Assembly (NCBI GenBank): GCA_963666515.2
Contig: OY762897.2
Coordinates: 2,400,001-2,464,000 of the forward strand
Reading direction: 5' to 3'
DNA length: 64,000 nucleotides
Source of the DNA: Candidatus Binatia bacterium
GTDB taxonomy: Bacteria > Desulfobacterota > Binatia > UBA9968 > JAJDTQ01
Below, in pieces: positions 1-64,000 of the stretch (positions within the stretch are counted from its first letter, which is position 1; each line of letters starts with the position of its first letter). Position numbers and translations under genes: made by a program. The notes under the pieces are model-generated. The model made no database searches and was not told the DNA's origin. It saw only the letters and a program-made list of their open reading frames with translations.

Positions 1-1307
1 GGCTGGGTCAACTCCAGGAACGCGGTCATGAGGATGGCCGTGAGACCGCCGGCGGTCATGCCGTTCCGAAGCAGCCCCCCCGCGAACCCGGAAACGTGCT
101 CCGGGAACACCACGCCATTGTGGAACCCGACGCCGATCCAGAAAGCGACGCCGACCACCAGCCCCTTGCGGTAGTCGATCCCGTCCTGAAGCACCATCTT
201 CATGCCGATGACGAAGAGCATCGCGACGATGACGGTCATGTAGGCGGCGATCACCGGGGTCGGTATCGCCACCACCAGGGCGAGGGCCTTGGGAAGGAAT
301 GCCAGCGCCATGAGGAGCGCCCCCGCGGCCACCCCGAGGCTCCGGGCGGCGACGCCGGTCAGCTCGGCGACCGATACCGCGGTGGTGTAGGCGGTGTTCG
401 GCACCGTGCCGGCGAGGCCGGAAACCAAGTTGCCGAGCCCGTCCACGGTCGCCGCGCCCTGCACCGCCCGGAAATCCACGGCCCGGGGCCGGCGCCACGA
501 CGTGCGCTGGGCCGCGACGGAGCTGCTGATGGTTCGGATGGAGCCGATGGTCGCCGCCAGCAGGAAGGCCGGGAGGAGCGCCCAGAACGCCGGCCCGAAG
601 TCGAGGGCCAAGCCCGGCCACCGGCCATCGGGCAGCCCGACCCACGGCGCCTCCGCAACGGGGCTCATGTCGTAGATCCCGAAAAGCGCCGCGGCCACGG
701 CGCCGCACACGATGCCGAGAACCGGCGCCCACAGCCGCAACGCTCCCGTCGCCTTCAGCGCGAGGCCGACGACCACCAGCACCGTGACCAGGGCGCTCAG
801 CGGCGCCGCGGCCGCGGGGCTCCCGTCCGGCACGTCCCCCAGCATGTCGAAGATGACCGGCATGACCGTCACCGGTATCAGCATGATCACGGTCCCCGAG
901 ACGGTGGGCGTCAGCACCCGCCGGAACAACGAGAGCCGGGCGGCCATGACGAACTGGAAAAGCGCGGCGGCGATCACCAGGGCGGCGAGCAGCGCCGGAC
1001 CGCCTTCGGCCACCGCGCTGATACAGACTGCGATGAAGGCCCCCGAGCTGCCCATCATGAGCGCGTGACCCATGCCGATGCGGCCGAGCCGGACCGTTTG
1101 CAGCACCGTCACCGCGCCGCAGATGAAGGTGGCGGCGAACACGGCCCACGCCACGTGGGTCTCGGCGGCGCCAGCGGCCCGCATCACCACGGTGGGGATC
1201 AGGATGGTTACGGTGGCGCTGATGACCGCGAGCTGCAGGCCCAGACCCAGGGAGACCGCTACGGGAGGCTGTTCGTCGGGCTGGAAGCGGATGCCGGTGG
1301 TGGTCAA
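1..1307 (-). CDS. Xanthine/uracil/vitamin C (NCS2) family permease, 3' end outside the window
   Basis: Manual minus-strand translation from TTG at 1307 (GAGAGGA SD upstream): MTTTGIRFQPDEQPPVAVSLGLGLQLAV...VLQTVRLGRIG...TPTVSGTVIMLI. Hydrophobic and typical of an NCS2 N-terminus. Absent from the ORF track because it runs off the window edge. Confidence 0.8.
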   Translation of the reverse strand, partial: MTTTGIRFQPDEQPPVAVSLGLGLQLAVISATVTILIPTVVMRAAGAAETHVAWAVFAATFICGAVTVLQTVRLGRIGMGHALMMGSSGAFIAVCISAVAEGGPALLAALVIAAALFQFVMAARLSLFRRVLTPTVSGTVIMLIPVTVMPVIFDMLGDVPDGSPAAAAPLSALVTVLVVVGLALKATGALRLWAPVLGIVCGAVAAALFGIYDMSPVAEAPWVGLPDGRWPGLALDFGPAFWALLPAFLLAATIGSIRTISSSVAAQRTSWRRPRAVDFRAVQGAATVDGLGNLVSGLAGTVPNTAYTTAVSVAELTGVAARSLGVAAGALLMALAFLPKALALVVAIPTPVIAAYMTVIVAMLFVIGMKMVLQDGIDYRKGLVVGVAFWIGVGFHNGVVFPEHVSGFAGGLLRNGMTAGGLTAILMTAFLELTQ

Positions 1308-1448
1308 TCTCGTCCTCTCACGCGGTTTTCCAGGATATCCCGGCGCCTTCCCGGATTCAATCCGAGACCGCCTGTCGCTACGGGAAATTGTCGGGTAAAG
1401 TGAAGCGACCGTTGCCCGCGGGGGTTTCGGTCAACGGAGGGGGAGATC

Positions 1449-2171
1449 ATGCCGGACGACTACAACCTGGAAGGGACGCCGGAAGCCATGCGCGCGCCGC
1501 TCGGGCGCTACGCCGAGACCCTGAAGGAGCTTGCCGGAGACAACGCCCGGTCGCTCATCCTGTACGGCGCGGTCGCGGCCGGAACCTTCAATCCCCGTTC
1601 CCACACGGCGCGGAGCGTCTTCGTGGTGGGCGCGGTGGACCTGGAGGTGCTGCGACAGTTGGCGCGGCAGGGTCCGCGGCTCGGCAAGGCGCGCATCGCC
1701 GCGCCGCTGATCATGACGCCGGAATACATCGACGCCTCGCTGGATACGTTCCCGCTGGAGTTCCTGGAGATCGCCCAGCGCCACATCTGCGTGTTCGGAG
1801 AGGACCATTTCCGGGAACTGCCCTTGCAGGCCGCGGACGTGAGGCATCAGTGCGAGCGCGAGTTGAAGACCATCCAGCTCGGCATGAGGCAGGCGCTGCT
1901 GGCCGCGGCGGGCCGGGACAAGGCCCTGAACACCGTGGAGGTGGACGTGGGAGAGCGGCTGCTGCGGTCGCTTCGCGGTCTGCTCTGGCTTCACGGCGAG
2001 ACCGGGCCCAAGGCCGCGCTGGATGCGGTGGCCGCGGTCGAGGAAGGCGTCCACCGGTCGCTGCCGGGGGTCCGCAGCGCCATCGACGACCGCAGCCAAC
2101 ACGGCTGGGAGGAGTTCAAGACCCTGTACGCGGACGTGGACGCCCTGAGGACCCATATCGATGCGTGGTAG
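1449..2171 (+). CDS. Nucleotidyltransferase-fold protein associated with TPM/LemA, degenerate catalytic motif
   Basis: SLILYGAVAAG..., PLIMT.EYI..SLDTFPLEFLEI...FGED, QCERELK; GGAGG SD; lies upstream of the TPM and LemA genes. Confidence 0.7.
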   Translation: MPDDYNLEGTPEAMRAPLGRYAETLKELAGDNARSLILYGAVAAGTFNPRSHTARSVFVVGAVDLEVLRQLARQGPRLGKARIAAPLIMTPEYIDASLDTFPLEFLEIAQRHICVFGEDHFRELPLQAADVRHQCERELKTIQLGMRQALLAAAGRDKALNTVEVDVGERLLRSLRGLLWLHGETGPKAALDAVAAVEEGVHRSLPGVRSAIDDRSQHGWEEFKTLYADVDALRTHIDAW

Positions 2172-3006
2172 CGCCGGCCAGCCCTTCTTGCGGCCGGCGG
2201 CGGTGCTGTGTCTCGCCGCGCTGGCCCTGCTCGCTCCCGCGTCCGCCGGGGCGGTGACGGTCAAGGACCCCGGCCGCTACGTGGTGGACACCGCCGGCCT
2301 CATCGACGCCGCCACGGAACGCAGGATGGAGGGCTGGCTGCGCGAGCTGGAGCAGAAGACCACGGCCCAGGTCAAGGTGCTCACCGTGCCCACCACCGGA
2401 GGCGAGGACTTCTTCGGCTTCGTGCAGCGCCACGCCGAGGCCTGGAAGCTCGGCCGCAAGGGCAAAGATAACGGCGCCCTCATCGCCCTCGCCGTCAAGG
2501 AGCGGCGGGTGCGGGTCCACACCGGCTACGGCCTCGAAGGGGTGCTGCCCGACTCCTGGGCCGGCACGGCCTCCCGCCGGGTCGCTACGGACTTCTTCAG
2601 GGCGGGGAAGTACGCCCAGGGATTGATGGCCCTCACCGTCGCCACCGCCAACCGGGTGGCAGACGCCGCGCGCGTGAAGCTTACCGGCGCACCGGACTAC
2701 CGTATCCGCGGCGGACGCCGCGGCGTGACCAACACCGGCATCGGCGCCTCGCTGATGCCGCTGCTGATCTTGCTGTTCGTCTTCAGCTCCCTGCGGAGGC
2801 GCCGTCACCACGCCGCCTGGGGCGGCCGGGGCGCGGCCTCGGGCTTCCTGATGGGCGCCGTCCTCGGAAGCCTCCTGGGGGCGGGCGGGCGCTCCTGGGG
2901 GGGCGGCTTCGGCGGCGGTCTGGGAGGAGGCTTCGGAGGCGGGTTCGGCGGTTCCTTCGGGGGAGGCGGCGGCTTCGGCGGCGGAGGAGGAGGAGCCGGG
3001 TGGTGA
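2161..3006 (+). CDS. TPM domain (YgcG-like) membrane protein
   Basis: Signal peptide, YVVDTAGLI, WKLGRKGKDNGALI, TGYGLEGVLPD, a TM helix and a Gly-rich tail GGGFGGGGGGAGW. Confidence 0.9.
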   Translation: MRGSAGQPFLRPAAVLCLAALALLAPASAGAVTVKDPGRYVVDTAGLIDAATERRMEGWLRELEQKTTAQVKVLTVPTTGGEDFFGFVQRHAEAWKLGRKGKDNGALIALAVKERRVRVHTGYGLEGVLPDSWAGTASRRVATDFFRAGKYAQGLMALTVATANRVADAARVKLTGAPDYRIRGGRRGVTNTGIGASLMPLLILLFVFSSLRRRRHHAAWGGRGAASGFLMGAVLGSLLGAGGRSWGGGFGGGLGGGFGGGFGGSFGGGGGFGGGGGGAGW

Positions 3007-3100
3007 GGCCGGCCCTTCCGGGGCTTGCTGCCGGGGCCGGCGGGCGCGGGGATGTGAAACCCGTCCCTGCTTGACTGTCCCTGCGATCCGTGGATAGCTC

Positions 3101-3694
3101 ATGGAGGCAAGGAGAAACGGTGTGAGCGCATCGAGGATTCTATTGATAATGCTGGCGGCCATCGTCGGCATGGTGCTGCTGGCGGGCGGTTGTGTCCTCA
3201 ACGGCTACAACCGGGCCATCACCCTGGACGAGGGGGTCAAGAACCAGTGGGCGCAGGTGGAGAACCAGCTCCAGCGCCGCTTCGAGCTGATTCCCAACCT
3301 GCTTGAGACGGTCAAGGGGGTAGCCAAGCAGGAGGAGAAGATCTTCCTGGGAGTGGCCAATGCCCGCAAAGCCTACTTCCAGGCGAACACGGTCAACCAG
3401 AAGGCGCAGGCCGCCGTCGGCTTCGAGCGGGCATTGTCCCGGCTGCTGGTCTTGCGGGAGCGATACCCGCAACTCAAGTCCAACCAGTCCTTCCTGAAGC
3501 TCCAGGACCAGCTCGAAGGCACCGAGAACCGCCTTGCGGTGGAGCGCAAGCGCTTCAACGACGCCGTCACCGCGGTCAACACCTTCGTGCGCAGGCTGCC
3601 GGGCCGTTTCTACGCGGGCCTCGCCGGTGTGGAGAAGGCAGAGTACTTCCAGGTGGAAGAGGCGGCGCGGGAAACACCGAGAGTCAGCTTCTAG
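3101..3694 (+). CDS. lemA: LemA family protein
   Basis: YN..ITLDE.V..QWAQVENQLQRRFELIPNL, ERYPQLKSNQSFLKLQDQLEGTENRLAVER.RFN. The true start may be GTG at 3122 (AGGAGA SD). Confidence 0.93.
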   Translation: MEARRNGVSASRILLIMLAAIVGMVLLAGGCVLNGYNRAITLDEGVKNQWAQVENQLQRRFELIPNLLETVKGVAKQEEKIFLGVANARKAYFQANTVNQKAQAAVGFERALSRLLVLRERYPQLKSNQSFLKLQDQLEGTENRLAVERKRFNDAVTAVNTFVRRLPGRFYAGLAGVEKAEYFQVEEAARETPRVSF

Positions 3695-3724
3695 GAATTC
3701 CGCACACTACGGGCGATCTACGAC

Positions 3725-4808
3725 CTACAGCACTTGCTTCAGCAAGAACGCCATGTCGTCGGACGCCTCTTCATTAGCCAGCCAGTTCTCGCGCCGTGCC
3801 AGGAGCAACATCGGCTGAAGCCGTTCCAAGAGCGTCGTGCCGCGCAGCTCTGCGCGAACCATATCCGGGGAAAGGCGACCCATCGTGGCCAAGAGCCAGT
3901 TGTTGCCGTGTCCACCGGCATTCACGGCTGCTACCAGTGATTTCAGCACACTGACGCTGTCAATTACACGCAGGGCCTCCGACGCAGCCGGCGCCCGCCG
4001 TGCATCCCCGTCCATGAGAATTGCGACGAGGAGATCAATCACGTCTTCCGGCGTATCCGGTCCGAAGGCAGCAATGGCATGTAAGGCCACGTTGTCTTCG
4101 TCGTCTGCGATGAAAGGCAGGAGTTCCCGATAGGATTTCAAGCCGGCCTTTCCGAGACCCCAAATCCCTGCCTGCCGCCGTTCGTCATGGCGAAACCTTA
4201 CATCACCAGCGGCAAGGCGCAGTTGTTCCCGCGCAAATTCGTTCTTTAACTCTGTAAGGATCAGGATCGCCTCCATGCCCATCTCCGCGGCACCACCCTC
4301 GGCCCAAAGCGTCTCCACGATCCGTTTTTCTCCCAATTTTGAGCCCAGCGCCGTTGCACTGCCGGCCGCTTCGAGTCGCACGCGATTTTCCTGTTCCGTG
4401 TCGAGAATTCCGTCAAGGGCCAAAACAGCACGATCCCGGAGGTCGGCACGGAAACGCAGCGCCTTCACGGCCGCATACCGATCTACAGAACTTGCTGCGG
4501 CAACGTCACGGAGCGGGTCATAGCGAACCCGCATCCCAAGCCCTTTCGGGGTTGTTCGGCGCATCGCTCATTCGGATCATGAGGTCGCTCTTGGCCCGGA
4601 CTTCGACCCGCATGCCGGTCTTCACACAAAGCAGATCCGGCAAGCGAAGCCGCTTGACTTTGATTGCCCAGATCTTGTTCGACGTGCAGTTGCGTTCCAG
4701 CTCGATAGGTTCGAATCCCCGGTCCTTGAGTTCGGACAGAACGCTGTGCACACCCAAGGCGCCCATTGTCAGAAACCGCAGGAAGCTGGAATTTACCTTG
4801 AACCCCAT
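3725..4808 (-). pseudogene. Putative restriction endonuclease with N-terminal PD-(D/E)xK-like domain and C-terminal HEAT-like repeats, split across two frames
   Basis: 4518..4808 encodes KRLRLPDLLCVKTGMRVEVRAKS...WDAG and then stops. Another frame continues YDPLRD...DRYAAVKAL...RVRLEAA...RRQAGIWGLG (HEAT-like) to 3725. Lies immediately downstream of a C-protein gene and divergent from an MTase. Confidence 0.6.
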
Positions 4809-4814
4809 CGGCGG

Positions 4815-5045
4815 TCATCTTTGCCTTTGGCCTGTTTGGAGCAAGTCGCCTGGGTCCACGCCGAGAGCTTCGGCCAGAATGAAGATGTTCTCAAGGGAGA
4901 CGTTCCGCCGCCCACGCTCAATGGAACTGATGTAGGTCCTGTGAAGGCCGGCCCTGTCTGCCAGCGCTTCCTGGGAAAACCCGGTTGCCACCCTGATGCG
5001 CCGAAGGTTGGCGGCGAGTATGGTCTTGGGGCTGCTATCGATCAA
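4815..5045 (-). CDS. XRE-family HTH regulator, R-M controller (C) protein
   Basis: NLRRIR...SQEALADRAGLHRTYISSIERGRRNVSLENIFILAEALGV; C-box upstream. Confidence 0.88.
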   Translation of the reverse strand: MIDSSPKTILAANLRRIRVATGFSQEALADRAGLHRTYISSIERGRRNVSLENIFILAEALGVDPGDLLQTGQRQR

Positions 5046-5086
5046 ATTTCGGCCTCGACGGATTGCAGAAAGGCTAGAAATATGTC

Positions 5087-5112
5087 AACAATAAGTCTAC
5101 AGACTTTAAGTC
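5087..5112 (-). promoter_or_regulatory. C-box double operator
   Basis: Minus strand reads GACTTAAAGTC-TGTA-GACTTATTGTT, matching the GACT-N3-AGTC-N4-GACT architecture of PvuII/AhdI-type C-boxes; TAGCCT -10-like hexamer 10 nt downstream. Confidence 0.8.
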
Positions 5113-5137
5113 ACCCATCTGCATCGACGACGAGAGC

Positions 5138-6919
5138 ATGATGTCCCCCTTGGCTGCACTGCCGGAAACCATCACCGCACCGCGCACGGACGCCGTCTAC
5201 AACTGTCACGCCTATCTCACGAAGGTGCCCATCGCCGCCATACGGCCCTTTGTCGAAGCACTCTCTGCTCCCGGAGATACGGTCGTGGACTTCTTCGCAG
5301 GCTCGGGGATGACCGGCTTGGCCGCCCTGATGACCGGCCGCAAAGCGGTCCTCAGTGACATATCCGTACTCGGACAGCACGTTGCCAAGGGCTATCTGGC
5401 CGATGTCTCGCCGTCCGCGTTCCGCCACGCTGCTGCTGCGGTGGTCGAGACAGCGCGCGGCGCGCTGGGCGATCTGTACAGGACCCGTCGGGCCTCTGAC
5501 AGTGCCATTGTGGAAATGGCCCGCACCGTATGGTCCTTTGCCTATATCTGCCCTGCCTGCGCCGAAGAGATCATCTATTACGAACACATCACACCCCGCA
5601 GCGGTCCCCCGGAACAATGCCCCTCATGTGGCGGGCCGTTTGCACGCCGGAACTGGTCACGGGCGGGAGATGTGCCGGTTGACGTCGTGGTGACCGGAGA
5701 AGAAGGCAAACTCACTTCACAGGAAGTTTCCGATATTGACCGGAAAATGATCGCAATCGCCGCGGCCGATCCCCGTCGCAATGATGTGCCGTCCCTCCCC
5801 ATCGACGAAACTCGGGAGATGTACAGCCGGTCGGGGCTTGGGAAAGCAGGTCTGACGGAAACAGTCCGGTTCTTCGCGCCAAGGAACGCTATAGCGCTTC
5901 TTGAGTTGTGGAGCGCCATTCAGGCATATGAAGACAATGACATCCAACGCAAACTGAGTTTCGCCTTTACGGCGATTCTTCCACGAGCTTCCCGGCGCTA
6001 TCAGTGGAGCGCCAAGCGCCCGCTCAACGCACAGAACCAGACCTATTACATCGCTCCAGTCTACTACGAGTGGAATGTCTTCGACCTTTTCTGTCGGAAG
6101 GTAGAGGCGGTCCTGCGGGCCGATCGGGAGTTGTTCGGCGGAAGGAGTGAACCACTGTTCCGTCAAGTGAAGGGGCAGGATGTCTTGTATCAACTCGCGT
6201 CAGCGCACCGCCTGCCACACTTGCCGGACACGTCGGTGGACTACATCTTCACCGACCCGCCTTTCGGCAGCAACATCTTTTACAGCGATATGAGCCTGTT
6301 CCACGAAGCCTGGCTGGGTCGAACTACGGACAACGAAAGCGAGGCCGTTATCCACACTACGGGCGAACGGAAGAACGGCGCGGCCGAGCGCTATGAGGAC
6401 ATTTTGCGCGGCGCGTTCACGGAGGCATTTCGGGTCCTGAAGCCGAGTCGGTACATGTCTGTGGTGTTCGGCAACAGTAACGGCAGTATTTGGGGCCTTG
6501 TACAGCGTGCCCTGCGAGCCGCCGGATTCACGGGCACGCCCGTCCATGTCGCCATCCTCGACAAGGGCCAACGATCGGTCAAAGGTCTGAATTCCGGAAC
6601 CGAGACCGTGGCCACGGTGGACCTCGTCCTTACGGTTCAAAAGCCGGCAGTTGCGCAGCCGTCCGTTCAGGCTCACACGCTATCAAGCGGCGATGCGGCG
6701 GCATTGATCCGGGAATCGCTCGCCAACCTGACCGTCGAGCAAACCCGCAACGCCAGCTATATCTACGTCGGAATCCTGCGGCGGGCCATCCAGAAACACC
6801 GGATTCTGGACGATCTGCATCTCGGTGATGTGCTTGTTGAGCTACGGCGCGCCGGCTACACAATCGACCGCAAGACCGGAATGTTGCACCGCGACCCTGC
6901 CACGGTAACCGCGGCGTGA
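5138..6919 (+). CDS. Amino (N6A/N4C) DNA methyltransferase with inserted Zn-ribbon
   Basis: Motif I VDFFAGSGMTG, CPAC...CPSC, motif IV YIFTDPPF, FRVLKP. Confidence 0.9.
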   Translation: MMSPLAALPETITAPRTDAVYNCHAYLTKVPIAAIRPFVEALSAPGDTVVDFFAGSGMTGLAALMTGRKAVLSDISVLGQHVAKGYLADVSPSAFRHAAAAVVETARGALGDLYRTRRASDSAIVEMARTVWSFAYICPACAEEIIYYEHITPRSGPPEQCPSCGGPFARRNWSRAGDVPVDVVVTGEEGKLTSQEVSDIDRKMIAIAAADPRRNDVPSLPIDETREMYSRSGLGKAGLTETVRFFAPRNAIALLELWSAIQAYEDNDIQRKLSFAFTAILPRASRRYQWSAKRPLNAQNQTYYIAPVYYEWNVFDLFCRKVEAVLRADRELFGGRSEPLFRQVKGQDVLYQLASAHRLPHLPDTSVDYIFTDPPFGSNIFYSDMSLFHEAWLGRTTDNESEAVIHTTGERKNGAAERYEDILRGAFTEAFRVLKPSRYMSVVFGNSNGSIWGLVQRALRAAGFTGTPVHVAILDKGQRSVKGLNSGTETVATVDLVLTVQKPAVAQPSVQAHTLSSGDAAALIRESLANLTVEQTRNASYIYVGILRRAIQKHRILDDLHLGDVLVELRRAGYTIDRKTGMLHRDPATVTAA

Positions 6920-6938
6920 CCTTGTACCAAAATCACGG

Positions 6939-7748
6939 CTATCGACGCTCGCTCAGGAGCCTTACTGCATTCTCCCGCGTCAGCAACTCCACGTCCGCTT
7001 CCCGCTCCAGAAACGGGCGCACGTCCGCGGCCACCCGATCCCACGCCAGCGCGTCGAGGCGACCGCGGATCGTCGCCCGCCAGTTTTCGGGATGCAGCGC
7101 CTCGCCCGCCCAGCCGGTCTGACGCAACGCCGCGTTGAGCAGCGTGAGATTGGGCGCGGGCCACGCCGGGTCGCTCAAGTACCAGATCAGGTCGTACAGA
7201 TCCCGGCCCTTGGTATAGGGACGCTGCAAGAGCGCGTGCAGCTTGCCGGCGAGCAGCGAAGCGCGGTCGTGGTGGCGAAGCCGCAGCGTCACGTGGCGGC
7301 GCACCAGGCAGATCGCCAGGATCGCCCCTGCTGGAGGCCGGGTATCGACCTCGATCCTGATGGCGAGGCTTTCGTCCGGATGCGGTGAGAGTCCTGCCTC
7401 ATGCAACAGCCCCCGGAAGCGCACGAACGCGCTGTGATCCGGGTTCCGGTCACGCACCGCGAGGCCGACGGCGTAACCCTCGCGGGAGAGTTCCGCGCGG
7501 ACGGCCTTCAACCAGGCCCGCAGGTCATAGGCCTCGGGGTCGCCTTCAAGGGTGAAGTCGAGGTCTTCCGAGTAGCGCGGGAGGGCGAAGATAAAGCGCA
7601 GGCATGTGCCGCCCTGGAACGCCAGCGACATCATTGCCCCCTCTCGTTGCAGGACGCCCAGGATGCGCGCCTGAAGGTATTCGCGCGCAATGTTGCGGCC
7701 CTGCAACGGGCCGGCCGCCTGCATGAGATCCAGCAGATGGGCTTTCAC
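6939..7748 (-). CDS. abiEii: AbiEii/AbiGii nucleotidyltransferase toxin (type IV TA)
   Basis: AFQGGTCLR....PRYSEDLDF, AGKLHALL, KGRDLYDL. Confidence 0.9.
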   Translation of the reverse strand: MKAHLLDLMQAAGPLQGRNIAREYLQARILGVLQREGAMMSLAFQGGTCLRFIFALPRYSEDLDFTLEGDPEAYDLRAWLKAVRAELSREGYAVGLAVRDRNPDHSAFVRFRGLLHEAGLSPHPDESLAIRIEVDTRPPAGAILAICLVRRHVTLRLRHHDRASLLAGKLHALLQRPYTKGRDLYDLIWYLSDPAWPAPNLTLLNAALRQTGWAGEALHPENWRATIRGRLDALAWDRVAADVRPFLEREADVELLTRENAVRLLSERR

Positions 7749-8383
7749 AGCGCCTCGTAGGACCCGGTCCGGTCTTCCGCCAGGGAACGGACGTGTCGCG
7801 CCGCTCGCAACAGCTTGGGCTTGGCCGCGGCCTGCGCCAGACGGTCCAACTCGTCCAGGTCCAGCGCCTCCAGGTCCAACCGCAACTCATCGATGTACGC
7901 CGGTTCGTCGCCGCCGGGACACAGATGGACGACATCGAGCAACGCCTTCTCGGGCGAGGCCACGAACGCCGTCTGTCTCGGGCCGACATCGACCTCACGG
8001 TAGCCGTAAAGCAGATCGACCTTGACGTGACGAAAGGAAAAGCGGCCCAGCGCGGTCCGGCGAAGTTGCGGCCTGCCGGACGCTACGCTGGTAACCTCGG
8101 CGACGTATTCGGGAATGCAATGCGCATGCGCCAGCGCCGAAAGGCCGCTTACGTAAGACCCTCGCACAAGGCGGTTGGCGACCAGAAAGGGATGCGGTGT
8201 CCGTTTACGATACGGGGGAGCCAGCGCGTACAGCTCACGCCGTAGCCGGTGAATCCGCCCGGCGCGGGTCCAGCGGGCGAGCTGGTGCCTGACCCTTACG
8301 GGATCGGCCTCCCCGCAAAGAAGCAACCCCGTCTCGAACACCGGCTCGTCGGCAACGATTTCGAGCAATCGGTGAAACTTCAC
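7745..8383 (-). CDS. abiEi: AbiEi antitoxin / transcriptional regulator
   Basis: LARW...G.IHRLRRELY, SYVSGLSALA....IPE....VTSV, ASPEKALLD; 4-nt overlap with abiEii. Confidence 0.88.
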   Translation of the reverse strand: MKFHRLLEIVADEPVFETGLLLCGEADPVRVRHQLARWTRAGRIHRLRRELYALAPPYRKRTPHPFLVANRLVRGSYVSGLSALAHAHCIPEYVAEVTSVASGRPQLRRTALGRFSFRHVKVDLLYGYREVDVGPRQTAFVASPEKALLDVVHLCPGGDEPAYIDELRLDLEALDLDELDRLAQAAAKPKLLRAARHVRSLAEDRTGSYEAL

Positions 8384-8389
8384 GGAAAA

Positions 8390-8418
8390 AAAGTATCAAA
8401 TATGTCAAGTTAATGCAA
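8390..8418 (-). promoter_or_regulatory. Sigma70-like promoter, probably leaderless abiEi transcript
   Basis: Minus strand TTGCAT-N17-TACTTT with extended TG, 6 nt before the GTG start; no SD. Confidence 0.5.
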
Positions 8419-8430
8419 TGATTTATGCCA

Positions 8431-11178
8431 CTACAACGCTTCCACCCGCGCCGCGCAGAACTTGTACTCGGGTATCTTGCCGAAGGGGTCCAGCGCCGGG
8501 TTGGTCAGCAGGTTCACCGCCGCTTCGGCGAAACAGAACGGGATGAAGACGCATCCGTCGGGGACGGCGCTGTCGGCGCGGGACTTGATCTCGATGACGC
8601 CGCGGCGTGTGGAGACGCGCACCATCTCGCCGGCGGACACGCCCAGCCGTCTCAACTCCGCGGGTGAGAGATTCGCCACCGCTTCGGGCTCCAGTTCGTC
8701 CAGCACGCTGGCGCGCCGGGTGATGGCGCCGGTGTGCCAGTGCTCCAGTTGCCGGCCGGTGCTGAGGATCATGGGAAATGACTCGTCGGGCTGCTCGTCG
8801 GGCGGGATGATGTCCACGGGCACGAGCTTCCCGCGTCCGCTGTCGGTGGGGAAGCCGTCGCCGAACACGACGTCGGTCCCCGGCTGGTCCGGCGCCGGGC
8901 ACGGGTAGGTCACGGAGCTTTCGCGCTCCACCCGCTCCCAGGTGATGTGGTCCAGGGACGGCATGACCTGTTTCATCTCCGCGAACACGTCGGCCGGGCC
9001 GGTGTAGCTCCAGTCGAGGCCCATGCGCTGCGCGATCTCCTGGATGATCCACCAGTCCTGGCGCACGCCGGGCGGGGGCGTGAGCGCGGCCCTTCCCATC
9101 TGCACTTGGCGGTTGCTGTTGGTGACGGTGCCGTCCTTCTCCGGCCATGCCGAGGCCGGCAGCACCACGTCCGCGTGAAAGGCCGTCTCGGTGAGGAATA
9201 TCTCCTGCACCACCAGGTGCTCCAGCCGGGCCAGGGCCTCGCGCGCGTGCTGCACGTCGGGGTCCGACATGGCTGGGTTCTCCCCCATGATGTAAATACC
9301 CTTGATCCTCCCCGCGTGCACGCCGTCCACGATCTCCATCACCGTGAGGCCCCGTTGCGGGTCCAGGGCCGTGTTCCAGACCTCCTCGAAGCGCCGGCGC
9401 GTATCCGCCTGTTCCACCGACCGGTAGTCGGGGTAGAACATCGGGATCAGGCCCGCGTCCGAAGCGCCCTGCACGTTGTTCTGGCCGCGCAACGGGTGGA
9501 GCCCGGTGCCCGGCCGCCCGACCTGTCCGGTGACCAGGGCCAGGGCGATGAGGCAGCGGGCGTTGTCGGTGCCGTGGATGTGCTGCGAGATGCCCATGCC
9601 CCAGAAGATGATGGCGGCGTTGGCCTGGGCGTAGAGACACGCCACCGAGCGAAGCGTCTCGGCGTCGATACCGCAGATTTCCGCCATGGCCTCCGGCGGG
9701 AAGTCCGCCACGTGCCGCTTCAACTCCTCGAAGCCTTCGGTGTGGGCGGCCACGTAGTCGCGGTCGTAGAGCCCTTCCTCGATGATGACGTTGAGCAGGC
9801 TGTTCAACAGCGCCACGTCGGCGCCGGGCCTGAACTGGAGCATCCGGGTGGCGTGGCGCCGCAGGGCCTGGCCCCGAGGGTCCATGACGATCAGCTCGGC
9901 CCCCCGCCTGGCCGCCTGCTTGAAATAGGTGGCCGCCACCGGGTGGTTCTCGGTGGGGTTGGCGCCGATGACGACGATGACGTCCGAGTCCTCGCAGGCG
10001 GTGAAGGGCGCGGTCACCGCGGCCGAGCCGATGCCCTCCATGAGCGCCGCCACCGAGGACGCATGGCACAGCCGGGTGCAGTGGTCCACGTTGTTGGTGC
10101 CAAAGCCCGTGCGCACGAGCTTCTGCACCAAGTAGGCCTCCTCGTTGGAGCCCTTGGCCGAGCCGTAGGCCGCCAGGGCGTCGCCTCCGTCGCGCTCCCG
10201 GATCTTCCGGAGCCCCGCCGCCGCCACGTCCAGCGCCTCCTCCCAGGTGGCTTCGCGGAAGTGAGTGTACGGGTTGGCCGGATCGATATCCGCCGATGCG
10301 TCCTTGGGCGCGTCCTCGCGGCGGATCAGCGGCACGGTGAGCCGGTGCGGGTGGCTGACGTAGTCGAAGCCGAACCGGCCCTTGACGCACAGGCGGCCGC
10401 GGTTGGACGGGCCCGTGCGGCCCTGGACCGCGGCGATGGCGTTGTCTTTGACGAGATAGTCGATCTGGCAGCCCACGCCGCAGTAGGGGCAGACGCTGGG
10501 CACCTCGGTGAGGTCCTCGCGCTTGTCCACGCCGTCCGCATCCACCAGCGACGCGGGCATCAGCGCGCCGGTGGGACACGCCTGCACGCACTCGCCGCAG
10601 GCCACGCACGTGCTGTCGCCCATGGGATCGTCGAAGTCGAAGACCACCTTGGCGCCGGCCCCCCGATAGGCCATGCCGATGACGTCGTTCACCTGCACCT
10701 CGCGGCAGGCTCGCACGCACAGGGTGCAATGGATGCAGGCGTCGAGGGCCACCCGCATGGCTGGATGGCTGGCGTCGGGGACCGGCGCCTCGCGCGCGGG
10801 AAAGCGGCTGCCGGTGACCTGCGTTCGCTCGGCCCACTGCCACAGGCGCGAGCCGGAGTCGTGGGCCGTTTCCCTAGCGGGCTGGTCCGCCATCAGCAGC
10901 TCCAGCACCATCCGGCGGGCGCTCCGGGCCCGCTCGCTGCCGGTGCTCACCTTCATGCCGCCGGCGGGACGCCGGATGCACGAAGCGGCCAGCACGCGCT
11001 CCCCTTCCACCTCCACCATGCACGCGCGGCAGTTGCCGTCGGGCCGGTAGCCGGGCTGGGGATCGTAGCACAGGTGCGGGATCGTCGTGCCGTTCCGCTC
11101 GGCCACCTGCCAGATGGTCTCGCCGGGCGCCGCCTCCACCTCGCGTCCGTCGAGCATGAAACGCACGGGTTCACTCAC
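8431..11178 (-). CDS. fdhF: NAD-linked formate dehydrogenase alpha subunit (Mo/W-bis-PGD, Cys ligand)
   Basis: GTG at 11178 after GGAG. IPHLC...GNCRACMVE (2Fe-2S), CIHCTLC/CVACGEC, CPYCGVGC, NNVDHCTRLCH, PLRGQNNVQG, KIPEYK. Confidence 0.93.
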   Translation of the reverse strand: MSEPVRFMLDGREVEAAPGETIWQVAERNGTTIPHLCYDPQPGYRPDGNCRACMVEVEGERVLAASCIRRPAGGMKVSTGSERARSARRMVLELLMADQPARETAHDSGSRLWQWAERTQVTGSRFPAREAPVPDASHPAMRVALDACIHCTLCVRACREVQVNDVIGMAYRGAGAKVVFDFDDPMGDSTCVACGECVQACPTGALMPASLVDADGVDKREDLTEVPSVCPYCGVGCQIDYLVKDNAIAAVQGRTGPSNRGRLCVKGRFGFDYVSHPHRLTVPLIRREDAPKDASADIDPANPYTHFREATWEEALDVAAAGLRKIRERDGGDALAAYGSAKGSNEEAYLVQKLVRTGFGTNNVDHCTRLCHASSVAALMEGIGSAAVTAPFTACEDSDVIVVIGANPTENHPVAATYFKQAARRGAELIVMDPRGQALRRHATRMLQFRPGADVALLNSLLNVIIEEGLYDRDYVAAHTEGFEELKRHVADFPPEAMAEICGIDAETLRSVACLYAQANAAIIFWGMGISQHIHGTDNARCLIALALVTGQVGRPGTGLHPLRGQNNVQGASDAGLIPMFYPDYRSVEQADTRRRFEEVWNTALDPQRGLTVMEIVDGVHAGRIKGIYIMGENPAMSDPDVQHAREALARLEHLVVQEIFLTETAFHADVVLPASAWPEKDGTVTNSNRQVQMGRAALTPPPGVRQDWWIIQEIAQRMGLDWSYTGPADVFAEMKQVMPSLDHITWERVERESSVTYPCPAPDQPGTDVVFGDGFPTDSGRGKLVPVDIIPPDEQPDESFPMILSTGRQLEHWHTGAITRRASVLDELEPEAVANLSPAELRRLGVSAGEMVRVSTRRGVIEIKSRADSAVPDGCVFIPFCFAEAAVNLLTNPALDPFGKIPEYKFCAARVEAL

Positions 11179-12878
11179 GTCAACTCCTCCCGGAAGTAGC
11201 GGAACGCACAGCGCACCGAGTTGGGGGCCGCTTGGCCGAGGCCGCAGATGGAGGCGTCCGTCATGGCCTCGCCCAGCGACTCCAGCAGCGGCTCGTCCCA
11301 GGAGGGCCGCTCCAGCAGCGTCACCGCCTTCTCCGTCCCCACCCGGCACGGCGTGCACTGCCCGCAGCTCTCGTGCTTGAAGAAGCGCATCAGGTTGCGC
11401 ACCACGGCCTTCACGTCGTCCTTGTCGCTCAACACCACCACCCCGTGGGAGCCGACGAAACAGCCGTGCTGCTCCAGGGATCCGAACTGGAGCGGCAGGT
11501 CGGCCATGGAAGCCGGCAGAATCCCGCCCGAGGCGCCGCCGGGAAGGTAGCCCTTGAGGCGGTGACCGGGCGCCATGCCGCCGCAATGCTCGTCGATCAG
11601 CTCACGGACCGTGATGCCGGTGGGCGCGATCTTGACCCCCGGACGGGCTACCCGTCCCGATACCGAGTAGGCGTGAAGGCCGGCGCCGCCGTTGCGGCCC
11701 TGGGCGGTGAACCATTCCGGCCCCTTCTCCAGAATGTCCCGGACCCAGTAGAGCGTCTCGACGTTCTGCACCAGGGTGGGACGGCCGAACAGGCCGGTCT
11801 CCGCCACGTAGGGCGGCCGGTGCCGCGGCAGCCCGCGCTTGCCCTCGATGCTTTCGATCATGGCCGACTCTTCGCCGCAGATGTAGGCTCCGGCGCCGCG
11901 GCGCAGGTGCACATCCACGTGGGCGTCCAGACCGGCTTCCCGAAGCCTGGGCAACTCCCGCGACAGGATCTCCCGCGCCTCGGCGTACTCGTCCCGCAGG
12001 TAGATGTAGGCGGCCTCCGCTTCCACCGCCCAAGCCGCCACCAACACCCCTTCCAGGAACCGGTGCGGATCGCTCTCCATGAAGTAGCGGTCCTTGAAGG
12101 TGCCGGGCTCGCCCTCGTCCGCGTTGACGGTCATGAGCCGCGGGCCGGGATAGCCGCGCACGATCTGCCACTTGCGGCCGGTGGGGAAGCCCGCGCCGCC
12201 GAGGCCCCGAAGGCCTGAAGCCGTCACCTGTTCCACGATCTCCTCGCAGCTTCGGCCCCCCGCCAGACACTCCCTCAGGAGGGCGTAGCCGCCCTCCGCG
12301 GCGTACGCACCGTAGTCCCGGTAGGCCGGAATCGCGGCCTCGACCTCCCGGCGCCGGACCGGCCCCGCCACCGACTCCAGGGTGGCCCGCTCCACGTAGA
12401 GACGCCCCACCCTGGCCACCGGAGCGCGGTCGCAACCGCCCATGCACGGACCCGGCAACACCCGAACCCCATGCCCCAAAGCATCCGTCAGGCTGTCCAG
12501 CAGAGCCCGCGAACCCATCATCTCGCACACCAGTCCGTCACACACACGCACGGTCAGATCCGCGGGCGGAACCGTGCCGTCCCGGATCACGTCGAAGTGG
12601 GCGTAGAACGTCGCCACCTCGTAGACTTCCGCCAGGGCCAAGCGCATCTCGTCCGCCAGCGCCGCCAAGTGCGCTACGGACAGCACTTGGTAACGGTCCT
12701 GAATGAGGTGCAGGTGCTCGATCAGGAGATCCCGGCGCCGCGGGCGGTCGCCGAGCAACGCCCGCACCTGCTCCAGCGCCTCCAGGTCTACCTGCCTGCC
12801 CCGTGGACGGTTCCGGCCGAGGCCGCGCCCGGAACCGGGATGCTGCCGCCGCCGTGGCGGCTCGTGCGTTTCGGCCAT
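11175..12878 (-). CDS. Formate dehydrogenase beta subunit (NuoE-NuoF fusion; FMN/NADH binding)
   Basis: EVATFYAHF, CDGLVC...CMGGC, SGLRGLGGAGFPTGRKW, NADEGEPGTFKDR, GAGAYICGEE, HESCGQCTPCRVG, SICGLG. Confidence 0.92.
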   Translation of the reverse strand: MAETHEPPRRRQHPGSGRGLGRNRPRGRQVDLEALEQVRALLGDRPRRRDLLIEHLHLIQDRYQVLSVAHLAALADEMRLALAEVYEVATFYAHFDVIRDGTVPPADLTVRVCDGLVCEMMGSRALLDSLTDALGHGVRVLPGPCMGGCDRAPVARVGRLYVERATLESVAGPVRRREVEAAIPAYRDYGAYAAEGGYALLRECLAGGRSCEEIVEQVTASGLRGLGGAGFPTGRKWQIVRGYPGPRLMTVNADEGEPGTFKDRYFMESDPHRFLEGVLVAAWAVEAEAAYIYLRDEYAEAREILSRELPRLREAGLDAHVDVHLRRGAGAYICGEESAMIESIEGKRGLPRHRPPYVAETGLFGRPTLVQNVETLYWVRDILEKGPEWFTAQGRNGGAGLHAYSVSGRVARPGVKIAPTGITVRELIDEHCGGMAPGHRLKGYLPGGASGGILPASMADLPLQFGSLEQHGCFVGSHGVVVLSDKDDVKAVVRNLMRFFKHESCGQCTPCRVGTEKAVTLLERPSWDEPLLESLGEAMTDASICGLGQAAPNSVRCAFRYFREELT

Positions 12879-12929
12879 CTTCTCAGGCTTCCCGGTTCGA
12901 CATCCGTGAACGGCGCGATGTGCGCTTGC

Positions 12930-13109
12930 TCACCGACTCTCCTTCTCGAGGCGCTCGATCAGCGCCGCCAACTCGTCGAGACGCTGCCGTGCATCCGCCG
13001 CCGACCGGGCCACCCTATCCGCCGCGGCCCCGTCATGCACCGCGTCCTCCAGGGTCGTCACGGCGATACCGAATACCTTCAGCAGACGGCGCACTTCATC
13101 GCTTGGCAT
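12930..13109 (-). CDS. Small hypothetical helical protein (59 aa)
   Basis: MPSDEVRRLLKVFGIAVT...; co-oriented between the aor and FDH genes. Confidence 0.55.
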   Translation of the reverse strand: MPSDEVRRLLKVFGIAVTTLEDAVHDGAAADRVARSAADARQRLDELAALIERLEKESR

Positions 13110-13151
13110 CAAGAGCCCTTTCATCCGGCTGTGTTTGTCCCTCCCCACCCC

Positions 13152-13179
13152 CTGGATTCCTGCTTTCGCGGGAATGACG
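13152..13179. repeat. REP-like palindrome, family A
   Basis: CTGGATTCCTGCTTTCGCGGGAATGACG; related copies at 20.8, 48.4, 50.3 and 51.4 kb. Confidence 0.75.
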
Positions 13180-13192
13180 GTTGGGGCGTGGG

Positions 13193-15001
13193 TCATGTAA
13201 CACACGCGCTCAGTCCCAACGCCTCCAGCTTGGCCCGAGACACACGGCCATCCTCGTCCCACTCGCGGGCGCTGTAGTAATCCCGGATCATCTCTCGCAG
13301 CTCGTCGCGGGTGAGCCGCGTCCCCTGGGCCACGCCCGTGGCCAGGGATTCGGTGAGCACCCGAAGCGGCAGGCCGTCGTCCTCGGGGCGCCAGCCCTCG
13401 CGCTGGTTGAAGCAGCGCTTGAGCGTATGTATCCGCTCCGCGGCGCGCCGCAGCTCGTCCGCGGTGCAGTCCCAGCCCGTGACCTTGGCCAACAGGTCCG
13501 CGGCTTCGCCGTAGAAGTCGTGGAAGCAGCGCCGCAGGAACTTGCACACGATGAGGGAATCCTGCGCCGCGGCGAAGTCTTCGGAGGCGGCCACCAGCGC
13601 GCCCCGGCCCGGCCCGGACGCGAGCCGGTCCACCTCGCCGGAGAAATCGGCTTCGTAGGCTCCGGAACGGTTATGGCAGGCGCCCCGTGGACTCACCGCC
13701 AGACCCAGGGCCATGGTCTTGAGGCTCCGGGGCTCGTATCCGGGAAGCTCCAGCCCCTTGACCTGCATGGCCCAGTCCAGGGAGTCGTGGCCCACCGCCA
13801 GCGCCGCGCGCCGGGAGCCCTCGGCCAGCAGGTCGCCGACCCCCCGGCGCTCCGCGATGGCGGGGATGGCGGCCAGCACGGCCTGCGCGGAGCCGAAGCG
13901 CAGATCGCCGGCCTCCGGCAGCAACCCCCGCTCCACGCACTCCATGGCCCAGGCCAGGGTGCCGCCGGCGCTGATGCTGTCGATCCCGTATTCGTCGCAG
14001 AGCCGGGCGGCCTCCAGCACCGCGTCGGGATCCTCGATGCCGCACAGGGGCCCAAGGGCGAACAGCGTCTCGTACTCCATGCGCTGCTCGGCGCCGGATG
14101 CCGACTTGAACAGCCGCTCGCAACGGATGGTGCAGGAAGCGCACCCGTGGCGGCGGCTGAAGCTCGTCTCGGTGAGGCTCTCGCCGCTGAGGGCGTCGGC
14201 CGCGTCGAAGGTGGGCTGCTGAAAGTTGCGCGTGGGCAGGGCGCCGAGCCGGTCGAACACCGCCAGGTTCGCCACCGTGCCGACCTCCCGGTACTTGGCG
14301 GTGTGCTCCCCCAGGCTCCGTTGCCGCAGTGCCGCGGCCGCGGCCGCCACTCCCTCCGGGTCCGCCACCGACACCCGGGCGTTGCCGGACAACGCGACGG
14401 CCTTGAGGTTCTTGGAGCCCATGACCGCGCCGACGCCGCCGCGGCCCGCGTGCCGGCCCTCGTTGCTGATGGTTGCGAAGCGCACCCGGTTCTCTCCGGC
14501 CACGCCGATGGAGGCCACCCTCACGGCATCGTTCCGTAGCTCCGCGCGGATGGCGGTCTCCGTGTCCGCGGCGCTCCGCCCCCAGAGATGGCGCGCGTCC
14601 CGCAGTTCCACCCTGTCGTTGCCGATGAACAGCCAGCACGGGTTCGGAGCCCGTCCCGTCACCACCACCGCGTCCACGCCCACGGCCTTCAATTCCAGCG
14701 CGAAGAAGCTGGACGACAGCGAGTCGGCGATGAAACCGGTCAGAGGCGACTTCGTGACTACCGCGTACTTGGCGGTGGTGGTGAGCCCGGTCCCGGCCAG
14801 CGGCGCGCTGGCGAGGATCAGGGGGTTCTCCGGCGCCAGCGGCTCCACGGCCGGAGGGGCGAAGTCGTAGAGCAGGCTCGTGCCGAGGCCGATTCCGCCG
14901 AGAAAGGCCCGAAGCCGGCCCTCTCCGGTCTCGAGCCGGCAGTGGCGGCCCGTGCCCAGGTCCACGTGCAGCAGCCTGTCGTGAAACCCGTGCACGGTCA
15001 T
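13193..15001 (-). CDS. aor: Aldehyde:ferredoxin oxidoreductase (tungsten AOR family)
   Basis: ATG at 15001. FLGGIGLG, KSPLTG, AGRGGVGAVMGSKNLKAV, GCASCTIRC, EYET, CDEYGIDSIS, VKGLELPGYEPR, RGACH. Confidence 0.92.
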   Translation of the reverse strand: MTVHGFHDRLLHVDLGTGRHCRLETGEGRLRAFLGGIGLGTSLLYDFAPPAVEPLAPENPLILASAPLAGTGLTTTAKYAVVTKSPLTGFIADSLSSSFFALELKAVGVDAVVVTGRAPNPCWLFIGNDRVELRDARHLWGRSAADTETAIRAELRNDAVRVASIGVAGENRVRFATISNEGRHAGRGGVGAVMGSKNLKAVALSGNARVSVADPEGVAAAAAALRQRSLGEHTAKYREVGTVANLAVFDRLGALPTRNFQQPTFDAADALSGESLTETSFSRRHGCASCTIRCERLFKSASGAEQRMEYETLFALGPLCGIEDPDAVLEAARLCDEYGIDSISAGGTLAWAMECVERGLLPEAGDLRFGSAQAVLAAIPAIAERRGVGDLLAEGSRRAALAVGHDSLDWAMQVKGLELPGYEPRSLKTMALGLAVSPRGACHNRSGAYEADFSGEVDRLASGPGRGALVAASEDFAAAQDSLIVCKFLRRCFHDFYGEAADLLAKVTGWDCTADELRRAAERIHTLKRCFNQREGWRPEDDGLPLRVLTESLATGVAQGTRLTRDELREMIRDYYSAREWDEDGRVSRAKLEALGLSACVT

Positions 15002-15891
15002 CCTCCGGCGTCGCTGGACATGATGAGAAGCCGGTCTCCGGGCTCCACCGGCCGGCGGGGGTCCCGCACGAAGTCGCGCCCGTTCAGGTTGCACACGTGG
15101 CCCGCGGTGAGGCCGTCGCCCGCCGTGTTGATGACCGGGCCCACCAGCGCCGGGAGCTTGAGGGCCAGCGCCGACAGCACCCGCGCCAGCGTGGCCGGCT
15201 CCGGCAGCTCCACCGAGACGCGGCTGGTCCGCGCCCGCAGCCGGGCCACGCCGAACAGCTCGACTTCGCAACGCGCGCCCGGCGGCGTCTCCTCCCAGCG
15301 GGCCAGCGCCGCGGCGTAGTCCTCCGGCGCGTTCATGTTGAAGAAGCTCGATCCGTCCGGATCGAAGGCGCGGATCTCGTCCTCCTCCACCTTCAGGGTG
15401 CGGACCTTGTCGTAGAGGAAGACCGGACGCAGCTCGCCGCGCTGGAGCTGCCCCTCCAGCAACGGCAGCACCGAGCGGCGGTACACCGCGTGGAGCGGCT
15501 GGAAGCGGCCTTCCCAGTAGGGCGCCACCACGTCATGTTGCGGAAGCCGGGAGGCCAGATGGGAGACCAGGGGAAGGCTGAGGAACGGTACGTCGCAGGA
15601 GGTGACGAACGCCGCGGCGCTGTCACATGTCCCGAGTCCGTAGCAGATTCCGCCCACCGGACCCTGATGGGCGACCTCGTCGCGCACCAGCGTGACGGGC
15701 AGCTCCGGCAACTCCTGCCCGGGTGCGGCCACCACCACGATGTCCGGGAACAGGAGCCCGAGCCTCCGCACCACCTGCACGATCAGGGGCTCTCCGCCGA
15801 AGGGAAGCATCGCCTTGGGCCTGCCCATGCGGCTGCTTTTGCCGCCCGCCAGAACAACGGCCGAGCCGACCTTGTCCGATTCACCGGTCAT
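14998..15891 (-). CDS. mobA: MobA (Moco guanylyltransferase) fused to a C-terminal MoaD/ThiS ubiquitin-like domain
   Basis: VVLAGGKSSRMGRPKA, QGPVGGI, SCDVPF, QPLHAVY, FFNMNAPED; then VELFGVARL...GDRLLIMSSDAGG with C-terminal GG. Confidence 0.88.
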   Translation of the reverse strand: MTGESDKVGSAVVLAGGKSSRMGRPKAMLPFGGEPLIVQVVRRLGLLFPDIVVVAAPGQELPELPVTLVRDEVAHQGPVGGICYGLGTCDSAAAFVTSCDVPFLSLPLVSHLASRLPQHDVVAPYWEGRFQPLHAVYRRSVLPLLEGQLQRGELRPVFLYDKVRTLKVEEDEIRAFDPDGSSFFNMNAPEDYAAALARWEETPPGARCEVELFGVARLRARTSRVSVELPEPATLARVLSALALKLPALVGPVINTAGDGLTAGHVCNLNGRDFVRDPRRPVEPGDRLLIMSSDAGG

Positions 15892-16037
15892 GCGTCATCT
15901 CGCCCGAAAGCCCGGCGAGGCCCCCTGCCCCGCGGGCCTTCGCTTGCATGATTCCACAGCCCTTGCACAAGCACAAGACGAAGCGTTTGACGTTTCGACG
16001 ACACGAGAGCCTGCAGGGAAACCGGAAGCCATGAAGC

Positions 16038-16436
16038 TCAGCCCGCCCGCACCTGGTTGAGGCCGGTTCCGGCAAGGTAGCCGAGCCAGACGGCGATCAG
16101 ACAGACCGCGGCCGAGAGGACGACGTTGCCGAGCGCGTACAGCAACTGACCATCGCGCAGAAGTTGGAGCGTCTGCAGGCTGAACGCCGAAAAGGTGGTG
16201 TAGCCGCCACAGAAACCGACCATGATGAACGCGCGGGCCTCGGGTCCGGGCGCCCATGGATGACCGAGGGATGCGCTCAACGGCGCAACCACGCCGATGA
16301 TGAACGAGCCGGCCACGTTGACGAGAAACGTGCCCCAGGGGAATGCGCCGCCGAACTGCTCCGAAACCAGGCCGGTGCACCAGTAACGTCCAACGCCGCC
16401 GATGGCGCTGCCGAGCGCAATCCACAGATAGGTCAT
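16038..16436 (-). CDS. crcB: Fluoride efflux channel Fluc/CrcB
   Basis: GSAIGGVGRY, FPWGTFLVNVAGSF, GFCGGYTTFSAFS. Confidence 0.95.
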   Translation of the reverse strand: MTYLWIALGSAIGGVGRYWCTGLVSEQFGGAFPWGTFLVNVAGSFIIGVVAPLSASLGHPWAPGPEARAFIMVGFCGGYTTFSAFSLQTLQLLRDGQLLYALGNVVLSAAVCLIAVWLGYLAGTGLNQVRAG

Positions 16437-16492
16437 TTCCGCATGGGTGCGATCGTTGGCGCGTTGGTGGAAGGCCGGAACGCGGCCGGGAG

Positions 16493-16774
16493 TCAGTGTC
16501 CGATCGCCCAGGGGCGGCGCGCGTGCCGGTGGCCGCCACCGTGGCCGTGCCCCGGCGGCTTCCCGGACACGACCTTGGGTTCATGCGCGCTTTTCTCGTT
16601 CCGCTGATGCGCAACCCGGTTGTTCGGGTCCATGTCGGCGATGAACGGCGCCGTGAGAATGCGCTGAGCGTCCTTCCCGCAGGTCGGGCAGGACGCCGGC
16701 TCCGACGATCGGCTCATGCTGCGAAATTCGGTGAACGGGCCGTCGCACACACACTCATAGTCGTATAACGGCAT
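16493..16774 (-). CDS. fmdB: FmdB-family zinc-ribbon regulatory protein
   Basis: MPLYDYEC.C.GPF...CPTCG, AHQRNEKSAHEP, RRPWAIGH; GGAGG SD. Confidence 0.88.
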   Translation of the reverse strand: MPLYDYECVCDGPFTEFRSMSRSSEPASCPTCGKDAQRILTAPFIADMDPNNRVAHQRNEKSAHEPKVVSGKPPGHGHGGGHRHARRPWAIGH

Positions 16775-16811
16775 GGCGCTGTCCTCCCCCGCCGCCACTG
16801 ACCACGCGGCG

Positions 16812-16849
16812 GGATGCCGTTCGCCCCGAAAGGGGGACGAACGGCATCC
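16812..16849. other. Strong intergenic hairpin between the amiS-like gene and fmdB
   Basis: GGATGCCGTTCG-CCCCGAAAGGGGGA-CGAACGGCATCC; 12-bp perfect outer stem, no U-tract. Confidence 0.6.
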
Positions 16850-16854
16850 GTCGT

Positions 16855-17370
16855 TTATGCCAGAATCCCTTCCAGCAACAGATATCCCGGCAGCCAGCCG
16901 GTCAGGATGCCCTGTATCGTGGTGACGGCGCCGGTCACCTTCGCGATGGGTTTCTGCATCGCGAGCAACAGGAAGAACATGAACCACAACACGGCCCACG
17001 CCGCCCAGCACAGCCCGAACCAATACCCCCACAGCGTCGAGGCATTGATGAGCGTGTCCAGCGCGACCGGAACGACGGTGATGGCAACGAACAGGCTGTA
17101 CCAGCCCAGGCCGCGGCCGTCGACATCGTGAAATCTATTGTAGGCCACCCACAGGTAAGTGAAGGTGAAGAGAAGCGTCAGCGCCGCGGCCTTGATCGAA
17201 GTCGCATCCGCATTCGGCCCGAAGGCCAAAAACGCCGAAACCAGCGCCGTGAGAGCGCCGACGAAGATATTGATGATGGCGATCTCCCGATCACCGATGC
17301 GGCCCATCAGCCAGATGCCGTTCAGGAAAAGAACGGACCCGACGTACAGTAGTGCAAGTCCCAAGAGCAT
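16855..17370 (-). CDS. AmiS/UreI family amide/urea channel
   Basis: MLLGLALLYVGSVLFLNG, LLFTFTYLW, DGRGLGWYSLFVA, WAVLWFMFF. Confidence 0.92.
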   Translation of the reverse strand: MLLGLALLYVGSVLFLNGIWLMGRIGDREIAIINIFVGALTALVSAFLAFGPNADATSIKAAALTLLFTFTYLWVAYNRFHDVDGRGLGWYSLFVAITVVPVALDTLINASTLWGYWFGLCWAAWAVLWFMFFLLLAMQKPIAKVTGAVTTIQGILTGWLPGYLLLEGILA

Positions 17371-17417
17371 TGTTCAGGCCCTCCGAGTGTCACATCGCCC
17401 CTCTCCGCCAGGAACCG

Positions 17418-18656
17418 TCAACTGCAGGACGTAACGTCCACACCGCTGACCTGGACCGTCGGTCCGGAAGCACTCGGCCGGATATCGAAATCGAAGATTT
17501 CCGTCGGCACGGCAAGCGTGCAACAGGCGTTGGGGATATCGACGATTCCGCTGATCCGACCCTCCACCGGAGCCGTGCCCAGGATCATGTAGGCCTGCTC
17601 GCCCGAATAGCCGAACTTCTTGAGGTATTCGATGGCGTTCAGACAGGCCCGCCGGTACGCGACCGTCGCGTCCAGGTACTTCTGGGACCCGTCATGCTCG
17701 TCAACGCAGACTCCTTCGAAGATCAGGTAGTCGGAGTAGTGCGGCTCCACCGGGCTCGGCTTGAAGACCGGGTTGGTGATACCGTACTTCTCGATACCGC
17801 CCTTGATGACATCGACGCCGATGTCGATCCAGCCGGCCATTTCGATGGCGCCGCAGAAGGTGATCTCGCCGTCCCCCTGCGACCAGTGGATGTCACCCAT
17901 CGACAGCCCGCCGCCCGGCATGAAGACCGGGAAGTAGCAGCGCGAGCCGCGCGACAGGTTCTTGATGTCGCAGTTGCCCCCGTGCTCGCGCCCCGGAACC
18001 GTCCGCGCACCCTCCTGCCCCGCGGCCTGGGCGGCGTCGCCGGTCATTTGCCCCATCAGTGCCGTGGTGGTGCCGGCAAGCCCGTCCGGCAACGTGCACA
18101 ACGGCGGCACGCGGTTGGGATCGGTTCTGAACAGAGCCGATTCCCGGTCATTCCAGCGCTTCAACAAGTCGGCCGAAGGCAGCGTGCCGATGAGTCCGGG
18201 ATGAATGAGCCCGGGGAAGCGCACGCCGGGAATGTGGCGGGTGGTAGTGTAGATGCCGGAAAAGTCCCAGCAGGCCTTGCGTGCCTCGGGATAATGCTTG
18301 TCGAGGAAACCGCCGCCGTTCTCCAGCGCGAAGATGCCGGTGAAGCCCCACTGCGAGTCTTCAAGCCAGCCGATGTCGTTGATGTCGACGACCAGCAGGT
18401 CTCCGGGCTCTGCCCCTTCGACGCCGAACGGGCCGCTCAGGTAGTGCACCTTCGAAAGGTCGACGTCTCGGATGTCGTTGGCCGACTCGTCGTTGTGTAT
18501 CTGGCCCCCGGTCCAATCATAGCATTCGACGCGAAACTCGTCACCGGGCTTGAACTGCTCCACAATCGGGATGTCGGGATGCCACCGATTGTGGGTCTTG
18601 ACCGCCTGATCCTCGGGCCACTTGTCCATTTCCGCCCGAAATACCGTCTTGGCCAT
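17418..18656 (-). CDS. fmdA: Formamidase (acetamidase/formamidase family)
   Basis: ATG at 18656. HNRWHPDIP, ECYDWTGGQI, VHYLSGP, REHGGNCDIKNL, GDIHWSQGDGEITFCGAIEM, DIPNAC. Confidence 0.95.
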   Translation of the reverse strand: MAKTVFRAEMDKWPEDQAVKTHNRWHPDIPIVEQFKPGDEFRVECYDWTGGQIHNDESANDIRDVDLSKVHYLSGPFGVEGAEPGDLLVVDINDIGWLEDSQWGFTGIFALENGGGFLDKHYPEARKACWDFSGIYTTTRHIPGVRFPGLIHPGLIGTLPSADLLKRWNDRESALFRTDPNRVPPLCTLPDGLAGTTTALMGQMTGDAAQAAGQEGARTVPGREHGGNCDIKNLSRGSRCYFPVFMPGGGLSMGDIHWSQGDGEITFCGAIEMAGWIDIGVDVIKGGIEKYGITNPVFKPSPVEPHYSDYLIFEGVCVDEHDGSQKYLDATVAYRRACLNAIEYLKKFGYSGEQAYMILGTAPVEGRISGIVDIPNACCTLAVPTEIFDFDIRPSASGPTVQVSGVDVTSCS

Positions 18657-18832
18657 CGTTCGCTCCCTCCTTGCACGGGTCTCCATCAAAGCTGCGGTAC
18701 GCGTTAGATTCGCCGGTGACAGATCCAACAGTCTGTATAGCGGCTGTCTGTCCTCCTTTCAGACTAAAACACTCGTCAGGTTCGTTCTGAGAAAGCCCCT
18801 AGCACGGCCTGGAAGTGAAAAACAACAAAAAA

Positions 18833-18952
18833 ATGAGAACGAATCCTCAACAACAAAAATAATGAGAACATATTCTCAATAAAGTTCCCGGACTTTACAA
18901 TGGGGACGAATTTCGTATCGTTCCCGGAGCTTCCATGAGAATAGACTCTCAA
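18833..18952. promoter_or_regulatory. Three palindromic TGAGA-N6-TCTCA operator-like boxes upstream of fmdA
   Basis: ATGAGAACGAATCCTCAA (18833), ATGAGAACATATTCTCAA (18862) and ATGAGAATAGACTCTCAA (18935) in an AT-rich intergenic region. Confidence 0.65.
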
Positions 18953-18982
18953 TATAGTTTGTGGATTTCTGGCAAGCAGGAA

Positions 18983-19438
18983 TCAGGAACACAGCCTGTG
19001 GCGCAGTTCCCGGAGGGCGAGTCGAAAAAGCTCGGGGTCCTTCGACAGGGCGGTCTTGTAAAGGGCATAGCGTTCGTGCCCCGCCCAACGGCCCCACTCG
19101 GCGAGGGTCACGGGCACGCCCTCCCCCTCGCTTCGCGCGGCTACCGAATCGGGCACCGAAGCGGCGGCCCACGCATCCGGGTCCATCGCCGGGCAACGCT
19201 CGGCCTCGACGCCGGCACGGGCCTCCGCCAGCGCGGCCATGAACGCGGCGAACACCTCCTTCTCCTCGTCGGTATCCGCCGGCAGATGACACAGCGCCCG
19301 GCGCTCCTCCAGGCTGAAGGCGCGCCAAGTGCTCAGCGACACCCGGACCCCCGCGAGGTCGAGCTTCATCCTGACGTGGAACGGCAGCCGCTCCAGCGTC
19401 GGATAGAACGCTGCCTCGAAATCGAAGCGGTAGAACAT
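18983..19438 (-). CDS. Nitrate reductase-associated protein family
   Basis: F.FE..F..TL.RLP..VRMKLDLAGV.VSL..W......ER..LC, ERYALYK. Confidence 0.75.
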   Translation of the reverse strand: MFYRFDFEAAFYPTLERLPFHVRMKLDLAGVRVSLSTWRAFSLEERRALCHLPADTDEEKEVFAAFMAALAEARAGVEAERCPAMDPDAWAAASVPDSVAARSEGEGVPVTLAEWGRWAGHERYALYKTALSKDPELFRLALRELRHRLCS

Positions 19439-19476
19439 ACGTGATCACCGTGCGGGCACGGGCAGCCGACCGCGGC

Positions 19477-20709
19477 TCATTTGAACGCCTGCTCCCTGCT
19501 GCCTTTCAGAAAGCGAATCCCCCATACCATCAGTATGGAAACGATGAAATTCCCGAAGGCGATCATGAACGGGACGGTATAGTTGCCGAAGATATCGTGC
19601 AGGAAGCCGCCGAGCCATATTCCCACCGCACCGCCGATGCCGATGCTCAGGGTAAAGTACCCGTAGATGGCGCCGAAGTCACGGCCCAGGAAGACATCCG
19701 CGGAGATGGCCGACAGCACCAGCGCCCTGGAACCCTGACCGAGCCCGTAGCACGCGGCGTAAGTGTACAGCAGTATGGGGTAGGCGGTGCTGTCGGCCGC
19801 CACCAGCGCCAGTATCCCCACCGACGAAACCACCTGGACCAGCGTGTACACCCACTGGTGGCTCAGCACGTCCGTCAGGTAACCGAACAGGACCCGGCCG
19901 AAGATGCTGAACACCCCCATGAGGCCAAGGACGGAGGCGGCAAAGAACGGCGTGTAGCCGATATCCACGGCGTGCGCCACCTGGTGGTTGGTGATGATCT
20001 GGTTGCCCATGCTGGCGACCACGCGCGACACGAACAGCAGCCAGAACATGGTGCTGGTCAACGCCTCCCAGACGGTCCACTCCCCGTTCGTCGCGGCGCC
20101 CCGCTCCTCCGACTTTTGCGGCATCGGCGCGTCGCGGGGCATGAAAACGACCGAAGGCAACACCACGAACAGGAAGGCCAGCGCTCCCATGCCGAAGTAG
20201 GCCAGCCGCCAACCCCATATGTCCACGAGCAACTGCGCCACGGGCAGGAGCGCGGCGATGCCGAGACCGCCGCCGGACCACGCAAGGCCCATGGCCAGAC
20301 CCCTGCGCCGGGTGAACTGCCGCGCGATGATGGCCACGTGGGGCACCATGCCCATGAGTCCGAGACCCAGCGCCGTCACCACGCCGACCCAGAGATAGAG
20401 CTGCCACAACGACGAGACCGTGCCGCTGAACCCGAGACCCGCGGCGAGCAGCAGGCCTCCCAGCACCAGGGTCTTGCGCGATCCCCAGCGGTCCACCAGG
20501 GAGCCCGCCAGCGGCATGGAGAACCCTTCCGCCAGCACCGAGATGGACAAGGCGGTGGCGGTGACCCCGCGGGACCACCCGAAGGCGTGGAGCAAGGCGA
20601 CGTAGAAAACCGCGTAGGCGCCCCGGATGCCGCGGTTGAAGCCCATATGCAGAAAGCCCAGGGCGACCTGGCCGACACGCTGCCCGGTGGTGGCTGTTGA
20701 CTCTTGAAT
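19477..20709 (-). CDS. MFS transporter (oxalate/formate antiporter-like)
   Basis: About 12 TM segments, GSLVDRWGSR, RRRGLAMG, GRVLFGYLTD. First ATG is at 20646; the frame is open to ATT at 20709, 8 nt after AGGAGGT. Confidence 0.85.
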   Translation of the reverse strand: MQESTATTGQRVGQVALGFLHMGFNRGIRGAYAVFYVALLHAFGWSRGVTATALSISVLAEGFSMPLAGSLVDRWGSRKTLVLGGLLLAAGLGFSGTVSSLWQLYLWVGVVTALGLGLMGMVPHVAIIARQFTRRRGLAMGLAWSGGGLGIAALLPVAQLLVDIWGWRLAYFGMGALAFLFVVLPSVVFMPRDAPMPQKSEERGAATNGEWTVWEALTSTMFWLLFVSRVVASMGNQIITNHQVAHAVDIGYTPFFAASVLGLMGVFSIFGRVLFGYLTDVLSHQWVYTLVQVVSSVGILALVAADSTAYPILLYTYAACYGLGQGSRALVLSAISADVFLGRDFGAIYGYFTLSIGIGGAVGIWLGGFLHDIFGNYTVPFMIAFGNFIVSILMVWGIRFLKGSREQAFK

Positions 20710-20768
20710 GTTAGTCTACCTCCTGCGCGGATCCGTGAGGTCCCGCGTTCGTTCCCGCCCCGCCTCTC

Positions 20769-20871
20769 CTGGACTCCGTATCACGCCTGGGGTGACGCTT
20801 TCCGTCATTCCGGGCTTGACCCGGAATCCAGACGCCCGTTCTCTGGACCCCGGATCAAGTCCGGGGTGACG
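20769..20871. repeat. REP cluster (one degenerate copy plus an inverted pair, REPIN/BIME-like), family A
   Basis: CGTCATTCCGGGCTTGACCCGGAATCCAG ... CTGGACCCCGGATCAAGTCCGGGGTGACG. Confidence 0.8.
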
Positions 20872-20901
20872 GTGGGTATCACCGCGGTGACGGATGCGGG
20901 G

Positions 20902-21759
20902 CTACAGAAACTCGTTGGTCCACGCGTCGTATCGATCCTGGCCCAACACGAGCTTCATCAGATCCGGGGACGCGGCCTGCTCCTTGAGCGCTCCGGGCGG
21001 GCGCCCGTCCCGCAGGTGCGCGTACGAAGCCTGGAGGGCCTGCACCGCCACCTGGAACGGCATGTGGCCCTGGAGGGCGATGCGGACGCTGTTGGCGGCG
21101 AGGAACTCCCGGTCATGAAGCTCCGGCGGGGTGGTGCCCAACACCACCGGCAGGTTGGTCATGGCATGGATGGCGGCCACCTGTTCGCGGGTCCGGACGC
21201 CGGTGAAGAAAACTCCGTCGGCGGCGGCCTCCTCGCATGCCTTCACGCGCTCGGCCAGCGCCTTCTCTCCTTGGCTCGGCAGCACGCCGGTCCTGCCCAG
21301 GATTACCAGCTCCGGGTCCGACCGGGCCGACACAGCGGCGCGGACCTTGCCAGAGAACTCCTCGATCGAGATGAACTCGTCCTTTTGCGTGCCGAAGCCC
21401 TTGGGCAGGCGCGTGTCCTCGATGGTCAGGGCCGCCACCCCCGCGGCCTCCAGCTCCTCCACCGTCCTCATCACGCTCAGGGCATTGCCGTAGCCGTGAT
21501 CCGCGTCCACCATCAGCGGGAACCCCGCGGCCCGGACGATGCGGCGCGCCTGCTCGGCAAACTCCGTCAGGGTCAGAACGACGATGTCCGGCGCCCCCAG
21601 CACCGTGGCGGAGGCGGTGGACCCCGCCAGCATGCCGATCTCGAATCCGGCGGCTTCGGCGAGCCGGGCCGACACCGGATCGAACACGGATGCCGGGTGA
21701 TAGCAGGCGGTGTCCTGCAGCAGCTCGCGATACTGCCGGCGGCGTTCGGTGGCGGTCAC
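20902..21759 (-). CDS. Isocitrate lyase/PEP mutase family enzyme, oxaloacetate decarboxylase-like
   Basis: PASVFDPVSARLA, LGAPD, LMVDADHGYGNALSVMRTVEELE.AGVAALTIEDT. Confidence 0.88.
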   Translation of the reverse strand: MTATERRRQYRELLQDTACYHPASVFDPVSARLAEAAGFEIGMLAGSTASATVLGAPDIVVLTLTEFAEQARRIVRAAGFPLMVDADHGYGNALSVMRTVEELEAAGVAALTIEDTRLPKGFGTQKDEFISIEEFSGKVRAAVSARSDPELVILGRTGVLPSQGEKALAERVKACEEAAADGVFFTGVRTREQVAAIHAMTNLPVVLGTTPPELHDREFLAANSVRIALQGHMPFQVAVQALQASYAHLRDGRPPGALKEQAASPDLMKLVLGQDRYDAWTNEFL

Positions 21760-21850
21760 GGCGTTCTCCCAGTGTTGCGTTCCAAATACGCTGACGAATA
21801 TGCGCAGTATCTGTTCCGTGCTCCGCCGAGCGCGAACACCAGGCCGCGGT

Positions 21851-22837
21851 TCAATGGCTTGGATTCAATCGCAGGTAGTCGTAGCGGTCGCCCGACACGA
21901 CCCGCACCTCTTCGACCCGAATCCCCTTGAGGAGGTTGAGCGGGACGCTGACCCCGGGGGCGCCGAGCGCCCAGACCTTGCGGTAGATGTCGGAAAGCCC
22001 CTCCACCGGAGCGCCTCCGACCCCCGCGATGAGGTCACCCGGACGGAGCCCGGCCTGCGCGGCCGGCCCTCCCCTGGATACACGACGGATGATCACGTGT
22101 CCACCCGCCTCTTCCATCTGCGCGCCCAGCCACGGCCTGGGCTTGGCGCCGGATCTCCCCTTCTGCGTGAGGTCCGAAAGGATCGGCTTCAGCAGGTCGA
22201 TGGGCACGAACATGTTGCCCGGCACGGGTTGACCGAGAATCGCCTCCGGCACCTGCAGCGAGCCGATCCCCAGCAGCCGGCCGCTCCGGTCGATCAACGC
22301 GGCCCCGCCGAAGTTGGCGTGGTGCGGCGCGGTGAAGATGGCCCGCTCCAGCAGGTATTCCCAGTAGCCGGCGAACTCCCGGCGCGACACCACGTAGGCG
22401 CCCTGCCCCGTGGGGCCGCTTCCCCCGTAGCTGAGGATCAGGGCCTCCGCGCCCCTATCCAGGTCTGCCGACAACCCGAGCGGAAGAGGCTTGGCGTCCG
22501 GCGCCGCGGACAGGGCACGGAGCAGGCCGAAACCCGTGGCGTGATCGTAACCCAGGACCTTGGCCGGCACCGTGCGTCCGGCGAAGTCGGTGACCTGCAC
22601 CCGCGACGCCTCGAGAATCATGTAGCCGATGGTCAGGATGAGACCGTTGGGGTCGATGATCACCCCGCTCCCTTGCCGCAAAGGACCGAGGGAAGCCGCG
22701 GTGCGCGCCTCCGCCGGAATCTCTGCCTGGACCTTGACGACGGAGTTGAGGGTTTCGGCGGTAAACTCCTGACTCCCGACGTGCGCCGGCATCGCCAGCA
22801 CAAGGGCAAGGATGACAACGAGACCTGCCTTTCCCAT
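21851..22837 (-). CDS. S1C (HtrA-like) protease-fold protein with PDZ domain
   Basis: GSGVIID..GLILTIGY, GYDHATGFGL, NFGGAALID..GRLLGI, RPWLG, GPAAQAGLRPGDLI. Confidence 0.85.
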   Translation of the reverse strand: MGKAGLVVILALVLAMPAHVGSQEFTAETLNSVVKVQAEIPAEARTAASLGPLRQGSGVIIDPNGLILTIGYMILEASRVQVTDFAGRTVPAKVLGYDHATGFGLLRALSAAPDAKPLPLGLSADLDRGAEALILSYGGSGPTGQGAYVVSRREFAGYWEYLLERAIFTAPHHANFGGAALIDRSGRLLGIGSLQVPEAILGQPVPGNMFVPIDLLKPILSDLTQKGRSGAKPRPWLGAQMEEAGGHVIIRRVSRGGPAAQAGLRPGDLIAGVGGAPVEGLSDIYRKVWALGAPGVSVPLNLLKGIRVEEVRVVSGDRYDYLRLNPSH

Positions 22838-22966
22838 AAGACACCTCCAGACCGGACCGCAGCTCTCCGGCAGCCGATACCGCCCCTATTGTACAAGGGA
22901 CACCATGCTATAATCCATCCAGAAAACGTGTCCAGCCAAGCAGAAAGCGAAAAATCCTCACCCCGG

Positions 22967-23914
22967 ATGGACCCACGCATGCCCGCCCGGATTCGTGTCG
23001 GCGTCAGTAGCTGCCTCCTGGGGCACTTGGTCCGCTACGACGGCGGCCACAAGCGCCACCGGGCGGTCACCGATACGCTGTCGCGCCTGTTCGAGATCGT
23101 TGCCGTGTGCCCGGAGATGGAGGTGGGAATGGGGGCGCCGCGGGAGCCCGTGGACCTCGTCGGAGACCCCCGGGCGCCCCGCATGGTCGGACAAGGCTCC
23201 GGCAGGGACTGGACCGCGGTCATGCGACGATACGGACGACGGCGGGCGGCCGAGATCGAGAAGCTGGAGGTGTCGGGCTTCGTTCTCAAGAAGGGTTCGC
23301 CGAGCTGCGGGCCGGACGGCGTGCCGGTTCACGCGGAGTCCGGAAAGGCTCGCCGCAACGGCATCGGCCTGTTCGCGCGGGCGCTGGCGGACGCCCTGCC
23401 GCTGATGCCCGTGGAAGCGGAGGACGGGCTGGAGGACGCGTCGCTGTGCGAGAATTTCGTCGAGCGCGTCCACGGATACCGGGCATGGCGCGACTGTGCT
23501 CGCGGCGGACCGTCGCTGCCTGATCTCATGGACTTCCACGCGTCCCACAAGCTGACCCTGCTGGCCCACAGCGAAAGACACCTGCGGCTCCTGGGACGCC
23601 TGCTGGCGGAAGCGGAAAACAGCTCGCGGGAAGCGGTGACGACGCGATACGGCAGCGTCTTCATGGAGGCCCTGGCGCAGCCGGCGACGAGAAAGACCCG
23701 GACCAACGCGCTCCAGCACCTGACGGGCTTCCTGTCGAGCAGGTTGGACCGCGAAGAGCGCGGGCGGCTCGCCGCGCTGGTCGACGACTATCGCCTTGGA
23801 CGGGTCCCCCTGTCCGCGCCCCTGGACGCCATACGCCGACACGCGGCCGAACATCAGGCCGGGTACGTGCTGCGCCAGAGTTTCCTGCGCGCGGACCGGA
23901 TGCCGGACTCGTGA
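22967..23914 (+). CDS. DUF523/DUF1722 protein (2-thiouracil desulfurase/YbgA-like)
   Basis: VGVSSCLLG..VRYDGGH, VCPEMEVGMGAPRE, KKGSPSCG, FHASHKLTLLAHS, NALQH. Confidence 0.9.
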   Translation: MDPRMPARIRVGVSSCLLGHLVRYDGGHKRHRAVTDTLSRLFEIVAVCPEMEVGMGAPREPVDLVGDPRAPRMVGQGSGRDWTAVMRRYGRRRAAEIEKLEVSGFVLKKGSPSCGPDGVPVHAESGKARRNGIGLFARALADALPLMPVEAEDGLEDASLCENFVERVHGYRAWRDCARGGPSLPDLMDFHASHKLTLLAHSERHLRLLGRLLAEAENSSREAVTTRYGSVFMEALAQPATRKTRTNALQHLTGFLSSRLDREERGRLAALVDDYRLGRVPLSAPLDAIRRHAAEHQAGYVLRQSFLRADRMPDS

Positions 23915-23968
23915 CGCACGGCAGACGCGTGTCCACGAGCGCCGGCGTCGCCTCCTTGAAGTCCGCGC

Positions 23969-24796
23969 TCAGGCTGTCCCGTTGGCGAGGATTCCGTGCA
24001 GGTAGAGGTGCAGCACGGGCATGTCCTCGGGCGCGTCGGGCGCCACGCGCTTGCCGAATTCGTAAAGGCTGCCGAGCTGCACCGCCTTCAGGCCCGTGCG
24101 TTCCTCGAGAACGGAGAGGTCGTTGAAGCCGGTGAGCCATTTGACGTTCAGGGTGTTCTGGAACTTGTCGGTGGTGGCGGTGACCCTGTCGTCGCCGGTG
24201 GTCCGGTCGATGATCCTCCTGTCGAAGAAATCGAAGGCGATGCGGAAGGACCGTATCCCGCCGCGCAGCCGGTTGAGGAAGCCGTAGATCAGGTCCTCCG
24301 GCAGGTACATGGTGTTGCCTTCCCAGATGATCAGCATGGGCGCGTCGAGATCGAATCCCACCTCCGCCAGCTTCGCGGCCAGGTCCACCTCCAGATAGTT
24401 GCACGGGATGCCCGCCGACGGGGTCACGCCGCGGGCTTCCAGCAACCTGCTCTTGAACGCCAGCACCGCGGGCTGATCGACGTCGCAGAAACGCACGCCC
24501 TCGCTCTGAAATATCTGAGGCCGCATGTCGAATCCGGCGCCGAGGATGACGACCTGCCGTATGCCGTTCTCGATCTCGTTGTGGGTGATCTCGTCGAACA
24601 GAGCGGAACGGTAGCGGACCAGCTCCAACCCTTCCGGCAGATCCGCGAACACGTGGCGGACCTTGGCCCGGACCTCGTCGTTGACGAACCACTCCGCGTA
24701 GGGGTCCCTGAACAGCGGATGTTCCCGGTCCTTCTCCTGCTCACGGATGCCCGCGATGAAGAATGCTGTAGCGCCGACTTCGTTGATGTCCGACAT
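23969..24796 (-). CDS. SAM-dependent methyltransferase (LCM/TIGR00027-like)
   Basis: VGATA....GIR..E, LFRDPYA, QVVILGAGFD.R, DVDQP.V...K, IWEGNTMYL. Confidence 0.88.
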   Translation of the reverse strand: MSDINEVGATAFFIAGIREQEKDREHPLFRDPYAEWFVNDEVRAKVRHVFADLPEGLELVRYRSALFDEITHNEIENGIRQVVILGAGFDMRPQIFQSEGVRFCDVDQPAVLAFKSRLLEARGVTPSAGIPCNYLEVDLAAKLAEVGFDLDAPMLIIWEGNTMYLPEDLIYGFLNRLRGGIRSFRIAFDFFDRRIIDRTTGDDRVTATTDKFQNTLNVKWLTGFNDLSVLEERTGLKAVQLGSLYEFGKRVAPDAPEDMPVLHLYLHGILANGTA

Positions 24797-24889
24797 GATG
24801 AACCCTCCTTACCCCGGATGATAACCGGAAATCTCCGCGGCGCAAACGCAGAGGACACCCCCGGCGGAGAGCTGCCGGCGGTTCCTCGA

Positions 24890-25774
24890 CTACGACAGAT
24901 GCTTCCTGAAGAAGGCCACGGTCCGCTCCCACGCGAGTTTCGCCGCGGCGGCGTCGTAGCGGGGCGTCGAATTGTTGTGGAAGCCGTGGCGCGTGCCGGG
25001 ATAGACATGCGCCTCGTACGGCACGCCGTTGGCCTTCAGGGCGGCCTCGTAGGCCGGAGCCTGCTTGTTGATGCGCGGGTCGTTCTCCGCGTAGTGGATC
25101 AACAGCGCCGCCTTGATCCTGGCGACGTCGTCGGCCGACTTCGGGGCGGAGCCATAGAACGGCACTCCGGCGCTCAGGTCGCTTCCCATCTGCACCGCGA
25201 GGAAGTTGACCACGCCTCCGCCGAAGCAGAAGCCGGTGGCCCCCAGCTTGCCGTTGGACAGCTCGTGGCCCTTGAGATACCGCGCGCTGTTGAGGAGGTC
25301 CGTCCGCAGCTTGCCGCGGTCGAGGCTCCGCTGCATCTTCTTGCCGTCGTCGTCGTTGCCCGGATAGCCGCCGATGGGCGAGAGGCCGTCCGGCGCCAGC
25401 GCGAGAAACCCCGCCACCGCGGCACGCCGGGCGACATCCTCGATATGCGGGTTCAGGCCCCGGTTCTCGTGAACGACGAGAACGGCAGGATACGGGCCCG
25501 CCCCGGCCGGCGCCACCAGATAGCCGCGCATCTTGCCGGAGTTGCCGCCGGGCGAATCGTACGTGACGTAGCGCGCCTTGATACGCTTGTCGGTGAAGGA
25601 GATCGTCTGCGCCCTAGCGTAGCGCGGCAGCATCGCCTGGGCCATCGCCAGCGCCGACCCGCCGACAACGACGAGGGCGGCCGCCCGCCGAAGGAACTCG
25701 CGGCGCTCCATGCTGCTGTGGCAGTACTCGTCATACAGGTCGTAGACCTGCGGATCGATCAGATTCCTGTCCAT
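24890..25774 (-). CDS. Dienelactone hydrolase family protein (YghX-like, Tat-type RR motif)
   Basis: LYDEYCH..MERREFL, VVHENRGLNPHIEDVARR, GFCFGG, HGFHNNSTPRYD. Confidence 0.92.
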   Translation of the reverse strand: MDRNLIDPQVYDLYDEYCHSSMERREFLRRAAALVVVGGSALAMAQAMLPRYARAQTISFTDKRIKARYVTYDSPGGNSGKMRGYLVAPAGAGPYPAVLVVHENRGLNPHIEDVARRAAVAGFLALAPDGLSPIGGYPGNDDDGKKMQRSLDRGKLRTDLLNSARYLKGHELSNGKLGATGFCFGGGVVNFLAVQMGSDLSAGVPFYGSAPKSADDVARIKAALLIHYAENDPRINKQAPAYEAALKANGVPYEAHVYPGTRHGFHNNSTPRYDAAAAKLAWERTVAFFRKHLS

Positions 25775-25924
25775 GACATGCCTCCCTTTTCTTTCAGCAC
25801 GGTTCTTTCAACGTCGCCGAGCCCCGCCTCCGGGACACCCGATCCTGAAGCCATTTTAGGGCGAAGAATTCAAAGCGCAACGCCAAGGCTGCTCGCGGGC
25901 GATGGAGAACTGGTTGGGGTCAGT

Positions 25925-26100
25925 TTTTCTCCGACCTTTTCTCCGACCTTTTCTCCGACCTTTTCTCCGACCTTTTCTCCGACCTTTTCTCCGACCTTTT
26001 CTCCGACCTTTTCTCCGACCTTTTCTCCGACCTTTTCTCCGACCTTTTCTCCGACCTTTACCGACCTTTCTACCGACGTTTTACCGACGTTTTACCGACA
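25925..26100. repeat. Tandem repeat: 11 perfect copies of TTTTCTCCGACC plus about 4 degenerate copies
   Basis: Perfect 12-mers at 25925-26056, then TTTACCGACC, TTTCTACCGACG, TTTTACCGACG, TTTTACCGACA. Confidence 0.97.
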
Positions 26101-26182
26101 TCGCCTTCCAAGATACGTTTTGCCCCAGCCCCAGTTCCGAAGCCGCCCTCCTCGTATCCCGGTTTCCTGCACACACAGGATC

Positions 26183-27364
26183 TCAGATCGGCGGACGGCT
26201 GTTTTCGCCGTACCCCGTAAGTTCCACGTACCCCTGGCCGATGCGTTCACCGCTTTCGGATTCGACCCGGACCGAGCCTTCCCAGTAGAACAGGTTCGGG
26301 ATCAGGGCGCTGCGGTTCTCCTGATCCGGCAGCTTGGGGGTGATCACGGCGCTGATGCCGGCGGACGGGATGTCGAGGTCCCATCGACCGGGATAGGCCG
26401 CGCGCGAGACGGGGCTGGTCCATTCCGCGATGGCTTTCAACTTCCATTCATCGGGAAGCAGATAGCGGACGGCGCCCTCGGGGTCCACGAGCGTAGCGCC
26501 GGCATAACGGGTGCCGCTGTCGCGGTTTCGGAGGACGTAGAGCATGACCTCGCGGCCGTCGTCGAGTTGCAGGCTGAACCAGTCCCACCCTTGCGTGTCC
26601 CCGCCGAGCTGGTTGGAGCCGAATTCCTTGTCCATCCAGCTCGTACCGCTGACCTCCCACTCCTTTCCGTCCAAGCGGACCTTCCCCGTGGTGGCCATGC
26701 GGGTGAGGCTGTAGTAGTGGCTGGCCTCGGTGGCGCCCTCCCCTTTGCGGCTCAGGCCGCCGGGACCCTGGAACACCACGGGCTTGAGCGGACGGGTGGA
26801 GAGGCTGAAACCGAAGGACCGTCCGGTGTCGGCCATGGTGAAGTCGAAGCCCTTGCCGTTCCAACGGAGCTGCCATTCTCCTGGTGTCCCCGGGGGACCG
26901 ACACTCCAGGCTATGCGCGGCTCCGGGTGGCGGCCGAAGCCGGCCAGGAGCGGAGCCGCCCGCACCACCACCTCGCTGAACCGGTGGCGGCCGGTGTCCA
27001 ACTCAGTGACGGCGGCGTGGCCCATGATGATGTTGCCGGCGGCCCATGCGGAACCGGGCGGCGGCGCATCCTTCGACACGCCGATCCTGAAGAACGTGAA
27101 CTGGTAGCCCAGGCGCCGGGCGGGCTCCCCGGCGGTGCGCAGGTGGCCAGTGAAGTACCACCATTCGGTCTTGTAGCCGTCGCGTACCCAGTGGTCTTGC
27201 GGGAACGACCAGACGTAGCCGGGTCGGGCCGGGGTCCAGGCATAGGCCATAAAGTCGGACCACGACATGACGGGCAGCAGCACAAGAACGCACGTCAGTA
27301 GGCCGTTACGGCACCGACCATGCCCGAGGTCCCTGCGCTGAGGCCGAGACGACTTCGGGCTCAT
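26183..27364 (-). CDS. AttH / carotenoid 1,2-hydratase-like lipocalin-fold protein
   Basis: SFPQDH....YKTEWWYFTGHL, GYQFTFFR, ASHYYSLTR, SWMDKEF, GWDWFSLQL, YWEG, GQGYVELTGY; start codon uncertain. Confidence 0.88.
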   Translation of the reverse strand: MSPKSSRPQRRDLGHGRCRNGLLTCVLVLLPVMSWSDFMAYAWTPARPGYVWSFPQDHWVRDGYKTEWWYFTGHLRTAGEPARRLGYQFTFFRIGVSKDAPPPGSAWAAGNIIMGHAAVTELDTGRHRFSEVVVRAAPLLAGFGRHPEPRIAWSVGPPGTPGEWQLRWNGKGFDFTMADTGRSFGFSLSTRPLKPVVFQGPGGLSRKGEGATEASHYYSLTRMATTGKVRLDGKEWEVSGTSWMDKEFGSNQLGGDTQGWDWFSLQLDDGREVMLYVLRNRDSGTRYAGATLVDPEGAVRYLLPDEWKLKAIAEWTSPVSRAAYPGRWDLDIPSAGISAVITPKLPDQENRSALIPNLFYWEGSVRVESESGERIGQGYVELTGYGENSRPPI

Positions 27365-27520
27365 TACACACCTTGCATCTCTGCGCTGGTCGTAGGTGTT
27401 CTTTCGGCTGGGCATGATCTGTCTGTCGGCGTAGGACTCGAACCTTTCGACGAAGTAACAGGGTCGTCGGATTACCGCTCGACGGCTGGGGTCAGATAGG
27501 ACGCGAATTGTACTGAAACG

Positions 27521-29086
27521 TTACGACCGTCTAAATCGTTCCGTCTCCCGTCCTTGGGTGTTTGCCAACGGCAAGGACACTCCTCCTCGAGGCAGATCGC
27601 GTTCCCATATGCTCTTTCTGAGGCACTCGGTCGAAGGCGATAGGCCCTTGGCATATACGACATTGAGAATTGCTGGATCCTGCGCCAAATGGTTCTTGTT
27701 GGCTAGACGCGCTTCCCTAATCAGATAGATTCCCGCCCGCGCCGCGAGGTCGGAATTTCTCGCATCGTGCGCCATAGCTATGGCTCGCCGATAGTGGTGT
27801 TCGCCTTCTTCCAACCGGCCGCGGCGGAAGGCGATTAATCCCTCGGTCGCGGTGACACATATCCGGGGGGTTACGTTCTGGGCCGCACCTTGATTCTTGG
27901 CCACTTTTATGTCCGCCTCAGCCTCGTCGAGCCTGCCGACAGTGGCTAGGGCGAAGGCCCGGTTGTTCAGAAGCGGGAGGTGTCTCGGATTCGCCATGAG
28001 GCCGGCATCGGCAGCCTGGACAGCACCCTCATGATCGCCCAAGTGCGTGGCACGCAAGGATGACAGGGCTACGGCCGGCGTCGAGGCGAAGGGCTCCTCG
28101 TGGTACCAGGCTTTACATGCCGTTTCGGCCTCTCGCCACTGAAGCCTTGCGAAGGCATCACGGGCGCAGGCCTCCGCCGATCCTTTCAAGGCGTCAGGGC
28201 TTGGCACACGAATCAACTTATCGACGTCTCGGGCGGCCCACACCGTCTGCGCGAGACCCAACTCGGCGGGATCGACCACAGCAAGCTGGAACAATTTCCG
28301 CGCCAACCGATGTTTTCCGGCGGCTAGCTCAGCAGTGGCCACGGCCGCCGCGAGCTCGGAGACTTGAAACGGCGGCCGGCCTCCATGCTCAACCACTGCC
28401 AGGGCTCGGCGTACGAAGTGCGAGTGTTTACCAACGAGTTGAGAAAGACCGATTTCCGGTGCCATGAGCCAAGGGTCGGCGAGAAGAAGGGCAGGATCAC
28501 GCCGCAATGTGGCGAGCGCCTGCTCGGGTTTACCCATGTGTTGATAGAGACGGGCCTCGGCGCGGAGGATGAGTCGGTTCGAGGCTCCGGCAAGGCCTCG
28601 CGCTACGGTAAGCGCCCGTTTCGCCTTGGAATATTGTCCGCAGGAAGAGTGGGCCAACGCGAGGTCGAGCCATGCGAATCCGCTCTCACGAACATAGGGG
28701 TCGGCGATGCGGAACGCGTGGATGTCGTCCTTTGTAAGGGAGGTCGGCGTAGGGTGATCGACCGCCAGACCGAGGCAGCTATCGATCAGCCGACGGCCGC
28801 CGCCTAGGTTCTCGCCATAGTGGGCGAGGAATCCGGCTGCTTCCCGGGCCCTTTCAGGTACACCCTCCACCACTGCAATAGCGACGGCTTCGGCTGCGTA
28901 GGGAGCTGCACGATGCTGTCGGAATTCTTCCATAGCGCGCATAAGACCCACTTGCCGCACCTTGCCAAGTGGAGCGGTCTCTGTACTCTTCTCGGCGGTC
29001 AATGCCTCACCGAGCTGGACTGATCGGCCGACCGGTCTCCAACGAGGTATTATGTTCCGAGCCATTTCGCGGCCATCCAATTGCAT
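27521..29086 (-). CDS. TPR-repeat protein with N-terminal IIPRWR motif
   Basis: All-helical. AWLDLALAHSSCGQYSKAKRAL, WYHEEPFAS.P, LLNNRAFALA..GRLDEA, ATEGLIAFRRG..EEG...YRRAI. Confidence 0.75.
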   Translation of the reverse strand: MQLDGREMARNIIPRWRPVGRSVQLGEALTAEKSTETAPLGKVRQVGLMRAMEEFRQHRAAPYAAEAVAIAVVEGVPERAREAAGFLAHYGENLGGGRRLIDSCLGLAVDHPTPTSLTKDDIHAFRIADPYVRESGFAWLDLALAHSSCGQYSKAKRALTVARGLAGASNRLILRAEARLYQHMGKPEQALATLRRDPALLLADPWLMAPEIGLSQLVGKHSHFVRRALAVVEHGGRPPFQVSELAAAVATAELAAGKHRLARKLFQLAVVDPAELGLAQTVWAARDVDKLIRVPSPDALKGSAEACARDAFARLQWREAETACKAWYHEEPFASTPAVALSSLRATHLGDHEGAVQAADAGLMANPRHLPLLNNRAFALATVGRLDEAEADIKVAKNQGAAQNVTPRICVTATEGLIAFRRGRLEEGEHHYRRAIAMAHDARNSDLAARAGIYLIREARLANKNHLAQDPAILNVVYAKGLSPSTECLRKSIWERDLPRGGVSLPLANTQGRETERFRRS

Positions 29087-29104
29087 TGCGGTCTCTTTTC
29101 CAAT

Positions 29105-30250
29105 CTAGGCTGGTAGCGGCGACGGGCGCTTGAGACGCACCGACGCTTTCTTGCGTAGCAAGTCAAACCCGCTTATGAAGCGGGCGAGCCCGTAAGGTTG
29201 TTCGACGCCAATACGGTTTCGGCGATGACCGCGGCGTGCTGGATTCGGGTGACAGAGTTGATAGGTGAAATCGGTGTGGTCGTGCGCGATCTCGGGGGTG
29301 AGACGCCGGCTCATGTGAGTCTTGAACTCAGTCATCATGGCGCTGTATGCGTGTTCAAGGTGGGGAAGCACGGACTTAAAATCCCCGTACCAACCGCCCT
29401 GACAACGACGAGGCCGCATGCCGATAGAAAGACGATCTATAAGATCAGCGGTAGGGTTACCAAGACCGAAAAGGAAGAAGCTTAGGCTGCCGAGGTGATA
29501 GAGGTCCACGGCTAGCCGAGCTTCGCCCCACTCGGCCGCGCGGTAGCCGTAGAGGAGCTCTGGAGGGCTATAGTGGGGGTCACCGAATACAGTAAGGTCA
29601 TTCAGTTCGGGATGGGGACGATGCTGTCCGGTTGCCGATCCGACATCGCCGATCTTGCTAATCCCCTCGGTTTCGAAATGCATCACGTTGGATGGTTTTG
29701 TGTCCTGATGGGCGACACCGACGCCGTGGAGTTGGGCCAAGGCGGCTGCAACGTCTTTGAGGCAGTTGAACCGCCAAGCGTCGTTGATGCCCTCCGCTAG
29801 GCTGAGGTAAGCACGAACGTCGCCATCGGCCATTTCGAAGATGAGGTAATCGACGCGAGGAACTGGAAACTGACCATCTACCTCGACGCCGTTGGCCTCC
29901 AGCACGCGGACAACACGACTGAGCCTGTGTCGCTGGCAGAGGTCATATAGGAGGTCTCGTTCGAAGAGGTAGCGGTTGGTCATGGTAGCGAGCACATCTG
30001 GCGTGTGTGGTGTGCGAAAGGCCATATGATAGTCGAGCGCCTTCAGGAAAGCCGTTCGACCGTCAGCACTTTTGACCTCATATCCGAAGGAAAAGGTGGA
30101 CCCGCTTAGAGGTGCCGCGCCGTTCAGTTGATCACGGTCTCTTAAGATGCGGATAACTCGCCAGCCGCCAGGGAGTTCGGTCCCCTCAAGGGAAGCGGCA
30201 GCGACAAGCTCGCCGTCGATTGTGACCGGGTTCGGAATGTTGATCTTCAT
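29105..30250 (-). CDS. Hanks-type Ser/Thr protein kinase
   Basis: ATG at 30250 overlaps the upstream stop (ATGA). GSTFSFGY loop, AFLKALD, YLIFEMADGD, HQDTKPSN, KIGDVG, GDPHYSPPE, DLYHLGS. Confidence 0.88.
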   Translation of the reverse strand: MKINIPNPVTIDGELVAAASLEGTELPGGWRVIRILRDRDQLNGAAPLSGSTFSFGYEVKSADGRTAFLKALDYHMAFRTPHTPDVLATMTNRYLFERDLLYDLCQRHRLSRVVRVLEANGVEVDGQFPVPRVDYLIFEMADGDVRAYLSLAEGINDAWRFNCLKDVAAALAQLHGVGVAHQDTKPSNVMHFETEGISKIGDVGSATGQHRPHPELNDLTVFGDPHYSPPELLYGYRAAEWGEARLAVDLYHLGSLSFFLFGLGNPTADLIDRLSIGMRPRRCQGGWYGDFKSVLPHLEHAYSAMMTEFKTHMSRRLTPEIAHDHTDFTYQLCHPNPARRGHRRNRIGVEQPYGLARFISGFDLLRKKASVRLKRPSPLPA

Positions 30251-31260
30251 GGCGTCTTCTCCGAGTAAGCGCGTTCGAGCCTGTCGCTGAGCCGACGCAT
30301 GAATGCAGGCAGTGCGGAAAGCGACGGATCCGGTAGCTCCATACCCAGGTAATGCCTGGCGATCCACGCCGCTTCCTGTGCTTGCGCATAGTCACGGGAG
30401 CGCTTGACGGGCTCGCGGTCGGCACGCTCCGAAACCCAAACTTTGTGTAGCGCGAAAGCACGTGGGTCAACGCACCAGCACCGAAGCGGGAAGCCGTCTT
30501 CGCCGATTACGACGCCGTTCACCTTTGGAGCGTTAACGAGCCACTCGAGACCCTCGATGCCGACGCCGATCAGATCTTCTGGGTTGGTGCCAGCGTCCAT
30601 GACCACATAAGGGTCTTCGACTGGGCGAATCAGATCAACCATGAAGCCTTCTCGGTTAATGGCTCGAAAGAACTGCCGACGGCTGCGCTGGAACGAGCGG
30701 TCAGCGCGCCTGAGGTAGCCGATTACCCCTGAGTGGCGGAAGTCTTTAACTGCCAGGATCAGACTTTGGCGGGCATCCCACAGGAGGTCGACGTCGACGG
30801 TCGCAAGCAGATCGCTTGTCAGGTGGACGCCCGCCAGAGCCTCGTAAAGGAAAAGGCTGTTCGTACCGATGACGAAAATGTTTTGCCCGAGAACCTGCGC
30901 GGCCGCGAGGTGACGGAGAATTCGGCTAGTAATGCGCGGAACGCGGTTCAGGCGAAGCGCACGGTTTACGGGCGCCATCTCTCTGAGACGCGCGCGTAGC
31001 GCGTGGCATCGTTTCCGCTCTGTGTCACGGCCGCTGCGGAACGCGCGGTAAATCTCCTCTGTCTCGTCGGTCTTTCGGCCAAGCGAGATTTCGCTGCTGG
31101 CTTTTTTTCGCAACAGGTAAAGATGGCCCTTCCGTTCGACCCACCGCATAGAGCCAACGAAACGCTGGGCGAGCTCAGCCTTTGATTCTTCCCACGCCTC
31201 GAAGGTCTGGACCACATCGACGAACTGTCGTCTTTGGGCGTTGTTGAGCTCTGCGAGCAT
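30247..31260 (-). CDS. GSU2403-family nucleotidyltransferase-fold protein
   Basis: GSMRW....G..YL, SLGRK..ETE, FVIGTNSLFLYEALAGV, ATVDVDLLWD, VDPRAFALHK.W...R.DR.P.KR.RD..QA. Confidence 0.85.
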   Translation of the reverse strand: MLAELNNAQRRQFVDVVQTFEAWEESKAELAQRFVGSMRWVERKGHLYLLRKKASSEISLGRKTDETEEIYRAFRSGRDTERKRCHALRARLREMAPVNRALRLNRVPRITSRILRHLAAAQVLGQNIFVIGTNSLFLYEALAGVHLTSDLLATVDVDLLWDARQSLILAVKDFRHSGVIGYLRRADRSFQRSRRQFFRAINREGFMVDLIRPVEDPYVVMDAGTNPEDLIGVGIEGLEWLVNAPKVNGVVIGEDGFPLRCWCVDPRAFALHKVWVSERADREPVKRSRDYAQAQEAAWIARHYLGMELPDPSLSALPAFMRRLSDRLERAYSEKTP

Positions 31261-31290
31261 AGTCTACCCTACTAGGTTGTATTACCGCTA

Positions 31291-31332
31291 GTTTCCACTA
31301 TATCTGGAGATTTCTCGAAGTGTAGAGGAAAC
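31291..31332. promoter_or_regulatory. 42-bp imperfect inverted repeat upstream of the NTase-kinase-TPR operon
   Basis: GTTTCCACTATATCTGGAGA-TT-TCTCGAAGTGTAGAGGAAAC. Confidence 0.6.
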
Positions 31333-31440
31333 CAAAGGGTATTGCAAGTAAAATAGTCGCAACTTATTGAGATAACTTTGATTCCCACTTTGAAGATTGA
31401 TTTTGTCTAAGGAAGGGGAAACCGGTCCGGCGGATCGTGC

Positions 31441-31493
31441 CCTTCGACTTCGCTCGGCTGGGCCTCGCTACGCTCAGGACGAACGAAAAATGG
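31441..31493. repeat. REP-like element, family B
   Basis: CCTTCGACTTCGCT...CGCTACGCTCAGGACGAACG; related copies at 34061 and 39191. Confidence 0.75.
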
Positions 31494-31521
31494 GTGACCC
31501 ACCTTTCCCGAGCCCCTTTCC

Positions 31522-34053
31522 TCACGCATCCGCATGGCACAGCTCGTTGGCCGGCGTGCGGCTGGCGCGAAACGCCGGGTAGAGGCTCGCCAGCACTGCA
31601 GCGCACACGATGGCGATGGCCTCCCCGGCCAGGGGCAGCCACGGCCAGGTCCACTCGATGCTCCAGCCGAAGTAGCTCTTCTGGATGACGAAGATCAGCA
31701 CCGCGCCGAGGCCGATGCCGCCGGCGAAGCCCAGGGACAGGCCCAGGAAGGCCATGGCGGCGCCCTTGCTGACGAACAGCAGGAACACTTGGCGGCGGAA
31801 GGCCCCTAATGTGCGGTAGAGGGCGATCTCGCCGGCCTTCTCCTGGGCCACCACGAGCAGCGTGAGGGTGATGGCGCAGGCGGCGATGATCAGGCTCATG
31901 ACCTGGAGGATGCTCGTGACCGCGAAGGTCTGGTCGAAAACGTGCAGCACGTCGTCCTTGAGGCGCCGGTTGCTGCGCACGCGCAGGGAGCCCTGAGGAT
32001 GGCGGCTCTCGATGGCTGCGGCCACGGCCTCGGGGTCGGCGCCGGGCTTCAGGTGGAGGGCGATGCTGGTGAGGGATCCGGCGCCGAGGGCTTCGGCCAT
32101 GAGGTCCAGGTCCATGGTGACGGAGCCACCTTCGGTGTAGTCGCGGTAGATGCCCGACACCGGGAGCCGCACCGGTCCCAGCGGGCCTTCGATCTCCACC
32201 GCGCCGCCCACCGCGAGGGCAGCGCTGCGGGACAGCGGCTCGCCCACGAGGACGCCGCGTTCCCGGAGCGCCCGCGCCGCGGCGTCGCCGCCGGAAAGGA
32301 GCCCCAGGCGGCGCTGCTCGGCCGGACGGTCCAGGTCCACACCCACCACCGCCACGCGCCGCCCGCCCACGGGCAGGAACAGGCGGCGCAGCGGATCGAC
32401 GCCCCGCACCTCGGGCGCGCGCGCCAGCCGCTCCACGAGATCGGCGCCGAGGGTCGCCTGCGGCCCGGCCCTCGCGCCGACGGTGGCGGTGACGTACACG
32501 TCGGCGCGCAGCGACCGGTCCACCCAGCGCACCAGGGTTTCGCGGAAGCTCTCCACCAGCAAGGTGATGCCCACCAGCAGGCACACGGCCATGGACAGGG
32601 ACGACACCGAGAACGAGGTGTTGGCCAGGGTGGCGCCGAGGCTGCGGACGCCGTAGCGGAAGCCGAAGTCCGGCACCCGCACGCGCCGGGTGAGGCGCTG
32701 CACCAGCCAGGGGGCGAGCAGCGGCAGGCACAGCATCATGGCGGTGGAGAGGACGAACCCGGCCGGGCGCCAGCGCCAGCCCACGAGCCAGTACCAGGCC
32801 AGCGCCCCGGCCACCAGCGCGAGGCCGGCGCGGAACAGCGCGCGGGCGCGGGCGATCCCCGCGGACTGCGCCGGGTAGGTGTCCAGCAGCGTCCGCGTGT
32901 CCCGGCGCCAGACGTCCAGGGCCGGCAGCAGCGTGCCGCTCAGAGCGCCTCCCAGGCCGGCGAACACCGCCAGGGCCAGGGTGCCGCCGGAGACCTCCAG
33001 CGACTGGATTTCCCGGAGCATGTAGATGTTGGTCAGGGTGGAGCTTACCGCGTCCAGGTTCCAGATGGCGGTCCAGTAGCCCGCGACGATGCCGATGGCG
33101 ACGCCCAGCACTCCGAGCAGCGCGGCCTCGCCCAGGATGAGGGCCAGCACCTGGGCCGGGGTGGAGCCCAGGGAACGCAGCACCCCGAACTCCCGGCGCT
33201 GCCACACCAGGCACGCGCGCATGCTGCTGAACACCAGGAACGTGCCCACCAGCAGGCTCACCATGCTGAGGGCGGTGAGGTTGAGGCGGAAGGCGCCCAG
33301 GAGCTGCCGCGCCTGCCCGGTGCGCTCCGACGGCGTGACCGCGTCCACCCGGCCGCCAAGGCGATCCTCGATACGCAACGCCAGGGCCGCGAGATCGGCG
33401 CCCTCGGCGGCCTCCACGCCGATGCGATGGAGGGCGCCGGCGCCGCCGAACAGGGCTTGGGCCTCGGCAATGTCCATCACCAGGGCGCGGCGGCCTCCCC
33501 CCGCTCCCCAACGCTGGAAGTCCACCAGCGCGCCGACGTGGAGCGCCCGGACGTTGGCGCCGTCACGCACCTCGATGCGGTCGCCGACGGACCATCCCAT
33601 GGCCGCGGCCAGCTCCGGGGTGACCGCCGCCCAGCCCCGGCTGCGCGCGGCGACACCGGCCTCGGTTTCCGGAGGGAGCCCGGACAGCGCGTCCCAGAAG
33701 TCCGGGGAAGGCGCCAGCAGGTCGATGCCCAGGAGCCGCGCGAACGTGCCGGGCCGGCGCTCCAACGACACGGTGGTCTCGAAGACCGGCCAGGCCGCGG
33801 CCACCCCCGGCGTGCCCCGGACCAACGGATAGAACGCGTCCGGCAGGGTGCCGCCCTTGCCGGTGACGGCGACGTCCGCGGCGCCGCCGATGGTGCGAAC
33901 GCCGGCGGCGAACGAGGCCACCGCGCTCTGGTTCAGGATGCGGATGCTGATGACGGAAGCCACCCCCAAGGCCACACCCAGAACGGTCAGGGCGTAGAGC
34001 ACCGGGTTGGTGCGCCAGTGGGCCGATACGGTCTTGCAGAAATAGCGTATCAA
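31522..34053 (-). CDS. FtsX/MacB-like ABC permease (AttF/G-like, duplicated domains)
   Basis: LTVLGVALGVASV, AFRLNLTALS.VSLLVG.FL, GVLRSLG, FDQTFAVT..L, EIALYRTLGA. Confidence 0.9.
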   Translation of the reverse strand: MIRYFCKTVSAHWRTNPVLYALTVLGVALGVASVISIRILNQSAVASFAAGVRTIGGAADVAVTGKGGTLPDAFYPLVRGTPGVAAAWPVFETTVSLERRPGTFARLLGIDLLAPSPDFWDALSGLPPETEAGVAARSRGWAAVTPELAAAMGWSVGDRIEVRDGANVRALHVGALVDFQRWGAGGGRRALVMDIAEAQALFGGAGALHRIGVEAAEGADLAALALRIEDRLGGRVDAVTPSERTGQARQLLGAFRLNLTALSMVSLLVGTFLVFSSMRACLVWQRREFGVLRSLGSTPAQVLALILGEAALLGVLGVAIGIVAGYWTAIWNLDAVSSTLTNIYMLREIQSLEVSGGTLALAVFAGLGGALSGTLLPALDVWRRDTRTLLDTYPAQSAGIARARALFRAGLALVAGALAWYWLVGWRWRPAGFVLSTAMMLCLPLLAPWLVQRLTRRVRVPDFGFRYGVRSLGATLANTSFSVSSLSMAVCLLVGITLLVESFRETLVRWVDRSLRADVYVTATVGARAGPQATLGADLVERLARAPEVRGVDPLRRLFLPVGGRRVAVVGVDLDRPAEQRRLGLLSGGDAAARALRERGVLVGEPLSRSAALAVGGAVEIEGPLGPVRLPVSGIYRDYTEGGSVTMDLDLMAEALGAGSLTSIALHLKPGADPEAVAAAIESRHPQGSLRVRSNRRLKDDVLHVFDQTFAVTSILQVMSLIIAACAITLTLLVVAQEKAGEIALYRTLGAFRRQVFLLFVSKGAAMAFLGLSLGFAGGIGLGAVLIFVIQKSYFGWSIEWTWPWLPLAGEAIAIVCAAVLASLYPAFRASRTPANELCHADA

Positions 34054-34060
34054 ACAGCGT

Positions 34061-34129
34061 CCTTCGACTTCGCTTCGCTACGCCTGTCCTGAGCCCTGAG
34101 CCTTGTCGGGAAGGGCTCTGGACGAACGG
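34061..34129. repeat. REP-like element, family B, with nested insertion
   Basis: CCTTCGACTTCGCTTCGCTACG-CCTGTCCTGAGCC...GAAGGG-CTCTGGACGAACGG. Confidence 0.65.
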
Positions 34130-34150
34130 TTTCGATGGCCTTTTTCCGTT

Positions 34151-34831
34151 TCACGGTTCCAGGATGCCGCTGTGGAGCCGCAGGGTGCGGTCCGCCATGG
34201 CCGCCAGCTCGCGGCTGTGGGTGGCGTAGACCAGGGTGGCGCCCTCCTCCGCCACCATCTCCAGCATGAGGTCCATCACCCCCTGCCCGCTGGCGTCGTC
34301 CAGGCTGCCGGTGGGCTCGTCCGCCAGCAGCAGGCGGGGCCGGCGCAGCAGCGCCCGGCAGATGGCTACCCGCTGCATCTCGCCGCCGCTCAACCCGGCC
34401 ACCGGATCATCGGCCCGGTCGGGCAGGTCCACCCGATCCAGGAGCGCCGCCACCCGCTCCCGGTAGTCCCGCTCCCGCACTCCTGCGATGAGGTCCGGCA
34501 AGGCCACGTTGTCCCGCACGCTCAGGTGGGGAAGCAGGTGGAAAAGCTGGAAGACGAAGCCGATGTCGCGCCGGCGGAGCCGGGTGCGGTCGGTCTCGCC
34601 GAGCCCTTCGAGGGGCGTGCCGTGCACCGCCACCGAACCGTGCGTAGGCACGTCGATGCCGGCCGCCAGGTGCAGCAGCGTGGACTTGCCGCTGCCGCTG
34701 CGGCCGACGATGGCCACGGTCTTGCCCGAGGCGATCTCGAAGGAGACGTCGCGCAGGGCGTAACGCTCCGCGGAGCCCGCCCCGTCGTACACTTTCGAGA
34801 CGCCGGCGAAGGCGAGCGCAGGCTGGTCCAT
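34151..34831 (-). CDS. ABC transporter ATP-binding protein (LolD-like)
   Basis: GRSGSGKST, IGFVFQ, LSGGEMQRVAICRA, LLADEPTGSLD, ATHS. Confidence 0.93.
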   Translation of the reverse strand: MDQPALAFAGVSKVYDGAGSAERYALRDVSFEIASGKTVAIVGRSGSGKSTLLHLAAGIDVPTHGSVAVHGTPLEGLGETDRTRLRRRDIGFVFQLFHLLPHLSVRDNVALPDLIAGVRERDYRERVAALLDRVDLPDRADDPVAGLSGGEMQRVAICRALLRRPRLLLADEPTGSLDDASGQGVMDLMLEMVAEEGATLVYATHSRELAAMADRTLRLHSGILEP

Positions 34832-35727
34832 CACCGCGCGCCGAGGACGTGGCGCAAACCCTCTTCCAGGGACCCGTGGCGGAACGCGTACCCGGACTCC
34901 ATCAGGCGGGCGGGCTTGACCCGGGTGCTGGCCAGCAGCAAGGCGTCGGCCATCTCGCCGAAGGCCAGCCGGGCGGCGAACCCGGGCATGGGGAACAGGG
35001 TGGGCCGCCGCAGCACGCGCCCGAGGGTCCTGGTGAACTCGCCGTTGGTCACCGGCGCCGGCGCCACAACGTTCACGGGTCCGGCCGCCGATTCGGCGGC
35101 CAGCAGGTGGCCGATGGCCGCTGCGGTGTCGTCCAGGGTGATCCAGCTCATGTATTGCCGGCCGTCGCCGATGTTGCCGCCGGCGCCGAGCCTGAAGGGC
35201 GTCAGCATCTTCGCCAGCGCGCCGCCGTCCTGGCTGAGCACGATACCCAGCCGGGCGTGGACCACGCGGATGCCCTTCCCTTCCACCGCCTCGGTGGCCG
35301 CCTCCCACTCGCGGCACACCTCGGAGAGGAAGCCGGAGCCCGCCGGACTCTCCTCGGTCAGCTCCTCGTCGCCGCGGTCGCCGTAGAGACCGATGGCCGA
35401 GGCCGACACCAGCACCCGCGGCGGCCGCACCAGGCGGGCGAGGGTCTCGGCCAGCAGGCGCGTGCCGTTTATGCGGCTCTCCTTGATGCGCCGTTTCCTG
35501 GCCTCGGTCCAGCGTCCGGCCGCGATGTTCTCGCCGGCCAGGTGGACCACGCCGTCGAAACCCTCCAACTCGCCCGCCTCCAGCACGACAGCATCCGGGT
35601 CCCAGCGGACGTCGCCGTCCGCTGGCGCGGACCGTCCCAGCCGCGCCACCTCATGCCCTCCGGCCTCCAGACACGGGACCAGGGCGCTGCCCACCAGTCC
35701 CGACGCTCCGGTCACGAGTATCTTCAT
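34831..35727 (-). CDS. TIGR01777 family NAD-dependent epimerase (YfcH-like)
   Basis: MKILVTGASGLVG, VVHLAGENI, SASAIG.YG, FLSEVCREWE, GDGRQYMSWI. Confidence 0.92.
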   Translation of the reverse strand: MKILVTGASGLVGSALVPCLEAGGHEVARLGRSAPADGDVRWDPDAVVLEAGELEGFDGVVHLAGENIAAGRWTEARKRRIKESRINGTRLLAETLARLVRPPRVLVSASAIGLYGDRGDEELTEESPAGSGFLSEVCREWEAATEAVEGKGIRVVHARLGIVLSQDGGALAKMLTPFRLGAGGNIGDGRQYMSWITLDDTAAAIGHLLAAESAAGPVNVVAPAPVTNGEFTRTLGRVLRRPTLFPMPGFAARLAFGEMADALLLASTRVKPARLMESGYAFRHGSLEEGLRHVLGAR

Positions 35728-35855
35728 CTGCGGGCCTCCCTTCGCCGCCGGCCATGCCATCGGCGGTGCCTTGGATCACGAGTTCTCTTGTCAATCTCCA
35801 TATTGTACACTATACAGCAGCCGCCAGCGCTTCGCCGAACTGGGTGGGCAATTCA

Positions 35856-36653
35856 ATGAGCATGAACGCGGACACGATGGCGATGAAACAGGAGAAGCCC
35901 AGGAAGAGGACAGGTATCCAGCCTCTCGAGGGAACCAGCTACGGAGACGGTATCGTCCTCGGAAAGACTGAACGGTACAGGCCCGTGAAGGAGTGGAAAC
36001 CCTCCGCCCGGCTCTTCGAAGGCAACAGGAAACAGGACGATATGGTGAAGTTCTTCACCAAGCTGTTGAAAGCGGGTGAGGTCACTGTTTCCACCCTGAA
36101 GCGAATGCTCAAGGAGCACGGAGGCGAGAACGTCAGCCTCATTCAGCGTCGGCTGAACTGGTTCTCCTGGGGTCGCTACGACAAGCACAACTGGCACCTG
36201 ACCGTGAAGCAGGTGAACGGCAAGCCTTCTCAAGCGGACAAGGTTCGCTTCCACCAGATCGAGGACACGCACGAGGCGATCATTGCCGTCCTCAGACGGT
36301 CAGGACGAGGTGATGTTGCCGATCGCCTGGTCTACCTCCGCTGCTTGGCCAGGGAGGATCCCGACGAGGCTCCCATGGATCTCGATTCATTACGGGCGAT
36401 GGCCCATCTCCTGATGAGCGAACGACAACTGCCAAATCCGCGGACCAGCGTCACGTCAGATGGATTCGTCCATATTGAGTGGCGTTTCCCGACCAACGGT
36501 ATCCTTGCCATGGTGTTCCTGCCCTCCGACCTGATTCAGTTTGCAGCCGTCTCTGTCCCGGCCAACCAGGGGACCGAGCAACTGACCGTGAATGGTAAGC
36601 TGCCCAGGGACAGAGCTCTTGCAGCCGTCCGGCAATTCACCTCCTCTCTGTAG
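35856..36653 (+). CDS. Hypothetical protein, putative antitoxin/partner
   Basis: Open 265-codon frame; C-terminal LPNP.TSVTSDGFVHIEWRF segment; 4 nt upstream of the next gene. Confidence 0.6.
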   Translation: MSMNADTMAMKQEKPRKRTGIQPLEGTSYGDGIVLGKTERYRPVKEWKPSARLFEGNRKQDDMVKFFTKLLKAGEVTVSTLKRMLKEHGGENVSLIQRRLNWFSWGRYDKHNWHLTVKQVNGKPSQADKVRFHQIEDTHEAIIAVLRRSGRGDVADRLVYLRCLAREDPDEAPMDLDSLRAMAHLLMSERQLPNPRTSVTSDGFVHIEWRFPTNGILAMVFLPSDLIQFAAVSVPANQGTEQLTVNGKLPRDRALAAVRQFTSSL

Positions 36654-36657
36654 CCCG

Positions 36658-37083
36658 ATGCGAAACGAGCCGCTTCCCGATGAGCACCATGTCGCACGGT
36701 ATTGCAAACCATCAAGCGTTGAGGACGGAGTGCCGTCGGCAGAGGCCTTCATGTTGAAACAGGATGAGGAGTACCTCTCGGTCAACTGGCTCGAATACTT
36801 CAACGCGCCGGACCTGACCGCCGCTGTGGAGCGCATTCGAGAGACTTTCCGCAACAAACGTTACCAAGTGCGACGGAATGCCCGGTTTACGGTACTCAAC
36901 GTCGAGGCCGCCAAGCACGCCATCCACGGGGCCACGAAAACCATGCCCGCGATCAAACATTTGCCCTCTCGGAATGACCCGTCCCACGCTGGTATCTTCG
37001 CAGGCACGGCAGAAAACCTTGCCCTCGCCGTACAACTTGCCGCGCTCGTGACTCCCGAGAATGTGCACGCTGCAATACCTTGA
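36658..37083 (+). CDS. Hypothetical protein, putative ART/RES-like toxin
   Basis: VARY...AF...YLSVNW...NDPSHAGI spacing resembles the R-S-H pattern of ART-like small toxins. Confidence 0.6.
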   Translation: MRNEPLPDEHHVARYCKPSSVEDGVPSAEAFMLKQDEEYLSVNWLEYFNAPDLTAAVERIRETFRNKRYQVRRNARFTVLNVEAAKHAIHGATKTMPAIKHLPSRNDPSHAGIFAGTAENLALAVQLAALVTPENVHAAIP

Positions 37084-37159
37084 CGAAACCGGCACGAGTT
37101 CACCGTAAGTCTTCGGAAACACCGCAGTGATGCAATGAACTCGAATACACCCCAAGACC

Positions 37160-38407
37160 ATGCTGGACAGTCTGCTTAAGAAGGTGGAAGCGCGCACCGG
37201 CTACTTCGGCGCCTACGGAGGGGCGTTCACGCCGGAGATCCTGCGCACGACACTGGACGAACTGATCGCCGCCTTCGACGACGCGCGCAGGGACCCGTCC
37301 TTCTGGGAAGAGTTCCGGACGGTGATGCAGACCTACTCGTGCCGCCCGACTCCCGTCACGCACCTCAAGAACCTGAGCGAAATTCTTGGAGGCCCCGCCA
37401 TCTACATGAAGCGGGAAGACCTCAACCAGACCGGCTCGCACAAGATCAACAACGTCATGGGCCAGGGGCTGCTGGTGGCGCGCATGGGCAAGAAGCGGGT
37501 CATCGCCGAGACCGGCGCCGGGCAGCACGGCGTCGCCACCGCCACCATGGCAGCGCGGCTGGGGCTCAAGTGCACCATCTACATGGGCGCGGTGGACGTG
37601 GAGCGGCAACGGCCCAACGTCTTCTGGATGGAACGGCTCGGGGCCGAGGTGGTGTCGGTCGAGGACGGTTCGGCCACGCTGAAGGACGCCATCAACCAGT
37701 GCCTGCGGGACTGGGCATTCTCCATGGACGACACCCACTACGTGCTGGGAACCGCCTGCGGGCCGCACCCGTTCCCGCAGATGGTAGCGTGGTTCCAGCA
37801 GATCATCGGGCAGGAATGCCGCGAGCAGATGACGGCGGCCACCGGCCGGTTGCCGGACCGGGTGTACTGTTGCGTGGGCGGCGGCTCCAACGCCACCGGC
37901 ACGTTCCTGGGTTTCCTCGACGACGAGGAGGTGGAGCTGGTGGGGATGGAGGCCGGCGGCGAAGGGATCGAGACCGGCCGCCACGCCGCGCGGCTGGCGG
38001 GCTCGGACGGCAGTCCGGGCGTGGCCCAGGGGTACAAGACCTACTTCCTCCAGGACGAGGAAGGCCAGATGCGCCACACACACTCGGTGGCCGCCGGTCT
38101 GGACTACATCGGGGTGAGCCCGATCCTGGCCTGTCTGAAGGAGAGCGGACGGGTGCGGTTCGAGACCGCCACCGACGGCGAAGTGCTGGAAGCGTTCCAG
38201 ACCCTGCTGCGCCGGGAAGGCATCATCGCGGCGCTGGAAAGCGCCCACGCCGTGGCCGGCGCCATCCGCGAAGCCCCGCGCATGGGCCGGAACCGTAACG
38301 TGCTGATCACCCTTTCCGGCCGCGGCGACAAGGACATCTTCACCATCGCCGAGGCGTTGAACGACCCCGGCTGGCAGCGGTTCCTCGAACGGAAAGCCGC
38401 CCGTTGA
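37160..38407 (+). CDS. trpB: Tryptophan synthase beta chain
   Basis: GYFGAYGG, KREDLNQTGSHKINN, AETGAGQHG, CVGGGSNA, HSVAAGLDY, ALESAHA, LSGRGDKD. Confidence 0.96.
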   Translation: MLDSLLKKVEARTGYFGAYGGAFTPEILRTTLDELIAAFDDARRDPSFWEEFRTVMQTYSCRPTPVTHLKNLSEILGGPAIYMKREDLNQTGSHKINNVMGQGLLVARMGKKRVIAETGAGQHGVATATMAARLGLKCTIYMGAVDVERQRPNVFWMERLGAEVVSVEDGSATLKDAINQCLRDWAFSMDDTHYVLGTACGPHPFPQMVAWFQQIIGQECREQMTAATGRLPDRVYCCVGGGSNATGTFLGFLDDEEVELVGMEAGGEGIETGRHAARLAGSDGSPGVAQGYKTYFLQDEEGQMRHTHSVAAGLDYIGVSPILACLKESGRVRFETATDGEVLEAFQTLLRREGIIAALESAHAVAGAIREAPRMGRNRNVLITLSGRGDKDIFTIAEALNDPGWQRFLERKAAR

Positions 38408-39180
38408 ACCTCCGGACCTACATTCAGGGCCGCCTCGGCGTGCGGAAGATCCTGCTGATGACCCACGTCATCGTGGGCTATCCGTCGCTGGACGCGAACT
38501 GGCGGATGCTGGAACGGATGGAGCGCGCGGACGTGGACCTGGTGGAGCTGCAGATGCCCTTCAGCGAGCCCATCGCCGACGGGCCGGTGTTCGCCCGGGC
38601 CAACCAGGAGGCGCTCAAGCAGGGTCTTTCCATCGAGCAGTACTTCGACTTCATGGCGCGCGCCACCGAGCGGTTCGGGTTCCCCCACCTGATGATGGGA
38701 TACTACAACACCGTGTTCCGGCTCACCCACCGCACCTTCTGCGAGCGGCTGAGCGCGGCCGGAGGTGCAGGATTCATCGTCCCCGACCTTCCCATCGAGG
38801 AATACCACGACCTCTTTCCGTTGAGCGAGGCGCACGGGTTGACGCCGGTGGCCCTGTTCACGCCCACGAACACCGATGCCCGGCTGGCCGAGATTGGGCG
38901 CCACGGCCGCGGCTTCGTCTACGGCGTGGCGCGACGCGGGGTCACCGGCAAGCGCACCGACCTCAAGGCCGGCATCGACGCGATGGTCGCCCGCTACCGC
39001 GCGGCCACGGACGTGCCCCTGGCCCTGGGCTTCGGCATCGCCGGCGGCGGCGACGTGCGGCAACTCCACGGGAGCTGCGAGATCGCCATCGTGGGGTCGG
39101 CGCTGCTGGAACGTTGGGAGAGCGGCGGCGAGGCCGGGTACACGGAATTTCTCCAGGAGTTGCAGGAGGCGCGTAGCTGA
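38404..39180 (+). CDS. trpA: Tryptophan synthase alpha chain
   Basis: GYPS, ELQMPFSEPIADGPV, MGYYN, IVPDLP.EE, RRGVTG, LGFGI, IVGSA. Confidence 0.95.
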   Translation: MNLRTYIQGRLGVRKILLMTHVIVGYPSLDANWRMLERMERADVDLVELQMPFSEPIADGPVFARANQEALKQGLSIEQYFDFMARATERFGFPHLMMGYYNTVFRLTHRTFCERLSAAGGAGFIVPDLPIEEYHDLFPLSEAHGLTPVALFTPTNTDARLAEIGRHGRGFVYGVARRGVTGKRTDLKAGIDAMVARYRAATDVPLALGFGIAGGGDVRQLHGSCEIAIVGSALLERWESGGEAGYTEFLQELQEARS

Positions 39181-39190
39181 GACGCAGGGT

Positions 39191-39233
39191 CCTTCGACTT
39201 CGCTACGCTACGCTCAGGACGAACGGAAAATGG
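39191..39233. repeat. REP-like element, family B
   Basis: CCTTCGACTTCGCTACGCTACGCTCAGGACGAACGGAAAATGG. Confidence 0.75.
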
Positions 39234-39275
39234 CTGGAGCTTCCCAGGAAATCCCACACCGAGGGGATTACGAGC

Positions 39276-40226
39276 ATGAAAGCGGTCTACATCCCTGAAA
39301 CGGGCGGCCCGGAGGTCCTGACCTACGGCGATTTCCCGGAGCCCGAAATCGGCGGCGGCGATCTGCTGGTCCGGGTCAAGGCCGCGGCGCTCAACCGCCG
39401 GGACCTGTTCGCCCGCGAGGGCAGCCACGGCGTCAAGCCGCCCCTGCCGCACGTTCCTGGCCTGGAGGTGGCGGGCGAGGTGGTGGAGGCCGGAGCCGAG
39501 ACCACCGGTTTCAAGGCCGGCGACCGGGTGCTGGGACGCTGCCGGGGCGGCGGTTACGCGGAGCTGGTGCGGATGGAAGCCGCCGACGCCTACCTCTTCC
39601 CGGAATGGATGTCGTTCGAGGAGGCCGCGTGCATCGCCGTGCCCTTCGGCACCGCCTGGCGCATGCTGGTGGTCCGGGCGAAAGTCAAGGCCGGCGAGGA
39701 CGTCCTGGTCATGGCCGCGGGCAGCGGCATCGGCAGCGGCGCGATCCAGCTTTGCAAGCTGCTGGGCGCACGGGTGATCACCACCGCAAGCTCGCAGTGG
39801 AAGCTCGACAAGGCCGCGGAGCTGGGCGCCGACGACGGCATCAACTACAAGGAGTTCCCGGAGTTCAGCCGGAAGGTTCGCGAACTGACGGGCGGCGAGG
39901 GCGTGCACGTGATCTTCGAGCACGTGGGCGCTCCGGTGTGGCGGGAATGCTTCGCCAGCCTCCGGCGGGGCGGCCGTTTCATCAACTCCGGGGTGACCGC
40001 GGGCCACCGGGTGGAGCTTCACCTGGGCCAGCTCTGGACCCGCGAACTGACCCTCATGGGCACCACCATGCGCCCGCGCGAGGACATGCCCGAGATCATG
40101 AAGCTGGTGGGCGGACGCAAGCTGCGCGGCGTCCTGTCCGAGGCGCTGCCGCTACGCGAGGCCGCGCGCGCCCACGAACTGATGGAGCGGAGCGAGTTCT
40201 TCGGCAAGATCGTGCTGGTGCCGTAG
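39276..40226 (+). CDS. MDR-family NAD(P)H:quinone oxidoreductase / zinc-binding dehydrogenase
   Basis: GGPEVL, ALNRRD, PGLEVAGEV, GGYAE, AAGSGIG, FGKIVL. Confidence 0.9.
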   Translation: MKAVYIPETGGPEVLTYGDFPEPEIGGGDLLVRVKAAALNRRDLFAREGSHGVKPPLPHVPGLEVAGEVVEAGAETTGFKAGDRVLGRCRGGGYAELVRMEAADAYLFPEWMSFEEAACIAVPFGTAWRMLVVRAKVKAGEDVLVMAAGSGIGSGAIQLCKLLGARVITTASSQWKLDKAAELGADDGINYKEFPEFSRKVRELTGGEGVHVIFEHVGAPVWRECFASLRRGGRFINSGVTAGHRVELHLGQLWTRELTLMGTTMRPREDMPEIMKLVGGRKLRGVLSEALPLREAARAHELMERSEFFGKIVLVP

Positions 40227-40243
40227 AGCAGGTGCGAACGATC

Positions 40244-41191
40244 ATGCGGTTCGGGATCATCGGGACCGGCGGGGTCGGGGGTTACTTCGGCGGTTTGCTG
40301 GCGCGGGCGGGGTTGCCGGTTTGTTTCATCGCCAGGGGCCGCCACCTGCAATCGCTGAGGGAGCACGGCCTCGCCGTGGACTCGGTGGAGCCGGGCAGTT
40401 TCAGCGTCCGGGACGCGCTGTTCACCGACGACGCGGCCGAGGCCGGGCCGTGCGACGTGATCCTCTACTGCGTCAAGACACCGGCCAACGACGAAGCGAT
40501 CCCCTTCATGCGGCCGATGATCGGCCCCGACACCGTGGTCATTTCGCTCCAGAACGGCGTCGACAACGGCGAGCTGCTGGCGCGCGAGTTCGGCGAGAAC
40601 CGGGTCATGGAGGGAGCCGCCTACGTCTTCAGCACCATCGCGGCGCCGGGGACGATCCACCAGACCGCCGGGCCGCGGCGGATCGTGTTCGGCCGCCTGG
40701 GCGGGGGAAGCAGCCCCAGGGGCGATGAGCTCGTGGCCGTCATGCGTGAGGCCCAGGTCGACGCGCGACTCTCCCAGGATATCCGCATCGAGCTGTGGAA
40801 CAAGTTCATCCTGATCTGCGCGGTAAGCGGCATGACCGCGCTGACGCGGCGGCCCCTCGGCGAGATCCTCGGCTACGACGGCACCGCGCGGATGGCCCGG
40901 GAGGTGATGCGGGAGGTCTTCCAACTGGCCCTGGCCATGGGCGTTCCGCTGGAGCCCGATTCCGACGCCGCCAACTACCGCTTCATGGCCCAGCAGGACC
41001 CCTCGGGCAAGGGGAGCATGTGCCACGACGTGGAGGCCGGACGGCGCCTGGAGATCGACTCGCTGTGCGGCTACGTATCGCGCATGGGCCGGGTCCACGG
41101 CGTGGCCACGCCGCTCAACGACTATCTCTACGACACTCTCAAGCTGGAGGACCTGCAGGCCGCGCACCGGCTCAGGGAAACACCATCGTGA
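40244..41191 (+). CDS. panE: 2-dehydropantoate 2-reductase
   Basis: IIGTGGVGGYFGG, CVK, SLQNGV, WNKF, SMCHDVEAGRRLEIDSLCG, TPLN. Confidence 0.9.
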   Translation: MRFGIIGTGGVGGYFGGLLARAGLPVCFIARGRHLQSLREHGLAVDSVEPGSFSVRDALFTDDAAEAGPCDVILYCVKTPANDEAIPFMRPMIGPDTVVISLQNGVDNGELLAREFGENRVMEGAAYVFSTIAAPGTIHQTAGPRRIVFGRLGGGSSPRGDELVAVMREAQVDARLSQDIRIELWNKFILICAVSGMTALTRRPLGEILGYDGTARMAREVMREVFQLALAMGVPLEPDSDAANYRFMAQQDPSGKGSMCHDVEAGRRLEIDSLCGYVSRMGRVHGVATPLNDYLYDTLKLEDLQAAHRLRETPS

Positions 41192-41919
41192 GCGCCGTGC
41201 GCCAGCACATGGAGAAGATCGCCGTCGACCGCGGCATGCAAGTGTCCGCCGTGGTGGCGGAGCCCGCGGAATACCGGGCCGGCGAAACCGACGTCATCGT
41301 CCTCGCCCACGGCGCCGGCACGGACATGCACCACCCGTTCATGACCTTCTTCCACGAGTCGCTGGCCCGCGCGGGCTGGCTCTCGGTGAAGTTCAACTTC
41401 CCCTACAAGGAACTGGGCCGTAAGGCCCCGGACCCCGCCGCGCGGCTGGAGGACGCCTACGAGCGCGTGCTGAAGCACGTGCGCGCGACCCTGCGCCCGG
41501 CGCCGGGGCGGCTCTTCATCGGCGGCAAGTCCATGGGCGGCCGCATCGCCGCCAACGTCGCCGCCAGGGACGCCGACACAGGGCTGCACGGCCTCGCGGG
41601 CCTCGTCTTCCTCGGCTACCCGCTCCACGCCCCCAAACGCCACGACCGGCTCCGGGCCGACAACTTGATGAACATCACCGCCCCCATGCTGTTCGTGGAA
41701 GGCACCAACGACCCCTTCTGCCGCCTCGACCTGCTGGACGAGGTGCTGGAGCGGGTGCAGGCGCGGACCCGGACCCACATCATCGAGGGCGGCAACCACG
41801 ACTTCCGCGTCCCCAAGCGGCTGGGCCGCGAGGCCGAAGATGTCTGGCGGGAAGTGGTGGAAGCCATCTGCAGGTGGCGCCCCTTGGCATCCGGCAGAAA
41901 CGCGGAGGGCCCGTCATGA
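41188..41919 (+). CDS. Alpha/beta hydrolase (KANL3/Tex30-like)
   Basis: LAHGAG..M, FNFPY, GGKSMGGR, LGYPLH, GTNDPF, GGNHDF. Confidence 0.88.
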   Translation: MSAVRQHMEKIAVDRGMQVSAVVAEPAEYRAGETDVIVLAHGAGTDMHHPFMTFFHESLARAGWLSVKFNFPYKELGRKAPDPAARLEDAYERVLKHVRATLRPAPGRLFIGGKSMGGRIAANVAARDADTGLHGLAGLVFLGYPLHAPKRHDRLRADNLMNITAPMLFVEGTNDPFCRLDLLDEVLERVQARTRTHIIEGGNHDFRVPKRLGREAEDVWREVVEAICRWRPLASGRNAEGPS

Positions 41920-42072
41920 GCCCCACATGAGCCCTGCCGACGATCTCATCCGAAGCCGTTGAGGGGCCGCAAGTTTTTGAAATATATGTCGAAGTCACAG
42001 CTTGCTTGACACAGGTTTCAAATCGGCTACATGTAGAGACCATACCCGGACGGAGATCGAAAGGAGGCGACG

Positions 42073-43128
42073 ATGTCCTCTAGGCCGCAGCTTCAATGCG
42101 AAGACAACTTGCAGTTCATGAGGCGGCTGCCGGAGGGAAGGTTCAAGCTTATCGTTACGTCGCCGCCCTACAACTTGGGAAAGTCCTATGAGAGCAAGGC
42201 TTCCGTGGATTCGTACCTCTCGCATCAAAGGCAGGTCATCGGCGAGTGCGTACGACTGCTGCATTCGCAAGGCTCCATCTGCTGGCAGGTCGGCAACTAC
42301 GTAGAGAACGGGGAAATCATCCCGCTTGACGCGCTTCTCTATCCGATCTTTCGTTCGCACGGCTTGAAACTCCGTAACCGCATCGTCTGGCACTTCGGCC
42401 ACGGCTTGCACTGCACAAGGCGACTCTCGGGTCGCTACGAGACGATCAACTGGTGGACGAAGGGAGACGATTACACGTGGCACCTGGACCCGATCCGAGT
42501 CCCTGCGAAGTACCCCGGCAAGCGGCACTTCAAGGGGCCGAACGCGGGCAAGCTGTCGGGCAATCCTTTGGGGAAGAACCCAAGCGATGTGTGGACGTTT
42601 CCCAACGTCAAGAACAACCACCCCGAGAAGACGATCCATCCGTGCCAATTTCCCGTAGAGCTTGTGGAACGGCTGGTGCTATCCATGACGGATGAAGGCG
42701 ATTGGGTTCTGGATCCGTACATGGGCGTTGGGTCGTCGATCGTGGCGGCCTTGATGCACGGCAGGGAAGCTTACGGCTGCGACATCCTTGACGACTACGT
42801 CCGAATCGCCCAGGAACGGGTCGCCGCGCTGAAAGCTGGGACCCTTCGCACCCGGGAGATGGGGAAACCCATTTACGACCCGGCTTTACCTAACGGTGGG
42901 CATGATGCGAATCGGCGCACGCTTCTCACACCTCAACGGAGAGGAATACCTGCTCGTTCATCGTCCCGAGCTGTGGCAGGAGGTGCTGGACGTAATAGCG
43001 GAGGTGGACGCGGAAGCCTGCAAGAACAAGGTGTCCCGCGAGAAGACGATGCCAGGCAGGCTACTCTATTCCCCTGTGGACCTGAACACGGCGTTCAAGG
43101 ACGGCTTGACGGTCAGAGGGTGGAGTGA
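42073..43128 (+). CDS. Beta-class N4-cytosine DNA methyltransferase (M.BglII-like); frame extends into the next gene
   Basis: IVTSPPYN, CWQVGN, LRNRIVW, GKNPSDVW, HPCQFP, VLDPYMGVGS; the conserved-looking part ends near 42903. Confidence 0.9.
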   Translation: MSSRPQLQCEDNLQFMRRLPEGRFKLIVTSPPYNLGKSYESKASVDSYLSHQRQVIGECVRLLHSQGSICWQVGNYVENGEIIPLDALLYPIFRSHGLKLRNRIVWHFGHGLHCTRRLSGRYETINWWTKGDDYTWHLDPIRVPAKYPGKRHFKGPNAGKLSGNPLGKNPSDVWTFPNVKNNHPEKTIHPCQFPVELVERLVLSMTDEGDWVLDPYMGVGSSIVAALMHGREAYGCDILDDYVRIAQERVAALKAGTLRTREMGKPIYDPALPNGGHDANRRTLLTPQRRGIPARSSSRAVAGGAGRNSGGGRGSLQEQGVPREDDARQATLFPCGPEHGVQGRLDGQRVE

Positions 43129-43516
43129 GAGACGCAGCACCTTCTGGGTCACAAGCGACGAAAAATTGTTGCGCAGGCTTCACGGCTTACCTGAAGATGA
43201 GCAGAGGAAGATCATCGAAGACGCTGGACAGACGCCGATCATGTCGTACAACCAAACGGACTTCGTCAAGGAACGGATCGCGGTTGAAGTCCAGTTCGGC
43301 AAATACTCGTTCGTGGCCCACGACCTGTTCGTCAAGCATCTGAGCTTCTTCGTGGCCGACATCATCGACGTAGGAGTCGAGATACTGCCCATGAAAGAAC
43401 TCGAGAAAGAAATGTCAAGCGGCGTCCCGTACTACGAGCGGGACCTGCTCAACGTAATCCGGCAGGGGCGCGGCGTCCCTGCCGTGCCGCTAGTTCTTGT
43501 CGGAGTCCTCCCGTAG
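42905..43516 (+). CDS. BglII/BstYI family type II restriction endonuclease
   Basis: SHLNGEEYL, KVSREKT, NQTDFVKERIAVEVQFGKY (ExQ motif of BglII/BstYI), IDVGVEILPMK, MSSGV.YYE. Confidence 0.9.
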   Translation: MRIGARFSHLNGEEYLLVHRPELWQEVLDVIAEVDAEACKNKVSREKTMPGRLLYSPVDLNTAFKDGLTVRGWSERRSTFWVTSDEKLLRRLHGLPEDEQRKIIEDAGQTPIMSYNQTDFVKERIAVEVQFGKYSFVAHDLFVKHLSFFVADIIDVGVEILPMKELEKEMSSGVPYYERDLLNVIRQGRGVPAVPLVLVGVLP

Positions 43517-43550
43517 GGAGAGGACTGTCCTGGGAAGTCCCAGGTACGGC

Positions 43551-44177
43551 CTACTGCGCGGCCTCCTTCTGGCGGGCCGTGTTGGTGACCACGGGCTCTA
43601 CCGGCACGTCGCCGTGGGGGCCGCGGTTGCCGGTCTTCACGGCGGCGATCTTGTCCACCACGTCCATGCCCTCGACGACGCGGCCGAACACCGCGTAGCC
43701 GAAGTCCCGGCTGCCGTGGTCGAGGAACGCGTTGTCCTTCAAGTTGATGAAGAACTGGGAGGTGGCGCTGTTGATGTCCGAGGTGCGCGCCATGGACAGC
43801 GTGCCCCGGAGGTTCCTGACGCCGTTGTCGGCCTCGTTCTTGATGGGCGCCCGGGTCGGCTTCTGGTTCATGTCCGCGGTGAAGCCGCCGCCCTGGATCA
43901 CGAATCCGGGGATCACCCGATGAAAGATGGTGCCGTCAAAGAATCCGGCATCGACGTAATCGAGAAAGTTCTTCGCCGTGACCGGCGCTTCCTCGGAAAG
44001 AAGCTCGATCGTGATATCGCCCATCGACGTGGAAAAAATCACCACAGGCCTGTCTCCTCCCGCTGCTGTTGGGCCGAACGCCGCAGCGCCCAGCAACAAA
44101 ATGACTGCCGCCACCAGGCACTTGAGTGCCCCGACATGCTGTTTCAAGAAGTACCTCCTGACTATATTTCCATTCAT
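43551..44177 (-). CDS. ppiA: Cyclophilin-type peptidyl-prolyl isomerase, exported
   Basis: [48 protein letters not shown]. Confidence 0.93.
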
Positions 44178-44998
44178 GAGTCACCCGCCGCGTCCCGGTC
44201 CGCGGCGATGCGGTCGAGTATCCAGTCCACCACCCGCGGCTTGCCGAGTATGACATCGAAACGGCGGTCGCGAAGTTCCCTGCCTTCCCTCTGGAAGCAC
44301 ACGTAGCGGCCGCCTGCCTCCTCCATCAGCACCTTGCTGGCCATGGTATCCCAGAGCCGAAGGTCGAAGTCCACCATGGCCCCGACCGAACCCTGGAGCG
44401 CCAGCGCGTGGCCGAAGCAGTCGGTGTAGGTGCGCACCGCGGGATGCGTCCGCATCAACGCGTCGAAGACCTCCGTCCGTCCGGCGCTGACGAACTGCTG
44501 CCGGTCGCCGATGCCGATGATCTCCTTGTCCAGGGCCTCGTCCTCGCGCAGGTCCTCAAGAGCGAGGACCCTGTCGTTGCAACGGGCGCCGAGACCCCTC
44601 GCCGCGCTGTACGTCCTGTCCAGGCCCGGCAGGTCGATGATCCCCAAGACCGGCTCGTCGCCGTCGAGCAGCGCCAGCAGCGTGCCGTACAGGGGCACTC
44701 CGTGCCGGAAGCTCCTGGTGCCGTCGATGGGATCGACGACCCAGGTGAGCCCGCGGCCGCCTTCGGTGTCGGGCAGCTCCTCGCCGATGACGCGATGGGC
44801 CGGGAAGCGCGCCGACAGCAGCGTCCGCGCCTTCTCCTCCACCGCGATGTCGACGTCGGTGACGAAGGTCCCGTCGGCCTTGGAACGGTGGGTGAAGCCC
44901 GTCTCCAGCGCGGCCTCGATCACGGCCCGGGTCTCCCGGACGATGTCGCAGGCATCGGACAGCATTTCCCGCAGCACCGCCGCCGGCATGCCACTCAC
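44174..44998 (-). CDS. Inositol monophosphatase family (HisN-like)
   Basis: [26 protein letters not shown]....LMEEAGG; GTG at 44998 after GAGGAG. Confidence 0.85.
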
Positions 44999-45234
44999 CG
45001 GCCGCTCCTCTCGACGCTCTTGACCGTGGCCTCGCGCACGGCGTTGTCGCTGTCCGTCATGCCGTCTCCAAAGACGGCCTCCTCGGTGCCCATCGGCGGA
45101 GTATACACGTTGCCTCGAATGCAGGGAAACACGACGGTTTCGGGACGGGCCGCGTCGGGCACGGTGGACGGGCGGCGGCGCCGCTGTTACGGTTACCAAC
45201 GGCAATCCGGGCAGCCGGCCACAGGGAGGCCTCC

Positions 45235-45993
45235 ATGGACCACAAGATATTCGCCATGACCGTCGGCATCGCCGAGAACTGGCGCCCCTCGGGCATCATG
45301 CCGTGCATCCGCAGCGACGCCGAGCGGGACGAGCCGGTGCCCTACATCATCTGGTGCATCGAGACCCCGGACGGCCCGGTGGTGGTGGATACGGCCTACC
45401 ATCCCGACTACGTCGCCGCGGAGTGGGCTCAGGGGAACCAGTTCAGGGAGCCTGCGCAACTGCTGGGGGAACTGGGAATGCGCCCGGAGGACGTGGCCAC
45501 GGTCATCGTCACCCACTTCCACGTGGACCACTTCACCGGCTTTGACTTCTTCCCCAAGGCGAACTTCGTCATCCAGAAAGACGAGTACGAGTTCTGGACC
45601 GGGCCGATGATGCGTTTCGACTATCTGAACAACCTGATCCGGCCCAAGGTGCGGCCGGCGCTGCAGCAACTGGTGGAAGGCGAACGGGTCACCCTGGTGG
45701 AAGGCGACCACGAGCTGGTCCCCGGGGTGGAGCTGCTGAAGGCCGGCGGCCACACCCCCGGGTCCCAGATGGTGGCGGTGGAGACGGCCCGGGGCAAGGC
45801 GGTGCTGTGCGGCGACATCGCCTACACCTACCGGAACCTGCGCGAGCGCATTCCCGTGGGCTGGTACTTCAACCTGCCGGACTCGGTGGTGGCGCTGGAC
45901 CGGGCGCTCGCGACAGCGTCCAGCCCCGATCTGTCGTTCCCCAACCACGACCCCGAGATCATGCAAGGCAAGCGGGTGATCCGGGTGGCTTGA
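45235..45993 (+). CDS. Metallo-beta-lactamase fold hydrolase (N-acyl homoserine lactonase family)
   Basis: VVDTA, THFHVDH, GGHTPGSQ, CGD, PNHD. Confidence 0.85.
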   Translation: MDHKIFAMTVGIAENWRPSGIMPCIRSDAERDEPVPYIIWCIETPDGPVVVDTAYHPDYVAAEWAQGNQFREPAQLLGELGMRPEDVATVIVTHFHVDHFTGFDFFPKANFVIQKDEYEFWTGPMMRFDYLNNLIRPKVRPALQQLVEGERVTLVEGDHELVPGVELLKAGGHTPGSQMVAVETARGKAVLCGDIAYTYRNLRERIPVGWYFNLPDSVVALDRALATASSPDLSFPNHDPEIMQGKRVIRVA

Positions 45994-46001
45994 GGGAACG
46001 G

Positions 46002-46478
46002 GTGACCGCCTCTATCACGGAGCCCTGCCGAATCGGCGTCATCTCGGACACCCACGGGCTGGTGCGTCCCCAGGCCCTGCAGGCGTTGCGGGGCTCGGAC
46101 CTGATCATCCATGCCGGCGACGTGGGCAAGCCCGAGGTGCTGGAGCAGCTCCTCTCGCTGGCGCCGGTAGCCGCGGTCCGGGGCAACATCGACCGGGGAA
46201 CCTGGGCCGACGACCTGCCGGACGAACGAACCGTCGAGGTGTGCGGCGCCCGTATCCACGTGGTCCACAACCTGGCGACCCTGGCCTCGGAACCGGAAGG
46301 CTGCCGCATGGTGATCAGCGGCCACTCCCACAGGCCGTCCGTCCAGCGGCGCGACGGCATCGTCTACCTGAACCCCGGCAGCGCCGGCCCGCGGCGCTTC
46401 ACGCTGCCGGTGGCGGTGGCGACCGTCCGGTTGAGCAGGCGAAGCCTGCGACCGAAACTGGTGGAGCTGACGGTCTGA
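46002..46478 (+). CDS. YfcE-family metallophosphoesterase
   Basis: ISDTHG, IHAGD, VRGNID, SGHSH, NPGSAG. Confidence 0.9.
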   Translation: MTASITEPCRIGVISDTHGLVRPQALQALRGSDLIIHAGDVGKPEVLEQLLSLAPVAAVRGNIDRGTWADDLPDERTVEVCGARIHVVHNLATLASEPEGCRMVISGHSHRPSVQRRDGIVYLNPGSAGPRRFTLPVAVATVRLSRRSLRPKLVELTV

Positions 46479-46532
46479 CGCGTCCGCCGGCATCGGTTGA
46501 CGGACCCGGCACAGGACGCGGGGAGACGACTC

Positions 46533-47318
46533 ATGGACCTTGAGGACGCGCTGACAACGGCGCGAGAGGCGGCACATCAGGCCGGAGAAAAGCTCCTCTC
46601 TTACTACACGTCGCAATACACCATCCAGCACAAGAGCGGGGGAAACCCTGTCACCACCGCCGACATCGAGGCCAACCACGTGCTGCGGGACGCCCTGCTC
46701 GACGCGTTCCCTGAATCCGGCTGGCTGTCGGAGGAATCATCCGACGACGGCGAACGGCTGCAGCGGGAGTGGGTGTGGATCGTGGACCCGCTGGACGGGA
46801 CCGTGGAGTTCATCAGAGGTATCGATGAGTTCGCCGTGTCCGTGGCGCTGGTGCAGGGCTCGACGCCGGTGGTGGCGGTCACCTACAACCCGGCCACCGG
46901 GTGCATGACCCATTGCCGGCGCGGCTCGGGAACCTTCCGGAACGGGCAGCCGGTGCGCGTGTCGGACCGCGCCGAACTGGACGGCGCCACGGTGGTGGCC
47001 AGCAGGAGCGAGACTCGAAGGGGCCTGTTCGACAGCTTCGAGGACACTCTGGAGATCAAGCCCACCGGCAGCATCGCCCACAAGCTGGCCGAGGTAGCCG
47101 GCGGATGCGCCGACCTGACCGTGAGCCTGGCGCCGAAGAACGAGTGGGACGTGTGCGCGGGGGTGCTGCTGGCGGAGGAAGCGGGCGCCAAGGTCACCGA
47201 CCTGGACGGGCGGCCTTTCGTCTTCAATCAGCCCGACACGCTACGCAACGGCGTCATCGCGGCCAACCCATCGCTCTATCCCGAATTGTTCCGCTTCGTG
47301 GCCGACCGCCGGCGCTAG
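46533..47318 (+). CDS. cysQ: 3'(2'),5'-bisphosphate nucleotidase
   Basis: K...NPVTTAD, WLSEE, WIVDPLDGT.EF, ASRSE, EWDVCAG...EEAGA. Confidence 0.82.
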   Translation: MDLEDALTTAREAAHQAGEKLLSYYTSQYTIQHKSGGNPVTTADIEANHVLRDALLDAFPESGWLSEESSDDGERLQREWVWIVDPLDGTVEFIRGIDEFAVSVALVQGSTPVVAVTYNPATGCMTHCRRGSGTFRNGQPVRVSDRAELDGATVVASRSETRRGLFDSFEDTLEIKPTGSIAHKLAEVAGGCADLTVSLAPKNEWDVCAGVLLAEEAGAKVTDLDGRPFVFNQPDTLRNGVIAANPSLYPELFRFVADRRR

Positions 47319-47364
47319 GAGCCTGTCCGAGTAGTCGAATTTCAGGGGGCGACCGCGGTTCGCC

Positions 47365-47628
47365 CTAGCCGTCGCCTTCAGGGTCGCTTTCTTCAGGGTC
47401 GGTGACTTCCCGCAGAAGCTCCAGGGCCTCCTCGGCTTCTTCTTCCGGCACCTGGATCACCGCGGCCACGCCAGCCGAGCCGAAGCCGCCCCACAGCGGC
47501 CCCACCGGCAGCAGCGTCAGCGCCGATTCGCCCTGGACCACGTAGTTGATGCCCGCGCTGTCCAGCACGGACTTGACCACGGCCAGGGTGGAGACGTCCA
47601 CCGTCCGAAACACGTCCACGTAAGTCAC
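47365..47628 (-). CDS. DUF2007-like putative signal-transducing protein
   Basis: VVKSVLDSAGINYVVQGE...IQVPEEEAEEALELL. Confidence 0.75.
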   Translation of the reverse strand: MTYVDVFRTVDVSTLAVVKSVLDSAGINYVVQGESALTLLPVGPLWGGFGSAGVAAVIQVPEEEAEEALELLREVTDPEESDPEGDG

Positions 47629-47641
47629 GGCTTGTCGCCAT

Positions 47642-48391
47642 TCATGGCAGCGGTCCTTCTCCCGACCCGGAAGGGCCGGGGTTCACGGCCGGCCCGGCGA
47701 TGTCGAGCACCAGCTTCGTCACCGCGACGCGCCCGCCCAGGCATACGTCCACGTCCCGGCCCGGCTGTCGCGGGCGCTGGTGGTACACCGCATCGTAGAC
47801 GAACGCGCCCGCTTCCCTCCGATAGGCCACGCCGAAGGGGCTCGTGTCCAGGGCGCAGTAGGCCAGATCGACCGCACCGTCAGTGGGCGGGTGCGGCAGG
47901 TTCACGTTCCAGAACTCGCCGCGGGCCAAGTCGCGGGCGAGAAGCCGCTGGAGCAAGGGTGTCGCCCGGCGATGCACGACTTCCCAGTCCACCGGCTGCC
48001 CCTTGGCCACGTACTGCGAGATGGCGAGGGAGCGGCAGCCCAGCAGCGCGGCCTCGCGGGCCGCGGCCACCGTGCCCGAAGTGTAGATGTCGGCGCCGAG
48101 GTTCGCTCCCCGGTTGACACCCGACAGCACCCAGGAGGCATCCGGGGCGATCTCGGTGAGGCCGATGCGGACGCAGTCCGCGGGGCTCGCCTGGACGCTG
48201 TACCATCCGCCGTCGGTGCGCTCCACGGGGATGGGCCGGTCCGTGGTCAACTTGTGGCCGACGCCGGACTGGACCTCCGCCGGCGCCACGACGATGACGT
48301 CGCCCAGGCCGCGCGCGGCCCGCTCCAGCACCTCCAGGCCCGGCGCGTCGATGCCGTCGTCGTTGGTGAGCAACAGTTTCACGTGGGTCAC
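47642..48391 (-). CDS. surE: 5'/3'-nucleotidase SurE
   Basis: LLTNDDGIDAPGL, QSG, PADCV, SGVNRGANLG...SGTVAAAREA. Confidence 0.95.
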   Translation of the reverse strand: MTHVKLLLTNDDGIDAPGLEVLERAARGLGDVIVVAPAEVQSGVGHKLTTDRPIPVERTDGGWYSVQASPADCVRIGLTEIAPDASWVLSGVNRGANLGADIYTSGTVAAAREAALLGCRSLAISQYVAKGQPVDWEVVHRRATPLLQRLLARDLARGEFWNVNLPHPPTDGAVDLAYCALDTSPFGVAYRREAGAFVYDAVYHQRPRQPGRDVDVCLGGRVAVTKLVLDIAGPAVNPGPSGSGEGPLP

Positions 48392-48399
48392 ATCGATTC

Positions 48400-48449
48400 C
48401 GTCACCCCGGACCCGTATTCCGTCACCCCGGACTTGATCCGGGGTCCAG
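48400..48449. repeat. REP-like palindrome, family A (partial plus full copy)
   Basis: CGTCACCCCGGAC...CGTCACCCCGGACTTGATCCGGGGTCCAG; the full copy is the exact reverse complement of 20843-20871. Confidence 0.8.
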
Positions 48450-48474
48450 GGATTGAGACAGAAATCTTCACCGC

Positions 48475-50175
48475 CTACATCCGCTCCAGGGGCCGGATGC
48501 CGAGGATGTTGAGGCCGCTCCGCAGCACCTGCTTCACCGCGGTGAAGAGCAGCAGCCGAGCCTGCGCCTTTCCGGTTTCCTCGCCCTTGACCCGCAGCAC
48601 CGCGTAGCTGGCGTGCAGGCCCCGGGCCAGCTCCAGCAGGTAGTTGGCCAGCACCGAGGGCTCATAGACCCGCCCCGCCTCGCGCAGGACGTCGGGGTAG
48701 CGGGCCACCAGGCTCACCAGCCGGTGGGCCTCGGGCTCCACCAGCGGACTCACGTCGGCGTTCGGGTCGGGTTCGAGCCCGCAGTTGCGCAGGATGCCGG
48801 CGATGCGGGCGTGGGCGCTCATGAGGTAGGGGCCGGTGTCGCCGTCGAAGGAGATGGCCAGATTCCAGTCGAAGCGGTAGTCCTTGATGCGCTGCTTGGA
48901 CAGGTCGGCGAAGAAGATCGCGGCGATGCCCACGGCCTCGGCCACGTTCTCCTCGTCCTCCAGCTCCAGCCGCTTCTCGATCTCGCCGCGCATGTAGGCC
49001 AGCGCCCGCTCCCGCGCCTCGTCCAGCAACTCCTCCAGGTAGATGACGTTGCCCTTGCGGGTGGACATGCCCTGGACCAGGCCGAAGTTCACGTGGACGC
49101 AATCGTCGGCCCACGGGTGCCCGAGCAGCTTCAGCACCGTGAAGAGCTGCCGGAAATGCAGCGACTGGCCGCTGGCCACCACGTAGACGATGCGGTCGCA
49201 GCCATAGGTGTCGTGGCGATACCGGGCCGCGGCCACGTCCCGGGTGAGATAGAGCGTGGTGCCGTCGGCCTTCTCCAGCAGCGCCGGCGTGTCGATGCCC
49301 TCCGCCGAGAGGTCCACGATGAGAGCGCCGTCGGAAACCGCAGCCAAGCCCTTGGCCCGGGCTTCCTCGATGACGGCGTCCATCTTGTCGTTGAAGAACG
49401 ACTCGCCCGTGTAGGAGTCGAAGCGCGCGCCGAGCCGGTCGTAGATCCCCTTGAAGTAGTCGAGGCTGGTGTCGCGGATGCTGCGCCAGAGCGCCAGCGC
49501 CTCCTCGTCCCCGGCCTCCTGGCGGCGGAACCACTCCCGCGCCTCCTCCACCAGCTCCGGGTCGCCGTCCGCCTCCTCGTGGAACTTGACGTACAGGCGG
49601 TTGAGGCTCATCAGGTCGTTCTCGTCGCCGGGCTTGCCGAACCGTTTGAGCCCCGCGATCTGCCGGCCGAACTGGGTGCCCCAGTCGCCCACGTGGTTGA
49701 TGCCGATGACCTCGTAGCCCAGCGCCTCGAAGATCCGCACCAGCGCGCCGCCGATGATGGTGGAGCGCAGATGGCCGACGTGGAAGGGCTTGGCGATGTT
49801 CGGGGAAGAGTAGTCGATGGCGACGGTCTGGCCAGCGCCGTCCGTGCAGCGGCCGTACGCTTCGCCCGCCGTCGCCGCCTCGCGCAGCACCGCTTCGGCA
49901 AAGCGGGTACGGTCCACCGACAGGTTGACGTAGCCGCCCAGGGCCTGGGCGCCGCTGAGCAGCTCCAGGTCTCCGGCGGCCTTGTCCGCGATCTCCTGCG
50001 CGATGAGCGGCGGGGCCTTGCGGAGCTTCTTGGCGAGGGTGAAGCACGGGAAGGCGAAGTCGCCCATGTCCGGCTTGGGCGGCACCGTCAGCATGCGCTC
50101 CACCGCGTCGGGCTCCAACTCCGCGTGTTTGGCGATGACCTGGGCTGCCTCGCCGCGGAAATCCTCCACGTTCAT
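48475..50175 (-). CDS. argS: Arginine--tRNA ligase
   Basis: DYSSPNIAKPFHVGHLRSTIIG, NHVGDWGTQFG, K.DGTTLYLTRD, MSTRKG, GDTGPYL. Confidence 0.96.
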   Translation of the reverse strand: MNVEDFRGEAAQVIAKHAELEPDAVERMLTVPPKPDMGDFAFPCFTLAKKLRKAPPLIAQEIADKAAGDLELLSGAQALGGYVNLSVDRTRFAEAVLREAATAGEAYGRCTDGAGQTVAIDYSSPNIAKPFHVGHLRSTIIGGALVRIFEALGYEVIGINHVGDWGTQFGRQIAGLKRFGKPGDENDLMSLNRLYVKFHEEADGDPELVEEAREWFRRQEAGDEEALALWRSIRDTSLDYFKGIYDRLGARFDSYTGESFFNDKMDAVIEEARAKGLAAVSDGALIVDLSAEGIDTPALLEKADGTTLYLTRDVAAARYRHDTYGCDRIVYVVASGQSLHFRQLFTVLKLLGHPWADDCVHVNFGLVQGMSTRKGNVIYLEELLDEARERALAYMRGEIEKRLELEDEENVAEAVGIAAIFFADLSKQRIKDYRFDWNLAISFDGDTGPYLMSAHARIAGILRNCGLEPDPNADVSPLVEPEAHRLVSLVARYPDVLREAGRVYEPSVLANYLLELARGLHASYAVLRVKGEETGKAQARLLLFTAVKQVLRSGLNILGIRPLERM

Positions 50176-50258
50176 GGTGCAGCCCGTCCCGTGCTTTCCG
50201 TCGAGGTCATCTCACCGAGTTTAACACAAAGCCCGTTACCTGAGCAGGGAAGGACGAA

Positions 50259-50340
50259 TGGATTCCGGCTTTCGCCGGAATGACGATACCAATGTCGGTT
50301 CCATGCCTGTAGACACAGGGAGTTTGCGCTGGAATGACGA
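50259..50340. repeat. REP-like palindromes, family A
   Basis: TGGATTCCGGCTTTCGCCGGAATGACG plus a degenerate ...CGCTGGAATGACG. Confidence 0.7.
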
Positions 50341-50349
50341 TATGGAGCG

Positions 50350-51384
50350 TCAGAACGCGGGCGCCACGTGGCGGCTGAAACGCTCCATGGAGGCGAGGAC
50401 CTTGTCCTGCGTGAGGCCGCCGAAGTGGAAACAGAGGCCGATGTGGGTGGGGCCGACCACGTCGATGATGTTTCTGAGGTGCTCGATGCAGGTGTCGGGG
50501 CTGCCGAAGACGCCGCGGTTGTCCTGCACCATGGCGTCGTAGGCCAGGCGGGCGTAGATCTTGTCCAGCATGGGTACGCGGGCGGGGTCGAGGCGCACCT
50601 CGTCCAGGGCGAACTCGCGCCAGCGGTGCCAGGCGTCCTCCACCTCGGCGCGGGCGTGGGCGTCGTCCTCGCCGACGTAGATCGGGTACATGACGAAGAC
50701 GTCGTGGTCGTCTTCCGAGAACCCCGCTTCCCGCAGGCTTTCGAGATAGACCTCAATGCGGGTGCGCTGCTCGGCATTGCTGCCGATCCACGGCAAGGTC
50801 ATGAGGTGGTAGCCGTTGCGGCCGATCATGCGGAAGTTGTCCAGGTCCCGGTTGGCCGGCACGTAGATGGGCGGATGCGGTTGCTGGTGCGGCCGGGGCC
50901 GGACGGTCATGCCGTGGTAGCTGAAGTACTCGCCGTCCCACTCCACGGTCTCCTCGGTCCAGGCCATGCGGATCACGTCCAGGGCCTCCACCAGCCGCGG
51001 CTGCGCGGTGGGCCAGTCGTGCCCGTACACCTCGTACTCGTGGGGGCTCATGCCGCGGCCGGCGCCGAACAGCAGGCGCCCGCCGGAGAGGAGGTCCAGC
51101 ATCGCGTAGTCCTCGGCGATCTGGAGCGGGTGGTGCATCGGGACCAGCGAGACGGCCGAGCCGAGCTGGAGCCGGCTGGTCCGCTGGGAGGCCGCCGACA
51201 GAAGCATCTGCGGGCTGGGCATCATGCCGCCGAACAGGCGGAAGTGGTGCTCGGTGACCCAGAGGCTGTCGAAGCGCATGTCCTCGGCCGCGTCGATCTG
51301 CTCCAGCCAGCGGGCGTAGAGTTCCCGCGAATCGCCGTCCAGCTCGGGCACGTATGTATTGAGCAGGTAGTAGCCGAACTTCAT
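50350..51384 (-). CDS. LLM-class (luciferase-like) flavin-dependent oxidoreductase
   Basis: WVTEHHF, HHPLQIAEDYAMLDLLSGGRL..GAGRG, PRPHQQPHPPI, FGSPD. Confidence 0.92.
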   Translation of the reverse strand: MKFGYYLLNTYVPELDGDSRELYARWLEQIDAAEDMRFDSLWVTEHHFRLFGGMMPSPQMLLSAASQRTSRLQLGSAVSLVPMHHPLQIAEDYAMLDLLSGGRLLFGAGRGMSPHEYEVYGHDWPTAQPRLVEALDVIRMAWTEETVEWDGEYFSYHGMTVRPRPHQQPHPPIYVPANRDLDNFRMIGRNGYHLMTLPWIGSNAEQRTRIEVYLESLREAGFSEDDHDVFVMYPIYVGEDDAHARAEVEDAWHRWREFALDEVRLDPARVPMLDKIYARLAYDAMVQDNRGVFGSPDTCIEHLRNIIDVVGPTHIGLCFHFGGLTQDKVLASMERFSRHVAPAF

Positions 51385-51443
51385 GAATGTCCTTCGCTTT
51401 CCCTTTCGGGCGCCGCAACGGTGGTAGCCTCCACCCCACCTCC

Positions 51444-51495
51444 CTGGATTCCGGCCCCGTATCGAGTACGGGGCAGGCTTTTCGCCGGAATGACG
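51444..51495. repeat. REP-like palindrome, family A, with nested hairpin
   Basis: CTGGATTCCGG-CCCCGTATCGAGTACGGGG-CAGGCTTTTCGCCGGAATGACG. Confidence 0.7.
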
Positions 51496-51573
51496 ATTCG
51501 GGTGTTGTCGCCTTTCCGCACCCAGGACGGAGTTTTGACACAGCCTGTTTCGCGGGAAGACGGACCCGACACC

Positions 51574-52806
51574 CTATTCCCGTTCCTCCAACCGTTTCTT
51601 CAGGGCGTCCAGGCTCGGTTCGACCGGCCGCAGGTGCTCCGGCGGCACGGCGACGCTGGCGGCCTGCTTGAGACCGTGGCCGGTGACGTTGCATACCACC
51701 ATGTCGTCGGCGCGGATGACGCCTTCCCGCCGGAGACGCATGGCCGCGGCCAGGGAGACGGCGCCGGACGGCTCGGCGAAGATGCCGGCCAGGCGGCTCA
51801 GCAGGCCCTGAGCTTCGAGGATATCCTCGTCCGCCAGCGCCACGCCCGTGCCATTGCTGGCGCGCACGGCGCGCAACGCCCTGAGCCCCAGCGCCCTGGG
51901 GTTGCCCACCCGAATGCTCTCGGCCACGGTGGCGCCCGCGGCCACGGGCTCGACGGTGGCGCTGCCGCTCTCCAATGCCGCGGCGATGGGGGCCGCGGCG
52001 GCGCTCTGGGCGGCCACCAGCCTGGGGAACCGGTGCGCCCAGCCGAGGCCGTGCAGCTCCTGGTAGCCTTTCCACATGGCCGCGAGGCCCGCGCCCCCGG
52101 CGGTGGGGTGGATGATCCAGTGGGGCACGTGCTCGTCGAGCTGATCGAACAGCTCGAAGGCGTAGGACTTCTTGCCCTCGTTCCGGTACGGGTTGGTGGA
52201 CAGGCAGTCGTACCAGCCGAACTCCTTGACCGCCTGCCGGTAGAACGGCCCGATGTCGTCCAGGCTCCCCTCCACCGTCACCACCTCGGCGCCGCAGGCA
52301 ACCGCCTGGACCACCTTGGCCATGTCGGTGCCTGCCGGAACCATGACGACGCTGCGCAGGCCGGCGGCCGCGGCGTAGGCGGCCACCGACGCCGCGGCGT
52401 TGCCGGTGGACGGCACCGCCACGGTGTCGAAGCCCAGCTCCACGGCGCGGGAGATGCCCACGCTGTTGCTGCGGTCCTTCAGGGAGCCGGTCGGCAGCAG
52501 CGTGTCGTTCTTGACGTAGAGCCGGTCCATCCCCAAGTGCCCGCCCAGGCGCCGGCAACGGGTGAGCGGGGTGTAGCCCTCGCCCAGGGACACCACCGAG
52601 CCGCGGCTCTTCACCGGAAAAAAATCGAACCAGCGCCAGAGGGTCTTGTCGGTGCTGGCGCGGATGATGCGCACGTCGGAGCGGGTGAGGTGCGTGAGGT
52701 CCATCTGCACCTCCAGCACTGAGTCGCAGGAGCCGCACGCGAAGGTGTCGTCGGTCACCGCCTCCCAGCCGCACTGCGGACAGCGTAGCGCCGCGATCCT
52801 GCCCAT
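51574..52806 (-). CDS. thrC: Threonine synthase
   Basis: CPQC..CGSC, SLGEGYTPL, PTGSLKDR, STGNAAAS, EGKKS, FAEPSGA, TGHGLK. Confidence 0.9.
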   Translation of the reverse strand: MGRIAALRCPQCGWEAVTDDTFACGSCDSVLEVQMDLTHLTRSDVRIIRASTDKTLWRWFDFFPVKSRGSVVSLGEGYTPLTRCRRLGGHLGMDRLYVKNDTLLPTGSLKDRSNSVGISRAVELGFDTVAVPSTGNAAASVAAYAAAAGLRSVVMVPAGTDMAKVVQAVACGAEVVTVEGSLDDIGPFYRQAVKEFGWYDCLSTNPYRNEGKKSYAFELFDQLDEHVPHWIIHPTAGGAGLAAMWKGYQELHGLGWAHRFPRLVAAQSAAAAPIAAALESGSATVEPVAAGATVAESIRVGNPRALGLRALRAVRASNGTGVALADEDILEAQGLLSRLAGIFAEPSGAVSLAAAMRLRREGVIRADDMVVCNVTGHGLKQAASVAVPPEHLRPVEPSLDALKKRLEERE

Positions 52807-52813
52807 GACCCCC

Positions 52814-55708
52814 TCAGGCCCCCGCGTCCGCGACGCCTTCCCACAGCACCTCCACGGGATGAAGCGCCTTGCGCCCGGTGAGATGCTCGATCTGCTGCCG
52901 GCAGGAGATCCCCGACGCCACCACGCGGGCGTCCTCGGGCGCGGCCTCCACCGCCGGCACCAGGCGGCGGTTGGCGATGGCTACGGACACGTCGTAGTGC
53001 TCCTTCTCGAAGCCGAAGGAGCCGGCCATGCCGCAGCAGCCGGAGTCCACCTCGCGGACCTCGTGGCCCGCCTCCCGCAGCACCGAAACCGTGGGCGCCA
53101 TGCCCACCAGCGCCTTCTGGTGGCAATGGCCGTGCAGCACCACCGGCGGCCTGGGGGCGCCGCCGTTCTTGAGCGATGACGCCGCCTCGTCGCGCATCAG
53201 CAGCTCCTCGATGAGCAGCGTCTGGCCCGCCACCAGGCGCGCCGGCTCGTTGCGCAGGAGGTCGGGGTACTCGTCCCGCAGCGTGAGGATGCAGGAGGGC
53301 TCCAGGCCCACCACCCGCACCCCCTGCTCCACGTGAGGCAGCAGCAGGCCGACGTTCCAGGCCGCGTGTTCCTTGGCGTCCTGCAGCATGCCCTTGGAGA
53401 TCATCGGCCGGCCGCAGCAGCGCCGGGGCACGGTCATCACGCGATAGCCCAGGTGCTCCAGCAGACGCGTGGCCGCCACCGCCACGTCGGGCGTGTTGTA
53501 GGTGTTGAAGGTGTCGTGGAACAGGATCACCGAGCCGCGCGAGCCCGTGCCCGCGGCATCGCGCTTCTTCCACCAGGTCTCGAAGTCGTTGCGCGCGAAG
53601 CTCGGCAGCGGGCGCCTGCGGTCGATGCCCAGGAAGCGGTCCAGGAACCAGCGGTTGACGAAGCTGCCGTTGACCCGGTTGGCGACCGGCGCCAGCAGCG
53701 AACCCCAGCGGCTCAGGGAACCGATGCGCCCGAACAGGCGGCTCCGCAACGAGACCCCGTGCACCTGCTGGTAGTGGTGCAGAAATTCGTACTTGAGCTT
53801 GGCCATGTCAACGTTGGACGGACACTCGGCCTTGCAGCCCTTGCACTCCAGGCACAGGTCCAGCACCTCGTGGAGCCCCTCGCCGGTGAACTCCGAGCGC
53901 GGCACCTTGCCGGAGAGCACCGCGCGGAAGGCGGTGGCGCGCCCGCGGGTGGAGTGCTGCTCCTCCATCGTCGCCATGTAGGACGGGCACATGGTGCCGC
54001 CCAGGGTCTTGCGGCAGGCGCCGGTGCCGTTGCACATCTCCACCGCGGCCACGAAGCCCCCCTGGTCGCTGAAGTCCAGCATGGTGTCGGGCTGCCAGGT
54101 CTTGTAGGAGGTGCCGTAGCGGAGCGAATCGGTCATGGGCGGCGCGTCCACGATCTTGCCGGGATTGAGCAGGTTGTCCGGGTCGAACAGGCGCTTGACC
54201 TTGCGGAACTCCTGGTACAGCTCGGGTCCGAAGAGCTTCTCGTTCAGGTGGCTGCGGGCCAGGCCGTCGCCGTGCTCGCCGGACATGGCGCCGCCGAACT
54301 CCATCACCAGGTCGGAGATCTCGCGCGAGATCTGCGTCATCTTCTCCACCTCGCCCGCTTCCTTGAGGTTGATGAACGGGCGGATGTGCATGCAGCCCAC
54401 GGAACAGTGGCCGTAGTAGCCGGCGCGGACGCCGTGGCTGCCGAGGATGCCGCGGAAGCGCTTGATGAACTCCGGCAGCTTCACCGGGTCCACCGCGGTG
54501 TCCTCGACGAAGGCGATGGGCTTCTTCTCTCCCTTGACGCCCAGCAGGAGCCCAAGGCCCGCCTTGCGCACGCCCCAGATCCGCTGCACCTCCCCCGGCT
54601 CGTAGGCGAGCGAGGCAGCGTAGCCCATGTGCTCGCGCTGGCGGATCACCTCCAGCTTGTCGACCTTGTCCCGGACCTCGTCGGCGGTGTCGCCGTCGTA
54701 CTCCACCATGAGGATGGCGTCGGGGTCGCCCTGCACGAAGCCCAGCCGCTTGGACTGCTCGATGTTGTTGCGGGCGAGGTCCAGGATGGGCTTGTCGGTG
54801 AGTTCCATGGCGTAGGGGTTGGTAGCGAGAATGGCTTCGGACACCCCCAGCGCGTCCTGGAGGTCGTGGAAGTGGATGACGTCCAGCGCGGTGAACTTCG
54901 GCTTTGGCACCAGCCGCATCTTCGCTTCCACCACGCACGCGAGGGTGCCCTCGGAGCCCACGATCAGGCGCGAGAGGTTGAACGGCTGATCCTTGGCGAA
55001 CTCGTCCAGGTTGTAGCCCGACACCCGCCGCATGAGCTTGGGATAGCGCTCGGCGATGAGCCCGCCGGCGGACTCCACCAGCGGCGGAAGCTGCTGGTAG
55101 ATGCGGCCCTCCAGCCCCTTCCCTCCCTGCCGGGCGGCCAGCCCGTCCGCCGGAAGGTCCTTCAGAACCGCCTCGCTGCCGTCCGCCAGCAGCACCGTCA
55201 GCTCCAGCACGTGGTCCAGGGTCTTGCCGTAGACGATGGAGTGGGCGCCGGCGGAGTTGTTGCCGATCATGCCGCCGATGGTGGCCCGGTTGGAGGTGGA
55301 GGTATCCGGCCCGAAGAGCATGCCCATGGGCGCCGCGTGGGCGTTCAGGGCATCCTGCACCAGTCCGGGCTGGACCCGGCACCAAAGCTCCTCCCGGTTC
55401 ACCTCCAACACCTGGTTCATGTACTTGGAGAAGTCCATGACGATGGCGTGGCCCACGGTCTGGCCCGCCAGCGAGGTGCCGCCGCCTCGTGCCAGCACCG
55501 GCACCCGGTGCCGGTTGGCCACCTCGATGACCGCCTGCACGTCGCCCTTGTGGCGGGGGATGACCACGCCCACGGGCTCCACCTGGTAGATGGACGCGTC
55601 CGTGGCGTAGAGCAGCCGCGAGTAGTGGTCGAACCGGACCTCGCCCTCCACGCGCTTGCGCAGCTCGGCCTCGGTCTCCCGGTAGTCCTGCAAACCTTCA
55701 CGCGCCAT
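52814..55708 (-). CDS. FAD-binding / Fe-S oxidoreductase (YdiJ-like, GlcD-GlcF fusion)
   Basis: YATDASIY, RGGGTSLAGQ, GSEGTL, SGEHGDG, LNPGK, CNGTGAC, CLECKGC..ECP, CCG motifs, HGHCHQ. Confidence 0.92.
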   Translation of the reverse strand: MAREGLQDYRETEAELRKRVEGEVRFDHYSRLLYATDASIYQVEPVGVVIPRHKGDVQAVIEVANRHRVPVLARGGGTSLAGQTVGHAIVMDFSKYMNQVLEVNREELWCRVQPGLVQDALNAHAAPMGMLFGPDTSTSNRATIGGMIGNNSAGAHSIVYGKTLDHVLELTVLLADGSEAVLKDLPADGLAARQGGKGLEGRIYQQLPPLVESAGGLIAERYPKLMRRVSGYNLDEFAKDQPFNLSRLIVGSEGTLACVVEAKMRLVPKPKFTALDVIHFHDLQDALGVSEAILATNPYAMELTDKPILDLARNNIEQSKRLGFVQGDPDAILMVEYDGDTADEVRDKVDKLEVIRQREHMGYAASLAYEPGEVQRIWGVRKAGLGLLLGVKGEKKPIAFVEDTAVDPVKLPEFIKRFRGILGSHGVRAGYYGHCSVGCMHIRPFINLKEAGEVEKMTQISREISDLVMEFGGAMSGEHGDGLARSHLNEKLFGPELYQEFRKVKRLFDPDNLLNPGKIVDAPPMTDSLRYGTSYKTWQPDTMLDFSDQGGFVAAVEMCNGTGACRKTLGGTMCPSYMATMEEQHSTRGRATAFRAVLSGKVPRSEFTGEGLHEVLDLCLECKGCKAECPSNVDMAKLKYEFLHHYQQVHGVSLRSRLFGRIGSLSRWGSLLAPVANRVNGSFVNRWFLDRFLGIDRRRPLPSFARNDFETWWKKRDAAGTGSRGSVILFHDTFNTYNTPDVAVAATRLLEHLGYRVMTVPRRCCGRPMISKGMLQDAKEHAAWNVGLLLPHVEQGVRVVGLEPSCILTLRDEYPDLLRNEPARLVAGQTLLIEELLMRDEAASSLKNGGAPRPPVVLHGHCHQKALVGMAPTVSVLREAGHEVREVDSGCCGMAGSFGFEKEHYDVSVAIANRRLVPAVEAAPEDARVVASGISCRQQIEHLTGRKALHPVEVLWEGVADAGA

Positions 55709-55785
55709 GGGAAACTTCTCCTGGCGGCCACCCGATCACGAACCGGGCGGCTTCAGCCGAGGGACGCGGCCTGCGGCCGCCCTCC

Positions 55786-56079
55786 TCAGTCGATGGCCTC
55801 ATACCGCTTGACCACGGCGCGTGCGCCCTGAAGCGCCCGGGCATGGTTCTGGATGGCCTTGTGGTCGTCACTATCGCGATAGCGGTCGATGTCTTCCTGG
55901 CTCTCCCACTCGGCGTAGGAGATGTACTCGCCCGGGGAATCCATGCACTTGAGCAACTGCTCGGACTTGCAGCCCTTCTGGGCGAGCATCCGCGGACCGC
56001 AATCCTCTTTCCAGATGCGCTCCGCTTCCGCGGCCTGGCCGGGATCGACGTTGACGTGGATCAGTCTGACGATGGACAT
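55786..56079 (-). CDS. Antibiotic biosynthesis monooxygenase (ABM) domain protein
   Basis: MSIVRLIHVNVDPG...QKGC....YISYAEWES....YRDS.DH; GAGGAGG SD. Confidence 0.8.
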   Translation of the reverse strand: MSIVRLIHVNVDPGQAAEAERIWKEDCGPRMLAQKGCKSEQLLKCMDSPGEYISYAEWESQEDIDRYRDSDDHKAIQNHARALQGARAVVKRYEAID

Positions 56080-56161
56080 CTCAATCCTCCTCTTTGGGAT
56101 TCGTCTGTTACGGTTTATTTCAACTCTTCCCTCTACCGCAAGCCGTTTCGGTTTTCCGGTT

Positions 56162-56446
56162 TCAAGTCGCGAAACGGAGTTTGACCCCACACGCGGCCGA
56201 CACTTTGGCGAGTGTGTCGAGCCGTGGATTTCTCCGGCCGGACAGCGCGCGGGACAGTGCCACGCGATCCAGCTTGGCCTCACGCGCGAGTGCGGACACG
56301 CCGCCCTGCGCCTCGGCTACGTTGCGAAACGCCTTCATGAGCAGGCGCGGGTCGTCACCCATCTCCTCGATCGCTGCATTCAAATAAGCAACGATATCCT
56401 CGGGTGTCTTGAGATAATCGCTCGCCCTATGTTCTCTTACGGGCAT
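56162..56446 (-). CDS. Addiction module antidote protein (HI1420-like HTH)
   Basis: DYLKTPEDIVAYLNAAIEE, VAEAQGG...LA....L.RALS...NPRLDTL. Confidence 0.9.
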   Translation of the reverse strand: MPVREHRASDYLKTPEDIVAYLNAAIEEMGDDPRLLMKAFRNVAEAQGGVSALAREAKLDRVALSRALSGRRNPRLDTLAKVSAACGVKLRFAT

Positions 56447-56762
56447 TTCGTTTCTCCTGTCGGTACGCTTTCCAACGGGCCTGCGCCGTGGCTATATCGC
56501 GGGCCTGCCGGTTCTTCGTTCCGCCACCCAGCAGAATCACGACCTCATCACCGTCACGACCGTAGTACAATCTGTATCCAGGACCAAAATCGACCCGAAG
56601 CTCGGAAACGCCCTTCCCCACGCTCCTGTGATCCCCGAAGTTGCCGAACTCGATTCGATCGATGCGCGTCTGCACACGAGCACGCGTTGCGGACGATTGC
56701 TGCCGGAGCCAAGTGTCGAAGTAGTCAACGCCGTCGTCGGAAACGTAGTGCAGTACGACCAC
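56427..56762 (-). CDS. RelE/ParE-family addiction module killer protein (HI1419-like)
   Basis: F..WL, RIDRIE.GNFGD.RSVG.GVSELRVDFGPGYRLYY, ILLGGGTK..Q.RDI..A. Confidence 0.92.
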   Translation of the reverse strand: MVVLHYVSDDGVDYFDTWLRQQSSATRARVQTRIDRIEFGNFGDHRSVGKGVSELRVDFGPGYRLYYGRDGDEVVILLGGGTKNRQARDIATAQARWKAYRQEKRNARKRT

Positions 56763-56771
56763 ACCATTGTC

Positions 56772-56787
56772 GTAGTCGATCGGCTAC
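56772..56787. promoter_or_regulatory. Palindromic operator of the TA operon
   Basis: GTAGTCGATCGGCTAC (one mismatched pair) just upstream of the toxin start. Confidence 0.55.
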
Positions 56788-57521
56788 AGTCCGTCAAGGA
56801 GTTCCTGTGCCGTGCGGAAGACGTCGTGGAACATGGGCACGGTGAGCTTGCCTGTGAAGGTGTTCTGCTGGCTGGGGTGGTAGGAGCCCAGGAGGGTCAA
56901 GCCGTTGTCGAAGTCATGGCGGCTTCCGTGGCCGAACTGCGGGCGCGGACGAGGAAGCGATTGACCTGCTTCGGCCGCCGCCTTGAGGTAGGAGTCGAAG
57001 GCGATCTTCCCCAACGCGATGACCACCCGGAGACGGCGGAGCAGCGCGAGGTCCCGGACCAGGTAGCCGCGGCATTTGTCGAACTCGTCCCGGGCGGGCT
57101 TGTTTTCGGGGGGCGCGCAGCGAACCGCGGCGGAGATGTAGCAGTCGGTGAGCTTCAGACCGTCGTTCCGGTCCACGGACTCGGCCTGATTGGCGAACCC
57201 GTGCTCGAACAGCGCTCGGTAGAGCCAGTCGCCGCTGCGGTCTCCGGTGAACATCCGACCGGTGCGGTTGCCGCCGTGGGCCGCGGGCGCCAAGCCTACG
57301 ATGAGGAGTTGCGCGGCACTATCGCCGAAGCCGGGAAGCGGCCGGCCCCAATACTTGTAGCCGTGGTATCGCCGCGGTGGATTGGCCGCGGTCTCGGCCC
57401 GCCAGTCCACCAGCCTCGGGCACTTTCGGCACCGGATCACCGCCCGGTTGACACGTGCGAAAGAGTCCATTTCATAGGCATCGAGGCAGCAAGGTGAGGC
57501 CGAAGGGCTACGTTCTGCCAT
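56784..57521 (-). CDS. Uracil-DNA glycosylase family 5 (UdgB-like, 4Fe-4S)
   Basis: CRKCPRL, YWGRPLPGFGD, GLAPAAHGGNRTGRMFTGDRSG, RCAPP.NKP, YHPSQQNT; start 57521 or 57470. Confidence 0.93.
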   Translation of the reverse strand: MAERSPSASPCCLDAYEMDSFARVNRAVIRCRKCPRLVDWRAETAANPPRRYHGYKYWGRPLPGFGDSAAQLLIVGLAPAAHGGNRTGRMFTGDRSGDWLYRALFEHGFANQAESVDRNDGLKLTDCYISAAVRCAPPENKPARDEFDKCRGYLVRDLALLRRLRVVIALGKIAFDSYLKAAAEAGQSLPRPRPQFGHGSRHDFDNGLTLLGSYHPSQQNTFTGKLTVPMFHDVFRTAQELLDGL

Positions 57522-59644
57522 CAACGCAGCCCCGAGGCTGACGCCGATGTCCCTCCCAATCCGAACAGGCCGAGAAGTTCTTCACGGGTCATCCGTACCG
57601 ACAAATCCAGCGACACATCGTCAACAAGCTCGTCAAACAGTGCCTGCTTGCGCTGAAGGATCTCGTCGATGCGTTCCTCGATGGTCCCCGTGCAGGAATA
57701 CTTGATGGCGTTCACCTTGACCGTCTGGCCGAAGCGATGGCTCCGGTCTTCGGCCTGTGTCTCTACGGCGGGGTTCCACCACCGGTCCAGGTGGAAGACG
57801 TAGGATGCCTCTTGCAGATTCAAGCCCAATCCGCCGACGCGCAGAGACAATATCAGCACCTTGTGCTCGTCGCGGACCTTGAATCGCTCGATGATCTCGG
57901 TCCTTTGCCGTTGAGGCATGCCACCCGTAATGGTGAGCGGCGCGAAGTCCTTCAGGTAGCTGGCCGCCGCACCTACGCCGGATGTGTCATTGACGTACTG
58001 GGAGAAGAGCAGCGCCTTGTGTCCCTGGGCCGCCAGTTGTTCCAGCCGGTCCTTGATGTCGTCCAGCTTGCTGGACTCGCCACTCTTGGGGTCAGCGTTG
58101 CATATCTGCTTCAGGCGAGTGATGAGCTCAAGGACATGCCGCACATCGACCTCAGCGCCCAGAGACTTCAGGTAGACGATTCCCTCGCGCTCGGCCTTGT
58201 CGTAGCTGTCTCGCTGCCCTGGATTCAGGTCGATGGTGACCGTGGTTATCTGCTTCGGGGGAAGGTCATCAAGGACGTCGCCCTTCTTGCGCCTGAGCTG
58301 CAACTCGCGGTGCCGCATCCGCAACTCTGCGCCAGGCCGGTACCGTTTGGGCGGATTCGACCCTTCATGGTCCACGAACTCCAGGATCGATGCCAATTCC
58401 TCCTCATGATTCTCGATGGGGGTGCCCGTCAACGCCCAGGAACGCATTCTTTGCAACCCTTTCAGCGCGTCGCTGGTGTCGTTGCGGTTCTTGATGCGTT
58501 GCGCCTCGTCGGCTACCACCACGTCCCAGATCCGGCGCCGCACCGGGGATTGCGCGTTGCCGTTGAAATCAGAACGCAGGGTGTCGTAGCTCACCAAGGT
58601 CACGTCCCTCTCGGCCGCCCACTGCCAGGAGCGGTCGGATGTCGGGCCACGAATGATGATGGCAGATAGTTCTGGCGCCCACTTCTCGAATTCACGCCGC
58701 CACTGGTCCAACAGAGCAGCCGGAGCCGCCACCAAGCATGACCGGGCCTCCCGGCGCGCCCGGAGGATACGCAAGGCGGCGATGGCCTGCAAGGTCTTGC
58801 CCAGACCCATGTCGTCCGCCAGCAGCAGTTGGCGATTGTCCAGCAAAGCCCGGACGCCCTCTTGCTGGAAGGGCATCAACGGTCCGGCCCATTCCAGTTG
58901 GATATCCTGGCCCGGTTTCCGGGGCGCGGCGAGCACCGCCCACAACCGCTGCGCCAGCGTCAACGCAGGTCCGAAGACCGGACGGGGCTCCTGGACAGTG
59001 TCCTCGTTTTCTGGAACACGGTTCGCCGAATACTCAGGGTGTTTGGGGAGTGAAGAAAGGCGAACGACGGTGGCCAGCCCGGGAAGCGCCGTCATGGCTT
59101 GAATCCGGTCATCGCCAAAGGCTTCGTCCAGAGCCTTGGCGACCCGTTCAAAGGGCTCGACGGGGTTGACCCCGTCCATTATTTCGCCGAGAAGCCGGCT
59201 GGCGGGAGACTCTTCGGCGCTGCACTCAGTTCCCCAAAGCCATTGGAATTTCCCGCGGCCTGTTCGGTACTCGGCTCCACTTCCCGTCCCGTCACCCGTA
59301 ACGCTGATACGGCAAAGGGGCTTCCCCAGCCGAATTTCGCCGGCAAACGCATCCTGTGGCACTTCGTCGGCCCGAGCGACAACCAATGTGGGTGACGATG
59401 TGGCGGCTCCAAACAGCGATTTGGCAAGGGATGACAGAACCTTTGGCTTGACGGTTCCTGGTTGTCCAAGGAGCTCATACGTCTCCGTACGAGTGAAGCA
59501 GAAGTCCAGCGGCTCACCGGCGGCGGTGGTCTGAAACAGCGCGGCACGCATGCCCTTGGCACTCTCCTCTTCGACGAACCGCAGCCAAGCGACGGCGCCC
59601 GAGCGGGTGTTCTCGTCACTGAGGTCGTCGAAAGGAATCGGCAA
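57521..59644 (-). CDS. SNF2-family (DEAQ) helicase with uncharacterised N-terminal domain
   Basis: LLADDMGLGKT, ADEAQRIKN, LTGTPIEN, LFSQY, GGLGLNLQEA, DRWWNPAVETQAEDRSHRFGQ. Confidence 0.92.
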   Translation of the reverse strand: MPIPFDDLSDENTRSGAVAWLRFVEEESAKGMRAALFQTTAAGEPLDFCFTRTETYELLGQPGTVKPKVLSSLAKSLFGAATSSPTLVVARADEVPQDAFAGEIRLGKPLCRISVTGDGTGSGAEYRTGRGKFQWLWGTECSAEESPASRLLGEIMDGVNPVEPFERVAKALDEAFGDDRIQAMTALPGLATVVRLSSLPKHPEYSANRVPENEDTVQEPRPVFGPALTLAQRLWAVLAAPRKPGQDIQLEWAGPLMPFQQEGVRALLDNRQLLLADDMGLGKTLQAIAALRILRARREARSCLVAAPAALLDQWRREFEKWAPELSAIIIRGPTSDRSWQWAAERDVTLVSYDTLRSDFNGNAQSPVRRRIWDVVVADEAQRIKNRNDTSDALKGLQRMRSWALTGTPIENHEEELASILEFVDHEGSNPPKRYRPGAELRMRHRELQLRRKKGDVLDDLPPKQITTVTIDLNPGQRDSYDKAEREGIVYLKSLGAEVDVRHVLELITRLKQICNADPKSGESSKLDDIKDRLEQLAAQGHKALLFSQYVNDTSGVGAAASYLKDFAPLTITGGMPQRQRTEIIERFKVRDEHKVLILSLRVGGLGLNLQEASYVFHLDRWWNPAVETQAEDRSHRFGQTVKVNAIKYSCTGTIEERIDEILQRKQALFDELVDDVSLDLSVRMTREELLGLFGLGGTSASASGLR

Positions 59645-59679
59645 TGCAGCGTACCCTTGGTCACAGGGATGGCCGACTG

Positions 59680-60948
59680 CTACTCGGCATCGTCTTTGGC
59701 TTCCCGTTCAAGGTCGGCGTTCTCTTCGTAATCAGGCTGATACTCGTCTCCCACGATCTCCGGATTGGAACCAGGGTAGAACCTCAGCAAATCCCACTCG
59801 TTGATGGACGCGCGGACTTTGTAGCGCATCCGGTTCTGATACCCGGCACCCCCTGTCTCTCCTTGCAGCGCTGGCGCCTCCCAGCCGTATGCCGTGCTGT
59901 ATATCGTCCGCAGCTTCTCCACTGTCTCTCGAACGTCTTCATCGGTAGGTGACGACAATGGGATGCATTCGCGTTCCAGCAGGCGCATCCCTGTTGCGGC
60001 GCGCGCAGCGATTTCCTTGTACTTGCTGGCCTCCAACTTCGGCCCGACGTAGTCGCGGTCCTTCTTGGCGCCGTCGGGGCTGATGACGTGCGAAGCGAAG
60101 TCATCCGTCACGGTGCCGACGGCAACCAGCCCCGGATAGGGTTCGCCGATGGCTCTCCCCAACCAGCGGGTCAACTCGGCATAAGACCGGCCTCGTTGCA
60201 GGAGCGAATAGGAGCCGATCAGTTCGATCTCGTCCAGCAGCAACACCCAGCCCTTGTAACCGGCGCCCTTGATGAGCTCGGTGGCGAATCGCAGGCGCTG
60301 CGGAGGCAGTTCGACTGCTTTGGGGGCGCGGAAGGAGTAGTTCTGCAGTTGTCCGATTTGCCTCAGCCCGTCCTTTACCCTGGCCAGCCTTATCCGCTCT
60401 CCAGCCCAGAACGCCTCGATCTCGCCGTTGAGTTCAAGGTCGTTCGACCTCTCATGGACGATCAGGCTCGCCGGAAACATCTGACTGAGAAGCCCTTCGT
60501 GTGCGGTCTTGTTGGCCCACTGGAAAAATGCAGCGTAGGCAGTGGAACTCGGCTTGAGGGCCTGCCCCAACTCTTCGATCAGCCTCCCTCGACGTCCGGG
60601 CATCCGACCGTTCTCCACCGCCGACTTGAATACCTTGCCCAGGTCGTAGAGGGGCGTCTCCTTGCTGATGGCCACCTTGCTGCAAACGAAACCGCTGGAA
60701 AGGGCCTGATGTTGCAAATGGGTAAGCAAATGAGACTTGCCTGCCCCGAAATCACCGGAGACCAGCATCCCCAAAGCGCCTTCCGGAGGGCTCTCCACGT
60801 CCGTGATCCGGTTCAAGAGCTTCGTGAAATCGCCTTCCGCCCGTGGCTGGTTGCAGCCCAGGCGCTCCACCGCATCCCGGTTCGGAACGCCGTTACGGAG
60901 GGCTTCCAGCGCGCGCCGGCAGGACAGAACCAGATCTTCGGCAACCAC
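59680..60948 (-). CDS. DUF2791 / BrxD-like P-loop ATPase, intact
   Basis: RRALEALRNGVP, Walker A GDFGAGKS, Walker B WVLLLDEIE. Confidence 0.85.
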   Translation of the reverse strand: MVAEDLVLSCRRALEALRNGVPNRDAVERLGCNQPRAEGDFTKLLNRITDVESPPEGALGMLVSGDFGAGKSHLLTHLQHQALSSGFVCSKVAISKETPLYDLGKVFKSAVENGRMPGRRGRLIEELGQALKPSSTAYAAFFQWANKTAHEGLLSQMFPASLIVHERSNDLELNGEIEAFWAGERIRLARVKDGLRQIGQLQNYSFRAPKAVELPPQRLRFATELIKGAGYKGWVLLLDEIELIGSYSLLQRGRSYAELTRWLGRAIGEPYPGLVAVGTVTDDFASHVISPDGAKKDRDYVGPKLEASKYKEIAARAATGMRLLERECIPLSSPTDEDVRETVEKLRTIYSTAYGWEAPALQGETGGAGYQNRMRYKVRASINEWDLLRFYPGSNPEIVGDEYQPDYEENADLEREAKDDAE

Positions 60949-60965
60949 GACGAGTGGCCTCCCTT

Positions 60966-61922
60966 TCAGGTCAATCGCACGAGAGACGCGACCGGATTGA
61001 CTAGGTTCCGGTCTCGAACGTCGTCCATGACCCTGGTGCGCAGAGCTTGGTAGATGCCGTAACCTCTTGAAGAGGTACTCTCATCGAGGAACTCCGTGTT
61101 GGTTGCCACCACGAGAAGCGTGCCTGACAAGCGGTCGATGTCGTCGATAAACTCGCGCAACAACTCGTAGTGATCCATGGTCATGGCCCGGGTGTAGTAC
61201 CTTTGGCCGTCCCTGGGGTTTCGCGCCAAAGTCACGCGGGAGTTGTCGAGCAGGATCACGGTTCCGAGGTGCCCGACGAAGCGAAACCAGTAGAGAGCGG
61301 ACTCGATGAAATACCGGGCAGTGGTTCGGTTGATGCCGGTGTAGATTGCAAAGGCGCGCACACTGCTCACCCGTGTGTTGGTCCCGGTCAGCCACTCCAG
61401 AACGGGCTGGCCGTCATACTCACCGCCGCTACGGGTGTTCTCCATGAGGCAGAGTTGAGTCATGGCCACTCGGAAATCCTTGGCCATCCTCGGGTTCTTG
61501 AAGACTTGGTTCTGTATCTTTGGCCTGATCGCATTGAGGACGAACTGTGGTTCGAGATGGTTGGCGGCCGCGATAGCAGCGAACAGGTTGTCGGAAGTGT
61601 CGGGGTTGACCCTGGCAACCTCATATTCGCTTTCGGCCAGCCGCAGGATCAGGCGGCGGGCCAAGCGCCGCCAATCAACCTGGACGGCGAGTCCGAAGAA
61701 GATGTCCTGCGGCATGTGGGCCCGCATGGTCGCGGCATCCAGCCTCGCGAGAACGTAGTCCAGCTTCTGACAGCGGTCTTTCAACTCCTGATAGAACTGC
61801 GATTTCCGTTCGTCGGAGGTGACCGCGAACTTTACGGAGGCCCCGCCGTTCCTGATGAAATCAGACAGATACTCGTCGTCGAGTTTCTGGAGCCAGTCTT
61901 GCAGACCGATGGTGTTCGACAT
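60966..61922 (-). CDS. DUF2791 / BrxD-like ATPase paralog with degenerate Walker motifs
   Basis: GGASVKFAV (no GKS/T), TVILLDNS, YELLREFIDDID, YQALRTR. Confidence 0.7.
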   Translation of the reverse strand: MSNTIGLQDWLQKLDDEYLSDFIRNGGASVKFAVTSDERKSQFYQELKDRCQKLDYVLARLDAATMRAHMPQDIFFGLAVQVDWRRLARRLILRLAESEYEVARVNPDTSDNLFAAIAAANHLEPQFVLNAIRPKIQNQVFKNPRMAKDFRVAMTQLCLMENTRSGGEYDGQPVLEWLTGTNTRVSSVRAFAIYTGINRTTARYFIESALYWFRFVGHLGTVILLDNSRVTLARNPRDGQRYYTRAMTMDHYELLREFIDDIDRLSGTLLVVATNTEFLDESTSSRGYGIYQALRTRVMDDVRDRNLVNPVASLVRLT

Positions 61923-62725
61923 CAGCCGCCCTCGGTAAACCTGAGTCCGTAATACTCCACGTCGCGGCCATCCGGTCCGACGAAGGAGAACAGGCCCTTC
62001 GCACGCCGGGTCCCCGTGGATGACGGGAATGAGACGCTGGCACCCTTTTTCGTGCGCTTGGGGCCTTTCGTGTCCAGGATATAGAGGTCCCTCGCGAAGT
62101 CGGTACGGTCATACTCCCGGCTACTGCCCGGCAGGGAGGTGAATAACCTGTATACCCTCTCCAGGGGGACAACCCGCCCAGCGCGCTGCGCCAGGAGGTC
62201 ACGGTCCGAAACTTCGTCTCTCACGATGTCCGAATAGACGTTGTAAAGGGAATCGAGGAAAGCACCCGACTGGTAACGGCCGGGCTTTTCCTGGTTCTTC
62301 AGCAAGGCATCGGCCAAGTGGGACGGTCGGATCGACGAGACCTTCTTCTTGTCGATTCTGACCGCACGTTCAGCGGGAAGGACCCGTACAATGGAGGGAT
62401 GAGACACCAGCCGGTCGTCACGCTCGTGGATGTCCAGTCCTTTCTCGGAAGCGATGCGCCGCAACTCCGCCCGGTATCCGTCTTTAAGGTACTGCTCCTC
62501 TTCGTCTTCCTCAAACGGCCATGATTGGACCGCGTTGGTCACGGCCTGTCCCAACGAACCCAGCGCCGTATCGAGCCTATCCTGAAGCCTCTTTATGGCA
62601 GCGATGTTCCCCTCTCTGGATGCCTTCTCCAACTGTCTGGCCAGCTTGATCAACTCGCCGGCCGAAGCCAGGGTCGCGGCGGCGGCATTTTGGGTCTCAT
62701 CGAATGCGCGTTCAAAACTAGACAT
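61922..62725 (-). CDS. Hypothetical protein with coiled-coil N-terminus, first gene of the DUF2791 operon
   Basis: 267-aa open frame; its stop overlaps the next ATG (TGATG). Confidence 0.75.
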   Translation of the reverse strand: MSSFERAFDETQNAAAATLASAGELIKLARQLEKASREGNIAAIKRLQDRLDTALGSLGQAVTNAVQSWPFEEDEEEQYLKDGYRAELRRIASEKGLDIHERDDRLVSHPSIVRVLPAERAVRIDKKKVSSIRPSHLADALLKNQEKPGRYQSGAFLDSLYNVYSDIVRDEVSDRDLLAQRAGRVVPLERVYRLFTSLPGSSREYDRTDFARDLYILDTKGPKRTKKGASVSFPSSTGTRRAKGLFSFVGPDGRDVEYYGLRFTEGG

Positions 62726-63046
62726 TCCATGCTCCGGGATATGATACAGTCGAGCCCGGTGGCGACGGGCCGTGTCGATGCGCAGTTAACAACGCAGGAA
62801 GAACCCGGTCAAGCCCTGACCAGGGCAACACGGATTCACAGATGATCTCGCGCAGGCGCGCAAGGGCGAAGACCGGATCCACGTCGAACGCTACCGGCGG
62901 CAGCCAACGGCTCAGGAAATTCCACAGGACTATCGCGTCGGACAGGACAGCCGAAATCGACCTTGACGCTCCTGAACACGTTTTGCTATACCCCTCGAAA
63001 ACGCAGGAAATCTGCGTGCCTCTCGCCAAAGAAAAGGGGATCCCCA

Positions 63047-64000
63047 GTGCCGCAATTTGATGTTCTCGTTATCGGTGGAGGCGCTTCCGGTCTGCGCGCG
63101 GCCATTGCCGCCAAGCGCGCCGGGGCGTCGGTGGCGGTGCTGAGCAAGGTCCATCCGCTGCGAACCAACTCGGCGCTGTCGCCGGGCGGCCTGAACGCGC
63201 CGCTGGGAAGCGACGACTCCGCGGAGAAGTTCGCCCAGGACATCAGGAACGCCGGCGACGGCCTGTGCGACACCGAAGCCGTGAACATCCTGGCGGCGGA
63301 CGCGGCCCGCGAGGTGGTCTGGCTCGAACGCGTGGGCGTGCCGTTCAACCGCGACGCCGACGGGCGCATCGACCGCCGCGCACTGGGTTCCAGCAGCGTT
63401 CAGCGCGCCGCCTACGCCGACGACCGCACCGGACACATGGTGCTCCACGTGCTCCACGAGCAGTTCCAGAGAGAGGACATCCCCTGCTTCAGCGAGTGGT
63501 TCGTCACGTCGCTGATCCAGGATGGCGGCGCGTGCACCGGCGCGGTGGCCCTGGGGCACCGGAGCGGCCAGCTCGAGACCTTCGGGGCGGGCGCGGTCAT
63601 CCTGGCCACCGGCGGCGCCACCCAGTTGTACCGTCCGTGCACCTCGGCCGTGGGAACCACCGGCGACGGCCTGATGCTGGCCTACGACCTGGGCGTGGGC
63701 CTGGTGGATCTGGAGATGGTGCAGTTCCACCCGACGGTGTACAGCGACGCCCGCACCGCGCTCATCAGCGAGGCGACCCTGGGCGAGGGCGCGAAGCTCG
63801 TGAACGCCGACGGCGCCGTCCTCGTAAACGCCGCGGGGCTCTCCCGGGCGCGGCTTGCCGCGGAGGTCCACAAGGCCGGCCGGAACGGCGGCGGTCCGGT
63901 GTCCCTGGATCTCCGGCCGGTGGAGAACCTGACGTCCCGCTTCCCGGGGGCTGCGGAGGTGGTCAAGTCCATGGCCGGGATCGACGTCACCAAGGACCCG
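63047..64000 (+). CDS. SdhA/FrdA/NadB-family flavoprotein, 3' end outside the window
   Basis: Manual translation from GTG at 63047: PQFDVLVIGGGASGLRAA...SKVHPLRTNS...GG...GDGLCD...GVPF.R..DGRI...DRTGH...ILATGG...TGDG...MVQFHPT. Confidence 0.88.
   Translation, partial: MPQFDVLVIGGGASGLRAAIAAKRAGASVAVLSKVHPLRTNSALSPGGLNAPLGSDDSAEKFAQDIRNAGDGLCDTEAVNILAADAAREVVWLERVGVPFNRDADGRIDRRALGSSSVQRAAYADDRTGHMVLHVLHEQFQREDIPCFSEWFVTSLIQDGGACTGAVALGHRSGQLETFGAGAVILATGGATQLYRPCTSAVGTTGDGLMLAYDLGVGLVDLEMVQFHPTVYSDARTALISEATLGEGAKLVNADGAVLVNAAGLSRARLAAEVHKAGRNGGGPVSLDLRPVENLTSRFPGAAEVVKSMAGIDVTKDP

Follow-up and report, generated by a model that had tools for sequence, protein, structure and literature searches.

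In BREX types 2 and 6, a stand-alone AAA+ ATPase of the PF10923 family (ORC/Cdc6 clade), BrxD, is encoded beside an SF2 helicase, BrxHI, and a helicase-loader role has been proposed for BrxD (PMC12839542). Shango combines a small or accessory protein with a PF10923 ATPase and an SF2 helicase (the TerB protein SngA, SngB and SngC, respectively). The BREX core, BrxA-BrxB-BrxC, has the order small protein, inactive P-loop NTPase and active ORC/Cdc6-type ATPase; active BrxC has BrxB, a P-loop protein without activity, as its partner (PMC12839542), and a BrxC-BrxB complex is among the solved structures (entry 9zn5). SNF2 helicases are found in BREX type 3, in Hma/BR systems and in Zorya, whose ZorD combines SNF2 with an Mrr-like nuclease. 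The role of PF10923 ATPases of the BrxD/SngB type beside helicases is not yet settled for either BREX type 2 or Shango.

The window, that is, the whole stretch of 64,000 nucleotides of Candidatus Binatia DNA that was analysed, contains four tightly packed minus-strand genes, A to D, at 57521-62725 (Table 1). We re-read in the sequence all gene coordinates and junctions given in an earlier note on this DNA, and they were correct. The stop codon of A lies on the start of B with a 1-nt overlap (GGCTGATGTCG, read directly); B and C are separated by 17 nt with AAGGGAGG, and C starts with GTG; a gap of 35 nt precedes D, which starts with TTG. The same note placed the genes between UDG and an sdhA-like gene and described them as lower in GC than their neighbours, and both statements held. 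One neighbour is a uracil-DNA glycosylase (UDG; PF03167, 1.3e-27) and the other an SdhA/FrdA-type flavoprotein (8e-51 to solved SdhA), and in 500-nt windows the GC content was 0.58-0.62 across 57500-62999, except for 0.664 at 58500-58999, compared with 0.68-0.73 on both sides. The overlap between the stop of D and the start of UDG is probably an artefact of a UDG ORF called too long, since matches to relatives begin only at residue 8-20 of UDG. A promoter and terminator scan returned one promoter-like site against 1.5 expected.

Table 1. Features of the cassette in the window
Feature	Position	Strand	Extent	Assignment
Gene A	61922-62725	-	267 aa	no family
Gene B	60966-61922	-	318 aa	PF10923 without P-loop or catalytic Glu
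Gene C	59680-60948	-	422 aa	PF10923 AAA+, Walker A and Walker B intact
Gene D	57521-59644	-	707 aa	SNF2 helicase
D N-terminal domain	59105..59644	-	~residues 1-180	
D SNF2 helicase core	57521..58894	-	~residues 251-707	
Inserted segment between UDG and sdhA (approximate limits)	57480..62950	n/a		

The four-gene block is a discrete insertion. UDG and sdhA were directly adjacent in five of five genomes of the same genus without the cassette; homology to these genomes stopped on the left at 57468-57488 (57545 in one) and restarted on the right at 62951-62955 (from 62787 in one), and the insert measured approximately 5.3-5.45 kb. No direct or inverted repeats were found at its ends, and no integrase or transposase was found among its ORFs. 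We rejected a transposon, as the block has neither ends nor a transposase. A toxin-antitoxin pair of lower GC at 56162-56762 was rejected as a part of the island because it is native to the locus in the genus. Of the 28 genomes of the genus, 13 carried the cassette, compared with none of the 33 others of the order and 2 of the 300 others of the phylum.

Both ATPases matched PF10923 (BrxC_BrxD, DUF2791) above the Pfam gathering cut-off of 22.2 bits, C with 64.5 bits (1.2e-17) and B with 43.3 bits (3e-11) over profile positions 148-332 only. Their paralogy rests on these separate matches; hhalign linked the two proteins directly only in the Walker B region and with a low probability of 8%. The motifs described in the earlier note were present as claimed: C carries an intact Walker A (GDFGAGKS) and Walker B (LLLDE), in which G65, F67, G68, G70, K71, S72, D239 and E240 were invariant in 35 homologues, whereas B has neither. 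B has no glycine-rich P-loop and its Walker B site reads ILLDNS. Among 44 homologues of B, D226 and N227 were at least 90% conserved, and G26, G27, K31 and Y291-A293-L294-R297 were invariant; distant copies have D-A or D-L in place of D-N. Judged by its sequence, B is an inactive member of PF10923, because it has no P-loop and has D-N/A/L instead of DE. The motifs of B and C were retained down to 30-40% identity, and the mean column identity of B was 63%. Profiles of B and C gave nothing significant against PDB sequences; the matches of C to solved structures (TnsC, a DnaC/DnaI-like primosome protein and BrxC) were marginal and confined to the Walker A region (E 0.05-0.17).

The proposal of an active/pseudo-ATPase heteromer agrees with co-folding predictions. 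B and C gave an ipSAE of 0.85 (runs 0.83, 0.85 and 0.85) against 0.00 for the best control, with a contact agreement of at least 88% and a partner pLDDT of at least 87. In the calibration of ipSAE, which is rough here as self-made alignments were used, the threshold score was attained by 58 of 80 solved complexes and by 2 of 110 mismatched pairs. The predicted interface includes residues 67 and 240 of C and residues 25-30 and 296-313 of B. These models support in silico a B-C heterodimer whose interface includes residues of the ATP site of C.

D is an SNF2-type helicase, as had been noted (SNF2-rel_dom PF00176, 4.9e-45, 154.3 bits; Helicase_C PF00271, 1.7e-20, 73.7 bits), and motifs I, II and VI read intact in the translation (DDMGLGKT, DEAQ and QAEDRSHRFGQ). 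Its best PADLOC matches, ZorD (3.1e-73) and DpdE, covered the helicase core only; BrxHI reached only 8.4e-24, and all NCBIfam equivalogs scored far under their cut-offs. By sequence, the N-terminal region is a separate domain that is private to this helicase family. All 58 longer proteins bearing it were SNF2 helicases, and it forms an ORF of its own (179-185 aa) in loci L027, L057, L085, L061 and L114. With a mean pairwise identity of 0.47, it is the most variable and fastest-evolving part of the cassette; the other parts had 0.60-0.76, and the helicase core 0.76. The domain had no Pfam match. Its Atlas neighbours (EndoV, RNase H-like RVT_3 and ASKHA kinases; TM 0.33-0.40) are a weak lead to a possible RNase H-like fold.

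Protein A had no match in Pfam, NCBIfam or PADLOC, and its profile gave nothing significant against PDB sequences. No recurrent family emerged from a Pfam scan of 40 divergent homologues at E up to 0.5. Its relatives numbered 985 in 90% clusters; at 50% identity there were 807 representatives, all of about 260 aa and "hypothetical" wherever named, and its neighbours in the ESM Atlas were its own family only.

Neither PADLOC 2.0.0 nor the NCBIfam equivalogs assigned the cassette to a named system, as the earlier note had suspected. We rejected membership of BREX, Shango, Zorya, DISARM and Dpd, since no curated cut-off or PADLOC model was reached. Genes C and D resemble the BrxD-BrxHI pair of BREX types 2 and 6 as a stand-alone PF10923 ATPase gene beside an SF2 helicase gene. 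In contrast to BREX type 2 (Pgl), the insert holds A-D only, without PglZ, PglX, PglW or PglY/BrxC; C scored 56.6 bits on the BrxD equivalog NF033438 (cut-off 350) and 5.5e-15 on the PADLOC BrxD model, and B had no match on the equivalog. Further, D is SNF2 whereas BrxHI is Lhr-like, and the ATPase of the cassette is an active/inactive pair, accompanied by protein A. The Shango layout is also similar. However, no TerB match was found in A or the other cassette proteins, whereas the real SngA of locus L107 (TerB_N and TerB_C) gave 2.5e-68; C matched SngB with 1.1e-05 (22.8 bits), compared with 4e-172 (571 bits) for the SngB of L107; and D had no SngC match among its best 25 of 45 families, compared with 885 bits (1.2e-266) for the SngC of L107.

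A, B and C follow the order of the BREX core. However, C is only a third as large as BrxC and has none of its additional domains; B, a slow-evolving PF10923 paralogue, is not of the iSTAND type of BrxB; the cassette encodes neither a methyltransferase nor PglZ; and similarity between the sequences of A and BrxA was not detected. The helicase core of D is closest to the ZorD/DpdE models, and variants in L085 and L114 share the SNF2 and Mrr layout of ZorD. The insert, however, lacks ZorA, ZorB and ZorC, D scored 135.3 bits on NCBIfam ZorD (helicase core only; cut-off 1500), and the D of the window has no nuclease and a different N-terminal region. On DrmD of DISARM, D scored 75.8 and 71.4 bits (cut-offs 950 and 610) and on DpdE 68 bits (cut-off 500). 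We found no description of this gene set in the literature searched, although candidate tables in the supplements of large screens may contain it; the matching passages of bioRxiv 10.1101/2025.09.30.679545 are not relevant.

The triad A-B-C was carried by 80 loci from seven phyla, with 59-80% identity for B, and the tree of B needed 11 phylum changes (minimum 6). A and B were present in 80/80 loci and C in 79/80, the single miss being at a contig end, and A was the first gene of the triad in every case. The order was also kept in L099-L108 and L114, which are divergent loci. Divergent copies had 30-41% identity and scored 43.7-55.4 bits on PF10923. A-B-C is an invariant core that has been co-inherited across phyla, and the conserved co-occurrence expected in the earlier note was found. 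That note had proposed a unit of four genes, which stood for the triad and not for the helicase: D was present in 66/80 loci, and 12 of the 78 loci with room for it lacked it, with triad genes intact and conserved. The SNF2 helicase often accompanies the triad as a fourth gene but is dispensable, and the triad must therefore be able to work without it. A search for the D N-terminal domain elsewhere in five helicase-less genomes found none, a weak negative, as a blank of this kind shows little.

The known forms are the triad alone, the D N-terminal domain as a gene of its own, an SNF2-Mrr fusion and the triad beside Shango. No nuclease domain was recognised in the D of the window, so that the absence of a nuclease noted earlier applies to this copy but not to the family. 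The SNF2-Mrr fusion occurs in two distant lineages, L085, which carries Mrr_cat (7.3e-24), and L114, which aligns through the Mrr region of L085 (51% identity over 620 aa); in ten Caldilineaceae loci, an HNH gene lies just upstream. A complete Shango system stands back to back with the triad in L107, and SngA again lies upstream of it in L106, on a related contig. Flanking ORFs matched models of HNH/mREase_IV, HamB, mREase_II, mad3, AriA/Old/GajA, AbiLi, SspH and DrmB, these being raw matches, and the majority of flanking genes were housekeeping genes.

We consider the cassette to be, with a probability of roughly 55%, a horizontally mobile, unnamed module of the defence type, which would act against phages or plasmids. 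The evidence for defence is one of context: the insertion polymorphism, patchy distribution, sharing across phyla and synteny, together with the predicted B-C binding, the Mrr link, the Shango adjacency, the defence-type flank matches, the variable D N-terminal domain and the parallel to BrxC-BrxB. Against defence speak the lack of a recognisable nuclease or other toxic effector in the window cassette, the mostly housekeeping flanks, the absence of the family from the plasmids, phages and viral contigs searched, the missing helicase in 12/78 loci, the position of some divergent triads beside recA, Lhr and RecBC, which suits repair no less than defence, and the high conservation of B, unlike the fast-evolving inactive P-loop sensors of BREX.

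The main rival is an accessory module for DNA repair or recombination. Here A/B/C would detect a DNA structure, for instance a lesion, a gap or a stalled fork, and direct an SF2 motor there for its remodelling, either the SNF2 of the cassette or a host Lhr or RecBCD; the module would have spread because it is dispensable and not through fighting mobile elements. In L099 and L100 the divergent high-GC triad has an intein-bearing recA on one side and the gene of a full-length Lhr helicase on the other, that of L103 lies beside RecB, RecC and an NYN protein, the window copy abuts UDG and has no nuclease or toxin domain, and B and C show strong conservation instead of diversification. However, adjacency to UDG was kept in 0/80 loci and the repair-gene neighbours represent two contexts among ten metagenome contigs, and presence/absence within the genus, transfer between phyla, the Mrr fusion, the Shango adjacency and restriction-type neighbours are more typical of defence. 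We regard a repair function as unlikely.

The triad may instead be an add-on regulator or sensor for separate helicase systems, SNF2(-Mrr) here and Shango elsewhere, with triad-only loci being orphans or having an unlinked partner. Its three different partner states, the PF10923 ATPase that Shango already possesses and the private D N-terminal domain, which could be a docking piece, would suit such a role. We find it doubtful, even a little more so than repair, because triad-only loci are frequent with genes intact and conserved, the Shango adjacency is limited to two related contigs, and defence systems cluster anyway, so that adjacency alone is no proof of cooperation. It is very improbable that the cassette is cargo or machinery of a mobile element, for example a TnsC/IstB-like AAA+ target-selection or regulator complex for element transfer or maintenance, since, despite the clean insertion into an intergenic site and the TnsC and DnaC/DnaI-like matches of C, those matches were not significant, terminal repeats are absent from the insert, none of the 80 loci showed a transposase, integrase or relaxase conserved with the cassette, and the plasmid, phage and IMG/VR collections searched with A or B gave no matches.

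If the cassette is a defence module, A would be made in a fixed ratio with the B/C pair through translational coupling, and the pair together with A would sense or mark foreign DNA. The complex would then recruit or activate the SNF2 motor on that DNA via the variable N-terminal domain of D, in parallel to the loader role proposed for BrxD with BrxHI. In the SNF2-Mrr lineages the foreign DNA would then be cut; the nuclease-free form of the window might work through translocation only, by which replication or packaging machinery would be stripped off or stalled, or with a nuclease in trans. More tentatively, A-B-C may be a widespread unnamed "ORC-like" sensor/loader triad that couples to interchangeable SF2 motors, with a five-gene ancestor that included a docking protein and an SNF2-Mrr protein; the window form would be its fused, nuclease-free derivative acting by translocation alone.

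The cassette is a clean example of a defence-like block that has crossed seven phyla without a recognisable mobility gene, and the triad accounts for some of the PF10923 matches from uncultured bacteria, which would otherwise be counted as Pgl/BREX. It is also a compact and strongly conserved version of the PF10923-helicase problem, with the advantages of an ATPase pair, one active and one inactive, whose interface is predicted with confidence, and of a separable, putative helicase docking domain. As natural variants exist with and without the nuclease and with and without the helicase, the loader hypothesis is directly testable. If the reading as an "ORC-like" sensor/loader is right, the triad would represent a new defence family that links BREX type 2, Shango and Zorya-type effectors via one shared loading principle.

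The earlier note had described four tightly packed minus-strand genes of lowered GC content. ORF calls returned four ORFs exactly where it had placed them, here A to D, in which A-B-C form the triad and D is an SNF2 helicase. A and B overlap by one base (TGATG, read directly), and gaps of 17 nt, containing the Shine-Dalgarno-like AAGGGAGG, and 35 nt precede C and D, respectively. The GC content of the block was 0.58-0.62 compared with 0.68-0.73 in the flanks, except for one 500-nt window at 0.664. A UDG-superfamily gene lies on one side of the cassette and an SdhA/FrdA-type flavoprotein gene on the other. Pfam, NCBIfam and PADLOC scans gave no match for A or for the first ~250 residues of D, which contains an SNF2-related domain and Helicase_C. 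B matched PF10923 (BrxC_BrxD; 3e-11) over only the C-terminal two thirds of the profile. C matched the same family (1.2e-17) and scored just 56.6 bits against the BrxD equivalog, for which the cut-off is 350.

Positions and conservation of the cassette genes and of other features mentioned in the text
Feature	Sequence	Position	Strand	Product	Mean pairwise identity (28 complete cassettes)
Gene A	window	61922-62725	minus	ORF, 267 aa	0.60
Gene B	window	60966-61922	minus	ORF, 318 aa	0.66
Gene C	window	59680-60948	minus	ORF, 422 aa	0.68
Gene D	window	57521-59644	minus	ORF, 707 aa	
D, helicase core	window				0.76
D, residues 1-250	window				0.47
Toxin-antitoxin pair	window	56162-56762	minus	Gp49-like (PF05973) and HI1420-type HTH antidote	
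recA	L100	5442-7580	minus	RecA with intein (LAGLIDADG endonuclease)	
Ankyrin genes	L035, L036, L040, L042	~5660-6950		Ankyrin-repeat proteins	
Restriction-like gene	L019	12767-14311		GmrSD_N (DUF262-type)	
Second SNF2-type ORF	G000:C1	3862288-3863646		960 aa	
UDG-sdhA interval	L112 (G002)	~2270-3160		about 900 nt	

One genome per species was scanned for relatives of B, and the best 80 of 168 (59-80% identical to B of the window) were kept. A and B were adjacent in all 80 loci (tblastn), C was found in 79, the sole absence being at a contig end, and D came next in 66. Two of the 14 loci without D were cut by contig ends and the other 12 ran on into unrelated genes; clustering of all called genes in the 80 loci revealed no fifth gene conserved across taxa. 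The family of A is large (985 matches among 90% clusters; 807 representatives at 50% identity), and its members are nearly all about 260 aa and, where the source gives a label, 'hypothetical'. The triad was also recovered in divergent form from ten metagenome contigs (L099-L108; GC 0.71-0.76 where computed) and from a genome in the same phylum as the window, with a GC content of 0.49 (L114). These proteins were 30-41% identical to those of the window, and the A-B-C order and the overlapping stops and starts were kept wherever the contig permitted. Divergent B retains EYL..F...GG(A/G)(A/S)(V/I)K and a C-terminal RV.DEVRDR..NP motif, lacks the P-loop, and carries D-N, D-A or D-L at the Walker B position. 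Divergent C retains RRA.EALR.GVP.R, G.(F/G)G.GKSH, KETPL and GWV.L.DE.EL.

When B and C were co-folded, each with its own alignment, the ipSAE was 0.85 (runs 0.83, 0.85 and 0.85) compared with 0.00 in three of three controls, with contact agreement of at least 88% and partner pLDDT of at least 87. In calibration, 58 of the 80 solved complexes reached the mark, as did 2 of the 110 mismatched pairs; these counts apply only approximately here because the analyst's own alignments were used. The predicted interface includes, in C, Walker A residue 67, Walker B residue 240, the N-terminal helix (4-25) and the C-terminal region (376-417), and, in B, the conserved GGASV stretch (25-30) and residues 296-313. 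In the model, this is as expected for an AAA+ contact closing over the nucleotide site of the active subunit. Since a BrxC-BrxB complex is among the solved structures, the score may owe something to resemblance to AAA+ pairs already known; profile comparison of B with C was weak (hhalign probability 8%, the Walker B strand alone aligned). We conclude that the triad contains a predicted active/dead AAA+ heterodimer.

Among known systems, the closest themes are found in BREX type 2 (the BrxD-BrxHI dyad), Shango, ZorD-type SNF2-Mrr effectors and the BREX BrxA-BrxB-BrxC trio, which likewise joins a small protein, an inactive P-loop protein and an active AAA+ protein. Every membership test of a named system that could be run was negative, and the cassette matched only two broad domain families. 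BrxD, ZorD, DrmD and DpdE equivalog scores were 4-11 fold under their cut-offs, the Shango SngB model reached just 22.8 bits, and family scans of the cassette found no TerB, PglZ, PglX, ZorA or ZorB. The SCO1167/SCO6262 helicase model finds its best match in a second SNF2-type ORF of the same genome, outside the window (230.8 bits; cut-off 1200). The passages of PMC12839542 that were consulted describe BrxB as an inactive P-loop sensor and contain no system with this gene set. PMC10853773 reports other active/inactive Orc/Cdc6 pairs, which are coupled to KAP NTPases and differ in arrangement. Literature searches, which covered the articles themselves, found no paper on the cassette; given this scope and the 2023 date of PADLOC 2.0.0, it may already be listed in a newer catalogue. 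PMC5099237 reports PF10923 in marine-sponge metagenomes and its absence from seawater, counted as Pgl; part of that signal could come from A-B-C triads.

Two ORFs on each side of the cassette were scanned across related loci (150/158 upstream and 150/154 downstream covered). Most were housekeeping genes; others encoded ankyrin proteins (7), PIN (3) and Phd/YefM (3) toxin-antitoxin parts, DDE transposases, RE_AspBHI_N and AAA_21/AAA_15 ATPases. PADLOC models matched at E up to 1e-10 were HNH (10), mREase_IV (7), PDC-M72A (7), mad3 (5 + 2), AriA (4), HamB, Old/GajA-type, AbiLi and HEC-01A (3 each), mREase_II (2), and NsnA, SspH, DrmB and type IV RecD (1 each). The flanks seem richer in defence genes than a random neighbourhood, an impression that is at most suggestive. 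On the other side, divergent high-GC triads have recA on one flank and a full Lhr helicase on the other (L099, L100) or lie beside RecB, RecC and an NYN protein (L103). These neighbours count against a pure defence reading, and we regard a repair-type role of the cassette as unlikely. In L100, the intein-bearing recA is directly upstream of the triad and Lhr is ~1.2 kb downstream. Ankyrin-repeat proteins are immediately upstream in four Latescibacterota-titled loci, and a GmrSD_N gene (29.4 bits, under the Pfam cut-off of 33.2) directly follows the cassette in a Dehalococcoidia locus.

The partners of the triad took several forms. In the window type (a), SNF2 carries a fused N-terminal domain, and all 58 longer proteins bearing that domain were SNF2 helicases. 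In the split form (b), a 179-185 aa N-terminal-domain protein precedes SNF2; its ORFs were confirmed in five loci (L027, L057, L061, L085, L114), and L067 and L087 are probably also split, judging from the same truncated match. In form (c), SNF2 has a C-terminal Mrr nuclease (Mrr_cat at 7.3e-24 in L085). The L114 helicase (741 aa) aligns with that of L085 through the Mrr domain (51% identity over 620 aa). Because these cassettes are far apart (the L114 triad is 34-41% and L085 B 59% identical to the window's), the nuclease-bearing five-gene form may be old. In form (f), an HNH_2 gene that also matches PADLOC HNH and type IV methyl-directed restriction models is just upstream on the same strand in ten Caldilineaceae-titled loci; since a single family supplies all ten, simple synteny could account for this. 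The triad also occurs by itself (d) and, in L107, back to back with a complete Shango system (e; SngA 2.5e-68, SngB 4e-172, SngC 1.2e-266); SngA is again upstream in L106, where A is 75% identical. That the triad is an add-on to other systems, as such loci might suggest, is quite improbable in our estimate. In most cases a private, fast-evolving domain couples the cassette to an SNF2 motor, and two lineages have an Mrr nuclease in it.

In five same-genus genomes lacking the cassette, in which the UDG gene was sought, UDG and sdhA were immediate divergent neighbours, 35-186 nt apart in four and about 900 nt in the fifth. Homology of the window to these empty sites ends at 57468-57488 (57545 in one genome) and restarts at 62951-62955 (from 62787 in one). 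These limits define an insertion of ~5.3-5.45 kb in the window, made of exactly genes A-D. Terminal repeats were sought at its ends and none was found, its ORFs include no recombinase gene, and mobile-element machinery is a very remote explanation of this mobile insert. The toxin-antitoxin pair, which has a lower GC content (0.59-0.61), was rejected as part of the insert, since it occupies the same locus in cassette-less relatives and is thus resident. The long UDG-sdhA interval of one such relative (L112) includes pieces 86-93% identical to window 62787-62917, just upstream of A; a cassette since lost may have left this stretch behind, or it may be older intergenic sequence. In four other loci of the genus (L011-L014), UDG was absent within 8 kb of the cassette, which occupies other sites in those genomes.

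The distribution of the cassette is patchy: within the genus, 13 of 28 genomes carried B, compared with none of 33 others in the order, and a distant A homologue occurred in 2 of 300 other genomes of the phylum, evenly sampled. By record title, the best 80 loci belong to Binatota, Chloroflexota (Dehalococcoidia and Caldilineaceae), Acidobacteriota, Latescibacterota, Nitrospirota, Tectimicrobiota and Pseudomonadota. A B tree (FastTree, 72 rows) groups by phylum, yet requires 11 label changes where the minimum would be 6, and its strongly supported branches demand no fewer than 3-4 changes for Binatota, Chloroflexota and Acidobacteriota. The tree is compatible with repeated inter-phylum transfer followed by vertical descent.

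We conclude that A-D represent a conserved cassette that moves horizontally and has a novel triad as its core. The observations of the earlier note were borne out, and its interpretation, an active/inactive ATPase pair working with a translocase in defence, was supported in part. In our reading, the triad would load or license the helicase, and the cassette probably defends its hosts against phages or plasmids (probability about 0.55).
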